A program made the translations under genes and the position numbers. The notes beneath the pieces were generated by a model. It saw only the letters and a program-made list of their open reading frames with translations, searched no databases and was not told where the DNA came from. Below, piece after piece: positions 1 to 64,000 of a stretch of DNA of 64,000 bases. The first letter of the stretch is position 1; each line of letters begins with the position of its first letter. Origin of the DNA: a virus (Duplodnaviria; Caudoviricetes). The stretch is from the IMG/VR virus record IMGVR_UViG_3300021399_000098, one strand, 5' to 3'.

Positions 1-3000
1 AGTAGTACAGTTTGTTGGAACTGACCAAGTACCATTTGTTGAATTAACTGTTGCGTTACCACTAACTTTAGTCCAAGTAGCAGTAAAATCGGTATATGAC
101 TGCCATTCCTCTACTCCAAAAGTAGTACATCTATACTGAACCGTCAAATCAGGTAAATTATCAGCATCACCACACTCAGAAATGTTCTCTACATCATATG
201 CTCCTTGGCTGTAAACAAATCGGTACTCATAGTTCTGGCATCCACAACATGCTTGACATGGACCAGCAACTTGACTAAATGTTACATCGCAATAATCGTT
301 TCCTACCCATGTGACGTTGCTGTCGCTTGGAGTAAATGTGAATCTGATAACTTCGCTTCTAGCTGAATCACAGTTGCAGCTTGCAGCCCAATTATAATTT
401 CCGTTACTCTTACTAATGGTTATGAAATTAGCACCACTTTGATGAGACCAAGTAAGTCCAGTTGAGAAATCAACTTTGTTCCATCCGTCAGTTGATGGGT
501 TTTGACATTGCTTAGTTATCTCCATTCTATCTAGCACACCGTTAGTAGGACAAGCTTGGATACCACTAACACCATCGAAGCAATTATCCATTTCGTATAG
601 CCAAGATGTGCATGGGCAAGTAGAACAAGGTCCAGCTGCTTGAGTAAATGTTACATCACAAGTTAATTCAGTAACAGTTGTACCACCACTAATAACTGAA
701 ACATTCAAACCAAGTGTAGCACTTTTAGCTGTTGAATCACAGTTCTTATCAATTGTCCATGTGTGGTTGCTGTTGTTTACTGTTACGGCTGCTGCACCAC
801 TCTTCTTAGTGTATGTATATGTGAAAGAGCTATAATCGCTTTCGCTTCCGCTTGGGCTTGTACACCAATACTTAACAGTTGGCACTGGTAAACTTCCACT
901 TGTATCGCATGAACTAGCATCAATTGCACTTGGGCATACTAGTCTGAAACTATAATTTGTACAATCACAAGTGTTACAAGGTCCAGCTAACTGACTAAAT
1001 GTAACTTGGCAACTGCCTATTTCATTACCATTATCAACTCTTACAATAGATACAGTGTATTGCTGCTGTCTAGAAGAAGACGTACAGTTCTTCCATGCTT
1101 GCCATGCTGTATGGTTATTTACATCATCTATGAAAGTGTTATCACCAACAAAGTATATATTATAGTCTGTGCCTCTTGTGGCAGTTTCCCAACCTTCGTT
1201 TGGATTTGAATAACGCCCTGCACATCTTTTCTGTACAGTTTCTCCAGTAAATTCTGTTATAGAAGTGCCACAAGCATTTATGTTACTTACATCATTAGGG
1301 CATCTTGTTACTCTGTACTCCCATTCAGTACATGGACATGTAACACAAGGTCCAGCCTCTTGAGTGATTGTTGCATTTACACTAGTCAAAGTTGTTTGAC
1401 CATTTTTAAATGTAAACGTAGCAGTCCACTGGCGAGAAGATGAGGTACAGTTGGTTGTAGTAGACGTATATGATGCACTAGAACCATTAAATGATGGAGT
1501 GAAATTCAACGTATTAGGTGATATAGAAGTTTCAACATTAGTATAATCATACCACTCAGTCCAATTTGAATCTGGGTAAGGTGCTGTACACTTTCTATAT
1601 AACTTAAAGTTAATCGCTCCGTTTCCACCACATTCATCTACTGTTATGCCTTGGCATGTTGCTGAATATGTATAAGCTGTACACTCACAACAAGTAGTTC
1701 CTGCGGCTTGTGTGAACTTATATTGACACGTTCCAATTTCGCCATAAGTACCATCACCGCTTAATATGGCTGTATAATAACTAGTTCTAGCAGCTCCAGT
1801 GCAGTTATCATTTGCGGTATAATTCCAACCATTAAAAGTAATGAAATCATCACCACTAATACGATTCCACCTCATTTGGTAATCTGTATAAGTAACTGCT
1901 GGTGTATCTGGATTTGTACATTTCTTTGTTACAGTTGGTTGGCTAAGTGTTCCACTACCACTACATCCATTAACAGTTACAGCAGTATTAGTTGCACAAG
2001 TAACGCTATATGAGTATGCTGAACAAGTACATGCCGTACAAGGTCCAGCAGCAACACTTACATTTGCAGTAACAGAAGCTAATACGGTTGAACCACTCTT
2101 GAAATCAATAGTAATCGTTCCAAGGCTCTTTGATGTTGAATCACAATTTCTAACTCTGCTTACATAAGTTCCACTAGCGCCATTAAATGTGAAATCAGCA
2201 TCTATGCTAGCACTAGACTTTGTGACAGTTGCTGTTGTGTAGTCATACCACTCTTCAGTATATTCATCCTCTACATAAGGACTAGCACACTTTCTATATA
2301 GTCTAAAGTTGACATTGCCGTTACCTTCACATGGATTGAAAACTACGTTGCTACATGTAGCTGAATATGTGTAAACACTACAGTCACAGTTTTCACAAGG
2401 TCCAGCTTGCTGTGTAATAGTTGCAGAGCAAGTCTTAACCTCTCCACCAACAGTGCAAGTTGCCGTTATAGTACAGCTTCTAGATGAGGTAGTACAGTTC
2501 TTAGGTATTCTAGCAGTTAACACTTGGTCGGTTGGATTATCAAGTGATATGAAGCAACCACTTGGAGCACTCCAAACAACGCTATAATCATTATAAGGAC
2601 TCCAATCTGAATCTGGGTGAGGTCCAGTACACTTACGCCAAACATCCAAACCCAATTGAACCGTCATTTGGTTACATGGAACTTCTGCTAAGTTCAAGTC
2701 AATATTACAATCGCTAGTAGTGCTTTCTCTATCAACCTTACAAGTTGCACTATATGTGTATGCTGTACATTCGCATACATTGGTGTTTCCATCTTGACAA
2801 ACACCCAATGAAACAGAACAACTCTGGCCATTTATACTGAATGAAATAATAACAACACCCTCTTTTCCGCTAGTTTCACAAGGTATTGCATCCATTGATG
2901 CGCTTACAGTCTTATTGGTAGTATTCAATTGAACATTTGTAAGCCATGAAGGATAATCACCATTGTTAATGTGTATATTGGTTACATCTGGATTTAATAT

Positions 3001-4350
3001 TGCGTATGTACCAATAATGACGTTTGTATGAGCGTTGTGGTCAAAACAAGATGCACTTGATACAGACATTGCACCTTCACAGCAACAAGGTCCAGCTGCT
3101 TGAGTTACATTATCACGTCCAGTTGAGTCAACGTCTCTTACTGCTGAAGTTGGATTACAGTCATAATTAACCGTATATGAATCATCTACAACAGTTTGAG
3201 TATAAATACAGTTGCCTGATACGTCATAGCCATTAGGAGTGTAATGTATATGTTGTCCAGGAACAACTACACTACCGTTTTTACAGTCAACAACTTGTGG
3301 AGTGTAAACTATTTGTGAATCGTATGCATCACAATTACAATCATCCCTATTTGTACAATCCAAAGTAAACGTGACATTATTATCAGTATTTCCATGATAT
3401 TCTATTGTCAAATGTTCTTCCAAATGGATTGGGTTTTCAGAAGTTCCACTTGGACATACTACTCTGCCAAAATGCCCACTAGCTGTGCCTGCATCTTCAC
3501 TACCTTTTGTGTCTTTATATACATTAGTATACTCAGTACCGCAAGAATCAACCCAATTATGACGGTCAAAATAATAACCAGTACCTCTTACAGCATAATC
3601 GCCACCATTACAATCAAATGCCGTTTTGGTGGTTGCATATTCTGTTACACCAGTGTAATGGCGACCTTCATAGGAGGTATAACCACCAGTTAATGCCTCT
3701 TGGGTTATTGTGACCGTATCACTATACTCAGTTCCTTGGAAAGTGACCTTACCAGTTACTACAGTTGTTCTAGAATTTGCTGAAATGCTGCCGTTTTTGC
3801 CAACGCTAAATGTTGGATATGAAATGCTACCAAAGTTGCTTGTAGTCCAAGTCACATTACTATCTTGAGTCTCTGACATTGGCTGTGTTGATGACGTAAT
3901 CGTGCAGTTTGAGGTCATATACTTGGTATTCCTAGTAAAACCATATGAATAACTTAAAGTAGAATTACCTCCACATGCGCTTATTGTTGTTGGATTCGCC
4001 CCAATTGAAAATCCATTAAAAGTGGTGTATGCCACTAAAAGGTCTTTTTGGTTAACCTCTTGGTTTTCAGTGTAATTGCTTACACCATCATTGTAGAAAA
4101 TCCTATTTACAACGATACCGTCAACATCATCGGATGGATACGTTCCTTGTATATGATTTACAATAAGCGTACCTCCAGTTAACTCTCTGTAAGTTGGACA
4201 ATACTCATCGTTAGCATAGTCAGTTTTGGCAGTTGTATTAATATGGACAACAGCTCCATTGGAGTCCTTTATAAGGTCTCCAATGAAGTTTTTAAGGTAT
4301 CCAATTGTAACAATTCTCAAACATTCAGTTTGTTTATCTACTATTGCCAT
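1..4350 (-). CDS. Giant Cys-rich repeat protein (>1450 aa, runs off the left edge); probable tail fibre/adhesin with BACON/Ig-like modules
   Basis: Absent from the ORF track, presumably because it has no stop in the window. ATG at 4350 (MAIVDKQTECLRIVTIGYLKNFIG). No in-frame stop in 1-1740 (read in full) or in spot checks further up. Modules of ~120 aa end in T[FI][TS]QxAGPCxxCxC at about 265, 628, 982, 1348, 1699, 2041, 2400 and 3090. Confidence 0.85.
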   Translation of the reverse strand, partial: MAIVDKQTECLRIVTIGYLKNFIGDLIKDSNGAVVHINTTAKTDYANDEYCPTYRELTGGTLIVNHIQGTYPSDDVDGIVVNRIFYNDGVSNYTENQEVNQKDLLVAYTTFNGFSIGANPTTISACGGNSTLSYSYGFTRNTKYMTSNCTITSSTQPMSETQDSNVTWTTSNFGSISYPTFSVGKNGSISANSRTTVVTGKVTFQGTEYSDTVTITQEALTGGYTSYEGRHYTGVTEYATTKTAFDCNGGDYAVRGTGYYFDRHNWVDSCGTEYTNVYKDTKGSEDAGTASGHFGRVVCPSGTSENPIHLEEHLTIEYHGNTDNNVTFTLDCTNRDDCNCDAYDSQIVYTPQVVDCKNGSVVVPGQHIHYTPNGYDVSGNCIYTQTVVDDSYTVNYDCNPTSAVRDVDSTGRDNVTQAAGPCCCEGAMSVSSASCFDHNAHTNVIIGTYAILNPDVTNIHINNGDYPSWLTNVQLNTTNKTVSASMDAIPCETSGKEGVVIISFSINGQSCSVSLGVCQDGNTNVCECTAYTYSATCKVDRESTTSDCNIDLNLAEVPCNQMTVQLGLDVWRKCTGPHPDSDWSPYNDYSVVWSAPSGCFISLDNPTDQVLTARIPKNCTTSSRSCTITATCTVGGEVKTCSATITQQAGPCENCDCSVYTYSATCSNVVFNPCEGNGNVNFRLYRKCASPYVEDEYTEEWYDYTTATVTKSSASIDADFTFNGASGTYVSRVRNCDSTSKSLGTITIDFKSGSTVLASVTANVSVAAGPCTACTCSAYSYSVTCATNTAVTVNGCSGSGTLSQPTVTKKCTNPDTPAVTYTDYQMRWNRISGDDFITFNGWNYTANDNCTGAARTSYYTAILSGDGTYGEIGTCQYKFTQAAGTTCCECTAYTYSATCQGITVDECGGNGAINFKLYRKCTAPYPDSNWTEWYDYTNVETSISPNTLNFTPSFNGSSASYTSTTTNCTSSSRQWTATFTFKNGQTTLTSVNATITQEAGPCVTCPCTEWEYRVTRCPNDVSNINACGTSITEFTGETVQKRCAGRYSNPNEGWETATRGTDYNIYFVGDNTFIDDVNNHTAWQAWKNCTSSSRQQQYTVSIVRVDNGNEIGSCQVTFSQLAGPCNTCDCTNYSFRLVCPSAIDASSCDTSGSLPVPTVKYWCTSPSGSESDYSSFTYTYTKKSGAAAVTVNNSNHTWTIDKNCDSTAKSATLGLNVSVISGGTTVTELTCDVTFTQAAGPCSTCPCTSWLYEMDNCFDGVSGIQACPTNGVLDRMEITKQCQNPSTDGWNKVDFSTGLTWSHQSGANFITISKSNGNYNWAASCNCDSARSEVIRFTFTPSDSNVTWVGNDYCDVTFSQVAGPCQACCGCQNYEYRFVYSQGAYDVENISECGDADNLPDLTVQYRCTTFGVEEWQSYTDFTATWTKVSGNATVNSTNGTWSVPTNCTT

Positions 4351-4365
4351 TGTGTCGCTTTTGTT

Positions 4366-7134
4366 TTATTTTTTATTTTCCAATTCAATAATCCTTTTTC
4401 TAAGCTCTTCATTCTGCATACTTAGATTTACACAGAAGTCCTCTAGATAAGAAAGTTTGAGCATCATAAATGCCGTATAGTCAACAGCCTTGAAGCCATC
4501 TTCCTTGGTATATACAAGCTCATTTAGACCAGCTGCCTCAACCTCTTGTGCGATTACACCATAAGTCTTTGTCTTATTTGGGTCATCCTTGAAGTTAAAT
4601 GACTTGGCTTGAACTCTCTTAGCCTTGTTGAAATCGTTTCTAGTAACTGGTTTGATATTCTCTTTTAATCTTTCATCTGAAGAATAGATTGCTGCTACAG
4701 CAGTAACAGTACCATCAATTTCTATTGGATATTCGAAAGTATAATAATCTCCTGTATGGCTACCATCGCTATTCTTATGATTCTTCATGTGACTGAACTC
4801 ATTAGGAATAGTAAAGGTTGTGGTTGAGCTTCCGCTTAAGTTAGAACACTTTGCAGTTGTTTCTCTAACATCGCCATATTGAGAACAAACCTTTGCACTT
4901 AGGCCATTGTTAATGGTAACTGAACCATCAACGATAGTATCACCCTTAATAATGGTGTCACCACTAATATGAGTATCACCAGTGATGTTGGTTACTGGAG
5001 AATTAATCGTCACGCTAGATGTTGAGTTAATGGTAACTGAACTTGAGGTCTTTCCACTGCTACAGTTAAGTCCGATATGTGTTTCCTTACCATACAAAGC
5101 AGCCTTTGTATTACCTTCCATACACAATGTAGTGTTAGCACTGATACTAGTTGAAGCTGTTGATGTGATGTTTACGTTTCCACCGTTCTCGTTGATTGTT
5201 GTACCTTCAATATTCGTAGTGGTTGATGTGTTGTTGTTGCAAGACTTACCAATGTTCGTGGTTGCACCATAGAAATTAGCGTTTGTTCCTGCTGACACAC
5301 AAGTTGCACCAGTTGAAGATACATTCACAGTTCCACCGCTTTCAGCTATTGCCTTACCGTTAATCGTGGTTATTGTAGATACGTTTGCGTTACGACAGTC
5401 AACACCGATATTGGTCTTTGAAACACCACAGAAAGTTGCATTTACGCTAGCTGTTGAGCAAAGGTCGTTGTTTGCTGTAATCACTATGTCGTTTTCAGCA
5501 GACTCAAGAATGTCTTCCTTTGCTGTCAAGCCTAAGTTACCAACTACTGCGTCAACGATTACTCTATTACCTCTAACGGTTGTTGTTGCTGCCGTTGCAG
5601 TGTTATCACAGCTAATACCAACGTTTGTATTCTGACTACCATACAACGTTATGTCTTCCCTACTGTTCAAGCACAAATCGTCTAATACGTTAATAGTAAC
5701 TTCGTCACCACCAAGATTAATTGTAGTACCGCTAATGTTGACTGTAGTAGCAGTAGTTGTGTTGTTACAGTCAATACCAATGTTGGTTTCAGCACCATAA
5801 ATGTTAGCGTTTGTTGCACCACTTATACAGACTACGTCACCATTGACATCATAGTTTGTGATGTTAACAGTACCATTCGTAAAGTTCTGTGTTAGGTTAG
5901 TTCCACCTTCATTGATTGTTGTGCCGCTAATGTTGATTGTGGTTGCAGATGCTCCACTGTTACAGTTTACACCAATATTAGTAGTTGCGCCATACAAAGC
6001 AGCCTTTGTTGCTCCGTTTAAGCATAGAACATCAGTATCTACCTTTACATCAGTAACAGCACTCATAGTTATCTCATCACCTGCATTGATGATGGTATCA
6101 CCAGCAGAAGTAATGTTAATTGTGTTACCGCTTTCATTAATGGTAGTTCCACTTAATCCTAAGTTAGGGGTTACATCACCGCCACAAGATACACCAACCT
6201 TCGTATTAGCTTTACCGTAGAAATCAGCATCTTTCTCTGCTGTAATACATACATTGTTGTTAGTACTAGTGATGTTGGTTGCTTCAGTTGATATTACATT
6301 AACGCTACCATTTGCACTGATTTGTGTATTACCAGTGGTATATGTTCCAATTGTTCCACCACTAATACTTGTAGTTGTAGCCTTAACATCAAAATTAGCA
6401 CCACTTATAGATGTCGTGCCAGTAGTCTTTATGGTTAAGTTCTCACCACTGTATGTATGGTTTGTTATATTGGTCGTTGCTGACGTTACAGTTGTCGTTG
6501 CAGTACCAATCGTAGTGTTAGCTGAACTAACTGTGGTAGTTGCTGTCTGAACATTTGTATATGCGCTGTCTGCAACAGTCTTAGCAGTACCAACATTAAT
6601 ATCCAATAAGCTTCCGCAAGAACCGTCTAAACCTTGAATCTTGGTTGTTCCTTGAAGCAAAGCACCGCAAGTTGTAGTGATTGAGCTAAATGAAGGATTA
6701 CCACCGTTCATTGCATACATGTCCATATTAACTGCGAAACCTGCACCATCTTTAGTTCCATCTGGTGAAAGTGGGTTGATTTCGTCTCCATGCATATCAA
6801 TAGCTCCATTTACATCTGTGCCATAAGGAGTCTTAGTAGGAACTACTTGGTTAATCTTAAATAAAAGCTGTGATTTGTTGTTTTTAAGGTCTTGCTCAGT
6901 AGGAATTGTTACGGTTGCTGAATAAGGGAAAACCTCTTTGTATTCCATCCAGTCTACAATCGTAGCATCCTCTGAAAATCTTACAACTTCATTATTGCTG
7001 TTCTTTGTGGAGATAAAAGAACCATTTTTGTTAGCATTCACCGCCAATTCACCCAATTCTAAAGACTGTGGCGTTGGCTGTTTGTCGAACACACTGCTAT
7101 GGATGTGTTGGACTTTTCTTCTGTCTTTTGCCAT
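4366..7134 (-). CDS. Tail fibre/spike protein with C-terminal peptidase S74 intramolecular chaperone domain
   Basis: C-terminal SSDERLKENI...YGVIAQEVE...VDY followed by a coiled coil is the S74 signature. Thr/Asn/Gly-rich beta repeats. N-terminal 'LELGELAVN' motif is typical of tail fibres. Start moved to MAKDRRK at 7134. Confidence 0.85.
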   Translation of the reverse strand: MAKDRRKVQHIHSSVFDKQPTPQSLELGELAVNANKNGSFISTKNSNNEVVRFSEDATIVDWMEYKEVFPYSATVTIPTEQDLKNNKSQLLFKINQVVPTKTPYGTDVNGAIDMHGDEINPLSPDGTKDGAGFAVNMDMYAMNGGNPSFSSITTTCGALLQGTTKIQGLDGSCGSLLDINVGTAKTVADSAYTNVQTATTTVSSANTTIGTATTTVTSATTNITNHTYSGENLTIKTTGTTSISGANFDVKATTTSISGGTIGTYTTGNTQISANGSVNVISTEATNITSTNNNVCITAEKDADFYGKANTKVGVSCGGDVTPNLGLSGTTINESGNTINITSAGDTIINAGDEITMSAVTDVKVDTDVLCLNGATKAALYGATTNIGVNCNSGASATTINISGTTINEGGTNLTQNFTNGTVNITNYDVNGDVVCISGATNANIYGAETNIGIDCNNTTTATTVNISGTTINLGGDEVTINVLDDLCLNSREDITLYGSQNTNVGISCDNTATAATTTVRGNRVIVDAVVGNLGLTAKEDILESAENDIVITANNDLCSTASVNATFCGVSKTNIGVDCRNANVSTITTINGKAIAESGGTVNVSSTGATCVSAGTNANFYGATTNIGKSCNNNTSTTTNIEGTTINENGGNVNITSTASTSISANTTLCMEGNTKAALYGKETHIGLNCSSGKTSSSVTINSTSSVTINSPVTNITGDTHISGDTIIKGDTIVDGSVTINNGLSAKVCSQYGDVRETTAKCSNLSGSSTTTFTIPNEFSHMKNHKNSDGSHTGDYYTFEYPIEIDGTVTAVAAIYSSDERLKENIKPVTRNDFNKAKRVQAKSFNFKDDPNKTKTYGVIAQEVEAAGLNELVYTKEDGFKAVDYTAFMMLKLSYLEDFCVNLSMQNEELRKRIIELENKK

Positions 7135-7213
7135 ATTATTACTATTTAGTACATTAAGAAAAGCAAATATAGATTTGCTTGAATTATTTTTAATAATAAA
7201 TAGTCGTAAACAC

Positions 7214-7243
7214 AAAAAAGAGCACTATTTCTAGTGCTCTTTT
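7214..7243. terminator. Bidirectional intrinsic terminator-like hairpin
   Basis: AAAAGAGCACTA-TTTC-TAGTGCTCTTTT perfect stem with A/T tails. Confidence 0.6.
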
Positions 7244-7365
7244 GTAAGGTTTATAGTTAATTTTGGAACTATATACTTGTTGGCTTCAAATAGGTCATTA
7301 ATAAATATATACTATATATTTATTTTGCCATAAAGCTAAAATATTTTTTATTAAAAGAAAAAATT

Positions 7366-7677
7366 ATGGGATACGTTTATCTAATAGGAGAAATTGGAAA
7401 TGAAAACAGATTTAAAATTGGGTCTACAAAATGTAAAGACATTAACAAAAGACTTAAACAACTTCAAACTGGAAATTCAGAAGAATTATATATCAAAGAA
7501 TCATTTGAAACTGCACGTCCATTTAAACTTGAAAAAATGCTCCACAATCGTTTTAAATCCTCAAACCTTATTGGTGAATGGTTTGAGTTATCAAAAGACG
7601 ATGTGAGGGGTTTTAAAGATGTCTGTGAAGGATTACAAAAGGTTATTGACTGCCTTAAAGACAATCCGTTCTTCTAA
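7366..7677 (+). CDS. GIY-YIG family nuclease (T5orf172/MUG113-like)
   Basis: YVYLIG...KIGST...KRLKQLQTGN...LEKMLH...GEWF motif set. Confidence 0.85.
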   Translation: MGYVYLIGEIGNENRFKIGSTKCKDINKRLKQLQTGNSEELYIKESFETARPFKLEKMLHNRFKSSNLIGEWFELSKDDVRGFKDVCEGLQKVIDCLKDNPFF

Positions 7678-7712
7678 AAAAAAAGAGCAATCGTTTTTGA
7701 TTGCTCTTTTTT
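7678..7712. terminator. Bidirectional terminator between convergent genes
   Basis: AAAAAAGAGCAATC-loop-GATTGCTCTTTTTT. Confidence 0.75.
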
Positions 7713-7736
7713 ATATAATTTACATATTGTTATGTT

Positions 7737-8636
7737 TTATTGTTCTTTTTTAGTCCAATTATACTTACCCAAGTAATAATCACCAGTACCCATCCATACA
7801 TTATAACCACTGCTACCTTGAGGTACTGTTAATGTACCGCCTGTATTTATATACTCGAATGTACTATTTTGTATTGTAGGCGCAGTCATAGCATTAGATG
7901 CTATACTTCTAAGACTTGTGCAATAAGAGAAAGCTATATCACCAATGCTTGTAACACTATTTGGTATAACTATACTTGTAAGATTACTACAACCATTGAA
8001 AGCACCTTTACCAATACTTGTAACACTATTACCAATGGTTACACTTGTAAGGCTTCTACATTTTTGGAAAGTAGCAGCATCAATGCGTGTAACACTATTT
8101 GGTATAATTACACTTGTAAGACTAGTACAATTATCGAAAGCACCATAACTAATGCTTGTAACACTATTACCAATGGTTACACTTGTAAGACCACTACAAC
8201 TACTGAAAGCATAATCACCAATACTTGTAACACTATTACCAATGGTTACACTTGTTAAACCACTACAACCATTAAAAGCACTACTGCCAATACTTGTAAC
8301 ACTATTACCAATGGTTACACTTGTAAGACTTCTACAAAAATAGAAAGCATAATTACCAATACTTGTACACTGTGTGCCAATCTCAGCACTTACAACTGTT
8401 GTCCTATAAACTTTTGTCGTAGCAGATGTCAATTCACCGCTACCTTCAAGTTCTATTGTTTCACCATTGTTTAATGTCAGCTTACAAAAACCAGCATATG
8501 GTGGCACATAAGGATTATAACACACACTTGTGTTTTCTTCTATCAAAGACACATTAGGTAGTATGAAATTACTTGTATCAGCAGTATAAGCATTATACTC
8601 TGCCGTGGTGTTGAATAGTTTTAGAAACAAACTCAT
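7737..8636 (-). CDS. BspA-type (LRR_5/TpLRR) leucine-rich repeat protein
   Basis: About seven 23-aa repeats of the form LTSVTIGNSVTSIGxxAFxxCxx. Confidence 0.9.
   Translation of the reverse strand: MSLFLKLFNTTAEYNAYTADTSNFILPNVSLIEENTSVCYNPYVPPYAGFCKLTLNNGETIELEGSGELTSATTKVYRTTVVSAEIGTQCTSIGNYAFYFCRSLTSVTIGNSVTSIGSSAFNGCSGLTSVTIGNSVTSIGDYAFSSCSGLTSVTIGNSVTSISYGAFDNCTSLTSVIIPNSVTRIDAATFQKCRSLTSVTIGNSVTSIGKGAFNGCSNLTSIVIPNSVTSIGDIAFSYCTSLRSIASNAMTAPTIQNSTFEYINTGGTLTVPQGSSGYNVWMGTGDYYLGKYNWTKKEQ
7945..8370 (-). repeat. 69-bp tandem repeats encoding the LRR units
   Basis: Near-identical 'cttgtaacactattaccaatggttacacttgt' recurs with 69-nt periodicity; a second unit type reads 'acactatttggtataa'. 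Confidence 0.85.
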
Positions 8637-8719
8637 AATTGTTATATTACTTTAGTTTTAAAGTTATTATTCTTATATAGTAATAAATATCTGTAGGGAA
8701 ATAAAAAAGCCAAACACTT

Positions 8720-9109
8720 TTAAGTATTCGGCTTTTTATTTTTCTTTCTTTCCTCTAATTTTTCCTTTATAAGCTTTCTTTGGAGTCTGTCGGCTATTAC
8801 ATCACCATGACATGCTAGAGGCTTGCAGAAGCATTGTAAATACACGTCTTCGCCATTTTTATAGTGCTTATATATTTCGTCAAATGCTTTTGTAAGTTCT
8901 TCATCAACCCCATACATCTTATCGAAATACTTTTCATATGCCTCTATAGCCTCTTCTCTTGTTTTCAAAGACAGCTTTGCTATGCTTGTTCTAACACCAT
9001 TATGCGTAAACGGATTTCCCAATGGGTTTCCATCTTTTGAACGCCCTATGTAGAAATTGTTTTCCTTTGACGTAAAATCTTCATTGTGCGAGTTGTAAAC
9101 GTATATCAT
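8720..9109 (-). CDS. DUF4326 domain protein
   Basis: YIGR...GNPF...LQCFCKPLACHGDVI motif. Confidence 0.8.
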   Translation of the reverse strand: MIYVYNSHNEDFTSKENNFYIGRSKDGNPLGNPFTHNGVRTSIAKLSLKTREEAIEAYEKYFDKMYGVDEELTKAFDEIYKHYKNGEDVYLQCFCKPLACHGDVIADRLQRKLIKEKLEERKKNKKPNT

Positions 9110-9611
9110 CTTTTAACTTGAAATTATAAGTCTCACCCTTTTTGAAAGGGCTGTTAATTTTCTTTTCACTGTCATCTATGTATTCCCTCAAGAACTTGTT
9201 CCAAAGATGCTTGTAGTAGTTAACATACATTCCAACACCTTGGTATTCTCTCCACAACACTTTTCTTCTCCTACTACAAAGAACTCTTCCAGTAGCGGCA
9301 CTTTTTATTTCTTCAGTGTATTCCTTACCCTCATGTTCACTGCGCCATGTACGCCTAATGAGTTTATATCTAGGGTTTTTAAGATAATTTTTCGCCAAAT
9401 TTGGTGCAAGTATGAACAATCTAGTCATAAAGTTATTAAGTGCCCTATTATTCCTAGAAAGATACCCTTCAACGAAATCGTTCTTGTAAAGCCTCCTTTT
9501 CTTGAAATATCTGTTCCCATTATCATACATAATGGTGTTTCTGAAAAACATATATTCCTCGTGTATGAGGCATTTCTTCAAAAACATTAAAAATACTTGT
9601 GTAGCGGTCAT
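9081..9611 (-). CDS. Hypothetical basic protein
   Basis: 176-aa ORF overlapping both neighbours in an operon. Confidence 0.6.
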   Translation of the reverse strand: MTATQVFLMFLKKCLIHEEYMFFRNTIMYDNGNRYFKKRRLYKNDFVEGYLSRNNRALNNFMTRLFILAPNLAKNYLKNPRYKLIRRTWRSEHEGKEYTEEIKSAATGRVLCSRRRKVLWREYQGVGMYVNYYKHLWNKFLREYIDDSEKKINSPFKKGETYNFKLKDDIRLQLAQ

Positions 9612-9814
9612 ACCAAATTGTTGTCAATATATTTCAACCAAGTGTTAATCTCATCTGGAGTTTTCTTGCTCAGTTTGTCAATAATTGATGCCATCGTGTT
9701 TTTATCAATCCTCTCATCATTGAACTTCTCAGCCATTTCAAATGCAGCGTCAATTTGTTCTTTAGGAACATTAATCATTGATGCTACAGCCTTTTTCAAA
9801 AATATGTTGTTCAT
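9608..9814 (-). CDS. Hypothetical protein
   Basis: ATGA overlap with the downstream gene; promoter directly upstream. Confidence 0.65.
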   Translation of the reverse strand: MNNIFLKKAVASMINVPKEQIDAAFEMAEKFNDERIDKNTMASIIDKLSKKTPDEINTWLKYIDNNLV

Positions 9815-9840
9815 AACTATATAAATTTTATTACTTTATG

Positions 9841-9872
9841 CAAAGATATAAAAAATTATTCTAAATCCCAAA
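9841..9872 (-). promoter_or_regulatory. Bacteroidota-type housekeeping promoter (-33 TTTG / -7 TAnnTTTG)
   Basis: TTTG-N20-TATCTTTG on the minus strand. Confidence 0.75.
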
Positions 9873-9874
9873 AT

Positions 9875-10045
9875 TTAGAACTCATTTTTAATCTTATCTA
9901 ACGATTCATACAAATCTTTTATCTCTTCTCTGTCTAGAGTAATAACGTCAATATAATGTCCGTACTTGTCATATATTGTCATTTCATATTTTCTTTCATA
10001 TGAATCATACTCTATTTCTAACTTATCACTCGTAAATACATTCAT
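9875..10045 (-). CDS. Small hypothetical protein
   Basis: MNVFTSDKLEIEYD...; start moved to the ATG at 10045. Confidence 0.6.
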   Translation of the reverse strand: MNVFTSDKLEIEYDSYERKYEMTIYDKYGHYIDVITLDREEIKDLYESLDKIKNEF

Positions 10046-10165
10046 AATTTTTTCATTTTTGAATAAATATATCATTACTTTCAAAAATGAAAAAAGTGCC
10101 ACTATCTTCACAGACAATGACACCGTACTATGAAAAACACAAAACTAAAACAATTCATCGATTTT

Positions 10166-10369
10166 TCAATCCCAACCCCATATTTCATGCGACATTGGAA
10201 ACCTCATGGCCATGCGTTTCAACGACTCGTCAGTAAACCATCTTTTCTTGCGGAAAAACCACTTAAACTTATTGTGTTTACCGCCCATTACATGAGCTAC
10301 CCACCTCCTACTATGAGGCGTTTTATTCCAAAACCTTTTAGGAGTTTTATACTTTTTACCCTTTGACAT
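10166..10369 (-). CDS. Small, very basic hypothetical protein
   Basis: MSKGKKYKTPKRFW..., K/R/W-rich, immediately downstream of the tRNA array. Confidence 0.55.
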   Translation of the reverse strand: MSKGKKYKTPKRFWNKTPHSRRWVAHVMGGKHNKFKWFFRKKRWFTDESLKRMAMRFPMSHEIWGWD

Positions 10370-10384
10370 AGTAAACAAATTTAG

Positions 10385-10457
10385 TTGGCGAGGTAGGATT
10401 CAAACCTACGACCCCAGGAGTCAAATTCCTGTGCTCTAATCACTGCGCTACTCACCA
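10385..10457 (-). tRNA. tRNA-Gln(UUG), atypical
   Basis: Acceptor stem TGGTGAG/CTCGCCA; anticodon arm CAGGA-ATTTGAC-TCCTG; T arm GTAGG-TTTGAAT-CCTAC; CCA not encoded. Confidence 0.85.
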
Positions 10458-10460
10458 ATT

Positions 10461-10534
10461 TGGTTGGGCTACTCGGATTCGAACCAAGAACAACAGCTCC
10501 AAAAACTATTGTGTTACCATTACACCATAGCCCA
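10461..10534 (-). tRNA. tRNA-Gln(UUG)
   Basis: TGGGCTATGGTGTAATGGTAACAC...loop TTTTGGA...GGTTCGAATCC...TAGCCCA-A-CCA. Confidence 0.92.
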
Positions 10535-10540
10535 ATGTTG

Positions 10541-10625
10541 TAGCTCTAGTGGGAGTCGAACCCACACGTCCTTTCGGACACAAGATTTTGAGTCTAGCGC
10601 GTGCTACCAATTTCGCCATAGAGCC
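10541..10625 (-). tRNA. tRNA-Leu(CAA)
   Basis: Acceptor GGCTCTA/TAGAGCT; loop CTCAAAA; long variable arm GTCC-GAAA-GGAC; discriminator A73. Confidence 0.92.
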
Positions 10626-10632
10626 ATATTTG

Positions 10633-10719
10633 TACCTTCGGTGGGAGTCGAACCCACAATGTCCTTTCGGAACACTACATCCTTAGTGTAGCCTCTATAC
10701 CAAGTTCGAGTACGAAGGC
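10633..10719 (-). tRNA. tRNA-Leu(AAG)
   Basis: Acceptor GCCTTCG/CGAAGGT; perfect anticodon arm CTACA-CTAAGGA-TGTAG; long variable arm; GGTTCGACTCC; A73. Confidence 0.9.
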
Positions 10720-10728
10720 ATATTTTTG

Positions 10729-11332
10729 TAGCCCTGAAGGGAGTCGAACCCTCACGCCCATTCCTGGACCTTAGATTTTACCTACCACTCTATGTTACCA
10801 TAGCCAAACAACGTTTATTATTTAAACTTCATCAGCCTTTGGGCATCAGGTGAGCCTCTCACTCACAGTCTTTGTTTGTTGTAGTCTGGAATACATCTTT
10901 ACCATATTGAAATTCTTGCAAGATATGAATATATACTACTCGCACTTTTCAAAGCATTACCAATTACTAAGTGTATTATTCTCTCATATATACCCATAAT
11001 TTCAACTTAGGTATCTCCTATATACTCTCTACACATTTATGAGAAAATAGCCGCTATCTGCGCTACGTTGCTATTCTCTTGCGTCTGCTATTACTAGCTA
11101 GATTTCTCAATTTAGCACGGTATTATCCTTACACATTATTGATTAGTGTGGTGTTCTCTTAGTGCGCTGTGCATAACCTTTGAACTATAGTAGCACATGC
11201 CGTTTCCCAAGAAGGACTTCCACCGTTTTAGGGAGATTCTACATAGGGATTTCTCGCCTATGCAACCTATATTTCTGAGACTACTTTCTCTTGGTCTAGT
11301 CTAATGCGTACTACCAATTTCGCCACAGAGCC
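10729..11332 (-). tRNA. tRNA-Leu(UAA) interrupted by an intron (exons 11332-11298 and 10780-10729)
   Basis: The 5' exon GGCTCTGTGGCGAAATTGGTAGTACGCATTAGACT and the 3' exon TAAAATCTAAGGTCC...GGTTCGACTCCCTTCAGGGCTA join to give the arm TTAGA-CTTAAAA-TCTAA. Confidence 0.9.
10781..11297 (-). ncRNA. Group I intron (517 nt, no ORF of 60 aa or more)
   Basis: The exon ends in U and the intron ends in G. P3 ATCTCC/GGAGAT; P-like CGGTGGAAG (11225-11217); Q-like AATACCGTGC (11124-11115); R-like AGAGAGTATA (11030-11021); S-like AAGATGTATTCC (10899-10888); P7 GAGTA/TATTC; P2 GCATAGG/CCTATGT; 3' GNRA hairpin CTATG-GTAA-CATAG. Confidence 0.88.
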
Positions 11333-11340
11333 ATACAAAA

Positions 11341-11445
11341 AATCAATCTACACTGTTGTAACACACTCCCCACGCAGATATGTCAACACCTTTGATACCG
11401 TTGCTGGTTGGTATCTGCCCTTCCCAATTCTATCCTCGATTGATT
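11341..11445 (-). ncRNA. Candidate structured RNA of unknown class
   Basis: Closing stem AATCAATC/GATTGATT and inner stem GCAGATA/TATCTGC; GC-richer than its flanks; lies between the promoter and the first tRNA. Confidence 0.4.
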
Positions 11446-11504
11446 ATGTTGAATACGTTTATACAAAATTTGCACCGTAAACCATTCCCTTATGATTCAC
11501 GATG

Positions 11505-11536
11505 CAAATATATAAAAAATTTTTCAATTAACCAAA
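11505..11536 (-). promoter_or_regulatory. Bacteroidota-type promoter driving the tRNA operon
   Basis: TTTG-N20-TATATTTG. Confidence 0.75.
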
Positions 11537-11550
11537 CAATTTAGAAGTTT

Positions 11551-11685
11551 TTAACGAATAATTCTCTTTTCGCTTCTTCTTGACCTTCCACTTTCATTAA
11601 GAGGTCTGCTTGGATTTGGATTAGCTGAAACTACCTTGTTTGCTGTTGTAGTATTAGCCTTGTTTTTCTGACAGCCACATGCCAT
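11551..11685 (-). CDS. Small protein (44 aa) with N-terminal CxC
   Basis: Below the track cut-off: MACGCQKNKANTTTANKVVSANPNPSRPLNESGRSRRSEKRIIR*. Confidence 0.6.
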   Translation of the reverse strand: MACGCQKNKANTTTANKVVSANPNPSRPLNESGRSRRSEKRIIR

Positions 11686-11731
11686 AATTCAATATATTTT
11701 AATAACGTTATTTTTTTTGCATCGAGTCATA

Positions 11732-11830
11732 TTATACCAATCCTTGCAAGAGTCCTTGGAGTACCCTTGCATAGCTACGTTGTAACAATAAGTTACGAAT
11801 TTCTGACTCAATTGCTATAATTTTATTCAT
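11732..11830 (-). CDS. Possible 32-aa peptide
   Basis: MNKIIAIESEIRNLLLQRSYARVLQGLLQGLV*, with a TATTTAT motif ~22 nt upstream. Confidence 0.35.
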   Translation of the reverse strand: MNKIIAIESEIRNLLLQRSYARVLQGLLQGLV

Positions 11831-11878
11831 TGTTTAAATACTTTTGCTATTATAAATATAATGAACTTTGAAAAACAA

Positions 11879-11986
11879 TCAATGTTTATCGATTTTTTTC
11901 ATAATATCTGCATTAACAGTTTTAACATATCTGTACATTGCATATTCAGCAGCCACAAACACTACTACAACAAAAACGTTAGTCAT
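11879..11986 (-). CDS. Small membrane peptide (35 aa)
   Basis: MTNVFVVVVFVAAEYAMYRY...; ATGA overlap with the upstream gene. Confidence 0.5.
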   Translation of the reverse strand: MTNVFVVVVFVAAEYAMYRYVKTVNADIMKKIDKH

Positions 11987-12504
11987 TTTATTTTAATATA
12001 TTCTTCTTTTTGATTTGCGTATTCTAACACTTTTTTCCTTATCACCAAAATATCATTGGTATCATATAACGGAATGCCATAACTCCTACAAACTATTTTG
12101 ACGTTATCATACCTATAGAAATTTGGATTGCAAAATACAATCATCTTATGTTGTCTTGCAAACAGTCCAATTTCCATCAGAGATATTGGAGACTTTGAAT
12201 TTGGTAATATATTCATCACTATAAGGTCAGCCCTTTCAAGATGATATAATTCCCATTCTATTTGCTTCTCTATTTCCGCATGGTCGCTACTGCTAGTCCA
12301 TTCTTCCCTTCTTGGATTATAAATCATAATAGGATGAACCGTATCATGTTCGTTTAGCTCGTCTATCAACGCTTTTTGCCAATTCACAGAATCACCATTG
12401 TCGATAGTTCCTGCTAGAAATAGATTTAACGGTATCTTTCCATCTATGGAATATATATTGTTATCACACTCATGCGGTGGCGTAAATACTTTGTTCTTTT
12501 TCAT
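11983..12504 (-). CDS. Nucleoside 2-deoxyribosyltransferase-like protein
   Basis: LFLAGTID...NWQ...YNPRR...QIEWEL...AD...SPISLMEIGL. Confidence 0.8.
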   Translation of the reverse strand: MKKNKVFTPPHECDNNIYSIDGKIPLNLFLAGTIDNGDSVNWQKALIDELNEHDTVHPIMIYNPRREEWTSSSDHAEIEKQIEWELYHLERADLIVMNILPNSKSPISLMEIGLFARQHKMIVFCNPNFYRYDNVKIVCRSYGIPLYDTNDILVIRKKVLEYANQKEEYIKIK

Positions 12505-12511
12505 AACAGTG

Positions 12512-12543
12512 CAAATATATAGATTTTAAATGAAAAATCCAAA
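12512..12543 (-). promoter_or_regulatory. Bacteroidota-type promoter
   Basis: TTTG-N20-TATATTTG. Confidence 0.7.
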
Positions 12544-12547
12544 TAAA

Positions 12548-13228
12548 TTATGACTTCTTAGAAGAAACTAACACCTTATCAGAGATACCTAAATCAACAG
12601 CCTCTTGTCCGATAAACCACTTATCCCTATCACACAGCTTTTCTATTTCTTCAAATGTGTGATTGGTATTGGCTGCAAGGATATTATATATATCTTCTTG
12701 GCATCTTATAGTCTGTTCCATTTCAATTTTAATGTCGGCAGTATGACCTACGAATCCGCTTGAAACTGAATGAATCATCACTCTGCTATGAGGAAGAACA
12801 AACCTTTTTCCTTTCACACCATTACTTAACAACACTGCGCCCATTGATGCTGCCATTCCTATACATGTGGTTGAAATGTCACAAGGAATGTAGTTCATTG
12901 TGTCTATAAGACCTAGACCATCTACAACAGAACCACCAGGACTGTTAATATACATATTGATGTCTCTCTCATCAACTGATGACAAATAAAGCAACTGTGC
13001 AACAGCAGTGTTACAGCTTTCTTCATTCACCTCTCCAGTGAAATAGATGATTCTATCATACATCAACCTTGAAAACACATCAAATGTCGCAACATTAAGC
13101 TGTCTTTCCTCAAGAATATAAGGGGTCAGCATATTATTGGCCTTTTTGATTTGGTCATCTAAAACTGATGCATTAACGTTAGTGTTGCTAATAGCAAACT
13201 TTCTAAAATCTTTTGTTAAATTTTCCAT
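12548..13228 (-). CDS. clpP: ATP-dependent Clp protease proteolytic subunit
   Basis: DVFSRL..DRII, YINSPGGSV, GMAASMG (Ser), RVMIH (His), DRD (Asp). Confidence 0.95.
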   Translation of the reverse strand: MENLTKDFRKFAISNTNVNASVLDDQIKKANNMLTPYILEERQLNVATFDVFSRLMYDRIIYFTGEVNEESCNTAVAQLLYLSSVDERDINMYINSPGGSVVDGLGLIDTMNYIPCDISTTCIGMAASMGAVLLSNGVKGKRFVLPHSRVMIHSVSSGFVGHTADIKIEMEQTIRCQEDIYNILAANTNHTFEEIEKLCDRDKWFIGQEAVDLGISDKVLVSSKKS

Positions 13229-13280
13229 AACTTAATCTGTAAATTGTTTTATTAAAACGCCAAAGGCATAAATTCAGTTT

Positions 13281-14174
13281 TCATTTTCCTCTTTCTTTCG
13301 GATAATCGTACACTTTATTCAACTCAAGAAACTTCTTCCTTAACTGTTTTGTTTCCCTCTTGTCTCTACCCAAGACAAACGCATACTTATGTTTATTTGG
13401 GAATATTACCTTTTCAGCGTTTTTGAACATTTCTTTAGAATATTCCCTAAGTCTTTTTTCAACATCTTCTGGAACGTTCTTCCACTCCATTCTAGACCTA
13501 TCGTTCCAATCCTTGTGCCATTCTATACCCAAGTCCTTTGCATAACGCTTATAAAAGCTTCTAGACCTAAATGTCCTATCAGAAATCAATGAGTTTTCTT
13601 TATATGGATTGATACACTTTATAACGCCTCCGCTATTTTGCCCTAGATAATAGAAATTAAGACCTTGGTATATACTACCCATTTCCTTTGCTTGAGGGTC
13701 ACTATAACAAGTAAAAAGCCTATAAGGAGTATTGTTTACCATCCACTTAATGCACCACATAAGGAACTTACTGCCTAAATTGAAAGGACACCATGAAGCA
13801 GAAGCACCTCTAGTTATCAAAGCTTCGATGTTCTCTGTTCCCTCACCTAACAGTTTAGAAAAAGCATTAGGTGGACTCATTATAATAACACCGCCCAATA
13901 TTCCCTTATATCTTGCCGTAAACCAAGCCATAGGGAAACCAGTTACATCACCAAGCCACTCATAACGTTTTATGAACTCAATACATTCTTTCCTATCTTC
14001 CCTTGAGGTAATGTTTGAAAACTCAAAATCATCCAATGTTATGTTATCCAAATCCTCTTGAGTCCAACCGTATTTCTCTAAGTCTTCTTGCAGTGTTTCC
14101 AATCTCTTCTGATATTGGTAACACCAAGGCTTGTCGTATGTTTTTATCTGTTCAAGTAATTTTATATCACTCAT
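13281..14174 (-). CDS. Mom-like (GNAT-fold) DNA modification protein
   Basis: FIKRYEWLG...ITRGA....P.NLGSKFL...YSDP...GSIYQGLNFYYLG...KHKY matches the Mom-family pattern (YAD...G.IYQA.NF.Y.G). Confidence 0.65.
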   Translation of the reverse strand: MSDIKLLEQIKTYDKPWCYQYQKRLETLQEDLEKYGWTQEDLDNITLDDFEFSNITSREDRKECIEFIKRYEWLGDVTGFPMAWFTARYKGILGGVIIMSPPNAFSKLLGEGTENIEALITRGASASWCPFNLGSKFLMWCIKWMVNNTPYRLFTCYSDPQAKEMGSIYQGLNFYYLGQNSGGVIKCINPYKENSLISDRTFRSRSFYKRYAKDLGIEWHKDWNDRSRMEWKNVPEDVEKRLREYSKEMFKNAEKVIFPNKHKYAFVLGRDKRETKQLRKKFLELNKVYDYPKERGK

Positions 14175-14469
14175 TTTTTTCTATACCAATTGTGCAATAA
14201 AATATATCATCAAGGCAATCGTTGTCTAGTTTAATAACCCAAGCTTTATATCCAAATTCATCTAATTTGGTAAATATGTTTGCCAAATCATTAAAATAAT
14301 CCTCCCATTTTCCGCATCCATTAAGGCCACCACATAATGTTAAGGTTTTAGTACCATATTCATCATTTTTTTTATCAATAATACCAATATTACTTTTTTT
14401 GGTTTTAAGTTTTTCGGTTAGTAAAATTATTTCGCCAACAATTTTTTGTAATTCATTTTTTGTATCCAT
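14167..14469 (-). CDS. Hypothetical protein
   Basis: 100-aa ORF overlapping the downstream start. Confidence 0.65.
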   Translation of the reverse strand: MDTKNELQKIVGEIILLTEKLKTKKSNIGIIDKKNDEYGTKTLTLCGGLNGCGKWEDYFNDLANIFTKLDEFGYKAWVIKLDNDCLDDIFYCTIGIEKNE

Positions 14470-14531
14470 AAAGTTTTATAAATTATTAATGGGGGAAGAT
14501 TAAAACTGTATAACTCCCCCACCTTATTAAA

Positions 14532-15230
14532 TTATGTAATCTTCTTACCAATTTCCTTCTCATATTCAGTTGTTGCCTTTAATGCCTCTTCGTTAAGTGT
14601 GCTACAGAAAGAAAGTGTTGCCTCATCCATTGTAGCTCCAGTATTTACTAGCCCTCTATAGTTGCTGACAGCGCAATTAATCATGTCATAATTGTTTGAG
14701 AATTTTTTTCTAGAGCCATAAGTCTTAAACTTGAAACCAAGTTCATCAGCAGTCTTAGACGTGGTAATATCTGTACCTTGATACATGAATTCCCAAGAAT
14801 ACTTATCAGTTTGTTCCTTAATCATTTCTTGAACTTGCTTTAATGTATATTCCCTTGAAGAGTTTTCCATTCCGTCAGTCATAACAACCACAAGCGTCTT
14901 TCCTGGCATTTCCTCACCATTTTCATCCTTTTTATGAAGCCATTGGCCAACCTTATAAATTCCAGTTCCAATACCATCATTCATTGCAGTAGAACCACCT
15001 GCTGCATACTCGAACTTCTTGATGTCGTTGATGTCAACACCCAAATACTCTTCCGTGACCTTTTCATTGAAAGTGTACAAGGAAACAGTAACCTTACCCT
15101 CCTTAATCGCCTTTTGTTCTTCAACGATTCTGTTAAAACCACCTATCACATCTTCCGTAGATGGATACATGCTTCCGCTTTTATCAATGATAAAAACTAG
15201 ATTAATCCATTTGCTGTTTAAATTAGCCAT
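14532..15230 (-). CDS. von Willebrand factor A domain protein
   Basis: MIDAS motif DKSGSM, GSTAMNDG, VVMTDGMENSS. Confidence 0.9.
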   Translation of the reverse strand: MANLNSKWINLVFIIDKSGSMYPSTEDVIGGFNRIVEEQKAIKEGKVTVSLYTFNEKVTEEYLGVDINDIKKFEYAAGGSTAMNDGIGTGIYKVGQWLHKKDENGEEMPGKTLVVVMTDGMENSSREYTLKQVQEMIKEQTDKYSWEFMYQGTDITTSKTADELGFKFKTYGSRKKFSNNYDMINCAVSNYRGLVNTGATMDEATLSFCSTLNEEALKATTEYEKEIGKKIT

Positions 15231-15247
15231 ATCTATTCAATATTTTA

Positions 15248-15721
15248 TTAGTTATTTCTCTTCCTTGCTTGTCTTTCAGCAGCCCTAGTAGCTTTTTCCT
15301 CTTCCTTGCGCTGCTTTTCCTCCTCTTCAATTTCACTGATAACCGCATAAGACGTTTCTAGGACATCAACGTAGTCTGCATACTTTCTACGCATCCTAAA
15401 CATTTCCTTTGCAATGTCGGTTTCAACGTTAAGCTTATCCTTTTCAGTGTCATAGGAAATGTTACTCAATGCACCTTCCATAAGCTTTTCCTTACCCTCA
15501 TCTGTCAAACGGTCAAATGCCTCTTCATAAATGATTAGAAAAGCATCTTTCTTGGTTAAATACTGAACAGTTGCACCAGCCTTAGAAGCTTTCAACACAT
15601 TTTTATTCTTAGTAACTGAAATCAGCTTCAACTCAATTCCCATTTGGGGGAGACCTGTTTCTTCAAACTTGGTTAATGCGAGGTTTTTAATGTCTTCGCT
15701 TGTTTCAAAAAATTTTGCCAT
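15248..15721 (-). CDS. Hypothetical protein (possibly a degenerate phage metallopeptidase-like fold)
   Basis: 157-aa ORF with a charged C-terminal helix; no HExxH motif. Confidence 0.6.
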   Translation of the reverse strand: MAKFFETSEDIKNLALTKFEETGLPQMGIELKLISVTKNKNVLKASKAGATVQYLTKKDAFLIIYEEAFDRLTDEGKEKLMEGALSNISYDTEKDKLNVETDIAKEMFRMRRKYADYVDVLETSYAVISEIEEEEKQRKEEEKATRAAERQARKRNN

Positions 15722-15724
15722 AAT

Positions 15725-16027
15725 TTAATTGTTATTTTCTGTTAAAAGATTATTTAATTTATTTCCCATCCATTCAATTAATCCAAACAACGGTTTCAAA
15801 CCATCTTCCTCATTGAACGGTGTATAATTTTCTCTTTGATATTGGCAAGGATTGTCACAGTATTTCCCAAGACAATGGATAATCTGTTTTCTACCTACCA
15901 AGTCTTTGTTTTCCTCGTAATGTTCAAGATTACCGTTAAGTATTTCAGTCAATTTCTCATGACACCCACCTTTACATGTATTTCTGCACCTATCACATAT
16001 GAAAGACCCACTGTTTATGTATTTCAT
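15725..16027 (-). CDS. Cys-rich hypothetical protein
   Basis: CDRCRNTCKGGC and CLGKYCDNPC. Confidence 0.65.
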   Translation of the reverse strand: MKYINSGSFICDRCRNTCKGGCHEKLTEILNGNLEHYEENKDLVGRKQIIHCLGKYCDNPCQYQRENYTPFNEEDGLKPLFGLIEWMGNKLNNLLTENNN

Positions 16028-16044
16028 TTTCTATTTATTTTTTG

Positions 16045-16076
16045 CAAAGATATAAAAAAAAAGTTAAAAAAACAAA
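16045..16076 (-). promoter_or_regulatory. Bacteroidota-type promoter
   Basis: TTTG-N20-TATCTTTG. Confidence 0.75.
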
Positions 16077-16119
16077 TATGTCTTTAATAAATTTAACAAA
16101 ATCTTATTTTTTATGAAAA

Positions 16120-16452
16120 ATGAAAAAGAAAATAGAAACACTAAATAACTTAATAACTGATGACAGGCTCACTTCTGAAGAGAAAAATGCCATTAGTACA
16201 GCATGTAATATTATGAGGCTATATTTACGCAAAAAAGAACCTTATATAGACTTCCAAGGATGGGAACAAAGAAAACATACCATGAAGGATTTAAGGGAAT
16301 TTGTTGGCAAAAATGACAACCTTGCTGATGACATACAAATACTTGTACTAGAAGATGATGGTATGGGATATGGTGCTAGAAATGGCTATTGTACAAGTAT
16401 ATATTTAAGTGATGATGGCAACGGTAAAAAAGAAGTTCAAATTTGGTTTTAA
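16120..16452 (+). CDS. Hypothetical protein
   Basis: 110 aa; abuts the next gene. Confidence 0.65.
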   Translation: MKKKIETLNNLITDDRLTSEEKNAISTACNIMRLYLRKKEPYIDFQGWEQRKHTMKDLREFVGKNDNLADDIQILVLEDDGMGYGARNGYCTSIYLSDDGNGKKEVQIWF

Positions 16453-17148
16453 ATGGGTCGTAGAAACAAAAAGAAAATATACAGCATAATATTGGTCAAT
16501 CATGGAAAACAACAAAAGGTTATATGTAGCGAAACAACAGAAGAGAAAATATACAATAAATTCAACTCTCTGTTAAAAGAAAACAAAAAAGTTGTATTTC
16601 CGATGAGGTACAACAATGAAAAACATGTAATGGTTGAATCTGAACATGAATTGGTGATAATAAAATGCAAGGAACTTGGTGACAAGGATGTTATAAAGCT
16701 GCGCGATGACAGTGGAACATTCGTTAACTATGAATCATCCGATGAGGATTGGGTTATAGTTGACCGTGCTTCATTTGACATCGAAGAGACATTCTGGGTT
16801 TATGGCTATCATCCCAAACTACAAAGAAAAACGTTTGAATGGATATTCAACGAATTTGTGTCCAAAGATGCTAGAAACAAATACATGTTTAAGACGATAC
16901 AGCTTTACTTGAACAAAATACTCATAGAGTGCAACGGAAACTTGGACATGGTAATATGCAAAAACAAAAAGGACTCAATCAGATTCTACAACCAATTAGA
17001 AAATTGGTGCAGAGACAAGAAATACAAATACGTAATGTTCCTAGGTGATGCAGATAAAAGCAAATACAAGGCTGATTTAATAACTAAAATACAAGAATTT
17101 ACCCATTGGTCTCGTAGAAAAGTAATTAGACCTAGCACAAGGCCATAA
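16453..17148 (+). CDS. Hypothetical protein
   Basis: 231-aa ORF followed by the hairpin AAAAAGAGTG...CACTCTTTTT. Confidence 0.75.
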   Translation: MGRRNKKKIYSIILVNHGKQQKVICSETTEEKIYNKFNSLLKENKKVVFPMRYNNEKHVMVESEHELVIIKCKELGDKDVIKLRDDSGTFVNYESSDEDWVIVDRASFDIEETFWVYGYHPKLQRKTFEWIFNEFVSKDARNKYMFKTIQLYLNKILIECNGNLDMVICKNKKDSIRFYNQLENWCRDKKYKYVMFLGDADKSKYKADLITKIQEFTHWSRRKVIRPSTRP

Positions 17149-17168
17149 AAAAGAGTGGGGATTGTTCC

Positions 17169-17417
17169 TCACTCTTTTTCTTTTACAATTATTTTAACTC
17201 CTTCAAAGTTAATTATTATTTCACCTTCAGATGGCACAAACTTCTGGCTATCATCCTTTTTGTTTCTATAGAACAAATCCTCATCCACTTTTTTGAACTG
17301 CTCTTTGTCTACATAAACATATAGTTCAGACTGCTGTGTAATACCATCATCTTTCAATCTTGCTGATATTAACTGCCCTAGTTCAAATATACTCATCGTA
17401 CCAAATTTAAATTCCAT
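17169..17417 (-). CDS. Hypothetical protein
   Basis: Overlapping-operon ORF. Confidence 0.65.
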   Translation of the reverse strand: MEFKFGTMSIFELGQLISARLKDDGITQQSELYVYVDKEQFKKVDEDLFYRNKKDDSQKFVPSEGEIIINFEGVKIIVKEKE

Positions 17418-17620
17418 AGTAACTTATCAAAGCCATTCTTTATTCTTCTCCAAAAAGAAAATTGGACTTTCTTTTCTCCGCTTAACACCTCTGTCATGTC
17501 TTTACCCATAGAGCCATTTAGCTGTTCTGCTATTTTATTCTGGTATCCTTTCAGTGCTAACTCGTCCATCCTCTTTTCGCTTTCTAACGAAACAATTTCC
17601 CTATTTAACTCATTGTTCAT
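17393..17620 (-). CDS. Hypothetical protein
   Basis: Overlapping-operon ORF. Confidence 0.65.
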   Translation of the reverse strand: MNNELNREIVSLESEKRMDELALKGYQNKIAEQLNGSMGKDMTEVLSGEKKVQFSFWRRIKNGFDKLLWNLNLVR

Positions 17621-17978
17621 TTGTATTGCTCCTTTCCAAAGCCTCTTGTACTGTATTTATTAACCATGCAGCACCTGATGCAAAGAATCCATCAAGTATC
17701 ATCAACACCCACCAAGGTGCAGCACTACCAATCAATACCATGAATGGTGTGAGTGCAATTGTAGGTAATAGTAATGAATTCAACGCACTAAGTATAAATC
17801 CTACCCATGTAGGAAAACAAATCATGCAGCCGAACAATTCACCTAAATTTGAATGGATTTTCTCTGCAATTTCCCTAATCTTGTCATAAAGGTGAAAAGG
17901 GCCGTGAGCATACACAAAATGGTTTGATATTGAGTATGCCATTATAGAAAACACAAATATTACTAACCAACTATTCAT
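17610..17978 (-). CDS. DUF1360-like membrane protein
   Basis: Three hydrophobic segments and the LFGCMICFPTWVG motif. Confidence 0.65.
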   Translation of the reverse strand: MNSWLVIFVFSIMAYSISNHFVYAHGPFHLYDKIREIAEKIHSNLGELFGCMICFPTWVGFILSALNSLLLPTIALTPFMVLIGSAAPWWVLMILDGFFASGAAWLINTVQEALERSNTNEQ

Positions 17979-18432
17979 TTGATTCTACTGCAATTTCTTC
18001 ACTGTTATTTTTTTCTTCTGTCACTTTTTCGTTTTTTTTCTTCTTGGTATATTTCCTCTTTGGTTTCTCTTGTTTTTCAAAGACAAAACGCAAATTAACC
18101 AAATCATCATAAGGAGTGACTTGGAACAACTCTCTCAACTCATTGACCTTATCCTTCAATAACTGGAGTTTAAGCAATATGTCTTGGTTTGCCTTAATTG
18201 TTTGTTCAACCAAATCAAATATTTCCTCATATGTCGTATTTTTGGAATCAGCATAATAAAACGTCAGATTTGGGTCTGTCTCTGAAGGTGTGACCTTTAT
18301 TCTTCCATCATCACTTGGGTATGCTTTCCATTTGCTTGGATAAACAACCTTTACCATAAGAGCCTCATTGTACATTTCAATGCCACGAAAATAAGGTCTC
18401 ATTTCATTCATTCTATCTTGTAATGACTTCAT
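17971..18432 (-). CDS. Hypothetical protein
   Basis: 153 aa; ends in a TAG that overlaps the next start. Confidence 0.7.
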   Translation of the reverse strand: MKSLQDRMNEMRPYFRGIEMYNEALMVKVVYPSKWKAYPSDDGRIKVTPSETDPNLTFYYADSKNTTYEEIFDLVEQTIKANQDILLKLQLLKDKVNELRELFQVTPYDDLVNLRFVFEKQEKPKRKYTKKKKNEKVTEEKNNSEEIAVESNE

Positions 18433-18435
18433 GCC

Positions 18436-18627
18436 TTAAAACCCACATATTAACATTGTTAGTATATATGACAATGAAATTCCAAATACCCACAAACTCT
18501 TATTTGAAGATACTAACTTGCCACTCTTCAAGCGGAACACGCTTATGACATGAAACATGTCTATTAAAACCACAAGTGCTGCCAATATGAATAGGAACAC
18601 TTTTAATTGTAACAATAAACTTACCAT
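18436..18627 (-). CDS. Small two-TM membrane protein
   Basis: Two hydrophobic segments in 63 aa. Confidence 0.6.
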   Translation of the reverse strand: MVSLLLQLKVFLFILAALVVLIDMFHVISVFRLKSGKLVSSNKSLWVFGISLSYILTMLICGF

Positions 18628-18719
18628 ATAGCTATATTTTTATTTAATTAAATATCTTATTATACATAAAATATATAAAAATTGCCTAACAATTAAAGAA
18701 TTGTTAAGCAATTTAATAA

Positions 18720-19415
18720 TTATTTCAAGTCAAATGTTATTGATGCACCAGCCATTATTCCCCATTGTTTATTTATTACATCATAACCAGCGGTAACAGC
18801 AGGACCGAATGAAAATCTATTTAGGAACTTTCTCTTCTCTTTTTTCTTAAAGACTGTTACATCAGATATTGTTCCACCATTGTCATTACCTATTGTGATG
18901 TGGTTCGACCCATCTGGTGAATCTTGTTTATTCACAATTGTGAACTTATTGCTGACCTTTGCTTGCAATGAATACCAATTAGGTTCTGTAAATGAATTTA
19001 CATTTAACTTATATTGGAACGTGTCATTAGGTTCGCTAGTATATTCAAATGTCTTTGCCACTTGAGGAATCGTAATAGGTATTGTGTCATACACTATACT
19101 ATCCTTTATTGTTGGTTTGGTTGTGACCTTGCCAGTGTTATATTCCTTTTCATGCTTGAATTGAATCAACACTGTGATTTGGTCTTTGTACTCTTTTAAT
19201 GAATCGTAAAGCTCTTTGTTTTCCTTCTTTAATTCTTTGAAAGTCTTGTCGTAGTATATTTTGTTATACTTGTTAAGACTGTCAATGTATTCAACCTCCT
19301 CAACTAGTTTCCTTGAATGGTCATATTCCTTCTTGGTAAACCATGACAAACCGCATGTAATGATAAACAATATCAATACAATATAAAAGCATTTTTGTTT
19401 AAACGGACTTTCCAT
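18720..19415 (-). CDS. Membrane-anchored protein, possible spanin/lysis accessory
   Basis: N-terminal TM, coiled coil and a C-terminal amphipathic beta strand (GIMAGASITFDLK); next to the holin-like gene. Confidence 0.5.
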   Translation of the reverse strand: MESPFKQKCFYIVLILFIITCGLSWFTKKEYDHSRKLVEEVEYIDSLNKYNKIYYDKTFKELKKENKELYDSLKEYKDQITVLIQFKHEKEYNTGKVTTKPTIKDSIVYDTIPITIPQVAKTFEYTSEPNDTFQYKLNVNSFTEPNWYSLQAKVSNKFTIVNKQDSPDGSNHITIGNDNGGTISDVTVFKKKEKRKFLNRFSFGPAVTAGYDVINKQWGIMAGASITFDLK

Positions 19416-20193
19416 TTTGTATTTCTATTTTTTTCTCTAATTGTTTTTTAAGGTCAAGCAATTCGCCAATTGTTATACCATATGACTTGATTTTGTTTTC
19501 AATTAAATCGTGATTAGGTACTCTGTCCATGTCATGAAATGAAATACCTAAAAATCCAAGAGGCCCATTTCCATTACTCATATATACCATTGCGACAAAC
19601 TTTCCTCCATCATTTTTTAATGACTTTGCAAAGTCATAGTCAATATCCTCAATCTCATCTGCTGTGCCTATGAAAAATTTATATTTCCTCATATACTCTG
19701 GATAGGTATACATTGTAAGCGGTACATTAACATACTTTTCAAAAACTCTATCAACCCCTCTTTCTCTATTTGAAACCTCATAGTTCATATTGGCAAATGC
19801 AAATGGCAAGCCGCTAGGATTTGACATACCATTATGTAACTCAAATATAAAAACTCTATCGGCATCAAGCGTGTACAATATTGTTTCTATATCACGTTGT
19901 ATCATTGGAGTGATGTCATCCCTTATAGCTTCCTTTTCGCGTTCACTTGCTAAAAGTTTGTCTGTTGTCTTGTCAATAAATTTGTCGCTTTTGCTTATAT
20001 TATAAGCATAAAAGCCTACTAATGCTGTGGCTAGAAAGAAAAACGTAACAAAATAAACTTTAAATATTGTCTTCCACTTAGCATTTGCTATTGTATTCAC
20101 AATTGTTTTACCTATTCTAGTGAAAATCGGCTCTTTGGTCTTCTCTACTTCTGGAGAAACTTGATTGTTAATTATTATGTTACCATTTTCCAT
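19399..20193 (-). CDS. Putative holin (single TM plus GAF-like domain, T4 gpT-like architecture)
   Basis: One TM followed by ADRVFIFELHNG...LGFLGISF, a GAF-like pattern. Confidence 0.55.
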   Translation of the reverse strand: MENGNIIINNQVSPEVEKTKEPIFTRIGKTIVNTIANAKWKTIFKVYFVTFFFLATALVGFYAYNISKSDKFIDKTTDKLLASEREKEAIRDDITPMIQRDIETILYTLDADRVFIFELHNGMSNPSGLPFAFANMNYEVSNRERGVDRVFEKYVNVPLTMYTYPEYMRKYKFFIGTADEIEDIDYDFAKSLKNDGGKFVAMVYMSNGNGPLGFLGISFHDMDRVPNHDLIENKIKSYGITIGELLDLKKQLEKKIEIQNGKSV

Positions 20194-20222
20194 TTCTTAT
20201 TTAAAATTTTTATATAGGTTTA

Positions 20223-21032
20223 TTAATCCATTAACTTTCTAGCCTTTTTCACCATATCGGCAAATTCGTTATTCTCTTGCACTCTAAAGTTAGATGTGGA
20301 TATGTGAGATTCAGCACTCTTGTAACCCCAAAGCTGCTTGATTCTTTCCTTCTGTTCGTTGACCAACTTCATGTTGACCTTCTTAGTTACTTTTGGCTCT
20401 TTGGAGTTCCACTCAACCAAATACTGGTTGTCTGAACTGTCTCTCATGATAAATTTGTTTCCTTCAGTTTTATATTCATCAGGTATCTTTGACATCATAT
20501 GACCTTCAGAAATAAATTGCGTGTTCTTGAAAGATAACATTTTTATTTTCTTTGACTCATACATTGTTTTATCATTTTTTTCTATGTCAGTTTTATTTAA
20601 TTCACGGCTAGTTAGACCTATTTCACTTGCGACATCCTTGCCCTTCTTTGCCAATTCAGCATGTTCTTTAGCCGCATTGTAAAACTCACCCTTCTTGTCA
20701 AAGGTTGCGTTTCCAAACTCATCGTCCTTGTGTTTGTCTTCTGCATCTTTTGATACATAACCCTTCATCTGGGACTTTGTTCTGTCCATGAATGGCTTGC
20801 TGATGTTATCATATCTTAGGTCATGCATACCTAAGTTGTCAGTATGAATTTTAGTGTCACCTTTCTTGCTTGAAAGTCCACCGTCATATTTTTCGGTCTC
20901 CTTCTTGATGTCACTGTAAGCCTTATCGTTGATTTTCTTAGACTCATCGTCTCCAAAAACGACTGGTTTAAATTCGTTTTGACTTTCCTTGATAACTCTT
21001 CTCAAATCGCCTACGTTAATCTTTGTTACCAT
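20223..21032 (-). CDS. Hypothetical protein, probably virion-associated
   Basis: 269 aa; N-terminal DLRRVIKES motif. Confidence 0.7.
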   Translation of the reverse strand: MVTKINVGDLRRVIKESQNEFKPVVFGDDESKKINDKAYSDIKKETEKYDGGLSSKKGDTKIHTDNLGMHDLRYDNISKPFMDRTKSQMKGYVSKDAEDKHKDDEFGNATFDKKGEFYNAAKEHAELAKKGKDVASEIGLTSRELNKTDIEKNDKTMYESKKIKMLSFKNTQFISEGHMMSKIPDEYKTEGNKFIMRDSSDNQYLVEWNSKEPKVTKKVNMKLVNEQKERIKQLWGYKSAESHISTSNFRVQENNEFADMVKKARKLMD

Positions 21033-21039
21033 AATTTAT

Positions 21040-21189
21040 TTATTTAAATTGATTTATGTATAATCCTCTTAGCATCTGCTCAAACATGAGCCTTGTTCTT
21101 TCTTTGCCATTAACACCGTCCTCATGCAACTTATCATTAATTTCACGGACACGCTTAACAGCTTCTTCATTTAAATCGTAATCTATCAT
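21040..21189 (-). CDS. Small hypothetical protein (49 aa)
   Basis: Below the track cut-off: MIDYDLNEEAVKRVREINDKLHEDG...QFK*; fills the gap between its neighbours. Confidence 0.65.
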   Translation of the reverse strand: MIDYDLNEEAVKRVREINDKLHEDGVNGKERTRLMFEQMLRGLYINQFK

Positions 21190-21194
21190 TTTTC

Positions 21195-21494
21195 TCAAAC
21201 TTTATGCTTTGGTATTGATATTGACCCACCTTTACCATTTTTTCTTTCCATCGCTGGAGTCATATCAACTTCTGACATTTTGCTTGACTTATTTCCCTTT
21301 GGACTATAACCCTTTCTTCTTTGTACAGCGCCAAATGGAACATCAAAAGCACCAACACGGTCACTAGAAGCACTTGTAGCACCTGGAGTAGCGGCATCAC
21401 CGCCCATAGCCCCATCTTCTTTCAATATTCTAATTACAGATTCTTTTACGATATTATGCAAATCACTTTCTGTAAGTCTTATGATTTTTTTCAT
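21195..21494 (-). CDS. Hypothetical protein with LTESDLH leader motif
   Basis: MKKIIRLTESDLHNIVKESVIRILKE. Confidence 0.8.
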   Translation of the reverse strand: MKKIIRLTESDLHNIVKESVIRILKEDGAMGGDAATPGATSASSDRVGAFDVPFGAVQRRKGYSPKGNKSSKMSEVDMTPAMERKNGKGGSISIPKHKV

Positions 21495-21568
21495 GTAAAC
21501 ACTTTTATTTATAAATAAATATCACGATTATGTCAAAACTGATTGTTAAAGTTATTTAACATAGAATA

Positions 21569-21600
21569 TTTGGCTTATTCACAATAATGTAGTACATTTG
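21569..21600 (+). promoter_or_regulatory. Bacteroidota-type promoter
   Basis: TTTG-N20-TACATTTG. Confidence 0.7.
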
Positions 21601-21622
21601 CAATAACAAAAGATTATATACA

Positions 21623-22048
21623 ATGATAGCAGATTTCAACACAATGCCTAGGGTGTTCAGTGAGTGCAACAGAAAATACTTCAACCATTCACTCCCTTCC
21701 CCTAAATTTGGGTTATTGAACAAAACTAGCATATTGGCTAGGTTTGAATACAATAAGGACAAAAAGGGAAAACACCCAATTAAATGGCAAACATTATATT
21801 TTTCAGATTGCTTTGATTTCGATGAAAAGGATTTCATTGAAATAATGGTTCATGAAATGATTCATTACTACATTGCTTGGAACGGAATCAAAGACAATGG
21901 TGCTCATGGAAAAGAATTCATGAAAATCGCAAATGAGTTAAATGAAAAATATGGTTTGAACATAACCAAAGCAAAAGATGCATCTTCATTCAAAAAGACT
22001 GAAAATGCACCTAAAAATAAGAGTTTACTTAAAATACTTTTTGGGTAA
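21623..22048 (+). CDS. SprT-like zinc metalloprotease
   Basis: NRKYF..L, HEMIH, HGKEF motifs. Confidence 0.88.
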   Translation: MIADFNTMPRVFSECNRKYFNHSLPSPKFGLLNKTSILARFEYNKDKKGKHPIKWQTLYFSDCFDFDEKDFIEIMVHEMIHYYIAWNGIKDNGAHGKEFMKIANELNEKYGLNITKAKDASSFKKTENAPKNKSLLKILFG

Positions 22049-22049
22049 A

Positions 22050-22580
22050 TTACCTAGTAAATGCGTTTCTTCTGTTTTGGAATCTTCCACTGATGCTTCT
22101 TGCGCCACCACCGCTTAACGTTGCGATAAGTTGGTCAATCAAAGCACCTTGCTTACCTATTACACTGTATTGACCTAGGCTTTGAAGCTTTTGGTCAGCA
22201 GCCTTTAAGTTGTTAAGTGCATTTACTGCATTTTGGATTGCTTTCTGAGCGTCTTGGTTAGCAGAACCTGTTTGATAAGTATTCTTTGCGTTTGTGTATG
22301 CTTTACCCATAGCTTGTCCAGCTTGGCCAAGTTTATCACCAACAGCATTTGCTGCTTGTCCAAGCTTATTGCCGACAGAATTTGCTGCTTGACCTACTGT
22401 GTTTGCCATGTTTTGACCCATTCTCTTAGCACCATTGCCAAACTTGCTGCCAAGGGTGCTCAATCCACCCAAAAACCCTTCATCCATACCATTTTCAATT
22501 AGGTATGCTCTAACAGCATTCTCTACAACGAAATGCAAGTCTTGTTCGGTTAGAACCATTGTTTGTTTGTTGCTTGCCAT
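22050..22580 (-). CDS. Ala/Gly/Gln-rich helical protein with LTEQDLH leader and 11-aa repeats
   Basis: VLTEQDLHFVVENAV; repeats ANTVGQA-ANSVGNKLGQA-ANAVGDKLGQA. Confidence 0.75.
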   Translation of the reverse strand: MASNKQTMVLTEQDLHFVVENAVRAYLIENGMDEGFLGGLSTLGSKFGNGAKRMGQNMANTVGQAANSVGNKLGQAANAVGDKLGQAGQAMGKAYTNAKNTYQTGSANQDAQKAIQNAVNALNNLKAADQKLQSLGQYSVIGKQGALIDQLIATLSGGGARSISGRFQNRRNAFTR

Positions 22581-22585
22581 AATTA

Positions 22586-22798
22586 TTAACCTTGTGCTTC
22601 AGTATCCCCACTTTCTAGAGCGTCATTATTTTCTTCTTCATTTTCACTGTCTTCGTCTTCATTTTTCTTTCCAAAGACATATTTTCTGTTTTTAATTTCT
22701 CCAACTTCGGAAATTGGGAATAACTTATCAGAGTCCTTTGCGAAATCTCCACTTTCCTCATATCCGTAGAAATCAAGCGTTCTAACAAATTTCTTCAT
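22586..22798 (-). CDS. Small acidic hypothetical protein
   Basis: 70 aa, in an operon. Confidence 0.6.
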   Translation of the reverse strand: MKKFVRTLDFYGYEESGDFAKDSDKLFPISEVGEIKNRKYVFGKKNEDEDSENEEENNDALESGDTEAQG

Positions 22799-22830
22799 TT
22801 TTACTATTTTTAGTGTATATTATTTTTCAA

Positions 22831-23304
22831 CTACATTAAATCATTATATAGTTTTCTTATTTTATCCTTGAAATTTTCCTTGTGAACCTTATATGACACA
22901 TAATATTTGGAAACTTTCTTGCCAGTAGTTTCATCAAATGGTTCATCAATGTTTTCCTTCTTGGTTATTACGTTATAGTCATATAGCTTTTTTCTAAGCT
23001 CACCATTGTGAATACCAAGGCCAATCAAAACGTTACTAGGTTTTGTCTTTATTGGGTCGTTCAGCAAGCCCTTTATAAATTTTACAACTTCTTCATAGAA
23101 AGTCAAAAATGGAATCTTCTTCTTCCCATCATCTTCGGCAGTGTCTTCATCAGAATCTTCTTTTGAGTCGGTTTTCTTGGCTTTGCCTACAATTTTTCCA
23201 ATTTCTTTGTTAAGCTTCTCCAACTCATCTTCCAAATCATCAATACTGTCCGAAACACTTAAAAGGTCGTTGAACTTTGATTCGTTTATATGTATTAACT
23301 TCAT
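22831..23304 (-). CDS. Hypothetical protein
   Basis: 157 aa; N-terminal IHINESKF; TAG stop. Confidence 0.7.
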   Translation of the reverse strand: MKLIHINESKFNDLLSVSDSIDDLEDELEKLNKEIGKIVGKAKKTDSKEDSDEDTAEDDGKKKIPFLTFYEEVVKFIKGLLNDPIKTKPSNVLIGLGIHNGELRKKLYDYNVITKKENIDEPFDETTGKKVSKYYVSYKVHKENFKDKIRKLYNDLM

Positions 23305-23510
23305 CTAGTCACTCCCCCTTTCCATGTACTGCTGCGATTCCAAAGAGTCCTATACAAATCTTCAATTACTTCGGCTGTTATTTCCTTCACAGCCTTTTTG
23401 AAATCCTTTGAGTTATAGGCAGAAGACAAACGGTTGGATACAATTGATTCAACCTCAGTCTTTGACAACTCTTCGTTTATTATTTCTTTTATTCTATTAT
23501 CTGAAATCAT
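23301..23510 (-). CDS. Hypothetical protein
   Basis: 69 aa; IKEIINEE; ATGA overlap. Confidence 0.7.
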   Translation of the reverse strand: MISDNRIKEIINEELSKTEVESIVSNRLSSAYNSKDFKKAVKEITAEVIEDLYRTLWNRSSTWKGGVTR

Positions 23511-23621
23511 TGTACACAGTTATTTACATATAAATATAACAAATAACAAAAAAGGATGCCATTTCTAGCACCCTTTCTTTAATATTTAAACTCCTATTGC
23601 CTAAATTCTTTTTTTTTGTCG

Positions 23622-24197
23622 TTAGTCCTTACTTTCTGCGGCTTTCTTTAGTTTTTCCATCAAATCACCATCTTGAGTGATTGAATCTTTCCAATTGCTA
23701 AATGCATCCCTAATTTTTCCTAGAGTCCTAGCATTGGTTTCAGTTAGCTGCATTGCCTCTGTCCATATATAGCATCCATCGCCACTAGGGTCGTTATACC
23801 TGAACTGGAACTTCAAGTTTAAAGTATTAATCTTACCATTTAAAGTCATATCATCAGACTTTGGATAATACTTTAAGGCATCACTTTCCAACGTAATATT
23901 CTCACCTACTGTCTTCCTTAATGCTTCTTCTTGGGATGTCCTTACATCACCGAACTGCGGAGTGTCTTTTTTTACCACAAAAGATTCCTTGTGGGCTTCA
24001 TCAACGGTCTCTTCCTCTGTCAAGATTTTTTTTTTATTATTCTCAACAGCCTCTTGCATTAAAATCTTAGACCTTGTGACGAAATTATCATTTTCTTTTG
24101 ATTCCATCACAAATTCTTGTGCTGCCTTTTTTGCTTGATTAACCCTTCCTTCTCTAAGTTTTTCAAGCATTTTTTTGGTTACGCTCATTTCTGTCAT
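23622..24197 (-). CDS. Hypothetical protein
   Basis: Start moved to MTEMSV, directly after the upstream stop. Confidence 0.75.
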   Translation of the reverse strand: MTEMSVTKKMLEKLREGRVNQAKKAAQEFVMESKENDNFVTRSKILMQEAVENNKKKILTEEETVDEAHKESFVVKKDTPQFGDVRTSQEEALRKTVGENITLESDALKYYPKSDDMTLNGKINTLNLKFQFRYNDPSGDGCYIWTEAMQLTETNARTLGKIRDAFSNWKDSITQDGDLMEKLKKAAESKD

Positions 24198-24198
24198 A

Positions 24199-24579
24199 TT
24201 AGTAGTCCATTTCTTGTCCATTCCACAAGTAACCGAACAAATGGTTTATTCTTTCGTTCACTTTATGGTTATTTATTTTCTTTATGTTTTCTATTTTTTC
24301 TTTGGCCTTTTCAACCATTTCTTCTTTAGGCGTGTTGACAAATTCGTCTAAATCATTGTTCTTCTCAACTAGGATTTCACCAGCGACATGCCTTAGAACT
24401 TGTTCCATTAGCTTTACATCCTCTTCAGGCATTTCTGCCTCTTCCACATCAATCAGCTCGTTGTTGGTGTCAACCTCTTCCATAACTGTTTCAACTGCTT
24501 CAGCAACTGGTTTTTCATCCTTTTTCCTAGATGTTGTTTTTTTAGTTGTTGTCTTTTTAGTTGTTTCTTTTTTTGCCAT
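24199..24579 (-). CDS. Hypothetical protein with Lys/Thr-rich N-terminus
   Basis: MAKKETTKKTTTKKTTSRKK followed by an acidic region. Confidence 0.7.
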   Translation of the reverse strand: MAKKETTKKTTTKKTTSRKKDEKPVAEAVETVMEEVDTNNELIDVEEAEMPEEDVKLMEQVLRHVAGEILVEKNNDLDEFVNTPKEEMVEKAKEKIENIKKINNHKVNERINHLFGYLWNGQEMDY

Positions 24580-24609
24580 ATTAAACTGTTTTATTTCTAA
24601 TAAATATTA

Positions 24610-25329
24610 TTAAATAAATAAATCTTCAAAATCATCGCATAACATTATTCTTGAGCGTAACTTCCTTATCGCATTAGACTTAATTTGTCTGACTCTTTCA
24701 CTTGTCAAATTATACTTTTTGCCGATGTCAATTAGATTTAATTCTTTTTTATTGTTTATCCCATAATAATATTCAATAATATCCCTTTCCCTTTCGTTAA
24801 GGCTTTTCATGATTTTTTCAACAACCGCTTTTTGATTAAGAGTAATTTCCTTTACCTTTTCATCGTATTCGTTGGAATATAATGAATTAGACGAACTAGA
24901 TTCATCTTCTTCATCTACAAGCTTATTATCAATCGTGGAATCATTGTTTTCATTAGGTTCAATTTCAACAAAATTAATCGCCTTATTCTTCTTGATTGCA
25001 TCACTCATTGCTTGCCTAATCCACCATACGGCATAGGATATAAACTTTACATCCTTGGACTCATCGAACTTATCTATCGCTTTTAAAAGCCCCATATTCC
25101 CTTCTGAAATAAGTTCAGATATGGATAGGCCGCGACCAGTGTAATGTTTGGCAACATCAAACACAAATTTCAAATTAGCTTCCAAAAGTTCATTTTTTGC
25201 CTTTGTGCTGCCTCTCTTGCTCTGTTTAAGCAACCTTTTTTCTTTCGCCTTAGTTAAAGGTTTGTATTTTTTCAAATCGTCATAATATACTCTGACTGTA
25301 CTAGTGAAATCATTTGCATATTGATTCAT
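24610..25329 (-). CDS. Phage-encoded sigma70-family RNA polymerase sigma factor
   Basis: Region 2 ANLKFV..VAKHY..RGL...LISEGNMGLLKAIDKFD...KFISYAVWWIRQ; region 4 LTSERVRQI...AIRKLR. Confidence 0.93.
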   Translation of the reverse strand: MNQYANDFTSTVRVYYDDLKKYKPLTKAKEKRLLKQSKRGSTKAKNELLEANLKFVFDVAKHYTGRGLSISELISEGNMGLLKAIDKFDESKDVKFISYAVWWIRQAMSDAIKKNKAINFVEIEPNENNDSTIDNKLVDEEDESSSSNSLYSNEYDEKVKEITLNQKAVVEKIMKSLNERERDIIEYYYGINNKKELNLIDIGKKYNLTSERVRQIKSNAIRKLRSRIMLCDDFEDLFI

Positions 25330-25350
25330 ATTAATTGGTTAAACATTTAA

Positions 25351-27723
25351 TCATTTCAAAGCAATCTTCGAAATGTTATTTTCCTTCGTCACTGTTATAT
25401 GATAATCGCAAAAATCCTTAAAATCATCTAAATGCGTTATGTTTATGATGAAATCATAACTAGATAGTATTTTTTCTATAAGATGTTTGATGTTATCATA
25501 ATTTTCCTTGGCAACACGCCCTAAAATCTCATCGAACACCAAAAAGTTATTTCTTGGAATTGTGGACATGTCAGCTAAAACAGCTCTTAGAGCCAATGCG
25601 GATGCAGTAAGCTCAAATCCACTTCCACTTGCTAAGTCAGAATAAACTCCATCCTTAATCAAATAGAACATGACATCATTCTTCATATTTATACCAACTT
25701 CGACATCAAAATCACATACATCGCCAAGAAGCTGTGACAGTCTAGCATTTATTATAGGTAAAGTCTTTCTTAAAACCATTTTTGAAATTCCGTTCTTGCC
25801 AACAAGGTCAAGATAGATTTTCCAGTTCTTTACCAAGATTTCCTCTTCTTTAATCTTATTTATGATTCTGATTCTGCTGTCTATTTGTTCCCTATGTGAC
25901 TTAATGTTTGCTTCATTCGTTGCAATGTGAGTAGAATTAACCTCTCTGTTTTTTCTCTTGGAATTAATGTAGACATCAGTATTTCTAATCTGTAAGTCTA
26001 TTTGGTTGTTCTTATCTATTGCCTCACTGTTCTTTTCGTATTCCTTTTTCAATGAGTTATTTTCCTTGTACTCAGTCCTAAGACGTTCAACATTGACTTC
26101 AAGTGCAGACTTCTTAACCACTAATTGATTCTTCTTATCGTAAAGCTGCCTGCTCTTCTTCATTTCCTCTAACTTTTTTGAAAGAGTCTCTGTTTCAAGT
26201 CTTTTCTTTTTGCCATCCTCTTCTATTTTACTTAACTCTTCCTCAAGTGTTTTAATCATACTTGAATTGTCAACATTGTCAAGCTTTCTATGACAAGTAG
26301 GACATATTTCACTAGATTTCAAATGAGTAATGCTATGTTTTACGTTTTTGTATTTTTCGCCTATGACAGCAAACTCCTTGTTAGCCTCAGATACGGCTTC
26401 TTGCAGTTTATCATACTCTTCAACAGAAAAGTTAATATCGCCTATATCCTCTATTTCTTTGGTGATGTTTTTAAGTTCTTCGGCTTTTTTCTTGCCTTCT
26501 GCAATATTTCTTTCAATTGTGTTTTTAAGTGTTGTAATGTCAATTTTCAACAAAGATTCATCAATTGTTCTTTTGGATGATAAAAGTGTACTCTTATTAG
26601 ACTCTAGGTTAGATATTTCCTTATCTAAGTCAGAATTTTCCTTGATGTATTTTTTGTTGTCACTGACCAATGTCTTTATGTTTACTTCAAACGCACTGAT
26701 TTCTTGCCTAAGAGTTTCTTCATTATATTGGTTTGAAACCAAACTTGGCTTTATGGTTGAATTGAACGTTTCCCTAGCAATGGCATCTTTCTCTTCTATT
26801 GGCAATAAACCAATCCATCTTGAAAGCAGCCTACCCCTTTCAGTTTCCTTTTTATTAACCAAATCATCCAAAGAAGACTCTGTTATGGACATTATCAAGT
26901 CAAAGTCACTTTCCCTACCGATTGCTTCTTTAATTGCCTTGTTGGTCTGAATACTGTTTTCCTCTTGCTGGTTGTCTATATAATCCTCAAGTTCTTCTTT
27001 TCCGTCACCAACAACCTTGTAATACTCAACTTTTTGTGTGGTCTTACTCTTGTCAGTTCTCTTGTCTAGAGACGGTCTAGAAAGTGTTCTCTTGATTATG
27101 TAATCAACACCATCAATCGTGATACATCCTTCTACAACAACATTTGTTGACTGTGGAATATGCTTGTTAAATATTTTATCTTGAGTTGGAACTTTCGTTG
27201 TCTTTCCGAAAAGCAAAAAATGCAACAAATCAATGGCAAAAGTTGTCTTGCCACTCTGATTTGCAGGCTCTCCATTCAACAGAACAAGATTTTTGATATT
27301 TGTAAAATCGAAATAGTTACTGGCTCCATAGCTGAGAAAATTATCCCATCGTATCCACTTGATAGAATATCTCCTATATTTATCGTAAACTTGGTAATCA
27401 ATTTGCGCATTTATTTCGGAATCTATTTTTTTTATTAGTTCAAAATCATAGTCAGTTATGTTGTTCAGCTTCAAATAGTCTTGGAACAATTTCAACTGAA
27501 ACTGTGGTTCTTGTATATTTTGTATTATTTCATTGGTGATAGAAATGTCATCACCACCATCTGACTTCATTATAAACTCAGGTATAACCTTAATCCTATC
27601 CTTTGGCAGTCCATACTTTTTACTAACCTTTGCTATAATTGAATTTAACTTCTCTTTTGAGTAGTCGTATGGTGATACATTCCAATGAATGTTTACTTTT
27701 GATTTACTTCCAACTTCAATCAT
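25351..27723 (-). CDS. SbcC/Rad50/gp46-like recombination ATPase
   Basis: NFLSYG, Walker A NQSGKTT, coiled coils with CPTC zinc hook, Walker B LVFDE, ITH. Confidence 0.9.
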   Translation of the reverse strand: MIEVGSKSKVNIHWNVSPYDYSKEKLNSIIAKVSKKYGLPKDRIKVIPEFIMKSDGGDDISITNEIIQNIQEPQFQLKLFQDYLKLNNITDYDFELIKKIDSEINAQIDYQVYDKYRRYSIKWIRWDNFLSYGASNYFDFTNIKNLVLLNGEPANQSGKTTFAIDLLHFLLFGKTTKVPTQDKIFNKHIPQSTNVVVEGCITIDGVDYIIKRTLSRPSLDKRTDKSKTTQKVEYYKVVGDGKEELEDYIDNQQEENSIQTNKAIKEAIGRESDFDLIMSITESSLDDLVNKKETERGRLLSRWIGLLPIEEKDAIARETFNSTIKPSLVSNQYNEETLRQEISAFEVNIKTLVSDNKKYIKENSDLDKEISNLESNKSTLLSSKRTIDESLLKIDITTLKNTIERNIAEGKKKAEELKNITKEIEDIGDINFSVEEYDKLQEAVSEANKEFAVIGEKYKNVKHSITHLKSSEICPTCHRKLDNVDNSSMIKTLEEELSKIEEDGKKKRLETETLSKKLEEMKKSRQLYDKKNQLVVKKSALEVNVERLRTEYKENNSLKKEYEKNSEAIDKNNQIDLQIRNTDVYINSKRKNREVNSTHIATNEANIKSHREQIDSRIRIINKIKEEEILVKNWKIYLDLVGKNGISKMVLRKTLPIINARLSQLLGDVCDFDVEVGINMKNDVMFYLIKDGVYSDLASGSGFELTASALALRAVLADMSTIPRNNFLVFDEILGRVAKENYDNIKHLIEKILSSYDFIINITHLDDFKDFCDYHITVTKENNISKIALK

Positions 27724-27725
27724 AT

Positions 27726-28085
27726 TTATTTTTTCTTGATTATTTGTATTTTCCTAACAGTTATTGGTTTTGCTGTAGTTGTTTCTTCTCTTGATACACT
27801 TTTTTCTTCTGGCTCTTCAGCTCTTCTTTCTTCTCCTTTTTTCTGTTCTTCTTCATTTTTTGTAGGAGGGTCTTTTTTCTTTGAATTCGTACCATTTTTT
27901 TTAATGTCTTTAATGCCGTTATTTTCCCTTTCGATGTTGTCCTTTGGAGAAACACCAAACTTTACTATGTTAAAACCTTGCGTAGCACACCTGTTTGCAA
28001 ACGCATTAATGTCTTCAATTTCATTAAGTTCGCAATAAGACCTAATTGCTTTTTCTAGTGTAGGATTGATGTATAATCTAGCCAT
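27726..28085 (-). CDS. Hypothetical protein
   Basis: 119 aa; promoter upstream. Confidence 0.7.
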   Translation of the reverse strand: MARLYINPTLEKAIRSYCELNEIEDINAFANRCATQGFNIVKFGVSPKDNIERENNGIKDIKKNGTNSKKKDPPTKNEEEQKKGEERRAEEPEEKSVSREETTTAKPITVRKIQIIKKK

Positions 28086-28099
28086 TTAACATATTTTTG

Positions 28100-28131
28100 C
28101 AAATATATAAAAAAAATATTAAAAAAACAAA
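28100..28131 (-). promoter_or_regulatory. Bacteroidota-type promoter for the sbcC-sigma operon
   Basis: TTTG-N20-TATATTTG. Confidence 0.75.
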
Positions 28132-28187
28132 TTTTTTTGTTTATTAATGTTATTTAATATATTATTTTTTAATAAAAAATATATATA

Positions 28188-28961
28188 ATGGATAAAAATA
28201 ATAATAATATTATACTAGGTTTAGATGTATCTACTCAGTGTATAGGAATCTGTATACTCATAGATGATGGGTCTGAGTATGGAAAAGTTGTAGAACTTAC
28301 TCACATAAACCCTAAAGTTCCAACCAAAATAAAGGGTATTGAACAACTGTTCCTAAAGAAAAAAATATTTGAAGAGTTCCTAGTTAAATACAAAGACTTC
28401 GGAATAGACGATGTGATTATAGAAGAGCCTCTTTTAAGGTCTAACAACGTAAACACTGTATCAACGCTTCTAAGATTTAACGGTATGATTTCAGACTGCG
28501 TATATAATATTTTAGGCATTGTTCCACAGTACATTTCGTCATATAACGCAAGAGAGTATTCATTCCCTGAACTGATGTCCATAAGGAAATACGGAAAAGA
28601 TGAAAAACAATATGAATTTTCCAAAATACATAAAGAAATCAAAGACTGTAAACTAGTTCTGTTTGGAGGATACCCTTGGACTATTGACAAAAAAACTGTA
28701 ATCCAAGGAAAAGTAGCTGAAATATTCCCAGACATTGAATGGTTGTACGATAAAAATGGTGAGCTTAAAAAGGAGAACTTTGACGCTTGTGATGCATACG
28801 TAGCTGTCCTAGGATGGCTTAACAACAAACGAAACGGTGAACTTGAGTTTAAAAGTGAAATAGTTGGAGAGGCAGATGATGGTAGGGGAACAAGAGAAAT
28901 AGATTACATGATTTCATATTGGAATAAAAAAGAATTACGTAAAACTTACGTTAATGTTTAA
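28188..28961 (+). CDS. RuvC-like Holliday junction resolvase
   Basis: ILGLDVSTQCIG, VIIEEP and DACDA supply the RuvC acidic residues. Confidence 0.75.
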   Translation: MDKNNNNIILGLDVSTQCIGICILIDDGSEYGKVVELTHINPKVPTKIKGIEQLFLKKKIFEEFLVKYKDFGIDDVIIEEPLLRSNNVNTVSTLLRFNGMISDCVYNILGIVPQYISSYNAREYSFPELMSIRKYGKDEKQYEFSKIHKEIKDCKLVLFGGYPWTIDKKTVIQGKVAEIFPDIEWLYDKNGELKKENFDACDAYVAVLGWLNNKRNGELEFKSEIVGEADDGRGTREIDYMISYWNKKELRKTYVNV

Positions 28962-28965
28962 AATC

Positions 28966-29001
28966 AAAAAAGGATGAACTTCAGTTAGTTCATCCTTTTT
29001 T
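28966..29001. terminator. Bidirectional terminator
   Basis: AAAAAAGGATGAACT-loop-AGTTCATCCTTTTTT between convergent genes. Confidence 0.75.
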
Positions 29002-29661
29002 ATGTGTAAATACACAGCCAAAGTATTGAGACTTGTATATGTATTGGTCTATATATTCAACCCTAACGTCTTTGTTCTTCCATGCCGCATAGTTAAAAGA
29101 TAACTGGTCTCTATGACTACCGTTTTTGATTTCGTTAAACCAAGTTTCCATTAACCTTATACAGTCTTCGTTGTTATGGAATCTAAACAAAATACGACTC
29201 TGTAACAACCCATAGTTCTCTGGGAATCCTTCAGCCTTATATCTGTTTATCTGAGGAAGCATATTCTCTTCCGTGTCCTTACCAAAAGCAAGTATTGCGT
29301 AATATTCTTGGAAAAGACAATGCCTACTTGGATGCATCGGAACATACACTGATGACTTGGAATTTATGGAATATTTATCCAATACTTCGTTCAAGTCACT
29401 TTTTATTATTATGTTTCCATCTACCCATATTGACAAATCATACTCACTTAGTATCTTATGTGGGTTTACTTTAACATACCTCTGCTTCTTTACTTGGGAA
29501 AGCCCTTCAGTCTCTTTTGGCATGAGTCTAAACTTCCAAACGTTGCTTTTCATTGTCATGTCATCTGTGAAGCAGATATAATCAAAATCTTCAGTGACAT
29601 AGATAGGCTCTATTAACTCATCGTAACCGCCTGTTATACAAGTATAAATGACTTTTTTCAT
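28990..29661 (-). CDS. DUF616 (TOD1/MUCI70-like) glycosyltransferase-like protein
   Basis: VIYTCITGGYD, YICFTD, KVNPH, SIWVDGN, HPSR.C, RDQLSFNY. Confidence 0.85.
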   Translation of the reverse strand: MKKVIYTCITGGYDELIEPIYVTEDFDYICFTDDMTMKSNVWKFRLMPKETEGLSQVKKQRYVKVNPHKILSEYDLSIWVDGNIIIKSDLNEVLDKYSINSKSSVYVPMHPSRHCLFQEYYAILAFGKDTEENMLPQINRYKAEGFPENYGLLQSRILFRFHNNEDCIRLMETWFNEIKNGSHRDQLSFNYAAWKNKDVRVEYIDQYIYKSQYFGCVFTHKKG

Positions 29662-29671
29662 AACATTTTTT

Positions 29672-31156
29672 TTAAAGTATTCTTAATTTATGACTATCTT
29701 TTACTATTATTCTAGAACTTGTTCTATGTTTAGGCTTAACTTCTGATTTTAACCTAGGCGTTAGTTTAAATTTCGGCATATGTCCGTTTGCCTTTTGGAA
29801 ATAAGCGCAAGAATCCGTCCTTTTATCCAAATAAACTATTTTAACATCTGGGTTTTTCCAAGCCGCATAGTTAAATGATAATTGGTCTCTATGGGATTTG
29901 TCTTTTAATTCAATAAACCATGCATCCATCAATTTAATACAATCTTCATTATTGTGTACCCTTAACAACACATTGCTTTGCAACAAGCCGTAGTTGCTTG
30001 GAAATCCTTCTTTCCTATATTCTTCAACTTGTGGGTCAACTATTTCCTTTTTGTCTTTCCTTAAACTGACAACCGCCTTTGCCTCTTCATAAATGCAGTT
30101 TCTTAATGGATGTTTTGGAACATATACATAGCAATCGTCTTTCAACGATTTATTAACGAAATCATTCACGTCACCCTTTACTGTAATGTTTCCATCAACC
30201 CAAATTGATATATCATATTCACTTAAAACTTTATGCGGATTTATTTTCACGTATCTCTGCTTTTTGACTTGAGACAATTCTTCAGTTTCCTTTGGAAGAG
30301 GTCTTATCTCCCATACGTTACTTTTCATACCCAAATTATCCGTAAAGCATACATAGTCAAAATCATAGCATACATGCGTAGGCTCTTTCAATGAGTCATA
30401 ACCACCTGTTATGCAAGTGTATACAACTTTCTTGTTTTTTTCAGTTGACCAATACTTTTTGTTTTTCATAAGCCATTCTTTAGCATCAATTTGTTTATAA
30501 CGATGAAATTTTTTAGCGTCACTAGTCCATGAACCAGCTTTATAGTGTTCTATATAATCATCATCTTTTATTTCTTTAATTCCATACTTTTCAGCATGTA
30601 GAAAGAAACTTGCACCTGTGTCGTACTTTTCACCATTTGGCGTTTTATATAGTCCGTACATTTGGTCTGAATTAAAGAAATGAACACCCTTTTCCTTACA
30701 AAGTTTATTATTAATGAAACAAATGTAAGGCAGCACTCTTTTGACATTAAACCTAGGCTGTGTTATTACCTCTGCGCAGCAAATCGCATCATCTACAAAC
30801 AAATTGGAAATATCCCTTTTCAACAATACGTCAGAATCAAGCAATATGAAATTATCATCCATAAGCTCCATGCACTTTTCTACACTGTAACAATGCTTGG
30901 CACTAGCCCATTTGTTAAGCTTTCCGCTAGATTTCATCCTATTTGGAAATTTCTCTAGCCACTTATCAAAATCGATTATCTGGCCTTTTGTATTGTCAAA
31001 AATGGTAACATTGTCAAACTCTGCAACAAAGGGGTTTTTGTCGCTGTTGTCAAATATATGTATTTTTGCGTCTTCAACAAACAAATTAATACTCCTCACC
31101 AAACACTCAGTAAGGTAAGGAGTATTGTAGTGTATTATTAAAATGTTTTTGTTCAT
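29672..31156 (-). CDS. Two-domain glycosyltransferase (GT-A/GT2-like plus DUF616)
   Basis: N-terminal half has HYNTP, IFDNSD, LLDSD and YDTG; C-terminal half is paralogous to 28990-29661. Confidence 0.85.
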   Translation of the reverse strand: MNKNILIIHYNTPYLTECLVRSINLFVEDAKIHIFDNSDKNPFVAEFDNVTIFDNTKGQIIDFDKWLEKFPNRMKSSGKLNKWASAKHCYSVEKCMELMDDNFILLDSDVLLKRDISNLFVDDAICCAEVITQPRFNVKRVLPYICFINNKLCKEKGVHFFNSDQMYGLYKTPNGEKYDTGASFFLHAEKYGIKEIKDDDYIEHYKAGSWTSDAKKFHRYKQIDAKEWLMKNKKYWSTEKNKKVVYTCITGGYDSLKEPTHVCYDFDYVCFTDNLGMKSNVWEIRPLPKETEELSQVKKQRYVKINPHKVLSEYDISIWVDGNITVKGDVNDFVNKSLKDDCYVYVPKHPLRNCIYEEAKAVVSLRKDKKEIVDPQVEEYRKEGFPSNYGLLQSNVLLRVHNNEDCIKLMDAWFIELKDKSHRDQLSFNYAAWKNPDVKIVYLDKRTDSCAYFQKANGHMPKFKLTPRLKSEVKPKHRTSSRIIVKDSHKLRIL

Positions 31157-31192
31157 AACATTTAATATGTATTATTTTTTTATTTTTTTTTT

Positions 31193-32710
31193 TTAAGACT
31201 TACTTAAGTAATCCATCCCAGTTGATGCTTTTCTTCCTATTTGCTTGTTCATTGCTTTTAAAGCACTTTGATTGTTTTTGTAATCTTCTGGCGTATCTGA
31301 TAACTCCCAATTTGGGTCATAGTTCTCAAAATACCCATTTCCTATTTCAGCATCCTTTATTATACCTAATAACATCTTTCTAACGTCTTTCCAACCCTCA
31401 TCCCAAGTATCACCTTGAATGACTCTAAGTTTTCCACCGATTTTTTGTATAACTCTTATTCTAACTGGTTTAGAATGGCCACCGTATTGCCAACCGTTAT
31501 AAGGAATTATGACATAGCCGCGACCATCTAATTTGATGTCTCCAGACAAACCGTATGCGTCTCCTTGTTTATCCATCAACGGCCATTTATCACCGCCTTG
31601 TTTTTCTGCTGCACTATGGTATGCTTCATTAGCTTGTTGTATTAAAGCTTGTATTTTGTCAATTGGATTAACGGCTTCATTAACTAACTTTCTAACTGCA
31701 TTTTTTACTATTGCATGTAAATCAGACTCAGTAAGTCTAACTAATTTCTTATTGTTTCTATTTACAGATTCACCGTACATATCATAATATTTTTGTCTAT
31801 CTACATGAGTAATTGGATAGTTCTCAGTGTCATCCTTTAATGGATTATACTTTGCATCATATCTGTTGTTAGCAAGTTTTATAAACACATTAGGATTAAT
31901 AGGAATTGTATTGCTTCCACTTCCTATATGGTCTGTGAATCTATCGTTAATAGCAAACTTCTTAACTCCATCAATTTTACAGCTAACCCACAATATTCTT
32001 TCATACATCAATTTTAAGACGCTAAAATTCAAGTTTTTAAGGTCTTGAATGTATTTTTTGATTTCACTTTCTTGTACACCAAGTTCTCTTAATGCCTTAA
32101 CGCCCTCTGGGTCACTCTTTGACACAAGACTAGCAATAGCGTTTTTATTAAGTCCACCATAAAGTTTGCCATCCTTGACCATCAAATAAGAGGTTTCATA
32201 TTTGTCCGTTATAGCACCATTCTGGTGGGTATAAAGTTTTCCTTTAGTATTGTCAGTTGCTCCTACTGAAACGTTACCGCCACCGAAGTTCTGCTTTTCG
32301 TCATGTTTTTCATCACGAGACCCTAACTCTACACCATAAGGTTTTAGTAAATTGTTAACCCCTTGTTTGTATTTACCATAAGCCTTTCCGTAGTTGTCTT
32401 CTGTCTGCCAATGGAAGGTAATGACTGAACGCTTTATAATACCAACTGGTAATGTATTTTTCCTACTAGCACCGCCTTGGTGAAAGTTCTTCAAAACATC
32501 ATAACCTCTAGTTCCTTTTCTTTGGTACTGTTCAATATCGTTACCAAATTTATCAATATTGATATTCTTACCTGTTAAGGTTTTACCTATTTTTGCTTCA
32601 CTTATGTAGCACAAGGTTAGATAAGTACCACCTTTTGCTGTAGACAAAGCATCAATTATACTGTCAAAACTTACCCTTTGTCTTCTCTCTTTTCCACCTT
32701 CTCCTATCAT
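31193..32710 (-). CDS. Hypothetical protein with internal LTESDLH motif
   Basis: KKLVRLTESDLHAIVKNAVRKLVNE at about aa 322-346. Confidence 0.75.
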   Translation of the reverse strand: MIGEGGKERRQRVSFDSIIDALSTAKGGTYLTLCYISEAKIGKTLTGKNINIDKFGNDIEQYQRKGTRGYDVLKNFHQGGASRKNTLPVGIIKRSVITFHWQTEDNYGKAYGKYKQGVNNLLKPYGVELGSRDEKHDEKQNFGGGNVSVGATDNTKGKLYTHQNGAITDKYETSYLMVKDGKLYGGLNKNAIASLVSKSDPEGVKALRELGVQESEIKKYIQDLKNLNFSVLKLMYERILWVSCKIDGVKKFAINDRFTDHIGSGSNTIPINPNVFIKLANNRYDAKYNPLKDDTENYPITHVDRQKYYDMYGESVNRNNKKLVRLTESDLHAIVKNAVRKLVNEAVNPIDKIQALIQQANEAYHSAAEKQGGDKWPLMDKQGDAYGLSGDIKLDGRGYVIIPYNGWQYGGHSKPVRIRVIQKIGGKLRVIQGDTWDEGWKDVRKMLLGIIKDAEIGNGYFENYDPNWELSDTPEDYKNNQSALKAMNKQIGRKASTGMDYLSKS

Positions 32711-32714
32711 AGCA

Positions 32715-32987
32715 TTAATAGTTTTTTAACCAATAAGCGTTCTGAATGTTCTCATCAAACTCATCGTTATTTGTACGATATAGTTCTGCTGCCGTTGTTG
32801 CACTAGCTGAATCTATATTGTCTTGACTGTTGTACTCTTTGTCACCGAACACACTACTCACTTGAGTAATGTCATAGTAAGCACCGATGGCATAATGACC
32901 ATTTGCACCGAAAACAACAGAGTCTTCATCCAAATGCATTACCATTGCATTCAATATATCACTGTCTTTATACACTTTGTTTGCCAT
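32715..32987 (-). CDS. Hypothetical protein
   Basis: Start moved to MANKVYKD; TATTTAT motif ~19 nt upstream. Confidence 0.7.
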   Translation of the reverse strand: MANKVYKDSDILNAMVMHLDEDSVVFGANGHYAIGAYYDITQVSSVFGDKEYNSQDNIDSASATTAAELYRTNNDEFDENIQNAYWLKNY

Positions 32988-33005
32988 ATTAAAAACTAAT
33001 TTATA

Positions 33006-33054
33006 ATAAATATCTTTCAAGATTTGTTTTTATGAAATTTTTAATATATCTTTG
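33006..33054. promoter_or_regulatory. Divergent promoter pair: TATTTAT (minus) and Bacteroidota-type TTTG-N20-TATCTTTG (plus)
   Basis: ATAAATA at 33006-33012; TTTG at 33023-26; TATCTTTG at 33047-54. Confidence 0.7.
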
Positions 33055-33073
33055 CAATTAAAATAAGAACGGT

Positions 33074-34111
33074 ATGAAACAAGAACTTGAAAAGTTATAC
33101 AACATATTAACAGTTTTCCTAGGAGAGGCAAAGAATGGGTTTGATGAAAACACTTACCAATACCAATTCCCTTGCCCTAGGTGTATTGATAGGGATGGTA
33201 TTATGGAAGCTAGGAAATACAACCTAGAGGTCAACATTCAGAAGCAAGTCTTCCAATGTTGGAAATGCTCATCAATGGAAGATGACATGAAAGGTTCTAT
33301 CACGAAACTAATCAGAATGTACGGAAATGAAAAGCTTCTTTCAGAATACAAGGAAATCATACGTTCAATTAGGGAAAGCGAATTGTACAAGCTCCATTTC
33401 AGTGATAGTGACTTCAATATAGACACTTCCATAATAGAAAAGGAAGACTTGAAATTTCCACCAAGTTTCAAACTGTTCAAAAAAGACGGCAAAAACAACT
33501 ATGGAGCATTGAAATACCTTCAAAACAGAGGAATCGATTGGAACATCATAGAGCAATACAAAATAGGCTTTACCGAAAGGGAAGAAGATGACAAGATGAG
33601 AAAGTATTCATATAGGGTCATTATACCGTCATATAACGCCCTAGGAGAGCTTAATTATTGGGTGGGTAGGGATTACCTACCCACGTCAGATAAATTCGCT
33701 CTGAGGACAAAATATGCGAATCCTCAAGTAAAGAAAACTGAAATCATATTCAACGAAGACAAGATTAATTGGGATGCCGACATCACATTGGTTGAAGGTG
33801 CTTTCGACCATATTGTAGTTCCAAATTCAATTGCGTTGTTAGGTAAGGCACTAGACAAGGATTATAAGTTATATTGGGAATTAATTACTAAAGCTAATGC
33901 GAAGGTGAACATATTCCTTGATGCTGATGCGTTCAACACTGTAAAAGAACTATACAAGATGCTTAATCATGGCAGACTGTATGGAAAGGTGAGATATATA
34001 CCAGTTGAAGGTGATGAAGACCCATCGTCACTATACCAAATTGGTGGGTATAAAAAAATTGTTGAGCATCTTAGGAATGCCCAACAAATTAATGAGGTTT
34101 ATTTAACTTGA
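33074..34111 (+). CDS. DNA primase (DnaG/TOPRIM type)
   Basis: Zinc finger CPRC...CWKC, YLQNRGI, KYANP, LVEGAFD, LDAD, DP. Confidence 0.9.
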   Translation: MKQELEKLYNILTVFLGEAKNGFDENTYQYQFPCPRCIDRDGIMEARKYNLEVNIQKQVFQCWKCSSMEDDMKGSITKLIRMYGNEKLLSEYKEIIRSIRESELYKLHFSDSDFNIDTSIIEKEDLKFPPSFKLFKKDGKNNYGALKYLQNRGIDWNIIEQYKIGFTEREEDDKMRKYSYRVIIPSYNALGELNYWVGRDYLPTSDKFALRTKYANPQVKKTEIIFNEDKINWDADITLVEGAFDHIVVPNSIALLGKALDKDYKLYWELITKANAKVNIFLDADAFNTVKELYKMLNHGRLYGKVRYIPVEGDEDPSSLYQIGGYKKIVEHLRNAQQINEVYLT

Positions 34112-34239
34112 TTATCTTCGTTCACAAAGGAATACGTTGGTATGCCATCTTTACCAACAGACCAATTTACCTTAGAATAAGGCACATCTTTTTCAACAGA
34201 TGACCATGTTAAACCCATTTCACTATATACACTTTCCAT
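34099..34239 (-). CDS. Small hypothetical protein (46 aa)
   Basis: Below the track cut-off: MESVYSEMGLTWSSVEKDVPY...QVK*, 5 nt downstream of the amidase. Confidence 0.5.
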   Translation of the reverse strand: MESVYSEMGLTWSSVEKDVPYSKVNWSVGKDGIPTYSFVNEDNQVK

Positions 34240-34244
34240 AATTA

Positions 34245-34892
34245 TTATTTTTTCAAAGAATTAAGATAATCTAGAATTCCTTCAATATGAGTCCTAACTG
34301 TAGCATGTACACCTATAGTTGAAGTTAAATACTCCAAGTCATCCTTATTGTCATAAAAGAAATTCTCAGTTAATACTGCTGGACACTTTGACTTCTTGAT
34401 GATATAGAAATCAGCTTCCTTATCCCTATCACCGTCAGTCCAATCAGTTCTTATTTTTCTGCCTTCAAAGTTCTTTTCAGCCCTTTTATAAAGATATTCA
34501 GCAAGTGTATCGGATTTGGTTTTGCCTCTTGTTGTATAAGCTTCCCATCCTTTTGCATTCATCCAGTCATTTCCAAGACCAACTGCATTAGAATGAATTG
34601 ACACCAATATTACATTACTAGCCCCATACTTATTGCATAATGTATTAACTCTTCTAACCCTCTCAGAAAGAGAAATATCTGTGTCTTCAGGAACCAATAA
34701 TCTTGCATCATAACCATAGGCTTTCAATTCTTCAACAACATCGTCTGCTATAACTCTGTTGTATTTCCACTCACGGAATCTTCCTTTGTTAGTAAATTCT
34801 GCATCAATTTTCATGTCACTCTCTAATAAAGGACTGAATTTTCCGTTCTGCTCTGTATTAGAGCCATGTCCATTGTCAATTAGTATAATCAT
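34245..34892 (-). CDS. N-acetylmuramoyl-L-alanine amidase (Amidase_3), probable endolysin
   Basis: ILIDNGHG, E..YN, LSERV...N, VSIHSNA, PAVLTENFFYDN; start moved to MIILID. Confidence 0.92.
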   Translation of the reverse strand: MIILIDNGHGSNTEQNGKFSPLLESDMKIDAEFTNKGRFREWKYNRVIADDVVEELKAYGYDARLLVPEDTDISLSERVRRVNTLCNKYGASNVILVSIHSNAVGLGNDWMNAKGWEAYTTRGKTKSDTLAEYLYKRAEKNFEGRKIRTDWTDGDRDKEADFYIIKKSKCPAVLTENFFYDNKDDLEYLTSTIGVHATVRTHIEGILDYLNSLKK

Positions 34893-34914
34893 AATTTTTT
34901 CATATTTTATTATT

Positions 34915-34953
34915 ATAAATATTTGCATTTTAACATTATTTTACATATCTTTG
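34915..34953. promoter_or_regulatory. Divergent promoter pair: TATTTAT (minus, amidase) and TTTG-N20-TATCTTTG (plus, sbcD)
   Basis: ATAAATA at 34915-21; TTTG at 34922-25; TATCTTTG at 34946-53. Confidence 0.7.
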
Positions 34954-34968
34954 CAGAAAGTTTAAAAT

Positions 34969-35787
34969 ATGATAAAATGCGTAATACATTGCAGCGATAT
35001 TCACATAAGGAACTTCCAAAGACTTTCAGAATACGCTGAACAGCTTACAAAATTTGTGGAAAAGTGTAATGAAATTGCACAAAACTATGAAAGGGAAGAA
35101 ATAAGAATTGTGGTTGCTGGAGATTTGGTACATCAGAAAAACAACATTTCAAACGAACTAATGACTTTCAGCAGTTTCTTTCTAAGACAATTAGAAGAAA
35201 TAGCCGATGTAATAGTTATAGCTGGAAATCACGACCTTTTAGTAAACAACACCTCAAGAACCGACACATTGACGGCATTGTTTGACACTGCCAACTTTAC
35301 AAACTGTAAGTTCTTTGACGGAATGCTTAACTATGAAAGCGGAATTATAGAGGACGAAAACATCACATGGGTACTATACTCAATATACAACGGATATAAA
35401 GCCCCTGACATCAGTGAAATCAACAGAGAAGGTAAAACGGTTATAGGGTTGTATCATGGAATGGTTGACGGTGCTAGTCTTAACAACGGAAGCGTTGTGG
35501 ACAACGGAGTTGAAGGGTCTTTGTTTGAAGGGTGCGATTTTGTTATGGCTGGTGACATTCATAAACGACAAGTCCTCAAAAGAGGCGATTGTGAAATAGT
35601 ATATCCAGGTTCTCTTATCCAACAGACATTCGGTGAAACGGTATCACAACATGGTTTTGTTGTTTGGAACATGGAAAATCTAACATATGAATTCGTTGAT
35701 TTGGAAACAGATTATGGATTATATGACATTGAAATTGAATCTATAGACGATATAGATGAAGACAAAGAAAAACTGATTAACTTTTGA
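34969..35787 (+). CDS. SbcD/Mre11/gp47-like metallophosphoesterase nuclease
   Basis: SDIH, AGDLVH, GNHD, YHG, GDIHKRQ, YPGSLIQQTFGE. Confidence 0.9.
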   Translation: MIKCVIHCSDIHIRNFQRLSEYAEQLTKFVEKCNEIAQNYEREEIRIVVAGDLVHQKNNISNELMTFSSFFLRQLEEIADVIVIAGNHDLLVNNTSRTDTLTALFDTANFTNCKFFDGMLNYESGIIEDENITWVLYSIYNGYKAPDISEINREGKTVIGLYHGMVDGASLNNGSVVDNGVEGSLFEGCDFVMAGDIHKRQVLKRGDCEIVYPGSLIQQTFGETVSQHGFVVWNMENLTYEFVDLETDYGLYDIEIESIDDIDEDKEKLINF

Positions 35788-35789
35788 GG

Positions 35790-36389
35790 TTAATCAGTTT
35801 TTTCTTCTAGTATTTCAATGGAATCACCATCTTTATGGAACAACTTGATTCTTATTTTTTTGTTTGATTTATCTTGGGTTAATTCAAACAACGATGTTAA
35901 TTCAGAATAAGGAATTGATACCAATGTAACTGAAAACTTGGTCTTTAACTTCGAAATGTCATAAGAAATAGGTTTTCCGTCATACGTTATTTCCCAAGGA
36001 ATGTTTTTGCCGTTTTCTTTGGATATGACGTTTATTGTCATTGTTTTCCCAGATACAGACGTTTTACCCAACTTAAATACGTAATCCTTTTCCCTAGTGG
36101 CTTCCAAGTTTGGAAGTACCATGATTCTAAGTTTTTCGCCTATAACATTTTTAAGTATTATAAGCCCTTTTTCCTTGAATTTGTCTAGATTAACATTAAT
36201 CTCCAACTTATCACGCCCACTAGTGGAAACATTCAAGTATCTGCTGCCAACTATGGTATCTATGCCCCAAGAACAATGCAAACCATTTTCCTCAGACAAC
36301 ACATCTAGCACATATTTGTCTTGTTCATCAGACAAGTTTAAATCCAAAACATACAAATCCGTAATTTCTCCAATTCCTATCATAATCAA
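35790..36389 (-). CDS. Hypothetical beta-rich protein, last gene of the structural operon
   Basis: 199 aa, contiguous with the structural genes. Confidence 0.65.
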   Translation of the reverse strand: MIMIGIGEITDLYVLDLNLSDEQDKYVLDVLSEENGLHCSWGIDTIVGSRYLNVSTSGRDKLEINVNLDKFKEKGLIILKNVIGEKLRIMVLPNLEATREKDYVFKLGKTSVSGKTMTINVISKENGKNIPWEITYDGKPISYDISKLKTKFSVTLVSIPYSELTSLFELTQDKSNKKIRIKLFHKDGDSIEILEEKTD

Positions 36390-36395
36390 TCATTT

Positions 36396-39300
36396 TTAAT
36401 TTTTTTGGGGTGACACATATTTTATGTCAACAATTGCAGTGGAAGGTATCATCTGTGACAAATAGTTCATCACAATATCATCCAAATACTTCACCTCACA
36501 CTGTCCTTGGTTGGTGTACCATTCATTGTGCAAGTTGAATGTAATTGAAACCCTCTTGTTGTTAACAACTTGGTTTGTTACTTCATCAACTACTATATTC
36601 TTACTCTCATCGGACGTGAACCCACTGTAAGGAGAGCCACCAATCACATTATCATTTTTGTCATTCAATATGTAATTTGTAACATTAACCCTACTGTCTG
36701 AGAAATTATACATGGTTTTCAACCTCCATTGTAACTCTTTGTTGTCACTGTATTGTACTACTTTAGTACACTCTATAGGGTTGCTATCAGACTTCTTATA
36801 ATAGTTTCCAAAATAGTGTATTTTACTGTCATTGATAATAAATGGCGTATACTGTTTAATACTCTCGTCAGAATCTATCAAACCTTCAAATCCGTAATCA
36901 TATATTTCAGAATAGAACGTGTCATAGAAATTCTCATAGCATCTTTCATCGAACAGATAGTTGGCTATGGCATATTTGAACAGCTTCTTGTAGTATGTGA
37001 AATACTCATGTCCGCTATCATAGTCCATGTTGCCGTTATGTGGGTTGTTGCCCTCGTAGTAGTTTGTGATGGTGTTTATTCTTATATACTCTGAGTCTTT
37101 CTCATTCAATCTAATCCATCCGTATTCATCATTCTCAGAAGCCATCCTGTTGCTGTAGTTTACGTCTTTGATGATGAAATAGTTTGTGTCACCTTGTTTG
37201 TAAAGTGCATCCATTACAACGAAACTGTCTATGGTATAATGGCCACCTATGGTGTCCTTGCATACGAAATCAAAGTTAGATTTATTTCCTTTTTCATCTA
37301 CCTCATAAGAGATATAAGCTTTTATGCTATATCCATCCGATTTATCCGTTAAAGGAATAATTGACTCTATCAGTCCATAATCGCCAAACATAGGCTTATG
37401 TCCTTGTTCAACCACTTTGGTTTTAGTATAAACAACTATTGATTCATCAAAAAACCTATCATTGCCTATCTTTATATAGCCACCATTCTTTGTAAGAACA
37501 ACATACATTAAAGGTTTGCTTTCATCACCAGAATACTCATAGTTTATTTTATAGACTGAGTTGTTTATGACAGCTATGTCTTTTTCAACGTGCGAAACAT
37601 AATAAATGGAATTCTTAACCACCTTGTCAGAAGGCGTGCTGACAAGTTTTTGAATATTTTCAACACTTCTAATGTTCCTAACCGTTTCCTTATATATAGG
37701 ATGATTGTCTGTTGTTCCACTTGGAGTCGCAGTTCCTGAAGCTACTTCACAAGTGTATGATATGTTGTTATCAACATCATATTGGAAGTTATACACTTTT
37801 TCACCATTTGTCAAAGTCTTTGCCATCCATCCACCATTCATCTGATAATATGGGTTGCCGTCTAGTTGCTCATAAGGGCTGAATCTAGGATACAAATACC
37901 TTCTCATGACTGGTGCATTACTTCCGTCTATTCTAGTAAATGATTCTGCTGAATCGCTAGTTGCTGATTGCGTTGACAACGGACTAATCTTAATGTAAGG
38001 CTTATTTAGAACCGTACCGCCACTGTTTACTTGCACTGTTTCATCCTTATATGTAACTGGCAAGCCTTGATATGATAAATAACTTGTCCAATCTGAAGCG
38101 CCATACTTAGTGTAGTTTGACGTTGACCTATAATCGTACACAATCGTTTTCGTAGAGTTAATCCAATCCATACGATACATCTGATGTACAGCATCCCATT
38201 TCTCTTCTATTCTGTTCGTAAAAGATGTGTATTCAGTAATTTCATAATCAGCAGTAAAACTTTCTTTACGACATCCGTTATCTAATCTATCTATCCATCT
38301 TTGACTTTTTAGACCGAACATACCTAAAATCATTTCAATTCCTTCAATCGTACCCTTATGACGCCAGATATATGGAGAGTTTATAGCCAACCTCTTCATA
38401 AATTCATTGTTGACATCAAAATAGGTATAGGGTTTTTCGTCAGTGAATGACCTAATTTTGTTCTTGAGTCTGAACTTCTTTACAGTATTTTCATCTTTAG
38501 CAGAAATTAAATTGTATATGGAATTTTTATATTCACATACATAATCATTAACCGTAGTTCCACCAGTATCACAAGATATGAAATAGCCATCCCTTATATT
38601 CTTATCTATCAAGTTTTCAGTATAAGGGAACACTTCTTTCTTAGGATTTTGTGAAAACTGTCTGACTATATACTTATCCCCTATTTTGTTATCTAGTTGT
38701 TGTTCTTCTTCATAACTATCCACATATTCAACGCCTCCGCTAGCGTTAACAATAGTATTGCCACTATCATCTTCCATATATTCCTTAAGCTCATAAGGAT
38801 ATACCAACTTAACATCCCAACCCTTACTTTCAACTGAATCTGTTAGGAAATAGTTAGGGATATTGCTTCTTTCATCATAAGTTATTCTATTACTGTTCTT
38901 TATATTGTTTATGTATGAAAGTATTTCGTCAAATTCCCTTGCGAAAATCCTTAATGCCTTTTGTACCCTCTCACCGCCAATGACAAACTGCTGCTCGTCA
39001 CCTTGGTAGAACTCACGAGTGTATGTCCAGTCAAAGTTCTTGATTGCCTCATGGGTCATTGACCTGTAGAGGTTGTCTGTGAAAAACTCATCGTAATACT
39101 CACCAATTTCAGACAATCTAGTAGTGAACTTGCTAAAACCGTAAGAACTAGCATCTACGTTATAGCCACCTTCAGATGTAGGGAACACAAACTCTTCCAT
39201 TTCCCTATAATAACCGTGGTCATTTTCCTTAATAACAGAAAACAACGACTTATATTTAGGATGTGTGTCTCTAGCTAGAATAAGCTTCTCAAAGTTGTTG

Positions 39301-40715
39301 CAGTTATTGTAGAAATCAACAATAAACTCCTCTTTAGGTCTTATATGAACATCGGTATCATTGGATAGATAAACAATTTCACTGTTATCTCCGACCCAAG
39401 CATCAATTTTGATGCTGTTTATCATAACACTGCCCATTTTATAGCCCTTACATGGAGTTGTCAATATGTAACAGCTTAAATCACCACATGGGCTATATGA
39501 ATAAATGAATAATTGAGGATTTTCTGGTTCTTTTTGCTCCCAAGCCTCAACGCGCTCTTGATATGCTTCTTCAGTTTCGCCCTCTTCTCTAACTGGTTCA
39601 TCTGCAAGCCAGTCATCATGGGCTTTAACCCAATCAGAATAAAGTTTATTTAACCTTGTTGTGGCTTTTTCTTCTGAAGGATAACCTTTTATATCATAAG
39701 TTGAATCATTTTCACTTACATCATTATCATCGCTAATAGTACCGCCACTAAACACATGGAATCTAGTGTTGAAATATCTTTCATATTCTTGATGTATCTC
39801 ACCACTTGCGAAACACTCAAGCAAATCATCCCAACCTTCGTTATAACCTTTTTTTGCACCAGAGCAGTCAACACTATATCCGCTTACAATGCAGTTACCG
39901 TTTTCATCAGTATAAGCCTCTGTCCATCTTAATTCTCTATCTTGCTGACTTGCTAATTGGGCGATTTTGTCACACATATAATTGTCATAGAACGAATCAC
40001 CACTATAAGTGGCATCTAAAATACTTTGTTTCTTTAGAACTGACACAAATGTCCTAGCAGACCAACTAGTTATTTTCTCCGCGTTCTCTTCATCATCACC
40101 TTGTATAATCTCATAGTTCTTAAATCCACCATTAGCAAAATACTTAAGTGGACTTCCTTCAACTGGCTTCACAGATGAGTGTACATTTATTCCATAAGGA
40201 TTTGAAACATACTTACTGTTTTCATCAAATTTAATTTCTTCTGTAAATGTCTCGAAATCTTCAGTATAAGATGAGGTATAATATGCTGAACCACTTAAAG
40301 TTACATACAATTCTCCTGGAAAACGTTGGAAAATGTCATTTATTGAAGACCTGAATAGTTCTGACAATGAACCATAATACGCAAAGTCACGAAAATCATA
40401 GTAATCTTGTTTCAAGACTATTTTAATATCATTTTGGTCTTCAAACTCACTTGTAATTCCACTGATATTTTCTAGTGTCCAAGTATCACCGCTTTCATTT
40501 TCTTTCCATTTTAGCCTATTGTACTGATTTGATTCCTTACCCTCATTTCTTACCGTAATAATGAAGTTGTTTGAACGGTATATTGGTATCTGACCAGGAG
40601 AAAACTGGTTAACACCTCCAATTGTGGTGATGTCACGCTCCCAGATTGTACCGTCTGCTACAGTCTGATGGTTTTTTTTCAGAACATAATTCGAATGGGT
40701 CTTTATGTATGGCAT
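36396..40715 (-). CDS. Large putative baseplate/tail structural protein (1439 aa)
   Basis: Long ORF in the baseplate operon. FAYYGSL and 'WRHKGTIEGIEMILGMFG' resemble tail protein I/wedge-type motifs. Confidence 0.7.
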   Translation of the reverse strand: MPYIKTHSNYVLKKNHQTVADGTIWERDITTIGGVNQFSPGQIPIYRSNNFIITVRNEGKESNQYNRLKWKENESGDTWTLENISGITSEFEDQNDIKIVLKQDYYDFRDFAYYGSLSELFRSSINDIFQRFPGELYVTLSGSAYYTSSYTEDFETFTEEIKFDENSKYVSNPYGINVHSSVKPVEGSPLKYFANGGFKNYEIIQGDDEENAEKITSWSARTFVSVLKKQSILDATYSGDSFYDNYMCDKIAQLASQQDRELRWTEAYTDENGNCIVSGYSVDCSGAKKGYNEGWDDLLECFASGEIHQEYERYFNTRFHVFSGGTISDDNDVSENDSTYDIKGYPSEEKATTRLNKLYSDWVKAHDDWLADEPVREEGETEEAYQERVEAWEQKEPENPQLFIYSYSPCGDLSCYILTTPCKGYKMGSVMINSIKIDAWVGDNSEIVYLSNDTDVHIRPKEEFIVDFYNNCNNFEKLILARDTHPKYKSLFSVIKENDHGYYREMEEFVFPTSEGGYNVDASSYGFSKFTTRLSEIGEYYDEFFTDNLYRSMTHEAIKNFDWTYTREFYQGDEQQFVIGGERVQKALRIFAREFDEILSYINNIKNSNRITYDERSNIPNYFLTDSVESKGWDVKLVYPYELKEYMEDDSGNTIVNASGGVEYVDSYEEEQQLDNKIGDKYIVRQFSQNPKKEVFPYTENLIDKNIRDGYFISCDTGGTTVNDYVCEYKNSIYNLISAKDENTVKKFRLKNKIRSFTDEKPYTYFDVNNEFMKRLAINSPYIWRHKGTIEGIEMILGMFGLKSQRWIDRLDNGCRKESFTADYEITEYTSFTNRIEEKWDAVHQMYRMDWINSTKTIVYDYRSTSNYTKYGASDWTSYLSYQGLPVTYKDETVQVNSGGTVLNKPYIKISPLSTQSATSDSAESFTRIDGSNAPVMRRYLYPRFSPYEQLDGNPYYQMNGGWMAKTLTNGEKVYNFQYDVDNNISYTCEVASGTATPSGTTDNHPIYKETVRNIRSVENIQKLVSTPSDKVVKNSIYYVSHVEKDIAVINNSVYKINYEYSGDESKPLMYVVLTKNGGYIKIGNDRFFDESIVVYTKTKVVEQGHKPMFGDYGLIESIIPLTDKSDGYSIKAYISYEVDEKGNKSNFDFVCKDTIGGHYTIDSFVVMDALYKQGDTNYFIIKDVNYSNRMASENDEYGWIRLNEKDSEYIRINTITNYYEGNNPHNGNMDYDSGHEYFTYYKKLFKYAIANYLFDERCYENFYDTFYSEIYDYGFEGLIDSDESIKQYTPFIINDSKIHYFGNYYKKSDSNPIECTKVVQYSDNKELQWRLKTMYNFSDSRVNVTNYILNDKNDNVIGGSPYSGFTSDESKNIVVDEVTNQVVNNKRVSITFNLHNEWYTNQGQCEVKYLDDIVMNYLSQMIPSTAIVDIKYVSPQKN

Positions 40716-40716
40716 T

Positions 40717-41640
40717 TTATTGTCCTATTTTATCGTTAATAGTTTGGCTAAAGTCAACACTATTTGTCTTATTTTGTTTAACTTCAAATACAGGTTTACC
40801 ACTATATTGGTCTTTAAGCGTAAAGTGTTCTGCTTGATGGTATATTTCGTTATTGTTGTTGTATGTCGTAACAAGTCCATTATCCAAGTCTCTCAACTGG
40901 CTATTCTCCAACATATAGCTGATAGTGTCAGCATCATGCGTTGTAAGCTCAATGTCAAGCTGTATTGGTTCAAAGAACGTGTTCACGAACAATATCTTCT
41001 GAGTAGGTTTTCCTATATAAGGCGTTGCATTGTCTTTGAATGTAGGCGCAGATGATGGAGAAACCGTCACAAAGGTCAAAGTTGACGTGTCTTCATAGCG
41101 GTATGTATAGGACTTGTCACTTGAGCTGTTAGGTGCTTGTACAACTGGTTCGCACTTGTTATTGCTAGTGATTATCCTATAATAGTCCTCTCTGCTTCCA
41201 TTTGCTGCCAAGTATATGATTCTATAACCAACAAGTCCATTGTTGGTTTGTGCAATCGTCTTGAACGTCTCATTTTGAATCTGCTCAGTGTCAATAACCA
41301 AACCCCTTACGTTAGGAAATGCCGTCAAGTTGCCCACATCGGTAATGACAGCTTCTATTTCTCTAGGTTTTATATACACCGTATAGAATCCCTTCTTATT
41401 AAACTCAGTCAATGGTAACTGTAAATTGTACATTCCTTCTACAATTTCGTCAACATCGTTATCTTCCATAGTTCTCTTTGCTTGGGTCAAAATACTTGAT
41501 TCCAAGTGCTTGAAACTAGCGTTTGTAATAGAATCAAAAGCCCTAGTCTCGTGATAGCAGAAAGATATATCAACCATGTTAGGAATACTAACGTTTGATA
41601 TGTTTATAGGAATGACTGTTCCATATGCGCCTATTGCCAT
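40717..41640 (-). CDS. Putative structural protein (307 aa)
   Basis: Beta-rich ORF in the operon. Confidence 0.7.
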   Translation of the reverse strand: MAIGAYGTVIPINISNVSIPNMVDISFCYHETRAFDSITNASFKHLESSILTQAKRTMEDNDVDEIVEGMYNLQLPLTEFNKKGFYTVYIKPREIEAVITDVGNLTAFPNVRGLVIDTEQIQNETFKTIAQTNNGLVGYRIIYLAANGSREDYYRIITSNNKCEPVVQAPNSSSDKSYTYRYEDTSTLTFVTVSPSSAPTFKDNATPYIGKPTQKILFVNTFFEPIQLDIELTTHDADTISYMLENSQLRDLDNGLVTTYNNNNEIYHQAEHFTLKDQYSGKPVFEVKQNKTNSVDFSQTINDKIGQ

Positions 41641-41652
41641 TTTATTGTATTT

Positions 41653-44600
41653 TTATCCTTCAATTATTTTAAAATATCCATTTCCATATTGTTCCAATGC
41701 TTCTAAACTAGTTACCTCTCCTAGTTTCAAATGTTTTTCGTAAGAAGCATTTATTCCTCTGTCTATATAAATATCAGAATCTACGTTTTCAATCGATGAA
41801 ATACCAAATCTATATTCCTCCCTGAAGGTTGGAAATACTTGCATTCCATTATGTGTTTCCATGTCTTTCTTGGTGCTGTATGTATCAGCAGTACCATTTC
41901 CGCTAAACACGTTTATTTCCGTGTAGAAATTTGACAATGGAGCTTCATAAGGCTCATCATATATCGAATTGCGAACAACATGGTTATTTTGTCTCAAATT
42001 ATATACATATACTGGATAGCTAACCGAATGTACTGAATGTTTTTTAATCAATTCTTTAGGTAAAGCCAACAAAGGATTTTTACGCTTTTTCATGAAATAC
42101 TCTCTCCTCTCCTTTACGAATTGAACTGTTTCAACGTATTTTACGCCCATATTGTAATTAGTATCATTGGCAAGCACGAATCTTTTACTAAGTTTTTTAT
42201 CTTCGTCATATTTGTTTGGACATTCGCCTTCTGTCCTTTTCAATGTTGCCCCAATATAATATGTTATGTCACAGTATATATCATCCTCATACAAGTTATC
42301 GTGGTCATTATCCTTTATTTTGGTAAGTCTTTGTATCACCCCTAAAGATGTATATCTTGGTGTACATTCATTAAGAGTTATTACAGATGTCACATTTGGA
42401 AGAATTCTTCCGTCACGTGTCTTGAAATAGAATTTCATTTGGGTTATAATATCACCAACAAAATAGTTTGTACCATCCGTAACGTCCTCCGTCTTCTCGG
42501 CAGTTAAGCTAAACCTAGAGACACCATATACATTTCCTACTTGATACAAAAGCTCCAACTCCCTACCTTCTTGTGGCTGATGATTCATAGTTCCTAGAGC
42601 AGATTTGCCAGGTTCTGCCCTAAACTCTTCCAAGTCGTATATACCGTCAATCTCATTTCCGACATCATCAACTAGATAGTTTAACTTCTTCAAATCTTGA
42701 AGCTTTGATGCAGTACGACCAGTTATTACTCTTGCATTGTACACTTCAAAATCAATAACACGATTTATTACAACATCATTGCCGTCAATAGATGCTTCGT
42801 TGGTGTCTAATTCATTCAGTATGTTGTAAGAATAGTACGAATACACTTTTAATTTATTTTTATCGTTTTTCTTTATATACACCCTAGTATCACCACTGAT
42901 TTGACAATATCCGCTTATAATAGGCAGTTCATACATACTAGTCTGAACAGATTCATCCCCATCTTTCACGATGTAATATGTGCCGTTGTATAGGATATAT
43001 TTTTTAGTTTTATCACTAAGCCCAATAACTGGAAATGTCCTATAATTGCTTATGTTGAACGTTTCACCACTGCATGACTCTTCAAGTGTAATTGGATTCT
43101 CTGAAGGGAAGAATGGGAAATAATACAACATTTCAGGTTCATAGAAATCTGCATATATCTTTTTCCCATTTATTATCGTATATGGTGTGTTAGTTCCATC
43201 TTCTCTGTATACGAAATATGTTTTTCCACTAAGATAACTGTTAGACTTATCATAAACACCATATTCGCTTTCAAGTATTTCATACAATTCTTCGTTATCC
43301 AAAGCCCAACCGTTTTCATTGGTGATTATAGGATATTTTGAAGACATTTGACTACGAAGGTTTTCCCTTGCAGATTCAATTGTATCGGCAGTTGATGTAT
43401 ATATTGCATTATTATCATCAAAACAATAGAAATTATAATTAATTTTAAACTCTTTTTCAATTGAATACGTACCAATTATACCGTTGTCACTAACACCACT
43501 TTGAGGTATTGCGTACAAGTCAACAACTAAGTCTTCACAAGTGCAAACCTTGCTATTAGGACAACTAACGTTCAAACCTTCTTGAAAAAGGTCGCATGTG
43601 CTACATAATTGGTTATTATACTTAATGTCAAACGTAAATTCCTTAAAAGAATCGCTAGTGTTGGCATCAATTGTTCCTACAATGTGAATATAGCCATTTG
43701 AGAATGTCACATCGTTGGTTAATGTTCCATTATATTTAATTTCTCCATTCAATAATGGAAATAATGGATTTTCGCTTATATACTTGTCAGTATAGCTTTC
43801 AAAACCATCTTCATCATAGTATTTCTCCATAAAGGTCTCATCGAATGTGAATCCATTTCCACTAGTGAGAATTTTTGACTCGCCACTGACTGTAACCACT
43901 GTTCCTACGCTAGTATTTGCACTTTCGTAATGGTTTGCTGTCCTATAGTCAACTCCAAGTTCATAATCCTTAGAAAATATACTTTCTTCTCCCAAATCAT
44001 CAATAGAAACTTGAATTGTTAATGGTAATATTATGGTTGGTGTTAAGCATTCTGATGGGTATTCTCCGCTATAAGAAGCATCAACGTTTGATGTTCTTAG
44101 GATGGTCTCTTGAACATTGGCATTCCATCCACTTAACGCATTAAGCATTCTTGCGCCACCACGATTGAAATACTCTTCACATTCGCAACAGTCATCTTGT
44201 TCCTTGCAGTTCCATTTAGGCATTTCACCGTTTTTACCTTCCACATATAAATCCTCATACATACCTTCTAAGTTTTGAAACCAAGGTATCCATCTTAAAA
44301 CATCTGGGTAATATAGCACAGTTCTATTCCAATAATCCCTATATTCTTTAGGAATTGTAAACGATGGAACAACATTGTCGCAAATCCATCTATAAAATCC
44401 TCTGTCTTCCACGTCAACCATAACTGTTTTATCGCCATCGTACTCATCATGAGCAACTTCAGGACTTACCCACGTATACTCAGACGTGCCTTTATTAAAC
44501 ACCTTAACCCATACAACACCACCTTTGTCAGAAAACTCAGCATCCAAGTCTACATATGTCTGTAAGTCTATTCCGTAAATCATTTGTGAGGCGTATTTAG

Positions 44601-45015
44601 TGCCACTCTCGTAGTTGTAATAGTCCACAGCACTAGTATATACCCTTCCACAGTGTCCGTAGTCTTTAAGGAGCTTATAATACTCCACAAAGAAATGATA
44701 CCAATTGCTCAATGAATGGAAAGATAGTGTGAAGGAACTGAATACATCATAATTATTACTTCCATAACAATGAGTGCCAGTTTCCATTTCATAGTTTTCA
44801 TAAGCCCTTTCACCGTTATATACCGAACTATCTGGTTTGTGGTTCAAAACTATATTGATTGGAATCATACCGTAATTTGATGGGTATAGCCCATCCCTAC
44901 TTGCAATTGAACGCTCGTCAAAATAATATGCGGCATTGTCCTTATATGCAGGTAGTATACTAGGTAGTCTTGACACTAACGGTTCTAATGAAATTTGATG
45001 TGCTATCTTTCTCAT
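41653..45015 (-). CDS. Large putative structural protein (1120 aa)
   Basis: Operon context; C-terminal SDIYIDRG...HLKLGEVTSLEALEQYGNGYFKI. Confidence 0.7.
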   Translation of the reverse strand: MRKIAHQISLEPLVSRLPSILPAYKDNAAYYFDERSIASRDGLYPSNYGMIPINIVLNHKPDSSVYNGERAYENYEMETGTHCYGSNNYDVFSSFTLSFHSLSNWYHFFVEYYKLLKDYGHCGRVYTSAVDYYNYESGTKYASQMIYGIDLQTYVDLDAEFSDKGGVVWVKVFNKGTSEYTWVSPEVAHDEYDGDKTVMVDVEDRGFYRWICDNVVPSFTIPKEYRDYWNRTVLYYPDVLRWIPWFQNLEGMYEDLYVEGKNGEMPKWNCKEQDDCCECEEYFNRGGARMLNALSGWNANVQETILRTSNVDASYSGEYPSECLTPTIILPLTIQVSIDDLGEESIFSKDYELGVDYRTANHYESANTSVGTVVTVSGESKILTSGNGFTFDETFMEKYYDEDGFESYTDKYISENPLFPLLNGEIKYNGTLTNDVTFSNGYIHIVGTIDANTSDSFKEFTFDIKYNNQLCSTCDLFQEGLNVSCPNSKVCTCEDLVVDLYAIPQSGVSDNGIIGTYSIEKEFKINYNFYCFDDNNAIYTSTADTIESARENLRSQMSSKYPIITNENGWALDNEELYEILESEYGVYDKSNSYLSGKTYFVYREDGTNTPYTIINGKKIYADFYEPEMLYYFPFFPSENPITLEESCSGETFNISNYRTFPVIGLSDKTKKYILYNGTYYIVKDGDESVQTSMYELPIISGYCQISGDTRVYIKKNDKNKLKVYSYYSYNILNELDTNEASIDGNDVVINRVIDFEVYNARVITGRTASKLQDLKKLNYLVDDVGNEIDGIYDLEEFRAEPGKSALGTMNHQPQEGRELELLYQVGNVYGVSRFSLTAEKTEDVTDGTNYFVGDIITQMKFYFKTRDGRILPNVTSVITLNECTPRYTSLGVIQRLTKIKDNDHDNLYEDDIYCDITYYIGATLKRTEGECPNKYDEDKKLSKRFVLANDTNYNMGVKYVETVQFVKERREYFMKKRKNPLLALPKELIKKHSVHSVSYPVYVYNLRQNNHVVRNSIYDEPYEAPLSNFYTEINVFSGNGTADTYSTKKDMETHNGMQVFPTFREEYRFGISSIENVDSDIYIDRGINASYEKHLKLGEVTSLEALEQYGNGYFKIIEG

Positions 45016-48000
45016 TCTACTTCCTTGTTAAATTGTGTTATGTCGAATTGTTCAGTGTTTACGTTTACTATAGCCCTTATTGGGTTGTTCTGTGTAATGT
45101 CTTTTTGTATCTCCTTTTGAGCTTCTTCGCTTTTATTGCCCCATACTTCTTCCATGATTTTCATTTCAAATAGATTTATATTAACCTCATCATCTACCAC
45201 ATCTATATACCTGCTGTCAAAGACATAGGCATATTCCTTGTTTATAAAATCATATACAGCGTATAATGGAATGTATGTCTGGGCATACACATATGCCAAT
45301 GGCATACCATTTTTCATTTCTTTAACATCATTTTTATTCTTCAAAAAAAGTCTCCTTTCTGGAACCATTTTATTTGAACCCTCTTCCATTTCTTCCCAAT
45401 GCATAGGAATTACGAATGGAATGGTTTTTCCGATTCCAGCGTGATTGAACTCGATTTTCATGTATATTGGCTTTGGATGAAGCCTTTCTGTATATTCTCT
45501 GAAGATATACAAGTAGAATCCTTCTGAAGACGTGTCGGTTTTGTACTTGTTCACAATTTCCATCCTAGAACTGATTCTCTTTGTTTCATCTATGACAATA
45601 TGGCTAGAATCAGTGGAAGCTGAAGAATAATCGATTTTATTCTTTTTCTTACCTAAGAACTCAGTATTGACACTTATTTTTGAAGTTTTGTTTAGATTTG
45701 TTATGTCTTCTTTAGGAACTACTGTATATCCGTTTTCCTTCTTAAACTGTGGCTCTTCAACAAACCCATAATCGTTTACGTTCTTTCTAGAATTGTCAAT
45801 AAATCTCTTATACAGTTTATGCTCATCAATGAAAACACAAGATGTTGCTAATAAAGACTGAGTTTGTGGGTCTGTGGAATCGTAGAATGATAACCTAGCA
45901 AACGTCTTGGCAACCTTAGACTTTTGGTAGAATATGTCATCATTTGTGAAATAAAGCAATCCCATCAAGTCAGATGTCTCTTGCAATGTATCACCGCTTG
46001 CAGCCCTAGTTTCGTCATCGTTTAGAATTCCCTTATAAGGATGAAAATCGGTAATGAACCAGTTATCTGTGCTATTTGTGTTATCTTCCGTATCTCCACT
46101 AGTCTCATAGTTATTATACCCATCATTCACCTTCCAAGATTCCAAATTCCTAGTCCTAAAGTGGAAATTTAGGTTAATCTTCTCTATTGGATTGAAAACA
46201 GTTGTAGAACCTTCGTACCTATCTCCTACGATATACTTAGGCAAATATACGTCCTTTTCCATGTCCACAATAGGGTTGATGGCCTTTTCCTTCTCAACCT
46301 CATAGAAGTTCTTCGTGACAATATCGTCTTGCATGTAGTTGTTTGCCACGTTCATGTCTAAATTCAAAGGAATGTGAATATATCCACTGTTCACATACAC
46401 TTTCAAATCATCAAACAAGTTATAGAAATCATCAGTGGACGTTGGGGTGCTGTTAGCTTTAAATCCCAATTCCTTTTCTATTATGTCTTCTCCGAATATC
46501 TTATTTTCAATGGATAAGGTCATTATCCTTTGGTTCGAAACAACATCTTCACAAATAACACTGCTGACTAATCTCATGAATTCATCTGGGAAATCACTCT
46601 CGTCAAAACTAGGTTTGCAAATATACATTGAACTTCCCATGATTTCACTTATGACAAATGGGTATTTGTTTTTAAACGGCAAATTTGCATACAGTTTTTT
46701 TGAGTCCGATACCAAATCAGTAATGTCAATATCTTTTTCGTATTCTTGGATTATATATGTTTCACCATTTATGGTAACACCACTATAAGGTTTTATATCA
46801 TAAATACTTGTCGTTGCAGAAGCGCCAGAAGAACAACCACTAACAATGAGACCATATCTTTTTAACTGTCCAGCCCTATGCTTTCCGCCATCAATATTTT
46901 CTATTGAAAATGGCACTTCTTCGCCATCAATGTTGACAAAACAGTCCGCGCTCTTAACTTTACCTCTTTCAACGTCAGGTACATATCTAATGTCATATTC
47001 TTTTATATTGGTAGAATATTCTCCTATGGTGTCATTTATTTCAACTTTGTCTTTAATGTTTTTTTCAACTAGATATTTTTTACCATTATAAAGGATGAAA
47101 AGTATCTCATCTTCGCTCTCATCGTCAGTTTCACTTGCGACTTCACTAGACTCTATATCTTCCTCACTTTCAGTGTCAGCAGAATCACCAGATGATGCAT
47201 CAGACACATAATCATTCTGGTCATACACCAATGACTGAAAACCCCTATCTGTGGTGTCATCTGAAAACACTATCTTATCGCCAACGTTAAGAGGAGCATA
47301 AGAATCGTTTAGATAAACCACAATTTCCCTTCCATCGTTGGAACTCAAAATATTATGACTAACATCAAAATAAGCATCGTCAATCTTAATGAAAGCCTTA
47401 ATGTCTTTCAAATCGTTAAGGTCATACACACCATGAACGTCTGCATGGTCACTGTCTATTTTATAGCCGCTATTCCAACAAACGTCATATTCTGTGTTCA
47501 AACTTCCATCTATGTAATAAAGCGGAAAATACTTTTCCTCTAAGTTACCGTCCATTGTGTTGGCACTTAACACATATTTTGGAATACTGCACACAAAACT
47601 GAAACTATTACCACTTACAATTTGCTTAACCATGCAATGATGGTTCTTGTAGGTCACGAAATAATAATACTTACAAAAGGTAATCTTTTCAAAGTCTTTA
47701 TCTACAGAGTCTTCTTTCGTCAACTTTATCTTTGTAACTTCTTCATATTCTGTTGCGGATTTATAAGGATAACATATTATCTCATCACAGTCCGTTATTG
47801 CCGAAGCCTCCAATGCTTCGCCATCTTCCGTGTATTTTATAACTCCGTTATCAACCTTGCACTGGTCGCACACCTCGTCTTTCGTGTATATATAGTTAAC
47901 TCCATCTATTTCAACAAAATCATCCTCAATCCAAGACACGGCATCAATCTTAAGTGGTTCACCATCATCAGGTTTTTCAACTTCTATGTGGTCATATATA

Positions 48001-48428
48001 AATTGAGCATCTTCTCCACTCTCTACATCAACAGCTTTCACCGCATTCAATAGATTATCAATGGTATAGCCACTGACACCTTTTCTCAACTCATGTTCAT
48101 AAAAATACTTTCCATTGATGAACACATATTTGTATTCAATGTCTTCGTCTGTAGTAAAATTATGGTATGTGTCATGTTTGATTTCGAAGGTTTTACCTGA
48201 CATTACGATGAAACCTTTTCTTATCACGTTATGACAATCAACCTTTAACGTGTTGTCGGTGTTATTGATGCTGTTTGTTGAAGCCAAATAGTCAAACTTT
48301 TCCAAATGGTAACTTGGAGAGGTTACACCTGAAACGTAAGAAAGGTCTGGAGAAAGGTATTTCTCTCTCCAAACGATTTTATCTCTTTTGAAATTGCTTT
48401 CGTTAAGTTTTATACTATACTTTAACAT
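45012..48428 (-). CDS. Large acidic putative structural protein (1138 aa)
   Basis: Overlapping start/stop with both neighbours. Confidence 0.7.
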   Translation of the reverse strand: MLKYSIKLNESNFKRDKIVWREKYLSPDLSYVSGVTSPSYHLEKFDYLASTNSINNTDNTLKVDCHNVIRKGFIVMSGKTFEIKHDTYHNFTTDEDIEYKYVFINGKYFYEHELRKGVSGYTIDNLLNAVKAVDVESGEDAQFIYDHIEVEKPDDGEPLKIDAVSWIEDDFVEIDGVNYIYTKDEVCDQCKVDNGVIKYTEDGEALEASAITDCDEIICYPYKSATEYEEVTKIKLTKEDSVDKDFEKITFCKYYYFVTYKNHHCMVKQIVSGNSFSFVCSIPKYVLSANTMDGNLEEKYFPLYYIDGSLNTEYDVCWNSGYKIDSDHADVHGVYDLNDLKDIKAFIKIDDAYFDVSHNILSSNDGREIVVYLNDSYAPLNVGDKIVFSDDTTDRGFQSLVYDQNDYVSDASSGDSADTESEEDIESSEVASETDDESEDEILFILYNGKKYLVEKNIKDKVEINDTIGEYSTNIKEYDIRYVPDVERGKVKSADCFVNIDGEEVPFSIENIDGGKHRAGQLKRYGLIVSGCSSGASATTSIYDIKPYSGVTINGETYIIQEYEKDIDITDLVSDSKKLYANLPFKNKYPFVISEIMGSSMYICKPSFDESDFPDEFMRLVSSVICEDVVSNQRIMTLSIENKIFGEDIIEKELGFKANSTPTSTDDFYNLFDDLKVYVNSGYIHIPLNLDMNVANNYMQDDIVTKNFYEVEKEKAINPIVDMEKDVYLPKYIVGDRYEGSTTVFNPIEKINLNFHFRTRNLESWKVNDGYNNYETSGDTEDNTNSTDNWFITDFHPYKGILNDDETRAASGDTLQETSDLMGLLYFTNDDIFYQKSKVAKTFARLSFYDSTDPQTQSLLATSCVFIDEHKLYKRFIDNSRKNVNDYGFVEEPQFKKENGYTVVPKEDITNLNKTSKISVNTEFLGKKKNKIDYSSASTDSSHIVIDETKRISSRMEIVNKYKTDTSSEGFYLYIFREYTERLHPKPIYMKIEFNHAGIGKTIPFVIPMHWEEMEEGSNKMVPERRLFLKNKNDVKEMKNGMPLAYVYAQTYIPLYAVYDFINKEYAYVFDSRYIDVVDDEVNINLFEMKIMEEVWGNKSEEAQKEIQKDITQNNPIRAIVNVNTEQFDITQFNKEVE

Positions 48429-51400
48429 TCTATTTCAGTGTCTTTTACGTAGTTATCCTCAGTAGAAATATCAAGTTCTTGACCCATTACATCAGTTTCA
48501 TTGTACATTCCCCACTCTGCAATTGGGTCTTGTCTTCTAACATAAATATTTATGTTTCTGTTTATATAAAACGCCCCATTTGTGAACGGATATTCCTCTA
48601 CCGTATCATCACTCTTATTCAAACCGTTGTTAATAACGTTTCGCCATATAATTCTACAAGTTCCGTCTTTAAGCACCCTAGCATAGCTAGGAACATCCAA
48701 GTTATCCATCTTGAACAGTTTGTACTTATTCAAAGGATATGTCAAATCTGCGGCTTCCTCAGTACCCTCCTTGTAAACCTTGCATGTGAAAACCTTATAA
48801 TTATCATTAGTTCCACTTACAGTTATACAGTCGTAATATTCATCAGTTTCCTTGTTGTAAATCATTGTCTTATCACCTGGTGATAGGAAGTGTTGCTGCA
48901 ATGTCGTAATGGAATATCTACCATTTTGTAAGTCATCAAGTCTTCTCATCGTCAAGAAGTCTGGCACTATCGTCTGCAACTTGTCAAATGTCTTGATTGG
49001 TATTTTGTAATGTGGGGCATAGTAATAACCTTCCTTGAATGCGTTAACCCCTTCCACTAATGCAGTTCTTCCACTATATACTTGACTAGTATCGTAATCA
49101 TCATACGCTATTTCATCGTAGCAATAGGTTTTGAAGTAATCACCTGAAGGAGTATTATCAGTTTCCCTTTGCGCAGTATTAAACCTTTGCATTACTTGCT
49201 GAATTGGTCTTTCCACTGCATTGTAACCATCATAATAGCACAAATCACCATAAAAATGCTTATCAGTGTTGTACCACACCTCTTCTTTGGGTACTTGAAT
49301 TTCATTTCCATCACTGTCTTTATATGACCTATCATTTGGGTTTATAACACCACCAATCAAATATCCAAAAGTAGGGTCAGCGTTCAAGTTATGAATCTTA
49401 TAAATCGATGAAATAGACTTTTCATATTTTGATTCTATTGACGTTTCTATTCCGCATGTAATCTTACCGAAGCAATGGGAATATTCTACAGTATCACCAG
49501 ATATTTTATCCTCACTCCAACTAGGGTAGTCAAATCCGTACCACTCTTTATAACCCATGTTGTTCTTAATAAACGTTATATAAAGGTCTGTGATAGGTCT
49601 TCCCAAGTTATCCTTTATATTTGAAATGTCTATGTCATCCGTGAACACAAGCTCGCCTATTCCGTCATTGTAGATGTTCTTGGCAAATGCCAAACGGCTT
49701 ATGTGGTTTTCAAATTCGTATTCTCTGTCTTGATAGGTGTCTATCATTTCAGCATTGTTTCTGTATATCTGATACTCATTTGATGTGTCACCACTAGCAT
49801 ACTTGAAATTAGGTAATCTAGAGAAAATCCTGATATAATAATCGCACTCAATGTCATTGACAACCTTCTTATATGATATGCGCTGTGCCTTATCGTCAAA
49901 ATTAACATAATCACCATTCACTATATAATAATGCTCATCCCCTACACTAGGGTCACCATCATCTGCGCTTATATAGTATTTCTTGTTTGTATCTAATTTG
50001 AATCCCCTCGTTTCGTCACCAAAAACAACCTTCAAAGGTGTTTCTGTGTCCTTTTTCTCCGCATCTGTCAACAGTACCCAATAATTGCCTATTTGAATAT
50101 CTGCGCCAAAGACAGTAAAGATGTAATCATCTACCACTTCAGTAACTTCGGCATTGTTTAAAACTTGTCTATTAACTGTAACGTTTTTTTCGCTAACCAC
50201 CTCAAAATCACTTGGTTTACCTTCATCACTGACTAATATTGCCATAGCATCATTGGCCTCTTCTTCCGTTTCAAATTTCTCAGTGACCCTTGTGCCACCT
50301 GAATTGATGTCAGAATTGATGTCAATCTTCTCAACCCAATATAAATCAGTGACATAAGTCTTGTAAATGTTCACATAATCACCTACACTCAATCCATGTT
50401 TCGCTATACTGTATATGACAATTTGTGACGTTCCGTTATCAGCCCTAGTATTCTCATCGAAATAGACCGCTTTCAAAGAGTTAATACCATCGTTACACTC
50501 TATAATGTCTGAGAATGGGCTATATATTTTTTTTCCTGTTTCCTCATTGATTTTAATATAAGGCGTAAACGATGAACTAGGATATGTAATGCAATAGTTC
50601 CAATTCTTTTCGATTCTCCTCCTATAAGGATTGAACTTAGGTATGAATGAATACAAATCCCTTGATGGGTACATATCAACAAAATCACCACCGTTTACAT
50701 TCATGATAGGTCTTTCTATCTTCAACTCATCACCCACTTCTTTAGCTTTTTGGAAATCTTTGTACGACTTGATTTTTGACCTATTGTAAAATCCTAGCCA
50801 TCCGTTGTATTTCTTTATCAGCTTCGTCTTATAGCACTCTTCAAAAGAATCTATGTCATCATACTCATATAGATGCATTGTTATTTCCTTTTTGTTACCT
50901 GCAACTCCAGCGTCAATTGGAAAATACAAGTTTTCAACCACATTATTACCATTAACATCGCGCATTAAATCAAACATAGTATTAAATGCTTGGTAATCAT
51001 CGTCCAAATATCTACAAATGGTTTTAAATGTTTTGCTTCTTATAAGATGGTTATTGAAAATGTCAAATCCACAGTGATATGTAAAACCAACGTCACTGCT
51101 TGAAAGTTCAGTGTCTCTTATTGAATTTGTACATGCCGATGAAGAAGGTTCACTTAAAGTGTAAACAGAATTTTCGGTTGAAAAGTAGTTCATTGTATTT
51201 CCAGACCAAAAGTTCATTGTATGAGGTTTATATGGAACATTTTCAAACAACGAATTTTCTCCGATTCCATAGTTAATGAAAGCAACGTTTTCGCTTCCTT
51301 CGTCCTTAACTATTTCTGTTATTCTGTTAAACAACACATTTGAGCAGATTGGATTAATTTGACAAGTAAGCCTTATGATGTTACATTTTTCCCTTTCCTC

Positions 51401-51547
51401 AACGTATTGGTCATATTGACTTATAACCTCGCCAATGTCACCCAAGGGTAGAAGTTTTTTCCTACCCTTGAGTTCAACATCCAAACCACCACTTGTGTTG
51501 GAAGCTGTTTTGCTATCGTATTTGTTCAAAAAAATCTTTGTATCCAT
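48422..51547 (-). CDS. Large putative structural protein (1041 aa)
   Basis: Operon context; C-terminal EYPFTNGAFY...RRQDP. Confidence 0.7.
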   Translation of the reverse strand: MDTKIFLNKYDSKTASNTSGGLDVELKGRKKLLPLGDIGEVISQYDQYVEEREKCNIIRLTCQINPICSNVLFNRITEIVKDEGSENVAFINYGIGENSLFENVPYKPHTMNFWSGNTMNYFSTENSVYTLSEPSSSACTNSIRDTELSSSDVGFTYHCGFDIFNNHLIRSKTFKTICRYLDDDYQAFNTMFDLMRDVNGNNVVENLYFPIDAGVAGNKKEITMHLYEYDDIDSFEECYKTKLIKKYNGWLGFYNRSKIKSYKDFQKAKEVGDELKIERPIMNVNGGDFVDMYPSRDLYSFIPKFNPYRRRIEKNWNYCITYPSSSFTPYIKINEETGKKIYSPFSDIIECNDGINSLKAVYFDENTRADNGTSQIVIYSIAKHGLSVGDYVNIYKTYVTDLYWVEKIDINSDINSGGTRVTEKFETEEEANDAMAILVSDEGKPSDFEVVSEKNVTVNRQVLNNAEVTEVVDDYIFTVFGADIQIGNYWVLLTDAEKKDTETPLKVVFGDETRGFKLDTNKKYYISADDGDPSVGDEHYYIVNGDYVNFDDKAQRISYKKVVNDIECDYYIRIFSRLPNFKYASGDTSNEYQIYRNNAEMIDTYQDREYEFENHISRLAFAKNIYNDGIGELVFTDDIDISNIKDNLGRPITDLYITFIKNNMGYKEWYGFDYPSWSEDKISGDTVEYSHCFGKITCGIETSIESKYEKSISSIYKIHNLNADPTFGYLIGGVINPNDRSYKDSDGNEIQVPKEEVWYNTDKHFYGDLCYYDGYNAVERPIQQVMQRFNTAQRETDNTPSGDYFKTYCYDEIAYDDYDTSQVYSGRTALVEGVNAFKEGYYYAPHYKIPIKTFDKLQTIVPDFLTMRRLDDLQNGRYSITTLQQHFLSPGDKTMIYNKETDEYYDCITVSGTNDNYKVFTCKVYKEGTEEAADLTYPLNKYKLFKMDNLDVPSYARVLKDGTCRIIWRNVINNGLNKSDDTVEEYPFTNGAFYINRNINIYVRRQDPIAEWGMYNETDVMGQELDISTEDNYVKDTEIEC

Positions 51548-51548
51548 C

Positions 51549-54500
51549 TTATAAAGAAATACTTATTTCTGTTTTATATTTTGTTCCATCTGTAGCCATT
51601 GTGTCTTTTGGTAAATGGTCTTGGCTTACATAGTTAATTTTGAAATTGATTATTCTATAAGAGAAATTACTCTTTGTCTTTGCATAAATTTCACAATCTA
51701 TACTACCGCCATAATCAGCAAATATACCCATATCTTCAGTCCATCTAATAGAATACCTTATGTATGTGTCATCCCCTTGGATGTATTGCGTAATGTCAAA
51801 AGGAACTAATTCATAATAGTCGTATTTGATTTTAAACTTGAATGTATATGACATCATCTTGTAATCAGCAAATGCCTCACATTGCCTATCTTGGATTGAA
51901 GTTCCACTATTAGTATCAAACTTGAATTGGAATGTTATTACTTGCGTACATATTTTAGTATTACCACTAGTTTCACCAGATGAAGGTGTTATACCAGTAA
52001 CGACCTCAGTGCTAGATGGGTCACTAGGGTCACCAGTAGGAATGTCCTCACTATCTGAGGTAACACCTGTTATCACTTCTGGTGGATAAACTTCAGTTGC
52101 AGCACTAGTTGCTGTAACATAAGACGCAAGTTCACCATTTTCAGGGAATGCAATCAAAGTTCCCAAAAACAAATCTCTACAGTCATATATGTCTGTGGTT
52201 TCAATGCTTCTTATGTGCCTCTTCAAGTTATCACTATCTTGGTATACGTATTCCCTATCAACCAAAATAGTAAATGCTTTAGTTTCCCTTATGTTTAAAT
52301 TTTCTTTTTGGAATACAATGTTAGTGAAAACGTCATCATCTGACAAGATGTATTCACCAAGTTCGTCATCTTCTTTAAAGAACTTACCTAGTAACTTGTC
52401 AGCACCATAGAAGCCCTTTTCTTTGTTTTCATAATTGTCAACAATTTTTACACCCTCTGGAAGCACTACCGTCTGGTCTAAGTCACTATCAAGGATAGAG
52501 AATATTGTCCATGTTGGGCGGTCAAAGGTTAACAGTTCAACATCTTCAATTGCAGCATCTAGTGACTTTCCATCGCCCCATTTACCGAACTCTGTCCTTG
52601 GATTGGCTGTTTTAATATAGCCAATTCCATCAATACCATTGTCGTTAGATGGTTTAATATAAGGCAAAACTTTAATTAACTTAGGTACTTTCGTATACAC
52701 ATCAAAGTAATCATTTGAAAATGATTCAAACTTAAAGTTTACAGAAGCCGTACTAGCTGAAAAATGTATGAAACCACCGTTAAGCGTACCCATATTGTAA
52801 GACACATTAGCATATTTCTTAGTGTCTGCATTAGGTGGGATAAAAGTAATGGCCTTACCAAACTCAATTGATATTTCTGTACTTTCTCCTCCGTTTGCCT
52901 CTGCTATTATTGTTCCATCGTCTTCATTAGATGCCTTTATACCATAAGAGCAACACTGTGTTAAGTAACTAAACGTAGGTGTTTGTGGCAAGTTTCCTAT
53001 GTCAAGATAACGTCTTGATGGATAGCCAGTGCTATTCGGTGTTATATAAGCATTCTCCCTATTAAAATCTTTGTTATATAAACTTGGGATTTCTGATGGA
53101 TATTTGTAGACATAGAAAGGATTATTTAAATTCTTAATGGCGTTTTCTCCACTACCGCTTATTTGTTGACCACCACCACCGTTAGTACAGTATGTAGTTA
53201 GTCTGTTTTGGTTAAAATCAGACCAATACAAATGTCTTATATCAAAATCATATAATTCTGAAGTATAAAATTGCTTGGTAATTGTACGACTAGTAACGTC
53301 TATTCCAGCGTTATATCCAAAACTATTACCCAAATACTTAACAGAATTTTCACTATTCCAAACCGTTTTTGTTGGGTTGGTTTCATAGTTGTAAATGGTT
53401 GTAGCATTGCTGCCAGTATCAGAATCATACTTGTAAGAATATTCCAACCTATTATTACTATTAGCATAAGTATACTTACCAAGTGCTTCATCAAAATGTG
53501 GGTCACCTGAAATGATATTATAATTTTCATCATAAGCCATTTCTATACCATTATAAGTAGTACCACTTAAACGGCCACCTCTCCATATTCTATCCTTTCC
53601 TTTGTCAATATGCAAACTGATGTTGTTGTTATTGACTGAAGGTGCTAACACAATTAAATCATAGTCAAACCTCCTGTCAACATACAATGCTCTCACATAA
53701 GGAAGGGTTCTTCTTAATTTATCGTTATCTAACTGTTGCGTTTGGGCACTATAAACCCAAGAAAAATCTGTAATTTTTCCTTCTTTATCTTGCCCCAATC
53801 TCTTAACACCATTCATAGGGCTAACAGAAGCAAATGACGGTACTCTAGTGATGTTTATGTTGATTCCATCTATTTGGGTATTTGATATATACGAGCCATT
53901 GTGCGTAAACGCTGCAAAATAATTACCCAAAAGATGACTAGTATCAGCCTCATAAACAACATTATTGTAACGAGGTCCAGCATCAGCTTGGAAATCATAT
54001 TCACCATCACTTATTCTTTTTTTATAGTTACTTGTGATTATATTAGGCGCATATTCATTTCCGTCTGTTTGCCACGAATCGGTTAAAAGATATTTATTCT
54101 TAATTTTTGTTGAATCGTCATACATAGGGGCTGCGCTTCTATAAAGCAACGGACTTACGCCACCATTTGCCCTATATGTAAACGTCAGTGAAGAGTCTTT
54201 AGTTACATAAGCACCTTCACATAAGTTAAACATTGAATTAAACTTAAACTTAAGAATATTTCTCCTAATTTCAGGTGTCGTGACAGAATCAGTAATTGTG
54301 CTTATTGCATCTTCCCATATCTCTTGATTCTTTTCAATAGTTGTGTCAAATTTGTATGAGGACTCTTGATGCAATCCATACCAACCGTATGAATTCATGT
54401 CATTTGCTGCGTCAAAAGGCGTACTTTTATACAATTTACTATTGTTGTTAGCAATAGTGGCAGCACTACTATCATTCAACGTGCCAAGCATAAACTTAAC

Positions 54501-57500
54501 TGGCATATTGTTTAACGTTGCAGTGAAATTCTCTCCGTTTTGTATGTTTACAATTTCAGATGAAGTATTTTCAACAACTAAACTGCCGTTACAATATTCA
54601 GTCAACGTCAACAAGAACCTGTTAGGCTGATAAACATAAAACTCTATGACTTTTTCACTTTCCTTATAAGCAATCCAGTAAGGCTTTGTAGTTCCACTAA
54701 TAAACATGTTTTCATTGTTAGGAACTCCATTCGCATTGTCGCACATACATTTGTTAGTGGTTGTTTCTCCACTATCTTGTTTGTAAACGTTCAATGTAAG
54801 CGATACTTTAACCTCTGTGTTAAAATCTTCAGAAATACAATAGACATCTAATGTATACTTACCATTAGCATAGTTTATATTTTCAATTGGTAAGCCACCA
54901 GACAATCGTGCTATTTCGCACTTATGGCCATCAACGATAATATCCTTCAACTTAATTATACCGTAAAATTTGTTGTCATCATGGCATATATAGTCAATCC
55001 TAGTAGTATTGATGTCATAAAACTTAGTACCTAGTCTTACACTTTCGTATTCGCCAACTATTTTAGGAACATCCAACTTTATCTTCTCAGACAGCATCTT
55101 ACCATTGTTATCAATGACCTCTAGAATGTACTCTTGGTTCGTCAAGCCGCTTGTTCTACCTGATGTATCTTTGCCATATGGGAAATCAACTATCTCATAA
55201 TATGACATTTCATGCGTGTCTGGGTTTTCAACCTCATCGTATTGTTTTCCTTCTTCCTTCTTATCTACAGGAATTTGATATTTTACATATGGATTTGAAA
55301 TAACATCACCAGATGCATTTATTGTACCACCAATTACAAACTGAGAATAAGTCATGTCTGTTTCTTCGATGATAATATCACCGAATGAATCATACAACTT
55401 GTATGTATAAGGTGCTCTGATGTCATCCAACGTGACTTTGATGTAGCCATATCCGTCAGTATCTTTATATATGGAAGGGCAATATGACCTACCCCTCTTG
55501 TCTAGGTCTAATGTAAACGGCTTTTTGTCTTGTTTATAACAAACGGCATAGAACATCTGATTGAACTTATCAATAGCTGTGCTACCCTTCTTTATACCGA
55601 AATAGAAATAGAAAGAGTTATTGTACAAAGGCATGTCATAGTTACCATTATCATGGTAAAAATGCCTTATCCTCAATTCTGAATTGTCTGTCATAGAACG
55701 TCCACTTTCTGCGCCAAGCCTGAATGTTAGATATGCTTGGTCTGCCTCATCATAGAGTGCTTGTTGGAAACTGTTTCTATACAAATCCATAGGAACTTTA
55801 AGTCTTCCATCAAAATCTACAGGATATATGTATTTAAACTTAGGAATCAAATAACTAGTATTTTCATCAGGTATTTGTGTGGTGCATCCACTCGTTAGAG
55901 AGTCTTGATAAGACTGAGGTATGAATCCTATGTGGTTCAATGTTGCAAACATAGCCCTGTTTTCAGTGTCATCAAGTTCAAGTTTGTTTATGAAACCGTC
56001 TGAATCGAACTGTCCATATTTAACATCATTTCCACCACTATGGTATGCCATGTTGTATGTCATATCAAGATTTACACCATACTCACTAAGTCTTTCAACG
56101 TTGATGCATGACTTAGGTCTAGTAGCAGCATAGGTACAAGACAAGTCCATAAACAAACCAGTCTTGTATTTTGGAGTTTGCTTATTTCCATTGTGACCCC
56201 AATCCATACCAGTGGTGATTGTTGTACCACTGTCTTCAGAATCTCCACCAATGTCCTTAGAAGACTTCTTTTCCTCTTCTTCAGGATTTATCGTCTCTTC
56301 TATAGTAGCAATTGCAGGAATATTAGCTGTGGTTGAAGGTAAACAAGTAAAGAATTGAGGAATACCATATATGTTGTTAGGGTCTAAGTTACCCAACAAT
56401 ATTATATCTGTGGCATATAGTCTAACTGCATGAAAATTTGGATTAACCATTTCCATTTCTAAGTCAGGATTCTTATTCGTGCTATCATCAACAGCTTGTG
56501 TTGCCACATAATAATATGCTGTCAATCCGTCTTTGTTCTCAACTGCCTTTATTAGACCCCTCTTATATCTAACTTGTCCAGTCTTGTTCTTGTGCCATCT
56601 GTTTTCACTATCTGGCATTGAACTATTAGTAGCCGTTAAACTATTGTCTTCATATTCTATGTTACATGTGACGTAAGTCTTTAATCTAGAGTAAGTTTTG
56701 CCACATGAACAATACTCATTTTTAGCTCTGCTTGAGAATAAGCCGAACAAGAATGTCTTCTTTTTCCTCTTCCTCCAATACCAAAGTGGCATGTATAGGC
56801 AACCATTCAACCAATCTTGGTAGAAGTCTAGCTTGATGATTTTGAAATCTAGGGCTAAGTTTCTCTGAATGATGTCTGTAAGTGTGGAGTTGTCATTGAC
56901 TCTTTTACAATCACCTTCCATATCATCTGGACAATCAGCGTATTTTAAGCCAGTGCTTTTACACCAACATCCTGGATAATATGCAACATTACCTTCACTA
57001 AGTCCTGCTGAAAGAGGTATACAACCGATGAAATCAGGTACTGGTAGCCATCCAAAAGGTCTGACTCTCCATTTAAACACCTTAAAACTGAACTTTTTAA
57101 TCCTATAGAATATGTTGATAATTGAATCTATTAGACATACTAAACTATTGATGAATGCTATGATAATCATTACAATCTTAAACAATATGCAAAGTATCAT
57201 AAACGTGAATGGTATGTCAACACGAAGTTTGTTGAAAGGAACTGCATTTTGGTCTTCGGCCAAGTTAGCACCTTTCAACGAACTATAGTTCTTAGCATAT
57301 GCTCTGTGAGCAACTTGTGTCTTAGGAATGTAGTTTTTGACGCTATAAACGTTGTTCCAATACAAATCTCTGAAACAACTCTCAGGTGTTGCAGAGCCAA
57401 ACAAATACATTTTCTCTAATTCACTACCTTTAATGTCAATAGTTGGAATAACTTCCTTTTCACTAAAGATGGGATTCATAGGAACTAGGTATTTTGCTGT

Positions 57501-58598
57501 GTGTCTTGAAAAACCTTCCTCATTGGTTTCGTTTTTGCTAAACCTAAATCTAACTTGAGTCCTAGTAGGAATACCCTTTGTGGGATTGTCTGTAGGAACA
57601 ATGTTACCATATTCATCAGTGCCTATATAATCTAGGTTCATCGGAATTTGATAGCACCATACGCCATTTTCATCAATAAGCTGATTACCTTGAATCTGAT
57701 ACTCTTCAACCAATCCGTCAGTGGTCTTACGAATCATTTCAATAGTTCCATTTCCACCTATCAACTGGTCATTCATACCATTATCCACATCAGGGGCGCA
57801 TTTATGTCCGATTGAATGTCCGTCATTGTCTGACACGATAGAACCCATGAATACACATGTAGGCTCAAACTTATATTGTATTTGGATGTCACTACGAGTT
57901 ATTGCGGCAACTCCATTATCGGAATCGCCCCAGAAAGGATAAACGAATACACTCTTGTTCTGTGAGAATATCTGAGCTAGGCTATCCAAGTTGGTGCTTT
58001 CCTTGAATTGGTTAGGTGTATCAAACATCGTGATATTATAGCCTTTATACTCAAAATCACGAGGTTTCTGTGATAAAATACCTATGTCTGACAAATCGAT
58101 GTCAACATGGACTTGAACACTGCCAGTTGGTACACCAAAAATCATATAGTCACCTGCTTGGTTGGTTACGGTTGTGTATTTCCAATATTTGTCAAACACA
58201 TCTAGATAGATGTCATTATCTAGAACTAACCTTTTGTTTGGGAACGTTCCAACAACCTTATAGCAGTCATCATCGCTCTCATCAGGAAGCAAGTTATACC
58301 TTCTTCCCAACTTATCCTTAGTCGTTATTTCAGTATATGGGTATATTGATTCAATGTCACTAGAGTCGTTTGTATCCCTTTCAATAAACACAGACACCTT
58401 TGCGTTAGGAATACCAAATGCATCATTAGCAAGAACCCTTCCAATTATAACACCATAATTAGAAGAGTGAAGCCTATAAGCATCTTTCTGTCTAAGTTTC
58501 AACGACAAGACCTCTAGAAAATCAAAGTCTTGCTGCATGTTTACGTTAAGGACAGTATCACTAGCTATGTTTGTATGTACTCTAAAATTCTTATTCAT
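51549..58598 (-). CDS. Giant putative virion protein (2349 aa) with an internal hydrophobic segment and Cys-rich region
   Basis: N-terminal GRVLAN..GIPNAKVSVF and TNQAGDYMIFGVP (carboxypeptidase-regulatory/prealbumin-like fold); TM-like FTFMILCILFKIVMIIIAFINSLVCLI. Confidence 0.75.
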   Translation of the reverse strand: MNKNFRVHTNIASDTVLNVNMQQDFDFLEVLSLKLRQKDAYRLHSSNYGVIIGRVLANDAFGIPNAKVSVFIERDTNDSSDIESIYPYTEITTKDKLGRRYNLLPDESDDDCYKVVGTFPNKRLVLDNDIYLDVFDKYWKYTTVTNQAGDYMIFGVPTGSVQVHVDIDLSDIGILSQKPRDFEYKGYNITMFDTPNQFKESTNLDSLAQIFSQNKSVFVYPFWGDSDNGVAAITRSDIQIQYKFEPTCVFMGSIVSDNDGHSIGHKCAPDVDNGMNDQLIGGNGTIEMIRKTTDGLVEEYQIQGNQLIDENGVWCYQIPMNLDYIGTDEYGNIVPTDNPTKGIPTRTQVRFRFSKNETNEEGFSRHTAKYLVPMNPIFSEKEVIPTIDIKGSELEKMYLFGSATPESCFRDLYWNNVYSVKNYIPKTQVAHRAYAKNYSSLKGANLAEDQNAVPFNKLRVDIPFTFMILCILFKIVMIIIAFINSLVCLIDSIINIFYRIKKFSFKVFKWRVRPFGWLPVPDFIGCIPLSAGLSEGNVAYYPGCWCKSTGLKYADCPDDMEGDCKRVNDNSTLTDIIQRNLALDFKIIKLDFYQDWLNGCLYMPLWYWRKRKKKTFLFGLFSSRAKNEYCSCGKTYSRLKTYVTCNIEYEDNSLTATNSSMPDSENRWHKNKTGQVRYKRGLIKAVENKDGLTAYYYVATQAVDDSTNKNPDLEMEMVNPNFHAVRLYATDIILLGNLDPNNIYGIPQFFTCLPSTTANIPAIATIEETINPEEEEKKSSKDIGGDSEDSGTTITTGMDWGHNGNKQTPKYKTGLFMDLSCTYAATRPKSCINVERLSEYGVNLDMTYNMAYHSGGNDVKYGQFDSDGFINKLELDDTENRAMFATLNHIGFIPQSYQDSLTSGCTTQIPDENTSYLIPKFKYIYPVDFDGRLKVPMDLYRNSFQQALYDEADQAYLTFRLGAESGRSMTDNSELRIRHFYHDNGNYDMPLYNNSFYFYFGIKKGSTAIDKFNQMFYAVCYKQDKKPFTLDLDKRGRSYCPSIYKDTDGYGYIKVTLDDIRAPYTYKLYDSFGDIIIEETDMTYSQFVIGGTINASGDVISNPYVKYQIPVDKKEEGKQYDEVENPDTHEMSYYEIVDFPYGKDTSGRTSGLTNQEYILEVIDNNGKMLSEKIKLDVPKIVGEYESVRLGTKFYDINTTRIDYICHDDNKFYGIIKLKDIIVDGHKCEIARLSGGLPIENINYANGKYTLDVYCISEDFNTEVKVSLTLNVYKQDSGETTTNKCMCDNANGVPNNENMFISGTTKPYWIAYKESEKVIEFYVYQPNRFLLTLTEYCNGSLVVENTSSEIVNIQNGENFTATLNNMPVKFMLGTLNDSSAATIANNNSKLYKSTPFDAANDMNSYGWYGLHQESSYKFDTTIEKNQEIWEDAISTITDSVTTPEIRRNILKFKFNSMFNLCEGAYVTKDSSLTFTYRANGGVSPLLYRSAAPMYDDSTKIKNKYLLTDSWQTDGNEYAPNIITSNYKKRISDGEYDFQADAGPRYNNVVYEADTSHLLGNYFAAFTHNGSYISNTQIDGININITRVPSFASVSPMNGVKRLGQDKEGKITDFSWVYSAQTQQLDNDKLRRTLPYVRALYVDRRFDYDLIVLAPSVNNNNISLHIDKGKDRIWRGGRLSGTTYNGIEMAYDENYNIISGDPHFDEALGKYTYANSNNRLEYSYKYDSDTGSNATTIYNYETNPTKTVWNSENSVKYLGNSFGYNAGIDVTSRTITKQFYTSELYDFDIRHLYWSDFNQNRLTTYCTNGGGGQQISGSGENAIKNLNNPFYVYKYPSEIPSLYNKDFNRENAYITPNSTGYPSRRYLDIGNLPQTPTFSYLTQCCSYGIKASNEDDGTIIAEANGGESTEISIEFGKAITFIPPNADTKKYANVSYNMGTLNGGFIHFSASTASVNFKFESFSNDYFDVYTKVPKLIKVLPYIKPSNDNGIDGIGYIKTANPRTEFGKWGDGKSLDAAIEDVELLTFDRPTWTIFSILDSDLDQTVVLPEGVKIVDNYENKEKGFYGADKLLGKFFKEDDELGEYILSDDDVFTNIVFQKENLNIRETKAFTILVDREYVYQDSDNLKRHIRSIETTDIYDCRDLFLGTLIAFPENGELASYVTATSAATEVYPPEVITGVTSDSEDIPTGDPSDPSSTEVVTGITPSSGETSGNTKICTQVITFQFKFDTNSGTSIQDRQCEAFADYKMMSYTFKFKIKYDYYELVPFDITQYIQGDDTYIRYSIRWTEDMGIFADYGGSIDCEIYAKTKSNFSYRIINFKINYVSQDHLPKDTMATDGTKYKTEISISL

Positions 58599-58601
58599 GA
58601 A

Positions 58602-58838
58602 TTATTCAAGAAATTTTTGTAACTGTTTAGGTAGAACTATCGTTCTGTTTTTCGAAAAAAACAATTTGTATATCACCACGCAAATCAATATTGGAGTGAC
58701 AACTATTGCCATTAAAACTGAAATGACGAATATGATGGTTTTCATTAACCACCTGAACACTTTTCCGAAGAAAGACTCACCTTCCCTAGTTCCTAATTTG
58801 TCTTCAATTTCAGTAGCCCTTTTGCAATTACATGCCAT
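58602..58838 (-). CDS. Small membrane protein with N-terminal CxC
   Basis: MACNCK... followed by a long hydrophobic stretch. Confidence 0.7.
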   Translation of the reverse strand: MACNCKRATEIEDKLGTREGESFFGKVFRWLMKTIIFVISVLMAIVVTPILICVVIYKLFFSKNRTIVLPKQLQKFLE

Positions 58839-58855
58839 AACACTATATTATATAT

Positions 58856-60868
58856 TTAAATTATTTTACACTTTACTTGAATGTCGATTTTTGGGTTTTT
58901 AATTTCATACATCGAATTATAATCACCGTACAAAACCTTGTCCACAGCCATTAAGTCTATTTGCTCAGAATTAGCCATGTCAGGTGTATTGAAATCATCA
59001 GTATATCTTTCGCAAACTCCTTCAACATATGTTGGTAATGGACATTTATCTGGTGAATAAGCACCATTCCAAATCTTGTATACCCTCAAATCAATTAAAC
59101 TCGTAACACCATCAGTTAATGTGATTTCTTTCTCCAAATCGCCAATGAAAATATCATCACCCATTTGGTGAGTATTTACGTCAAAATACTTTACAATCGT
59201 CTCTATCACGTCTGTAATGACGTTGCTAGGGTTATAACTCTTATTGATGAATAAATCAACTCCTAGACCAATATTGTAAATTCTACCACTCCTAATTTCT
59301 ATGTAGTCGTTTATCTGCTTGTAGTTCGACATATATTCTATCACGTTTTCTACAAGTGTCTGCGGAAGAGAAGAATCCAACTGGCCAATTGCGTTAATAC
59401 CCAAGAAATCCATTTCAATCTTGTTGTTGGACTCAATTACGCAGTTTCTAAACGGTGCTCCAAACCTAGGAGGCATTTGCATAAGCTTGGTTGCATAGTC
59501 CTTTACAGTTACAGCACGATTTTGTGCGCCAAAATTATACTTCATCAATTGCTTTATTTCGTCTGTAGAAGGGGCATCTTTACCTGCTAATGCAGTAGAT
59601 AAGTTAGCCACTGACAGTGATGTGATTACCTTACCCCTAAGAGTACCATCGGTACTACCAGTGTTTCCACCCCAATCAACATTTGCAATGGTGAAACGGT
59701 TTATAGAACCAGGACCTAAGTTCGATGACATACCGCCACCTATTCTATATAGGACAAACATAGTCCAACCTTCTTTAGGTAGTACACCCAACATATTGTT
59801 GTTTATTAAATTGGATGCCATGTAATCACCGTATACTGTCTGTCCGCTTGGAACTGCTTCATAGGTATTACCTGCACCAAATATAATCTTCATGTAGCCA
59901 TTGTCAGTATATTCAGTTATAAATTTCTGTCTTAATGGCTTCCATTTTCCACGATAGTACCTACTTGTCCTTGCTGTGATGGTTTCACCGCTTCCGTCTT
60001 TCCTTATAACTTCAGTATAATCATTGTAAAGGTGCGGATTGTACATGTTAACCACATAGTTTTCGCCTATATTAGCCTCAGAACCAAACCTATACATATC
60101 AGCTAGAGAATCACACTCAAAGAACCTATATGTCATAACAGCCTCATTGGAAATCCTATACTCTTCGGCATCAATGTAATACTCATATATGTTAGGGGCT
60201 GCGGAATAGTTGCTAGTTTCCTTGAATATGATTGATTCAATATTTTCAACATTAGACTCTGGTAAAACAACCTCCATGAATGGTTTCAAATCACTATTGT
60301 ATATAACCTTTTTATATATCTTGGTGACACCATTTATGACAACTGAAGACTTATATACATTATAACCTGTAATGTTTCCATTTCCATCCCTTGACGGTGT
60401 AATCTTTCTGTTGGAAAAACCATTTGAATTGAACTGTTCTGCAAAATTCACATCTTCAGTCAATTGATAGTTGTAGTCTCCTGCGGAAACGATACTAGTT
60501 CTCTGAACAATCGGAGCATAATTCCAATCAGGTTGGTTTATATTCGTACTGTCAGTAGGCAAAACACAGCCTATTTCAACCTCACAAATTGAAGACTTCA
60601 TTCCAGGAATCTTCAAACCATTGGCTCTAGCTTGGTTCAGCACACTGCTCTTTAGGTTAGCACTGTCAATATTTGTCTCTTGATACATCCTATCCGTGTG
60701 GTATGACAAGTCATCACCAACTGCGGCTACAAGGTCAATAAACCATGCGCCAACGCTAGAATCACTAAAATTATCAGAAAGTTCAGGATAATATTGGTTT
60801 GAAAACTTTATCAACTCGTCTTTAATATCCTCAAAACTCCTACTTAAGTAATTAATTTTCTTTTCCAT
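58856..60868 (-). CDS. Baseplate wedge subunit (T4 gp6/baseplate J-like)
   Basis: INYLSRSFEDIK..LI, DDLSYHTD, SANLKSSV...A, IIFGAG, AQNRAVTVKDY. Confidence 0.88.
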   Translation of the reverse strand: MEKKINYLSRSFEDIKDELIKFSNQYYPELSDNFSDSSVGAWFIDLVAAVGDDLSYHTDRMYQETNIDSANLKSSVLNQARANGLKIPGMKSSICEVEIGCVLPTDSTNINQPDWNYAPIVQRTSIVSAGDYNYQLTEDVNFAEQFNSNGFSNRKITPSRDGNGNITGYNVYKSSVVINGVTKIYKKVIYNSDLKPFMEVVLPESNVENIESIIFKETSNYSAAPNIYEYYIDAEEYRISNEAVMTYRFFECDSLADMYRFGSEANIGENYVVNMYNPHLYNDYTEVIRKDGSGETITARTSRYYRGKWKPLRQKFITEYTDNGYMKIIFGAGNTYEAVPSGQTVYGDYMASNLINNNMLGVLPKEGWTMFVLYRIGGGMSSNLGPGSINRFTIANVDWGGNTGSTDGTLRGKVITSLSVANLSTALAGKDAPSTDEIKQLMKYNFGAQNRAVTVKDYATKLMQMPPRFGAPFRNCVIESNNKIEMDFLGINAIGQLDSSLPQTLVENVIEYMSNYKQINDYIEIRSGRIYNIGLGVDLFINKSYNPSNVITDVIETIVKYFDVNTHQMGDDIFIGDLEKEITLTDGVTSLIDLRVYKIWNGAYSPDKCPLPTYVEGVCERYTDDFNTPDMANSEQIDLMAVDKVLYGDYNSMYEIKNPKIDIQVKCKII

Positions 60869-61257
60869 TACACTTGTACGACTACGCTATCATTTGTTAT
60901 TTTGTTACCCTCAGAAACACTATAGTCTAACTTTACAAATATTTCTGATTCGTCTTCTTCGTTTTTTACAACTTGAATGTCATTTATTATTATGTTGTCA
61001 GTCCACCTTCTGACAGACTCACTCACTTCGTTCTTCACGGATTCCCACGTAATATTATCGTTTGGCTCAAAAATGAACTTAATCAAATCTGTTCCAAACT
61101 CAGGATTCCTTATTCTCTGTCCTTTAGGAGTAAATATGATATGCATAAGCTGGCTTCTAGTTTTTTCCTTTAAATTGCTATTTGCATCCACATAGAAATT
61201 CTGAAACCCCTCAGACGTAAATGGGTATTTAATGCCGAAATATTGTTTCTTTGCCAT
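60868..61257 (-). CDS. Baseplate wedge subunit/sheath initiator (gp25/GPW-like)
   Basis: GIKYPF...TPKGQRIRNPEFGTDL..FIFEP. Confidence 0.9.
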   Translation of the reverse strand: MAKKQYFGIKYPFTSEGFQNFYVDANSNLKEKTRSQLMHIIFTPKGQRIRNPEFGTDLIKFIFEPNDNITWESVKNEVSESVRRWTDNIIINDIQVVKNEEDESEIFVKLDYSVSEGNKITNDSVVVQV

Positions 61258-61316
61258 TAGTTAAAATTATTTCTTATAAGTATTTAAAAAATAATAATTT
61301 TAACGATAATATAAAC

Positions 61317-61347
61317 AAAAAAAGCGAGAGCATTAAGCCCTCGCTTC
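61317..61347 (-). terminator. Intrinsic terminator
   Basis: On the minus strand, AAGCGAGGGC-loop-GCTCTCGCTT followed by a T-run. Confidence 0.65.
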
Positions 61348-61369
61348 AAATAATCTAATTACCACCTAT

Positions 61370-61702
61370 TTACTTGCAAATCTTTGAATGTATGAATTCA
61401 ACCAATTTATCTGGTGCTTCATTAATAAAGATGTTACACCAAGTACCATAAGCGTTTTTCATGTTAATTCGCACCTTATCTTCATCGGTTACAGAATCAA
61501 ATGAAGGTGTGTCACTAGTTAATGATACACATTCGACATCAACTATATCCACTTCATTCTTAAAGGAATACTCATCATTGATGTTTATTCTCTTCGTGTA
61601 CACTTTATCCTCCATAGGATTTACGCCAAGTATATCTGCTTTTGACGATTCTACGCCATCACTTATAATGGCATCTAAAATTTCTTTCTTGATGTTGCTC
61701 AT
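61370..61702 (-). CDS. Hypothetical protein
   Basis: 110 aa, with its own promoter and terminator. Confidence 0.7.
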   Translation of the reverse strand: MSNIKKEILDAIISDGVESSKADILGVNPMEDKVYTKRININDEYSFKNEVDIVDVECVSLTSDTPSFDSVTDEDKVRINMKNAYGTWCNIFINEAPDKLVEFIHSKICK

Positions 61703-61725
61703 TTTGCTTCTTGTTTAATTCCTTG

Positions 61726-61756
61726 CAAATATACGAATAAAAAATGGGATAACAAA
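61726..61756 (-). promoter_or_regulatory. Bacteroidota-type promoter
   Basis: TTTG-N19-TATATTTG. Confidence 0.65.
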
Positions 61757-61781
61757 ATGTTACCCCAAATTTTAACATCTT

Positions 61782-62243
61782 TTATTTCTTTTTCCAAAAC
61801 AAAAAAGTATTGTCTTCCATTTCGTCATCTTTTATAACGTAAAACCTCTGATTTGTGGTTTCCTTATCCAAACCGCCCAAGTCTTCTTTATACTCTCCAA
61901 GTTTAATAAAATCAAAGTTCTTTAAAGAAATGTCCTTAGATAACTCGTTTCTACCACTGTACCACCCCACTTTTAACTTTTTAAAACGCTTTAAATAAAA
62001 TGCATATATATTGATAAAATTGGGTTCTCTGTCACCACCCATAAAACAAACACACGTTATACCACTGTTTTTCTCAAGCAAACTGTTAAGTTCCTTTGCC
62101 GTTAATTCTGTTCCTTTATCTTCCCATAAAAACTGTGAATGACATCCCTTACAATGGCAAGGGCAATTTGTAATGTTAATCGCTAAAGTAATCTCATTTG
62201 GTATCTCTTCAAATACCACCATTGCATTATAGTATTTAATCAT
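61782..62243 (-). CDS. nrdG: Anaerobic ribonucleotide reductase activating enzyme (radical SAM)
   Basis: CPCHCKGCHS (CxxxCxxC), FMGGD, KLGEY...TNQRFY; next to nrdD. Confidence 0.92.
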   Translation of the reverse strand: MIKYYNAMVVFEEIPNEITLAINITNCPCHCKGCHSQFLWEDKGTELTAKELNSLLEKNSGITCVCFMGGDREPNFINIYAFYLKRFKKLKVGWYSGRNELSKDISLKNFDFIKLGEYKEDLGGLDKETTNQRFYVIKDDEMEDNTFLFWKKK

Positions 62244-62454
62244 CTTTTAAATATTTTACATAAAGCCCACATTCGCATTTATTTTTCATCGTGTAGTCAG
62301 TGCAAGGGCAATGCAAATCTTTGCCCTCATAGTCCTCAGAATTGTGCACACAAGGGCATAAGCCATCGTTATTCTCACACCTCTTGAGTATTGCATTGAC
62401 AACTTTGTCATTTGGGTTTAAAGTCCACCCATCTTTGCGCAATATTGAAATCAT
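62236..62454 (-). CDS. Ferredoxin:thioredoxin reductase catalytic-subunit-like protein
   Basis: W.LNP...G.CPC-x13-CPC-x8-CECGLY matches the FTR-c CPC...CPC...CxC pattern. Confidence 0.8.
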   Translation of the reverse strand: MISILRKDGWTLNPNDKVVNAILKRCENNDGLCPCVHNSEDYEGKDLHCPCTDYTMKNKCECGLYVKYLKDD

Positions 62455-62491
62455 GCCCCTAAATCTTTTAGTTTCATTATGTAATTAAAAA

Positions 62492-64000
62492 TTATACTCT
62501 ATTGTAATTTCTCATACCTTCCTCAACTTGTCTAGCTTCATTGAACGAACTGACACGTTTCAAGTATCCGATGATTCTAGTTAAGTAGTCCACATTGTGA
62601 CTTCCGCACTTAGGACACACCTCTAAGGTATCTTTGCTGATATACCCACAATCATTGCAAACTGTGTTCTTACAGTTGAACGTGAAATAACTGCATCCAT
62701 ACTCTGAAGCCACTCTTAACAATTGTCTATACTGGTCAAATGAAAGATGTTCATTGATGTTCAAATGGGCTGCTTGACCTCCATCTAGATACTTAACGAA
62801 ACTCTCTCCGTGCAACTTCATCTTATCTAGTATTGATAGTTCGGTATCCTCTGGATTAAAGAAATAGCTACTATACATCACATGCTTTGGAGAAACATAA
62901 TATCCGTCTTTCTTATCCCAATTATAGTTCTTGTTTGAAAGGTTCTCACCAGGAACAAACTCGGTGTTATACATGCAGTCTCTAGTCTTGTCCTTTCTGT
63001 TTGAAATGTTGATGGTTTCAAGGACATTGTTCACAAACTCCTCATAATCAGCATTTAGATTAGGCTCTATGCCAAGGAATTCTGCTGCATCTGTCAAACC
63101 ATTTACACCAACTGTAAGGTATTGCTTACGCATGTTAATGAATCCAGCTCTATACACATCTAGCATATTGGCATTTAGGAAATCCTTTATAATCTCATTA
63201 AATGCTCTTTGATACTTGTGTACCCTTTCAGTCATTTCGGTGATGCCGTTTGAAATATACTCATACAGCACCTTTTTGTCACTAACTTTATTGATGTCAA
63301 CCTTTGCACCGTTCTCTAGTTTAATACCTTCTATCTCTTCAAAATACTGTCTTGTAGCGTTCTGTATAACACGGTTAAGATTGATGGTCATAACTGACTT
63401 TGAACCAGTTGCTACGGACGCAGTACCCATAGAGAATTGGTGTGTGGTGTGGTTATGCTCATCATCCTCACCATCCTTAAGAGAGTTTCTAAGTCTGCAA
63501 CATGAACTTAATGAATCTGGTGAGTCACTTAAATAGCAGAAGAACGAATGTCCTTCAGCCCACATTTCAGCAGTGAAATCAGCATATTCCTTGTCAACTA
63601 TATCATGGCCATCTGTAAGCATTGCCATTGTCTCTACTGGGAACGTCAACACATATTTGTTTCTTTCCTCATTGAACCACTTCATAAACTTCTTTTGAAG
63701 CCAAGACAGTGTTTCCCACTTTGGTGCTGTTCCGTCTGGGAATCTGAATTCCCCAAATACTCCATCAAAATAGTTCTTGTCGAAATATCCGACATTCCAA
63801 AATACAGTTTGATAACCACGATTACCTGCTGGCATATTCATTGAATGAACTACTTGTTGGAATGCATTTTCAATGACTTGTTCAAGTGTTCTACCCTTTC
63901 TGTTTAGTTCAACAACCTTATCTAATATTGTTAGATAATCATCACCATAGTCTTTTCTGATGAAATAATCCATATACATTAGGAATTCAGGCGTAGCCAC
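62492..64000 (-). CDS. nrdD: Anaerobic (class III) ribonucleoside-triphosphate reductase, 5' end outside the window
   Basis: TFPV, finger loop SSCCRL, GSKSVMTINL, DGG, zinc site CNDC...CPKC, glycyl-radical motif RIIGYL. Confidence 0.95.
   Translation of the reverse strand: MATPEFLMYMDYFIRKDYGDDYLTILDKVVELNRKGRTLEQVIENAFQQVVHSMNMPAGNRGYQTVFWNVGYFDKNYFDGVFGEFRFPDGTAPKWETLSWLQKKFMKWFNEERNKYVLTFPVETMAMLTDGHDIVDKEYADFTAEMWAEGHSFFCYLSDSPDSLSSCCRLRNSLKDGEDDEHNHTTHQFSMGTASVATGSKSVMTINLNRVIQNATRQYFEEIEGIKLENGAKVDINKVSDKKVLYEYISNGITEMTERVHKYQRAFNEIIKDFLNANMLDVYRAGFINMRKQYLTVGVNGLTDAAEFLGIEPNLNADYEEFVNNVLETINISNRKDKTRDCMYNTEFVPGENLSNKNYNWDKKDGYYVSPKHVMYSSYFFNPEDTELSILDKMKLHGESFVKYLDGGQAAHLNINEHLSFDQYRQLLRVASEYGCSYFTFNCKNTVCNDCGYISKDTLEVCPKCGSHNVDYLTRIIGYLKRVSSFNEARQVEEGMRNYNRV

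Follow-up and report, generated by a model that had tools for sequence, protein, structure and literature searches.

A probable group I intron in a phage tRNA-Leu(UAA) gene and its family in the anticodon loops of phage tRNA genes

Where group I introns occupy tRNA anticodon loops, they have counted as a trait of bacteria and plastids; the group I introns of phages have counted as a trait of protein genes. Among the bacterial examples, the intron of the Azoarcus sp. BH72 pre-tRNA-Ile(CAU) (subgroup IC3) interrupts the anticodon loop, as does the element described here. The exon-guide pairing of the Azoarcus intron has only 3 bp. Both introns lack P5abc and an ORF, and both have a P2 with a GAAA loop, a P8 with the 11-nt receptor and a P9 with a GNRA loop. 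A further group of introns occupies the tRNA-fMet genes of cyanobacteria, where such an intron can carry the endonuclease I-Ssp6803I. Phage introns in protein genes (T4 td, nrdB and nrdD; the SPO1 DNA polymerase with I-HmuI; the Bastillevirinae, PMC11878797) are mobile, often ORF-less and mostly of subgroup IA with P7.1/P7.2. For bacterial tRNA genes, Williams 2020 (bioRxiv 10.1101/2020.01.27.920355) gives 17 new settings beside four classical ones, the classical four being marked as IC3 in the intron database used there for validation. Devoto et al. 2019 (PMC6784885) described 'enigmatic' tRNA introns in the Lak megaphages, with the statement that phage tRNA introns had been unreported before. 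By description, those introns resemble the present family: the genes they interrupt encode tRNAs, the phages are very large and the samples gut-type. Their class is unassigned and one of them may encode a tRNA. A search of openly available full texts turned up no published account of a group I intron in a phage tRNA gene.

The locus lies in a 64,000-nt stretch of a Caudoviricetes genome (IMG/VR record IMGVR_UViG_3300021399_000098; 'the window' denotes this whole stretch), which has a G+C content of 35% and carries phage genes (baseplate wedge, tail fibre proteins, head maturation protease, SbcC-like nuclease). Default ARAGORN and Rfam reported only four tRNAs in the window, all downstream of the locus (Leu-AAG, Leu-CAA and two Gln-UUG). 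The initial annotation had recognized two further tRNA halves 517 nt apart that rejoin only if the cut falls after U33 and the intron ends at the G at 10781, and ARAGORN with intron search (-i) agrees on the same gene, a tRNA-Leu(taa) with a 517-nt intron reported as 'agact-Intron-taaaa'. The 5' exon (GGCUCUGUGGCGAAAUUGGUAGUACGCAUUAGACU, minus strand) supplies the acceptor, the D arm, the 5' strand of the anticodon stem, C32 and U33, with ...UUAGACU as its last bases, and the 3' exon (UAAAAUCUAAGG...CAGGGCUA, minus strand) supplies U34, A35 and A36, the remainder of the anticodon arm, a long variable arm, the T arm, the acceptor strand and a discriminator A. The first base of the insert is A and its last is G, which leaves U33|U34 as the sole junction that restores a 7-nt loop (CUUAAAA) containing U33. 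Spliced in silico, the RNA is an 87-nt tRNA-Leu(UAA) according to ARAGORN, with the anticodon arm UUAGA-CUUAAAA-UCUAA, the predicted junction ...UUAGACU|UAAAAUCUAA... and the junction-spanning 22-mer GCAUUAGACUUAAAAUCUAAGG. The insert lacks a long ORF, as had been noted, and the longest on its sense strand is 32 aa.

A chance match of tRNA halves is ruled out, on comparison with homologous genes, by the identity of the spliced window tRNA to the spliced tRNA of an intron-bearing relative (L002, 83/88) and to uninterrupted tRNA-Leu(UAA) genes (79/88 for L048; 77/88 for L044/L046). Leu codons in the long ORFs of the window are 25.7% TTA, 33.7% TTG and 23.8% CTT, and the three phage Leu tRNAs (UAA, CAA and AAG) match these three commonest Leu codons, which makes a functional tRNA-Leu(UAA) plausible. 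The claim that supply of the TTA-reading tRNA depends on splicing follows from the gene anatomy, in which the exons are split. When the region was compared by blastn with 50,697 deposited phage records, only the neighboring tRNAs matched and never the intron; a 3-kb gene block had no match in the same records.

The fold was derived from an alignment of relatives in which near-invariant blocks alternate with four hypervariable regions, and the helices obtained from it are P2, P3, P4, P5, P5c, P6, P7, P8, a P9.0-like helix, P9 and P9b (Table 1). P3 crosses P7 in the group I pseudoknot, P7 being the presumed guanosine-binding helix, and variants of P7 of the GACUG/CAGUC type occur in two relatives (L033b and L031). 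Direct reading of the sequence adds AAA in J3/4, a bulged A in P7 beside G:C pairs, GAAA in L2 and GUAA in L9. P5 encloses a variable extension (60 nt in the window copy) together with P5c, and P8 carries a variable hairpin and a palindrome kept in 55/56 copies in four versions. The middle pair of the P9.0-like helix is U:A in 9 copies, C:G in 7 and U·G in 4. The final G lies 9 nt after P9b in every copy; the one exception to its identity ends in A (L017). Against five core motifs of the family the window copy has 0 mismatches, and it is the only copy within the window. Three features of group I introns are found in this sequence: a U·G wobble in P1, an omega-G with P9.0 and P10, and a core with the P3/P7 pseudoknot and the P7 bulge.

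Table 1. Features of the split tRNA-Leu(UAA) gene and its insert, in the order of transcription, with the basis for each.
Feature	Position	Strand	Basis
5' exon, tRNA-Leu(UAA)	11332-11298	minus	ARAGORN -i; uninterrupted homologues L044-L048
Insert, 517 nt, ORF-less probable group I intron	11297-10781	minus	ARAGORN -i; family alignment
P1-loop hairpin AGAC...GUCU	11297-11278	minus	sequence; Leu33 copies compared; putative role
Internal guide	11269-11264	minus	covariation, 19 curated copies
Guide part in P10, UA with the first two 3'-exon bases UA	11269-11268	minus	
Guide part in P1, GGUU with exon GACU; G 11267 opposite U33 at the 5' splice site	11267-11264	minus	
P2 hairpin, GAAA tetraloop 11253-11250	11263-11241	minus	compensatory changes in 7/9 pairs
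P3 5' strand, pairs 11020-11013	11237-11229	minus	95% of cells paired, almost invariant
P4 5' strand ACGGUG, pairs UACCGU 11122-11117	11226-11221	minus	100% paired, one compensatory change
P5 (11217-11212 with 11130-11125)	11217-11125	minus	2 compensatory pairs
P5c, conserved hairpin inside P5	11149-11131	minus	4/4 pairs compensatory
P6 (11109-11104 with 11045-11040) and variable extension	11109-11040	minus	5/6 pairs compensatory
P7 5' strand G(A)GAGUAUA, bulged A, pairs UGUAUUCC 10895-10888	11029-11021	minus	2 compensatory pairs
P3 3' strand UAGGAGAU, directly after P7	11020-11013	minus	alignment
P8 (11012-10998 with 10914-10901)	11012-10901	minus	stem invariant, 99-100% paired
11-nt GAAA-receptor motif in P8, CCUAAG...UAUGG	11011-11006, 10906-10902	minus	
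P8 palindrome CUUGCAAG	10922-10915	minus	
P7 3' strand, with J8/7 AAAGA just before it (S-like element AAGAUGUAUUCC)	10895-10888	minus	alignment
3' domain (P9.0-like, P9, P9b)	10884-10785	minus	alignment, covariation
P9.0-like helix, CUAC with GUGG	10884-10881, 10788-10785	minus	
P9, CAAACA with UGUUUG	10878-10873, 10810-10805	minus	3 compensatory pairs
P9b hairpin CUAUG-GUAA-CAUAG, GUAA loop	10803-10790	minus	
Omega-G, last intron base	10781	minus	G in 19/19 curated and 55/56 surveyed copies
3' exon (ARAGORN end 10729/8)	10780-10729	minus	ARAGORN -i

Of the motifs proposed when the sequence was first read, P3, P4, P7 and the R- and S-like core elements are present and the GNRA hairpin is P9b, but R and S do not lie near the 3' end: the two strands of P7 are placed internally, with about 110 nt of P9.0 and P9 beyond them. 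A td-like IA intron with R and S near the 3' end (UUCCAGACUACA and AACAUAGAGUGG) was dropped after relatives were aligned, P7 then falling mid-intron without P7.1/P7.2. The P4/J6 segment ...ACGGUG...UACCGUGCUAAAUUG is td-like. The 3' strand of P3 follows P7 without a gap and P7.1/P7.2 are absent, and for this reason the insert is not assigned to subgroup IA, in which most phage protein-gene introns fall; a 54-nt insert present in five relatives sits after this strand of P3 and not before it. The phage protein-gene introns resemble the family in being phage-borne, mobile and often ORF-less, and differ from the window copy in the host gene as well as in the region after P7.

The pairing at the 5' splice site looks weak. 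The exon part of P1 has only 4 bp, two of them wobbles, and the rival helix AGACUA/UAGUCU is stronger, with 6 bp. It would form if the 3' strand of the P1-loop hairpin, UAGUCU, paired instead with exon AGACU|A (U-1:A), and the hairpin is kept in the six distinct 33/34 copies as well as in a truncated one (L043). AGACUA/UAGUCU was rejected as the catalytic P1, given that in all other family members the guide lies directly 5' of P2 and forms a U·G pair; it is a possible competing fold, and may act as a competing or an extension hairpin. The P1 candidate GACU/GGUU put forward initially is therefore real, as guide covariation indicates, though it lies one base away from the position first proposed for it (11266-11263).

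In 19 curated copies, for which the splice sites were fixed from the tRNA fold and U-1/omega-G alone, the three nucleotides just 5' of P2 match the 5' exon in 19/19 cases through a U-1·G pair and two Watson-Crick pairs. Five exon/guide triplets occur (ACU/GGU, CUU/GAG, UGU/GCA, UCU/GGA and CAU/GUG), and they follow the site: GACU/GGUU for Leu 33/34, ACUU/GAGU for Leu 34/35, CUU/GAG for Ser and Arg 34/35, UGU/GCA for Tyr 35/36, UCU/GGA for Arg 36/37 and CAU/GUG for Met 36/37. The first P10 pair is Watson-Crick in 18/19 curated copies and takes all four pair types in step with the 3' exon: Leu33 has U:A, Ser has G:C and Arg34 has C:G, and A:U is the pair in most copies. On alignment A1 the group I fold has 75 pairs, with 96.3% of cells paired; 26 pairs have compensatory changes, where shuffling gives 9.4±1.9 (0/500 shuffles reach 26), the covariation score is 0.171 against 0.070, and slid partners pair in only 33-48% of cells, controls that overstate significance somewhat because the structure was drawn from the same, related sequences. 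A separate script applied to an E-INS-i alignment gave the same picture. Most of the signal comes from P2, P5c, P6, P9 and the middle pair of P9.0; P3, P4 and P8 are uninformative in this respect because they are invariant.

An Rfam covariance-model search had been named beforehand as a check that could speak against a group I intron, and its outcome was negative. RF00028 had no match in the window at the gathering threshold or at E<=10, none in 12 family loci that included copies of 404-422 nt, and none to the family's introns in five whole contigs. In the same runs a different group I intron was detected in L049 (47.4 bits), and there were matches in 8/14 control genomes. The null is not decisive, because all family members were missed while a different group I intron was found in the same run, and a match to RF00028 is an operational test and not a defining property of group I introns. 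Williams 2020 (bioRxiv 10.1101/2020.01.27.920355) reports that 0/12 RF00028 seeds are bacterial and that 20% more tRNA introns were recovered with a dedicated model. On the alignments at hand, the comparative evidence is judged to outweigh the RF00028 null. The whole precursor is not predicted to be unusually stable (z = -1.3), and a scan with the exact 5' junction pattern had no match where the core motifs succeeded.

Combined, these observations make it very probable that the insert is a group I intron of the Azoarcus/IC3-like kind, enlarged by four peripheral expansions, placed between U33 and U34 of a phage tRNA-Leu(UAA) and best described as a selfish mobile element that would be tolerated since it is presumably spliced out. 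Subgroup IC3 is characterized by a P2 without P2.1, the lack of P5abc, tetraloop contacts L2-P8 and L9-P5 and a host site in the anticodon loop. The likeness to IC3 is one of description: L2 GAAA, the P8 receptor CCUAAG...UAUGG and L9 GUAA follow the Azoarcus/IC3 plan, and P5 carries an extension of 60 nt. Relative to the Azoarcus intron, the window intron is ~2.5x longer, with variable expansions in P5, P6, P8 and P9, sits at tRNA-Leu 33/34, is phage-borne and is RF00028-negative. Catalysis and neutrality to the phage are presumed properties. In the proposed mechanism, the precursor would fold so that the guide GGUU pairs with exon GACU and holds U33 in a U·G wobble, free guanosine in P7 would attack after U33, and the P9.0-like helix together with P10 (UA/UA) would bring the omega-G into the same site. 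Ligation of the exons would then yield a tRNA-Leu(UAA) for TTA, a codon that accounts for about one in four Leu codons of the window, and the phage would tolerate the intron because it is removed by splicing.

The same fold could depend on an accessory protein, such as a maturase, an RNA chaperone of the host or a protein that binds tRNA, if the expansions and the 4-bp P1 made the naked RNA inefficient. The short, wobble-rich P1 with its AGACUA/UAGUCU competitor points this way, as do the large and hypervariable peripheral inserts and a conserved P8 palindrome that has no assigned partner, and there are several group I introns that splice only with the aid of a CYT-18-type protein or a maturase. 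This dependence is nonetheless unlikely: the intron has the tetraloop-receptor pairs that stabilize cores of this type, it is not accompanied by a cofactor gene (54/56 copies are ORF-less), and the Azoarcus tRNA intron self-splices well with a 3-bp exon-guide pairing.

The window intron belongs to a large family. Its core was found in ~40 IMG/VR phage contigs of up to 401 kb, with up to three copies per contig (two core motifs matched 23 and 27 IMG/VR stretches), and in 98 metagenome stretches; the two core motifs had 0 matches in 185,579 bacterial and archaeal species genomes. The automated survey, which accepted a copy only if its guide was complementary to the exon and its joined exons formed a canonical tRNA, and which left 25/92 usable hits unplaced (identical copies unmerged), resolved 56 distinct introns, all of them in tRNA anticodon loops (Leu, Arg, Ser, Lys, Tyr, Met). 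Arg-UCU hosts 15 distinct introns at 36/37 and 10 at 34/35, and Leu-UAA hosts 11 at 34/35 and 6 at 33/34. The remainder occupy Ser-UGA 34/35 (6), Tyr-GUA 35/36 (3), Met-CAU 36/37 (3) and Lys-UUU 34/35 (2). From the sequences surveyed, the family, seen so far only in phage and metagenome contigs, appears to be specialized on phage tRNA anticodon loops. The suggestion of an independent intron invasion of a phage tRNA thus stands as to a group I intron at 33/34, through guide and helix covariation, but the event is not a one-off.

Several of these sites coincide with those of described bacterial introns. The Met/Ile(CAU) copies of the family share CAU/GUG at 36/37 with the Azoarcus intron. The cyanobacterial/plastid tRNA-Leu(UAA) intron ('Leu.3Ug' in Williams 2020, bioRxiv 10.1101/2020.01.27.920355) is alike in tRNA, anticodon, group I class and U-1/omega-G, and its 34/35 site is the exact site of the 11 family members at Leu 34/35, a likeness of position. 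The window copy differs from it in lying one base upstream, with U34 in the 3' exon, and in its guide (GGU versus GAG) and P10 base (A versus U). The statement in the initial annotation that 33/34 is the cyanobacterial tRNA-fMet site agrees with 'fMet.2Ug' in the same source; the introns of Synechocystis and other cyanobacteria share this position after the universal U33 in a different tRNA.

Loci located through a neighboring gene represent three states of one tRNA lineage. In L002 the site of the window intron is occupied by a homologue of 518 nt. In L003 the insertion point is shifted downstream by one base to the classical 34/35 site (CUU|...G|AAAA), and the intron there is a different one and carries an HNH ORF. 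The nearest relative, L001, has flanks ~92% identical to those of the window and no intron-bearing tRNA gene at that place. Intron-less alleles in related phages, which had been proposed as something to look for, were found by a scan for the spliced junction: uninterrupted tRNA-Leu(UAA) genes occur at five loci from four contigs (L044-L048). The intron is probably dispensable, as these intron-less alleles in close relatives suggest. In two copies (L026 and L086) a 171-aa ORF with NUMOD4, HNH_3 and NUMOD1 (I-HmuI-like) is inserted within the 3' strand of P7, and L029 holds a remnant of this ORF; the enzyme of L026 recalls the I-HmuI of the SPO1 DNA polymerase intron. The two marks of a homing intron, an HNH ORF and intron-plus/intron-minus alleles, are therefore found at the level of the family, the window copy itself having no ORF.

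Peripheral modules also move among copies. The window intron and a tRNA-Met intron (L032) have identical P6 extensions, and L002 shares its P5 extension with a tRNA-Arg intron (L020). A FastTree tree of the 56 copies (368 kept columns, some variable regions included) intermixes the target classes, which is read as mosaicism, and no order of events is drawn from it. Given the site-retuned guides, an HNH gene in at least one member and the exchange of modules, the family is best read, from comparison of its sequences, as a selfish mobile element with free recombination among its copies and several past changes of target. Its movement would have relied either on homing, with the enzymes provided in trans, or on reverse splicing. 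A more ambitious proposal, which as a whole we regard as speculative and unlikely, is that this is a reprogrammable ribozyme lineage hopping between anticodon loops by reverse splicing, that the P8 palindrome is a dimer contact new among described group I introns, and that phages are the main reservoir and vehicle of tRNA group I introns; two or three guide-base changes (GAG to GGU, plus U to A in P10) would then suffice for a new tRNA or a one-base shift.

The distribution bears as well on whether the phage has put the intron to use, either in timing the supply of tRNA-Leu(UAA) or, as was first speculated, in keeping a precursor pool safe from host anticodon nucleases. In defence systems directed at tRNA, phage tRNAs are known both as targets and as counter-measures; TTA is frequent among the codons of the window; and all known members of the family lie in phage-type contigs and in anticodon loops. 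Such co-option is nevertheless improbable when close relatives carry intron-less alleles of the same tRNA and the nearest relative lacks the intron-bearing gene, when the mature tRNA is still cleavable, and when the patchy distribution, the HNH gene and the shuffling of modules fit a selfish element. That the tRNA is dead and the insertion inactive, with the phage using another tRNA-Leu(UAA) or that of its host, could draw on the missing covariance-model match and on a view limited to 64 kb of a much larger genome, but is very improbable against exons that still form a canonical tRNA, an intron that matches every invariant core position of the family, a U-1, omega-G, guide and P10 that all fit this exact site, and six distinct 33/34 copies from different phages, all with intact exons.

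As a group I intron, the element is of a known kind; what appear to be new are the family, its niche in phage tRNA genes, the multiple retargeted sites and the invisibility to RF00028. One intron family joins the bacterial/plastid and the phage sides of the field across at least eight tRNA/position settings, with the guide matched to the site in each, and provides a natural data set on ribozyme retargeting that includes a one-base slide within one tRNA. Engineers of permuted-intron circular RNA or trans-splicing ribozymes may take an interest in the family for its very short guides, its tetraloop-receptor core and its compact members of 404 nt. Because standard tRNA finders and RF00028 miss such genes, the tRNA content of large phages is under-counted, and inferences on codon usage and code recoding are affected; a covariance model specific to the family would mend the under-count.

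The closest relative, contig L001, has flanks that are ~92% identical and carries a tRNA-Leu(CAA) at the place where the window has the intron-bearing gene. L001 additionally contains a tRNA-Leu(UAA) that is unrelated and has no intron; behind it lies a free-standing ORF showing HNH-like motifs. In contig L003, the same tRNA-Leu(UAA) lineage as that of the window is interrupted at 34/35 by a different group I-like intron, which encodes a 162-aa HNH ORF and possesses its own P/Q/R/S elements. A search of this intron with the Rfam group I model RF00028 returned no match, as was the case for the window intron. The window, L001, L002, and other relatives encode a tRNA-Leu whose anticodon, AAG, is unusual in bacteria, and one related phage contig has a full tmRNA adjoining a long tRNA array (see table).

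The family introns have themselves received insertions. An I-HmuI-like HNH gene lies inside the 3' strand of helix P7 (UGUAUU|...|CC) in L026, and a short remnant of this same insertion is retained in L029. Five copies located in different tRNAs (L008, L009, L018, L029, and L040) share a conserved 54-nt module (UGAGGGAAAUACAUUGAAUACCCUCACAUUC...), inserted so that it separates P3' from P8.

Several copies have atypical exons or ends. A tRNA-Arg with a normal 3' half and the same family intron was observed in L039, L042, L061, L075, L104, L119, and the second copy of L040; the 5' side of these copies consists only of the acceptor strand ACAUCCG (7 nt), immediately behind another tRNA, with the D arm and anticodon strand absent, an arrangement that recurs in several contigs. 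The copies of L027, L072, L093, and L122 have AAG at the guide position directly 5' of P2, a complete-looking Trp CCA anticodon arm in the 5' flank, and a 3' exon starting with CUAAAGAG or CAAGCUGA, and no splice sites could be placed in these four. In a further set (L013, L015, L021, L023, and L025), the 5' half of the core (P2 to P3') is preceded by a common non-tRNA sequence (GGUCAGUGGUGGAGGACUG...GUCAGCCCCUAACAA) and is found without the usual S/P9 end. The P9b tail is missing in 44 of the 142 core matches.

Coordinates of features in the window and related contigs (A1, family alignment)
Feature	Location	Strand	Context
tRNA-Leu, anticodon AAG	window 10632-10719		also in L001, L002, other relatives
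Perfect 8-nt palindrome CUUGCAAG	window 10915-10922 (intron 376-383)	minus	P8 junction
tRNA-Leu(CAA), tRNA-Leu(UAA), and ORF region	L001:7046-8150		
Group I-like intron, 34/35	L003:8694-9437		tRNA-Leu(UAA)
I-HmuI-like HNH gene	L026:4275-4790		P7 3' strand
L026 and L029 insertion	A1 columns ~815-1420		P7 3' strand
54-nt module	A1 columns 599-654		P3' to P8
tRNA-Arg copy	L039:~11240-11800	minus	
tRNA-Arg copy	L042:10800-11400		
tmRNA (RF00023, 74.7 bits)	L111:5469-5851		

A perfect palindrome at the P8 site has been kept in 55 of the 56 family introns, represented by four versions: CTTGCAAG (n = 45), CTAGCTAG (n = 5), CTTCGAAG (n = 3), and CTCATGAG (n = 2). As the palindrome has no loop, it is unable to pair in cis. 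It may serve either as an RNA dimer contact or as a site acting at the DNA level.
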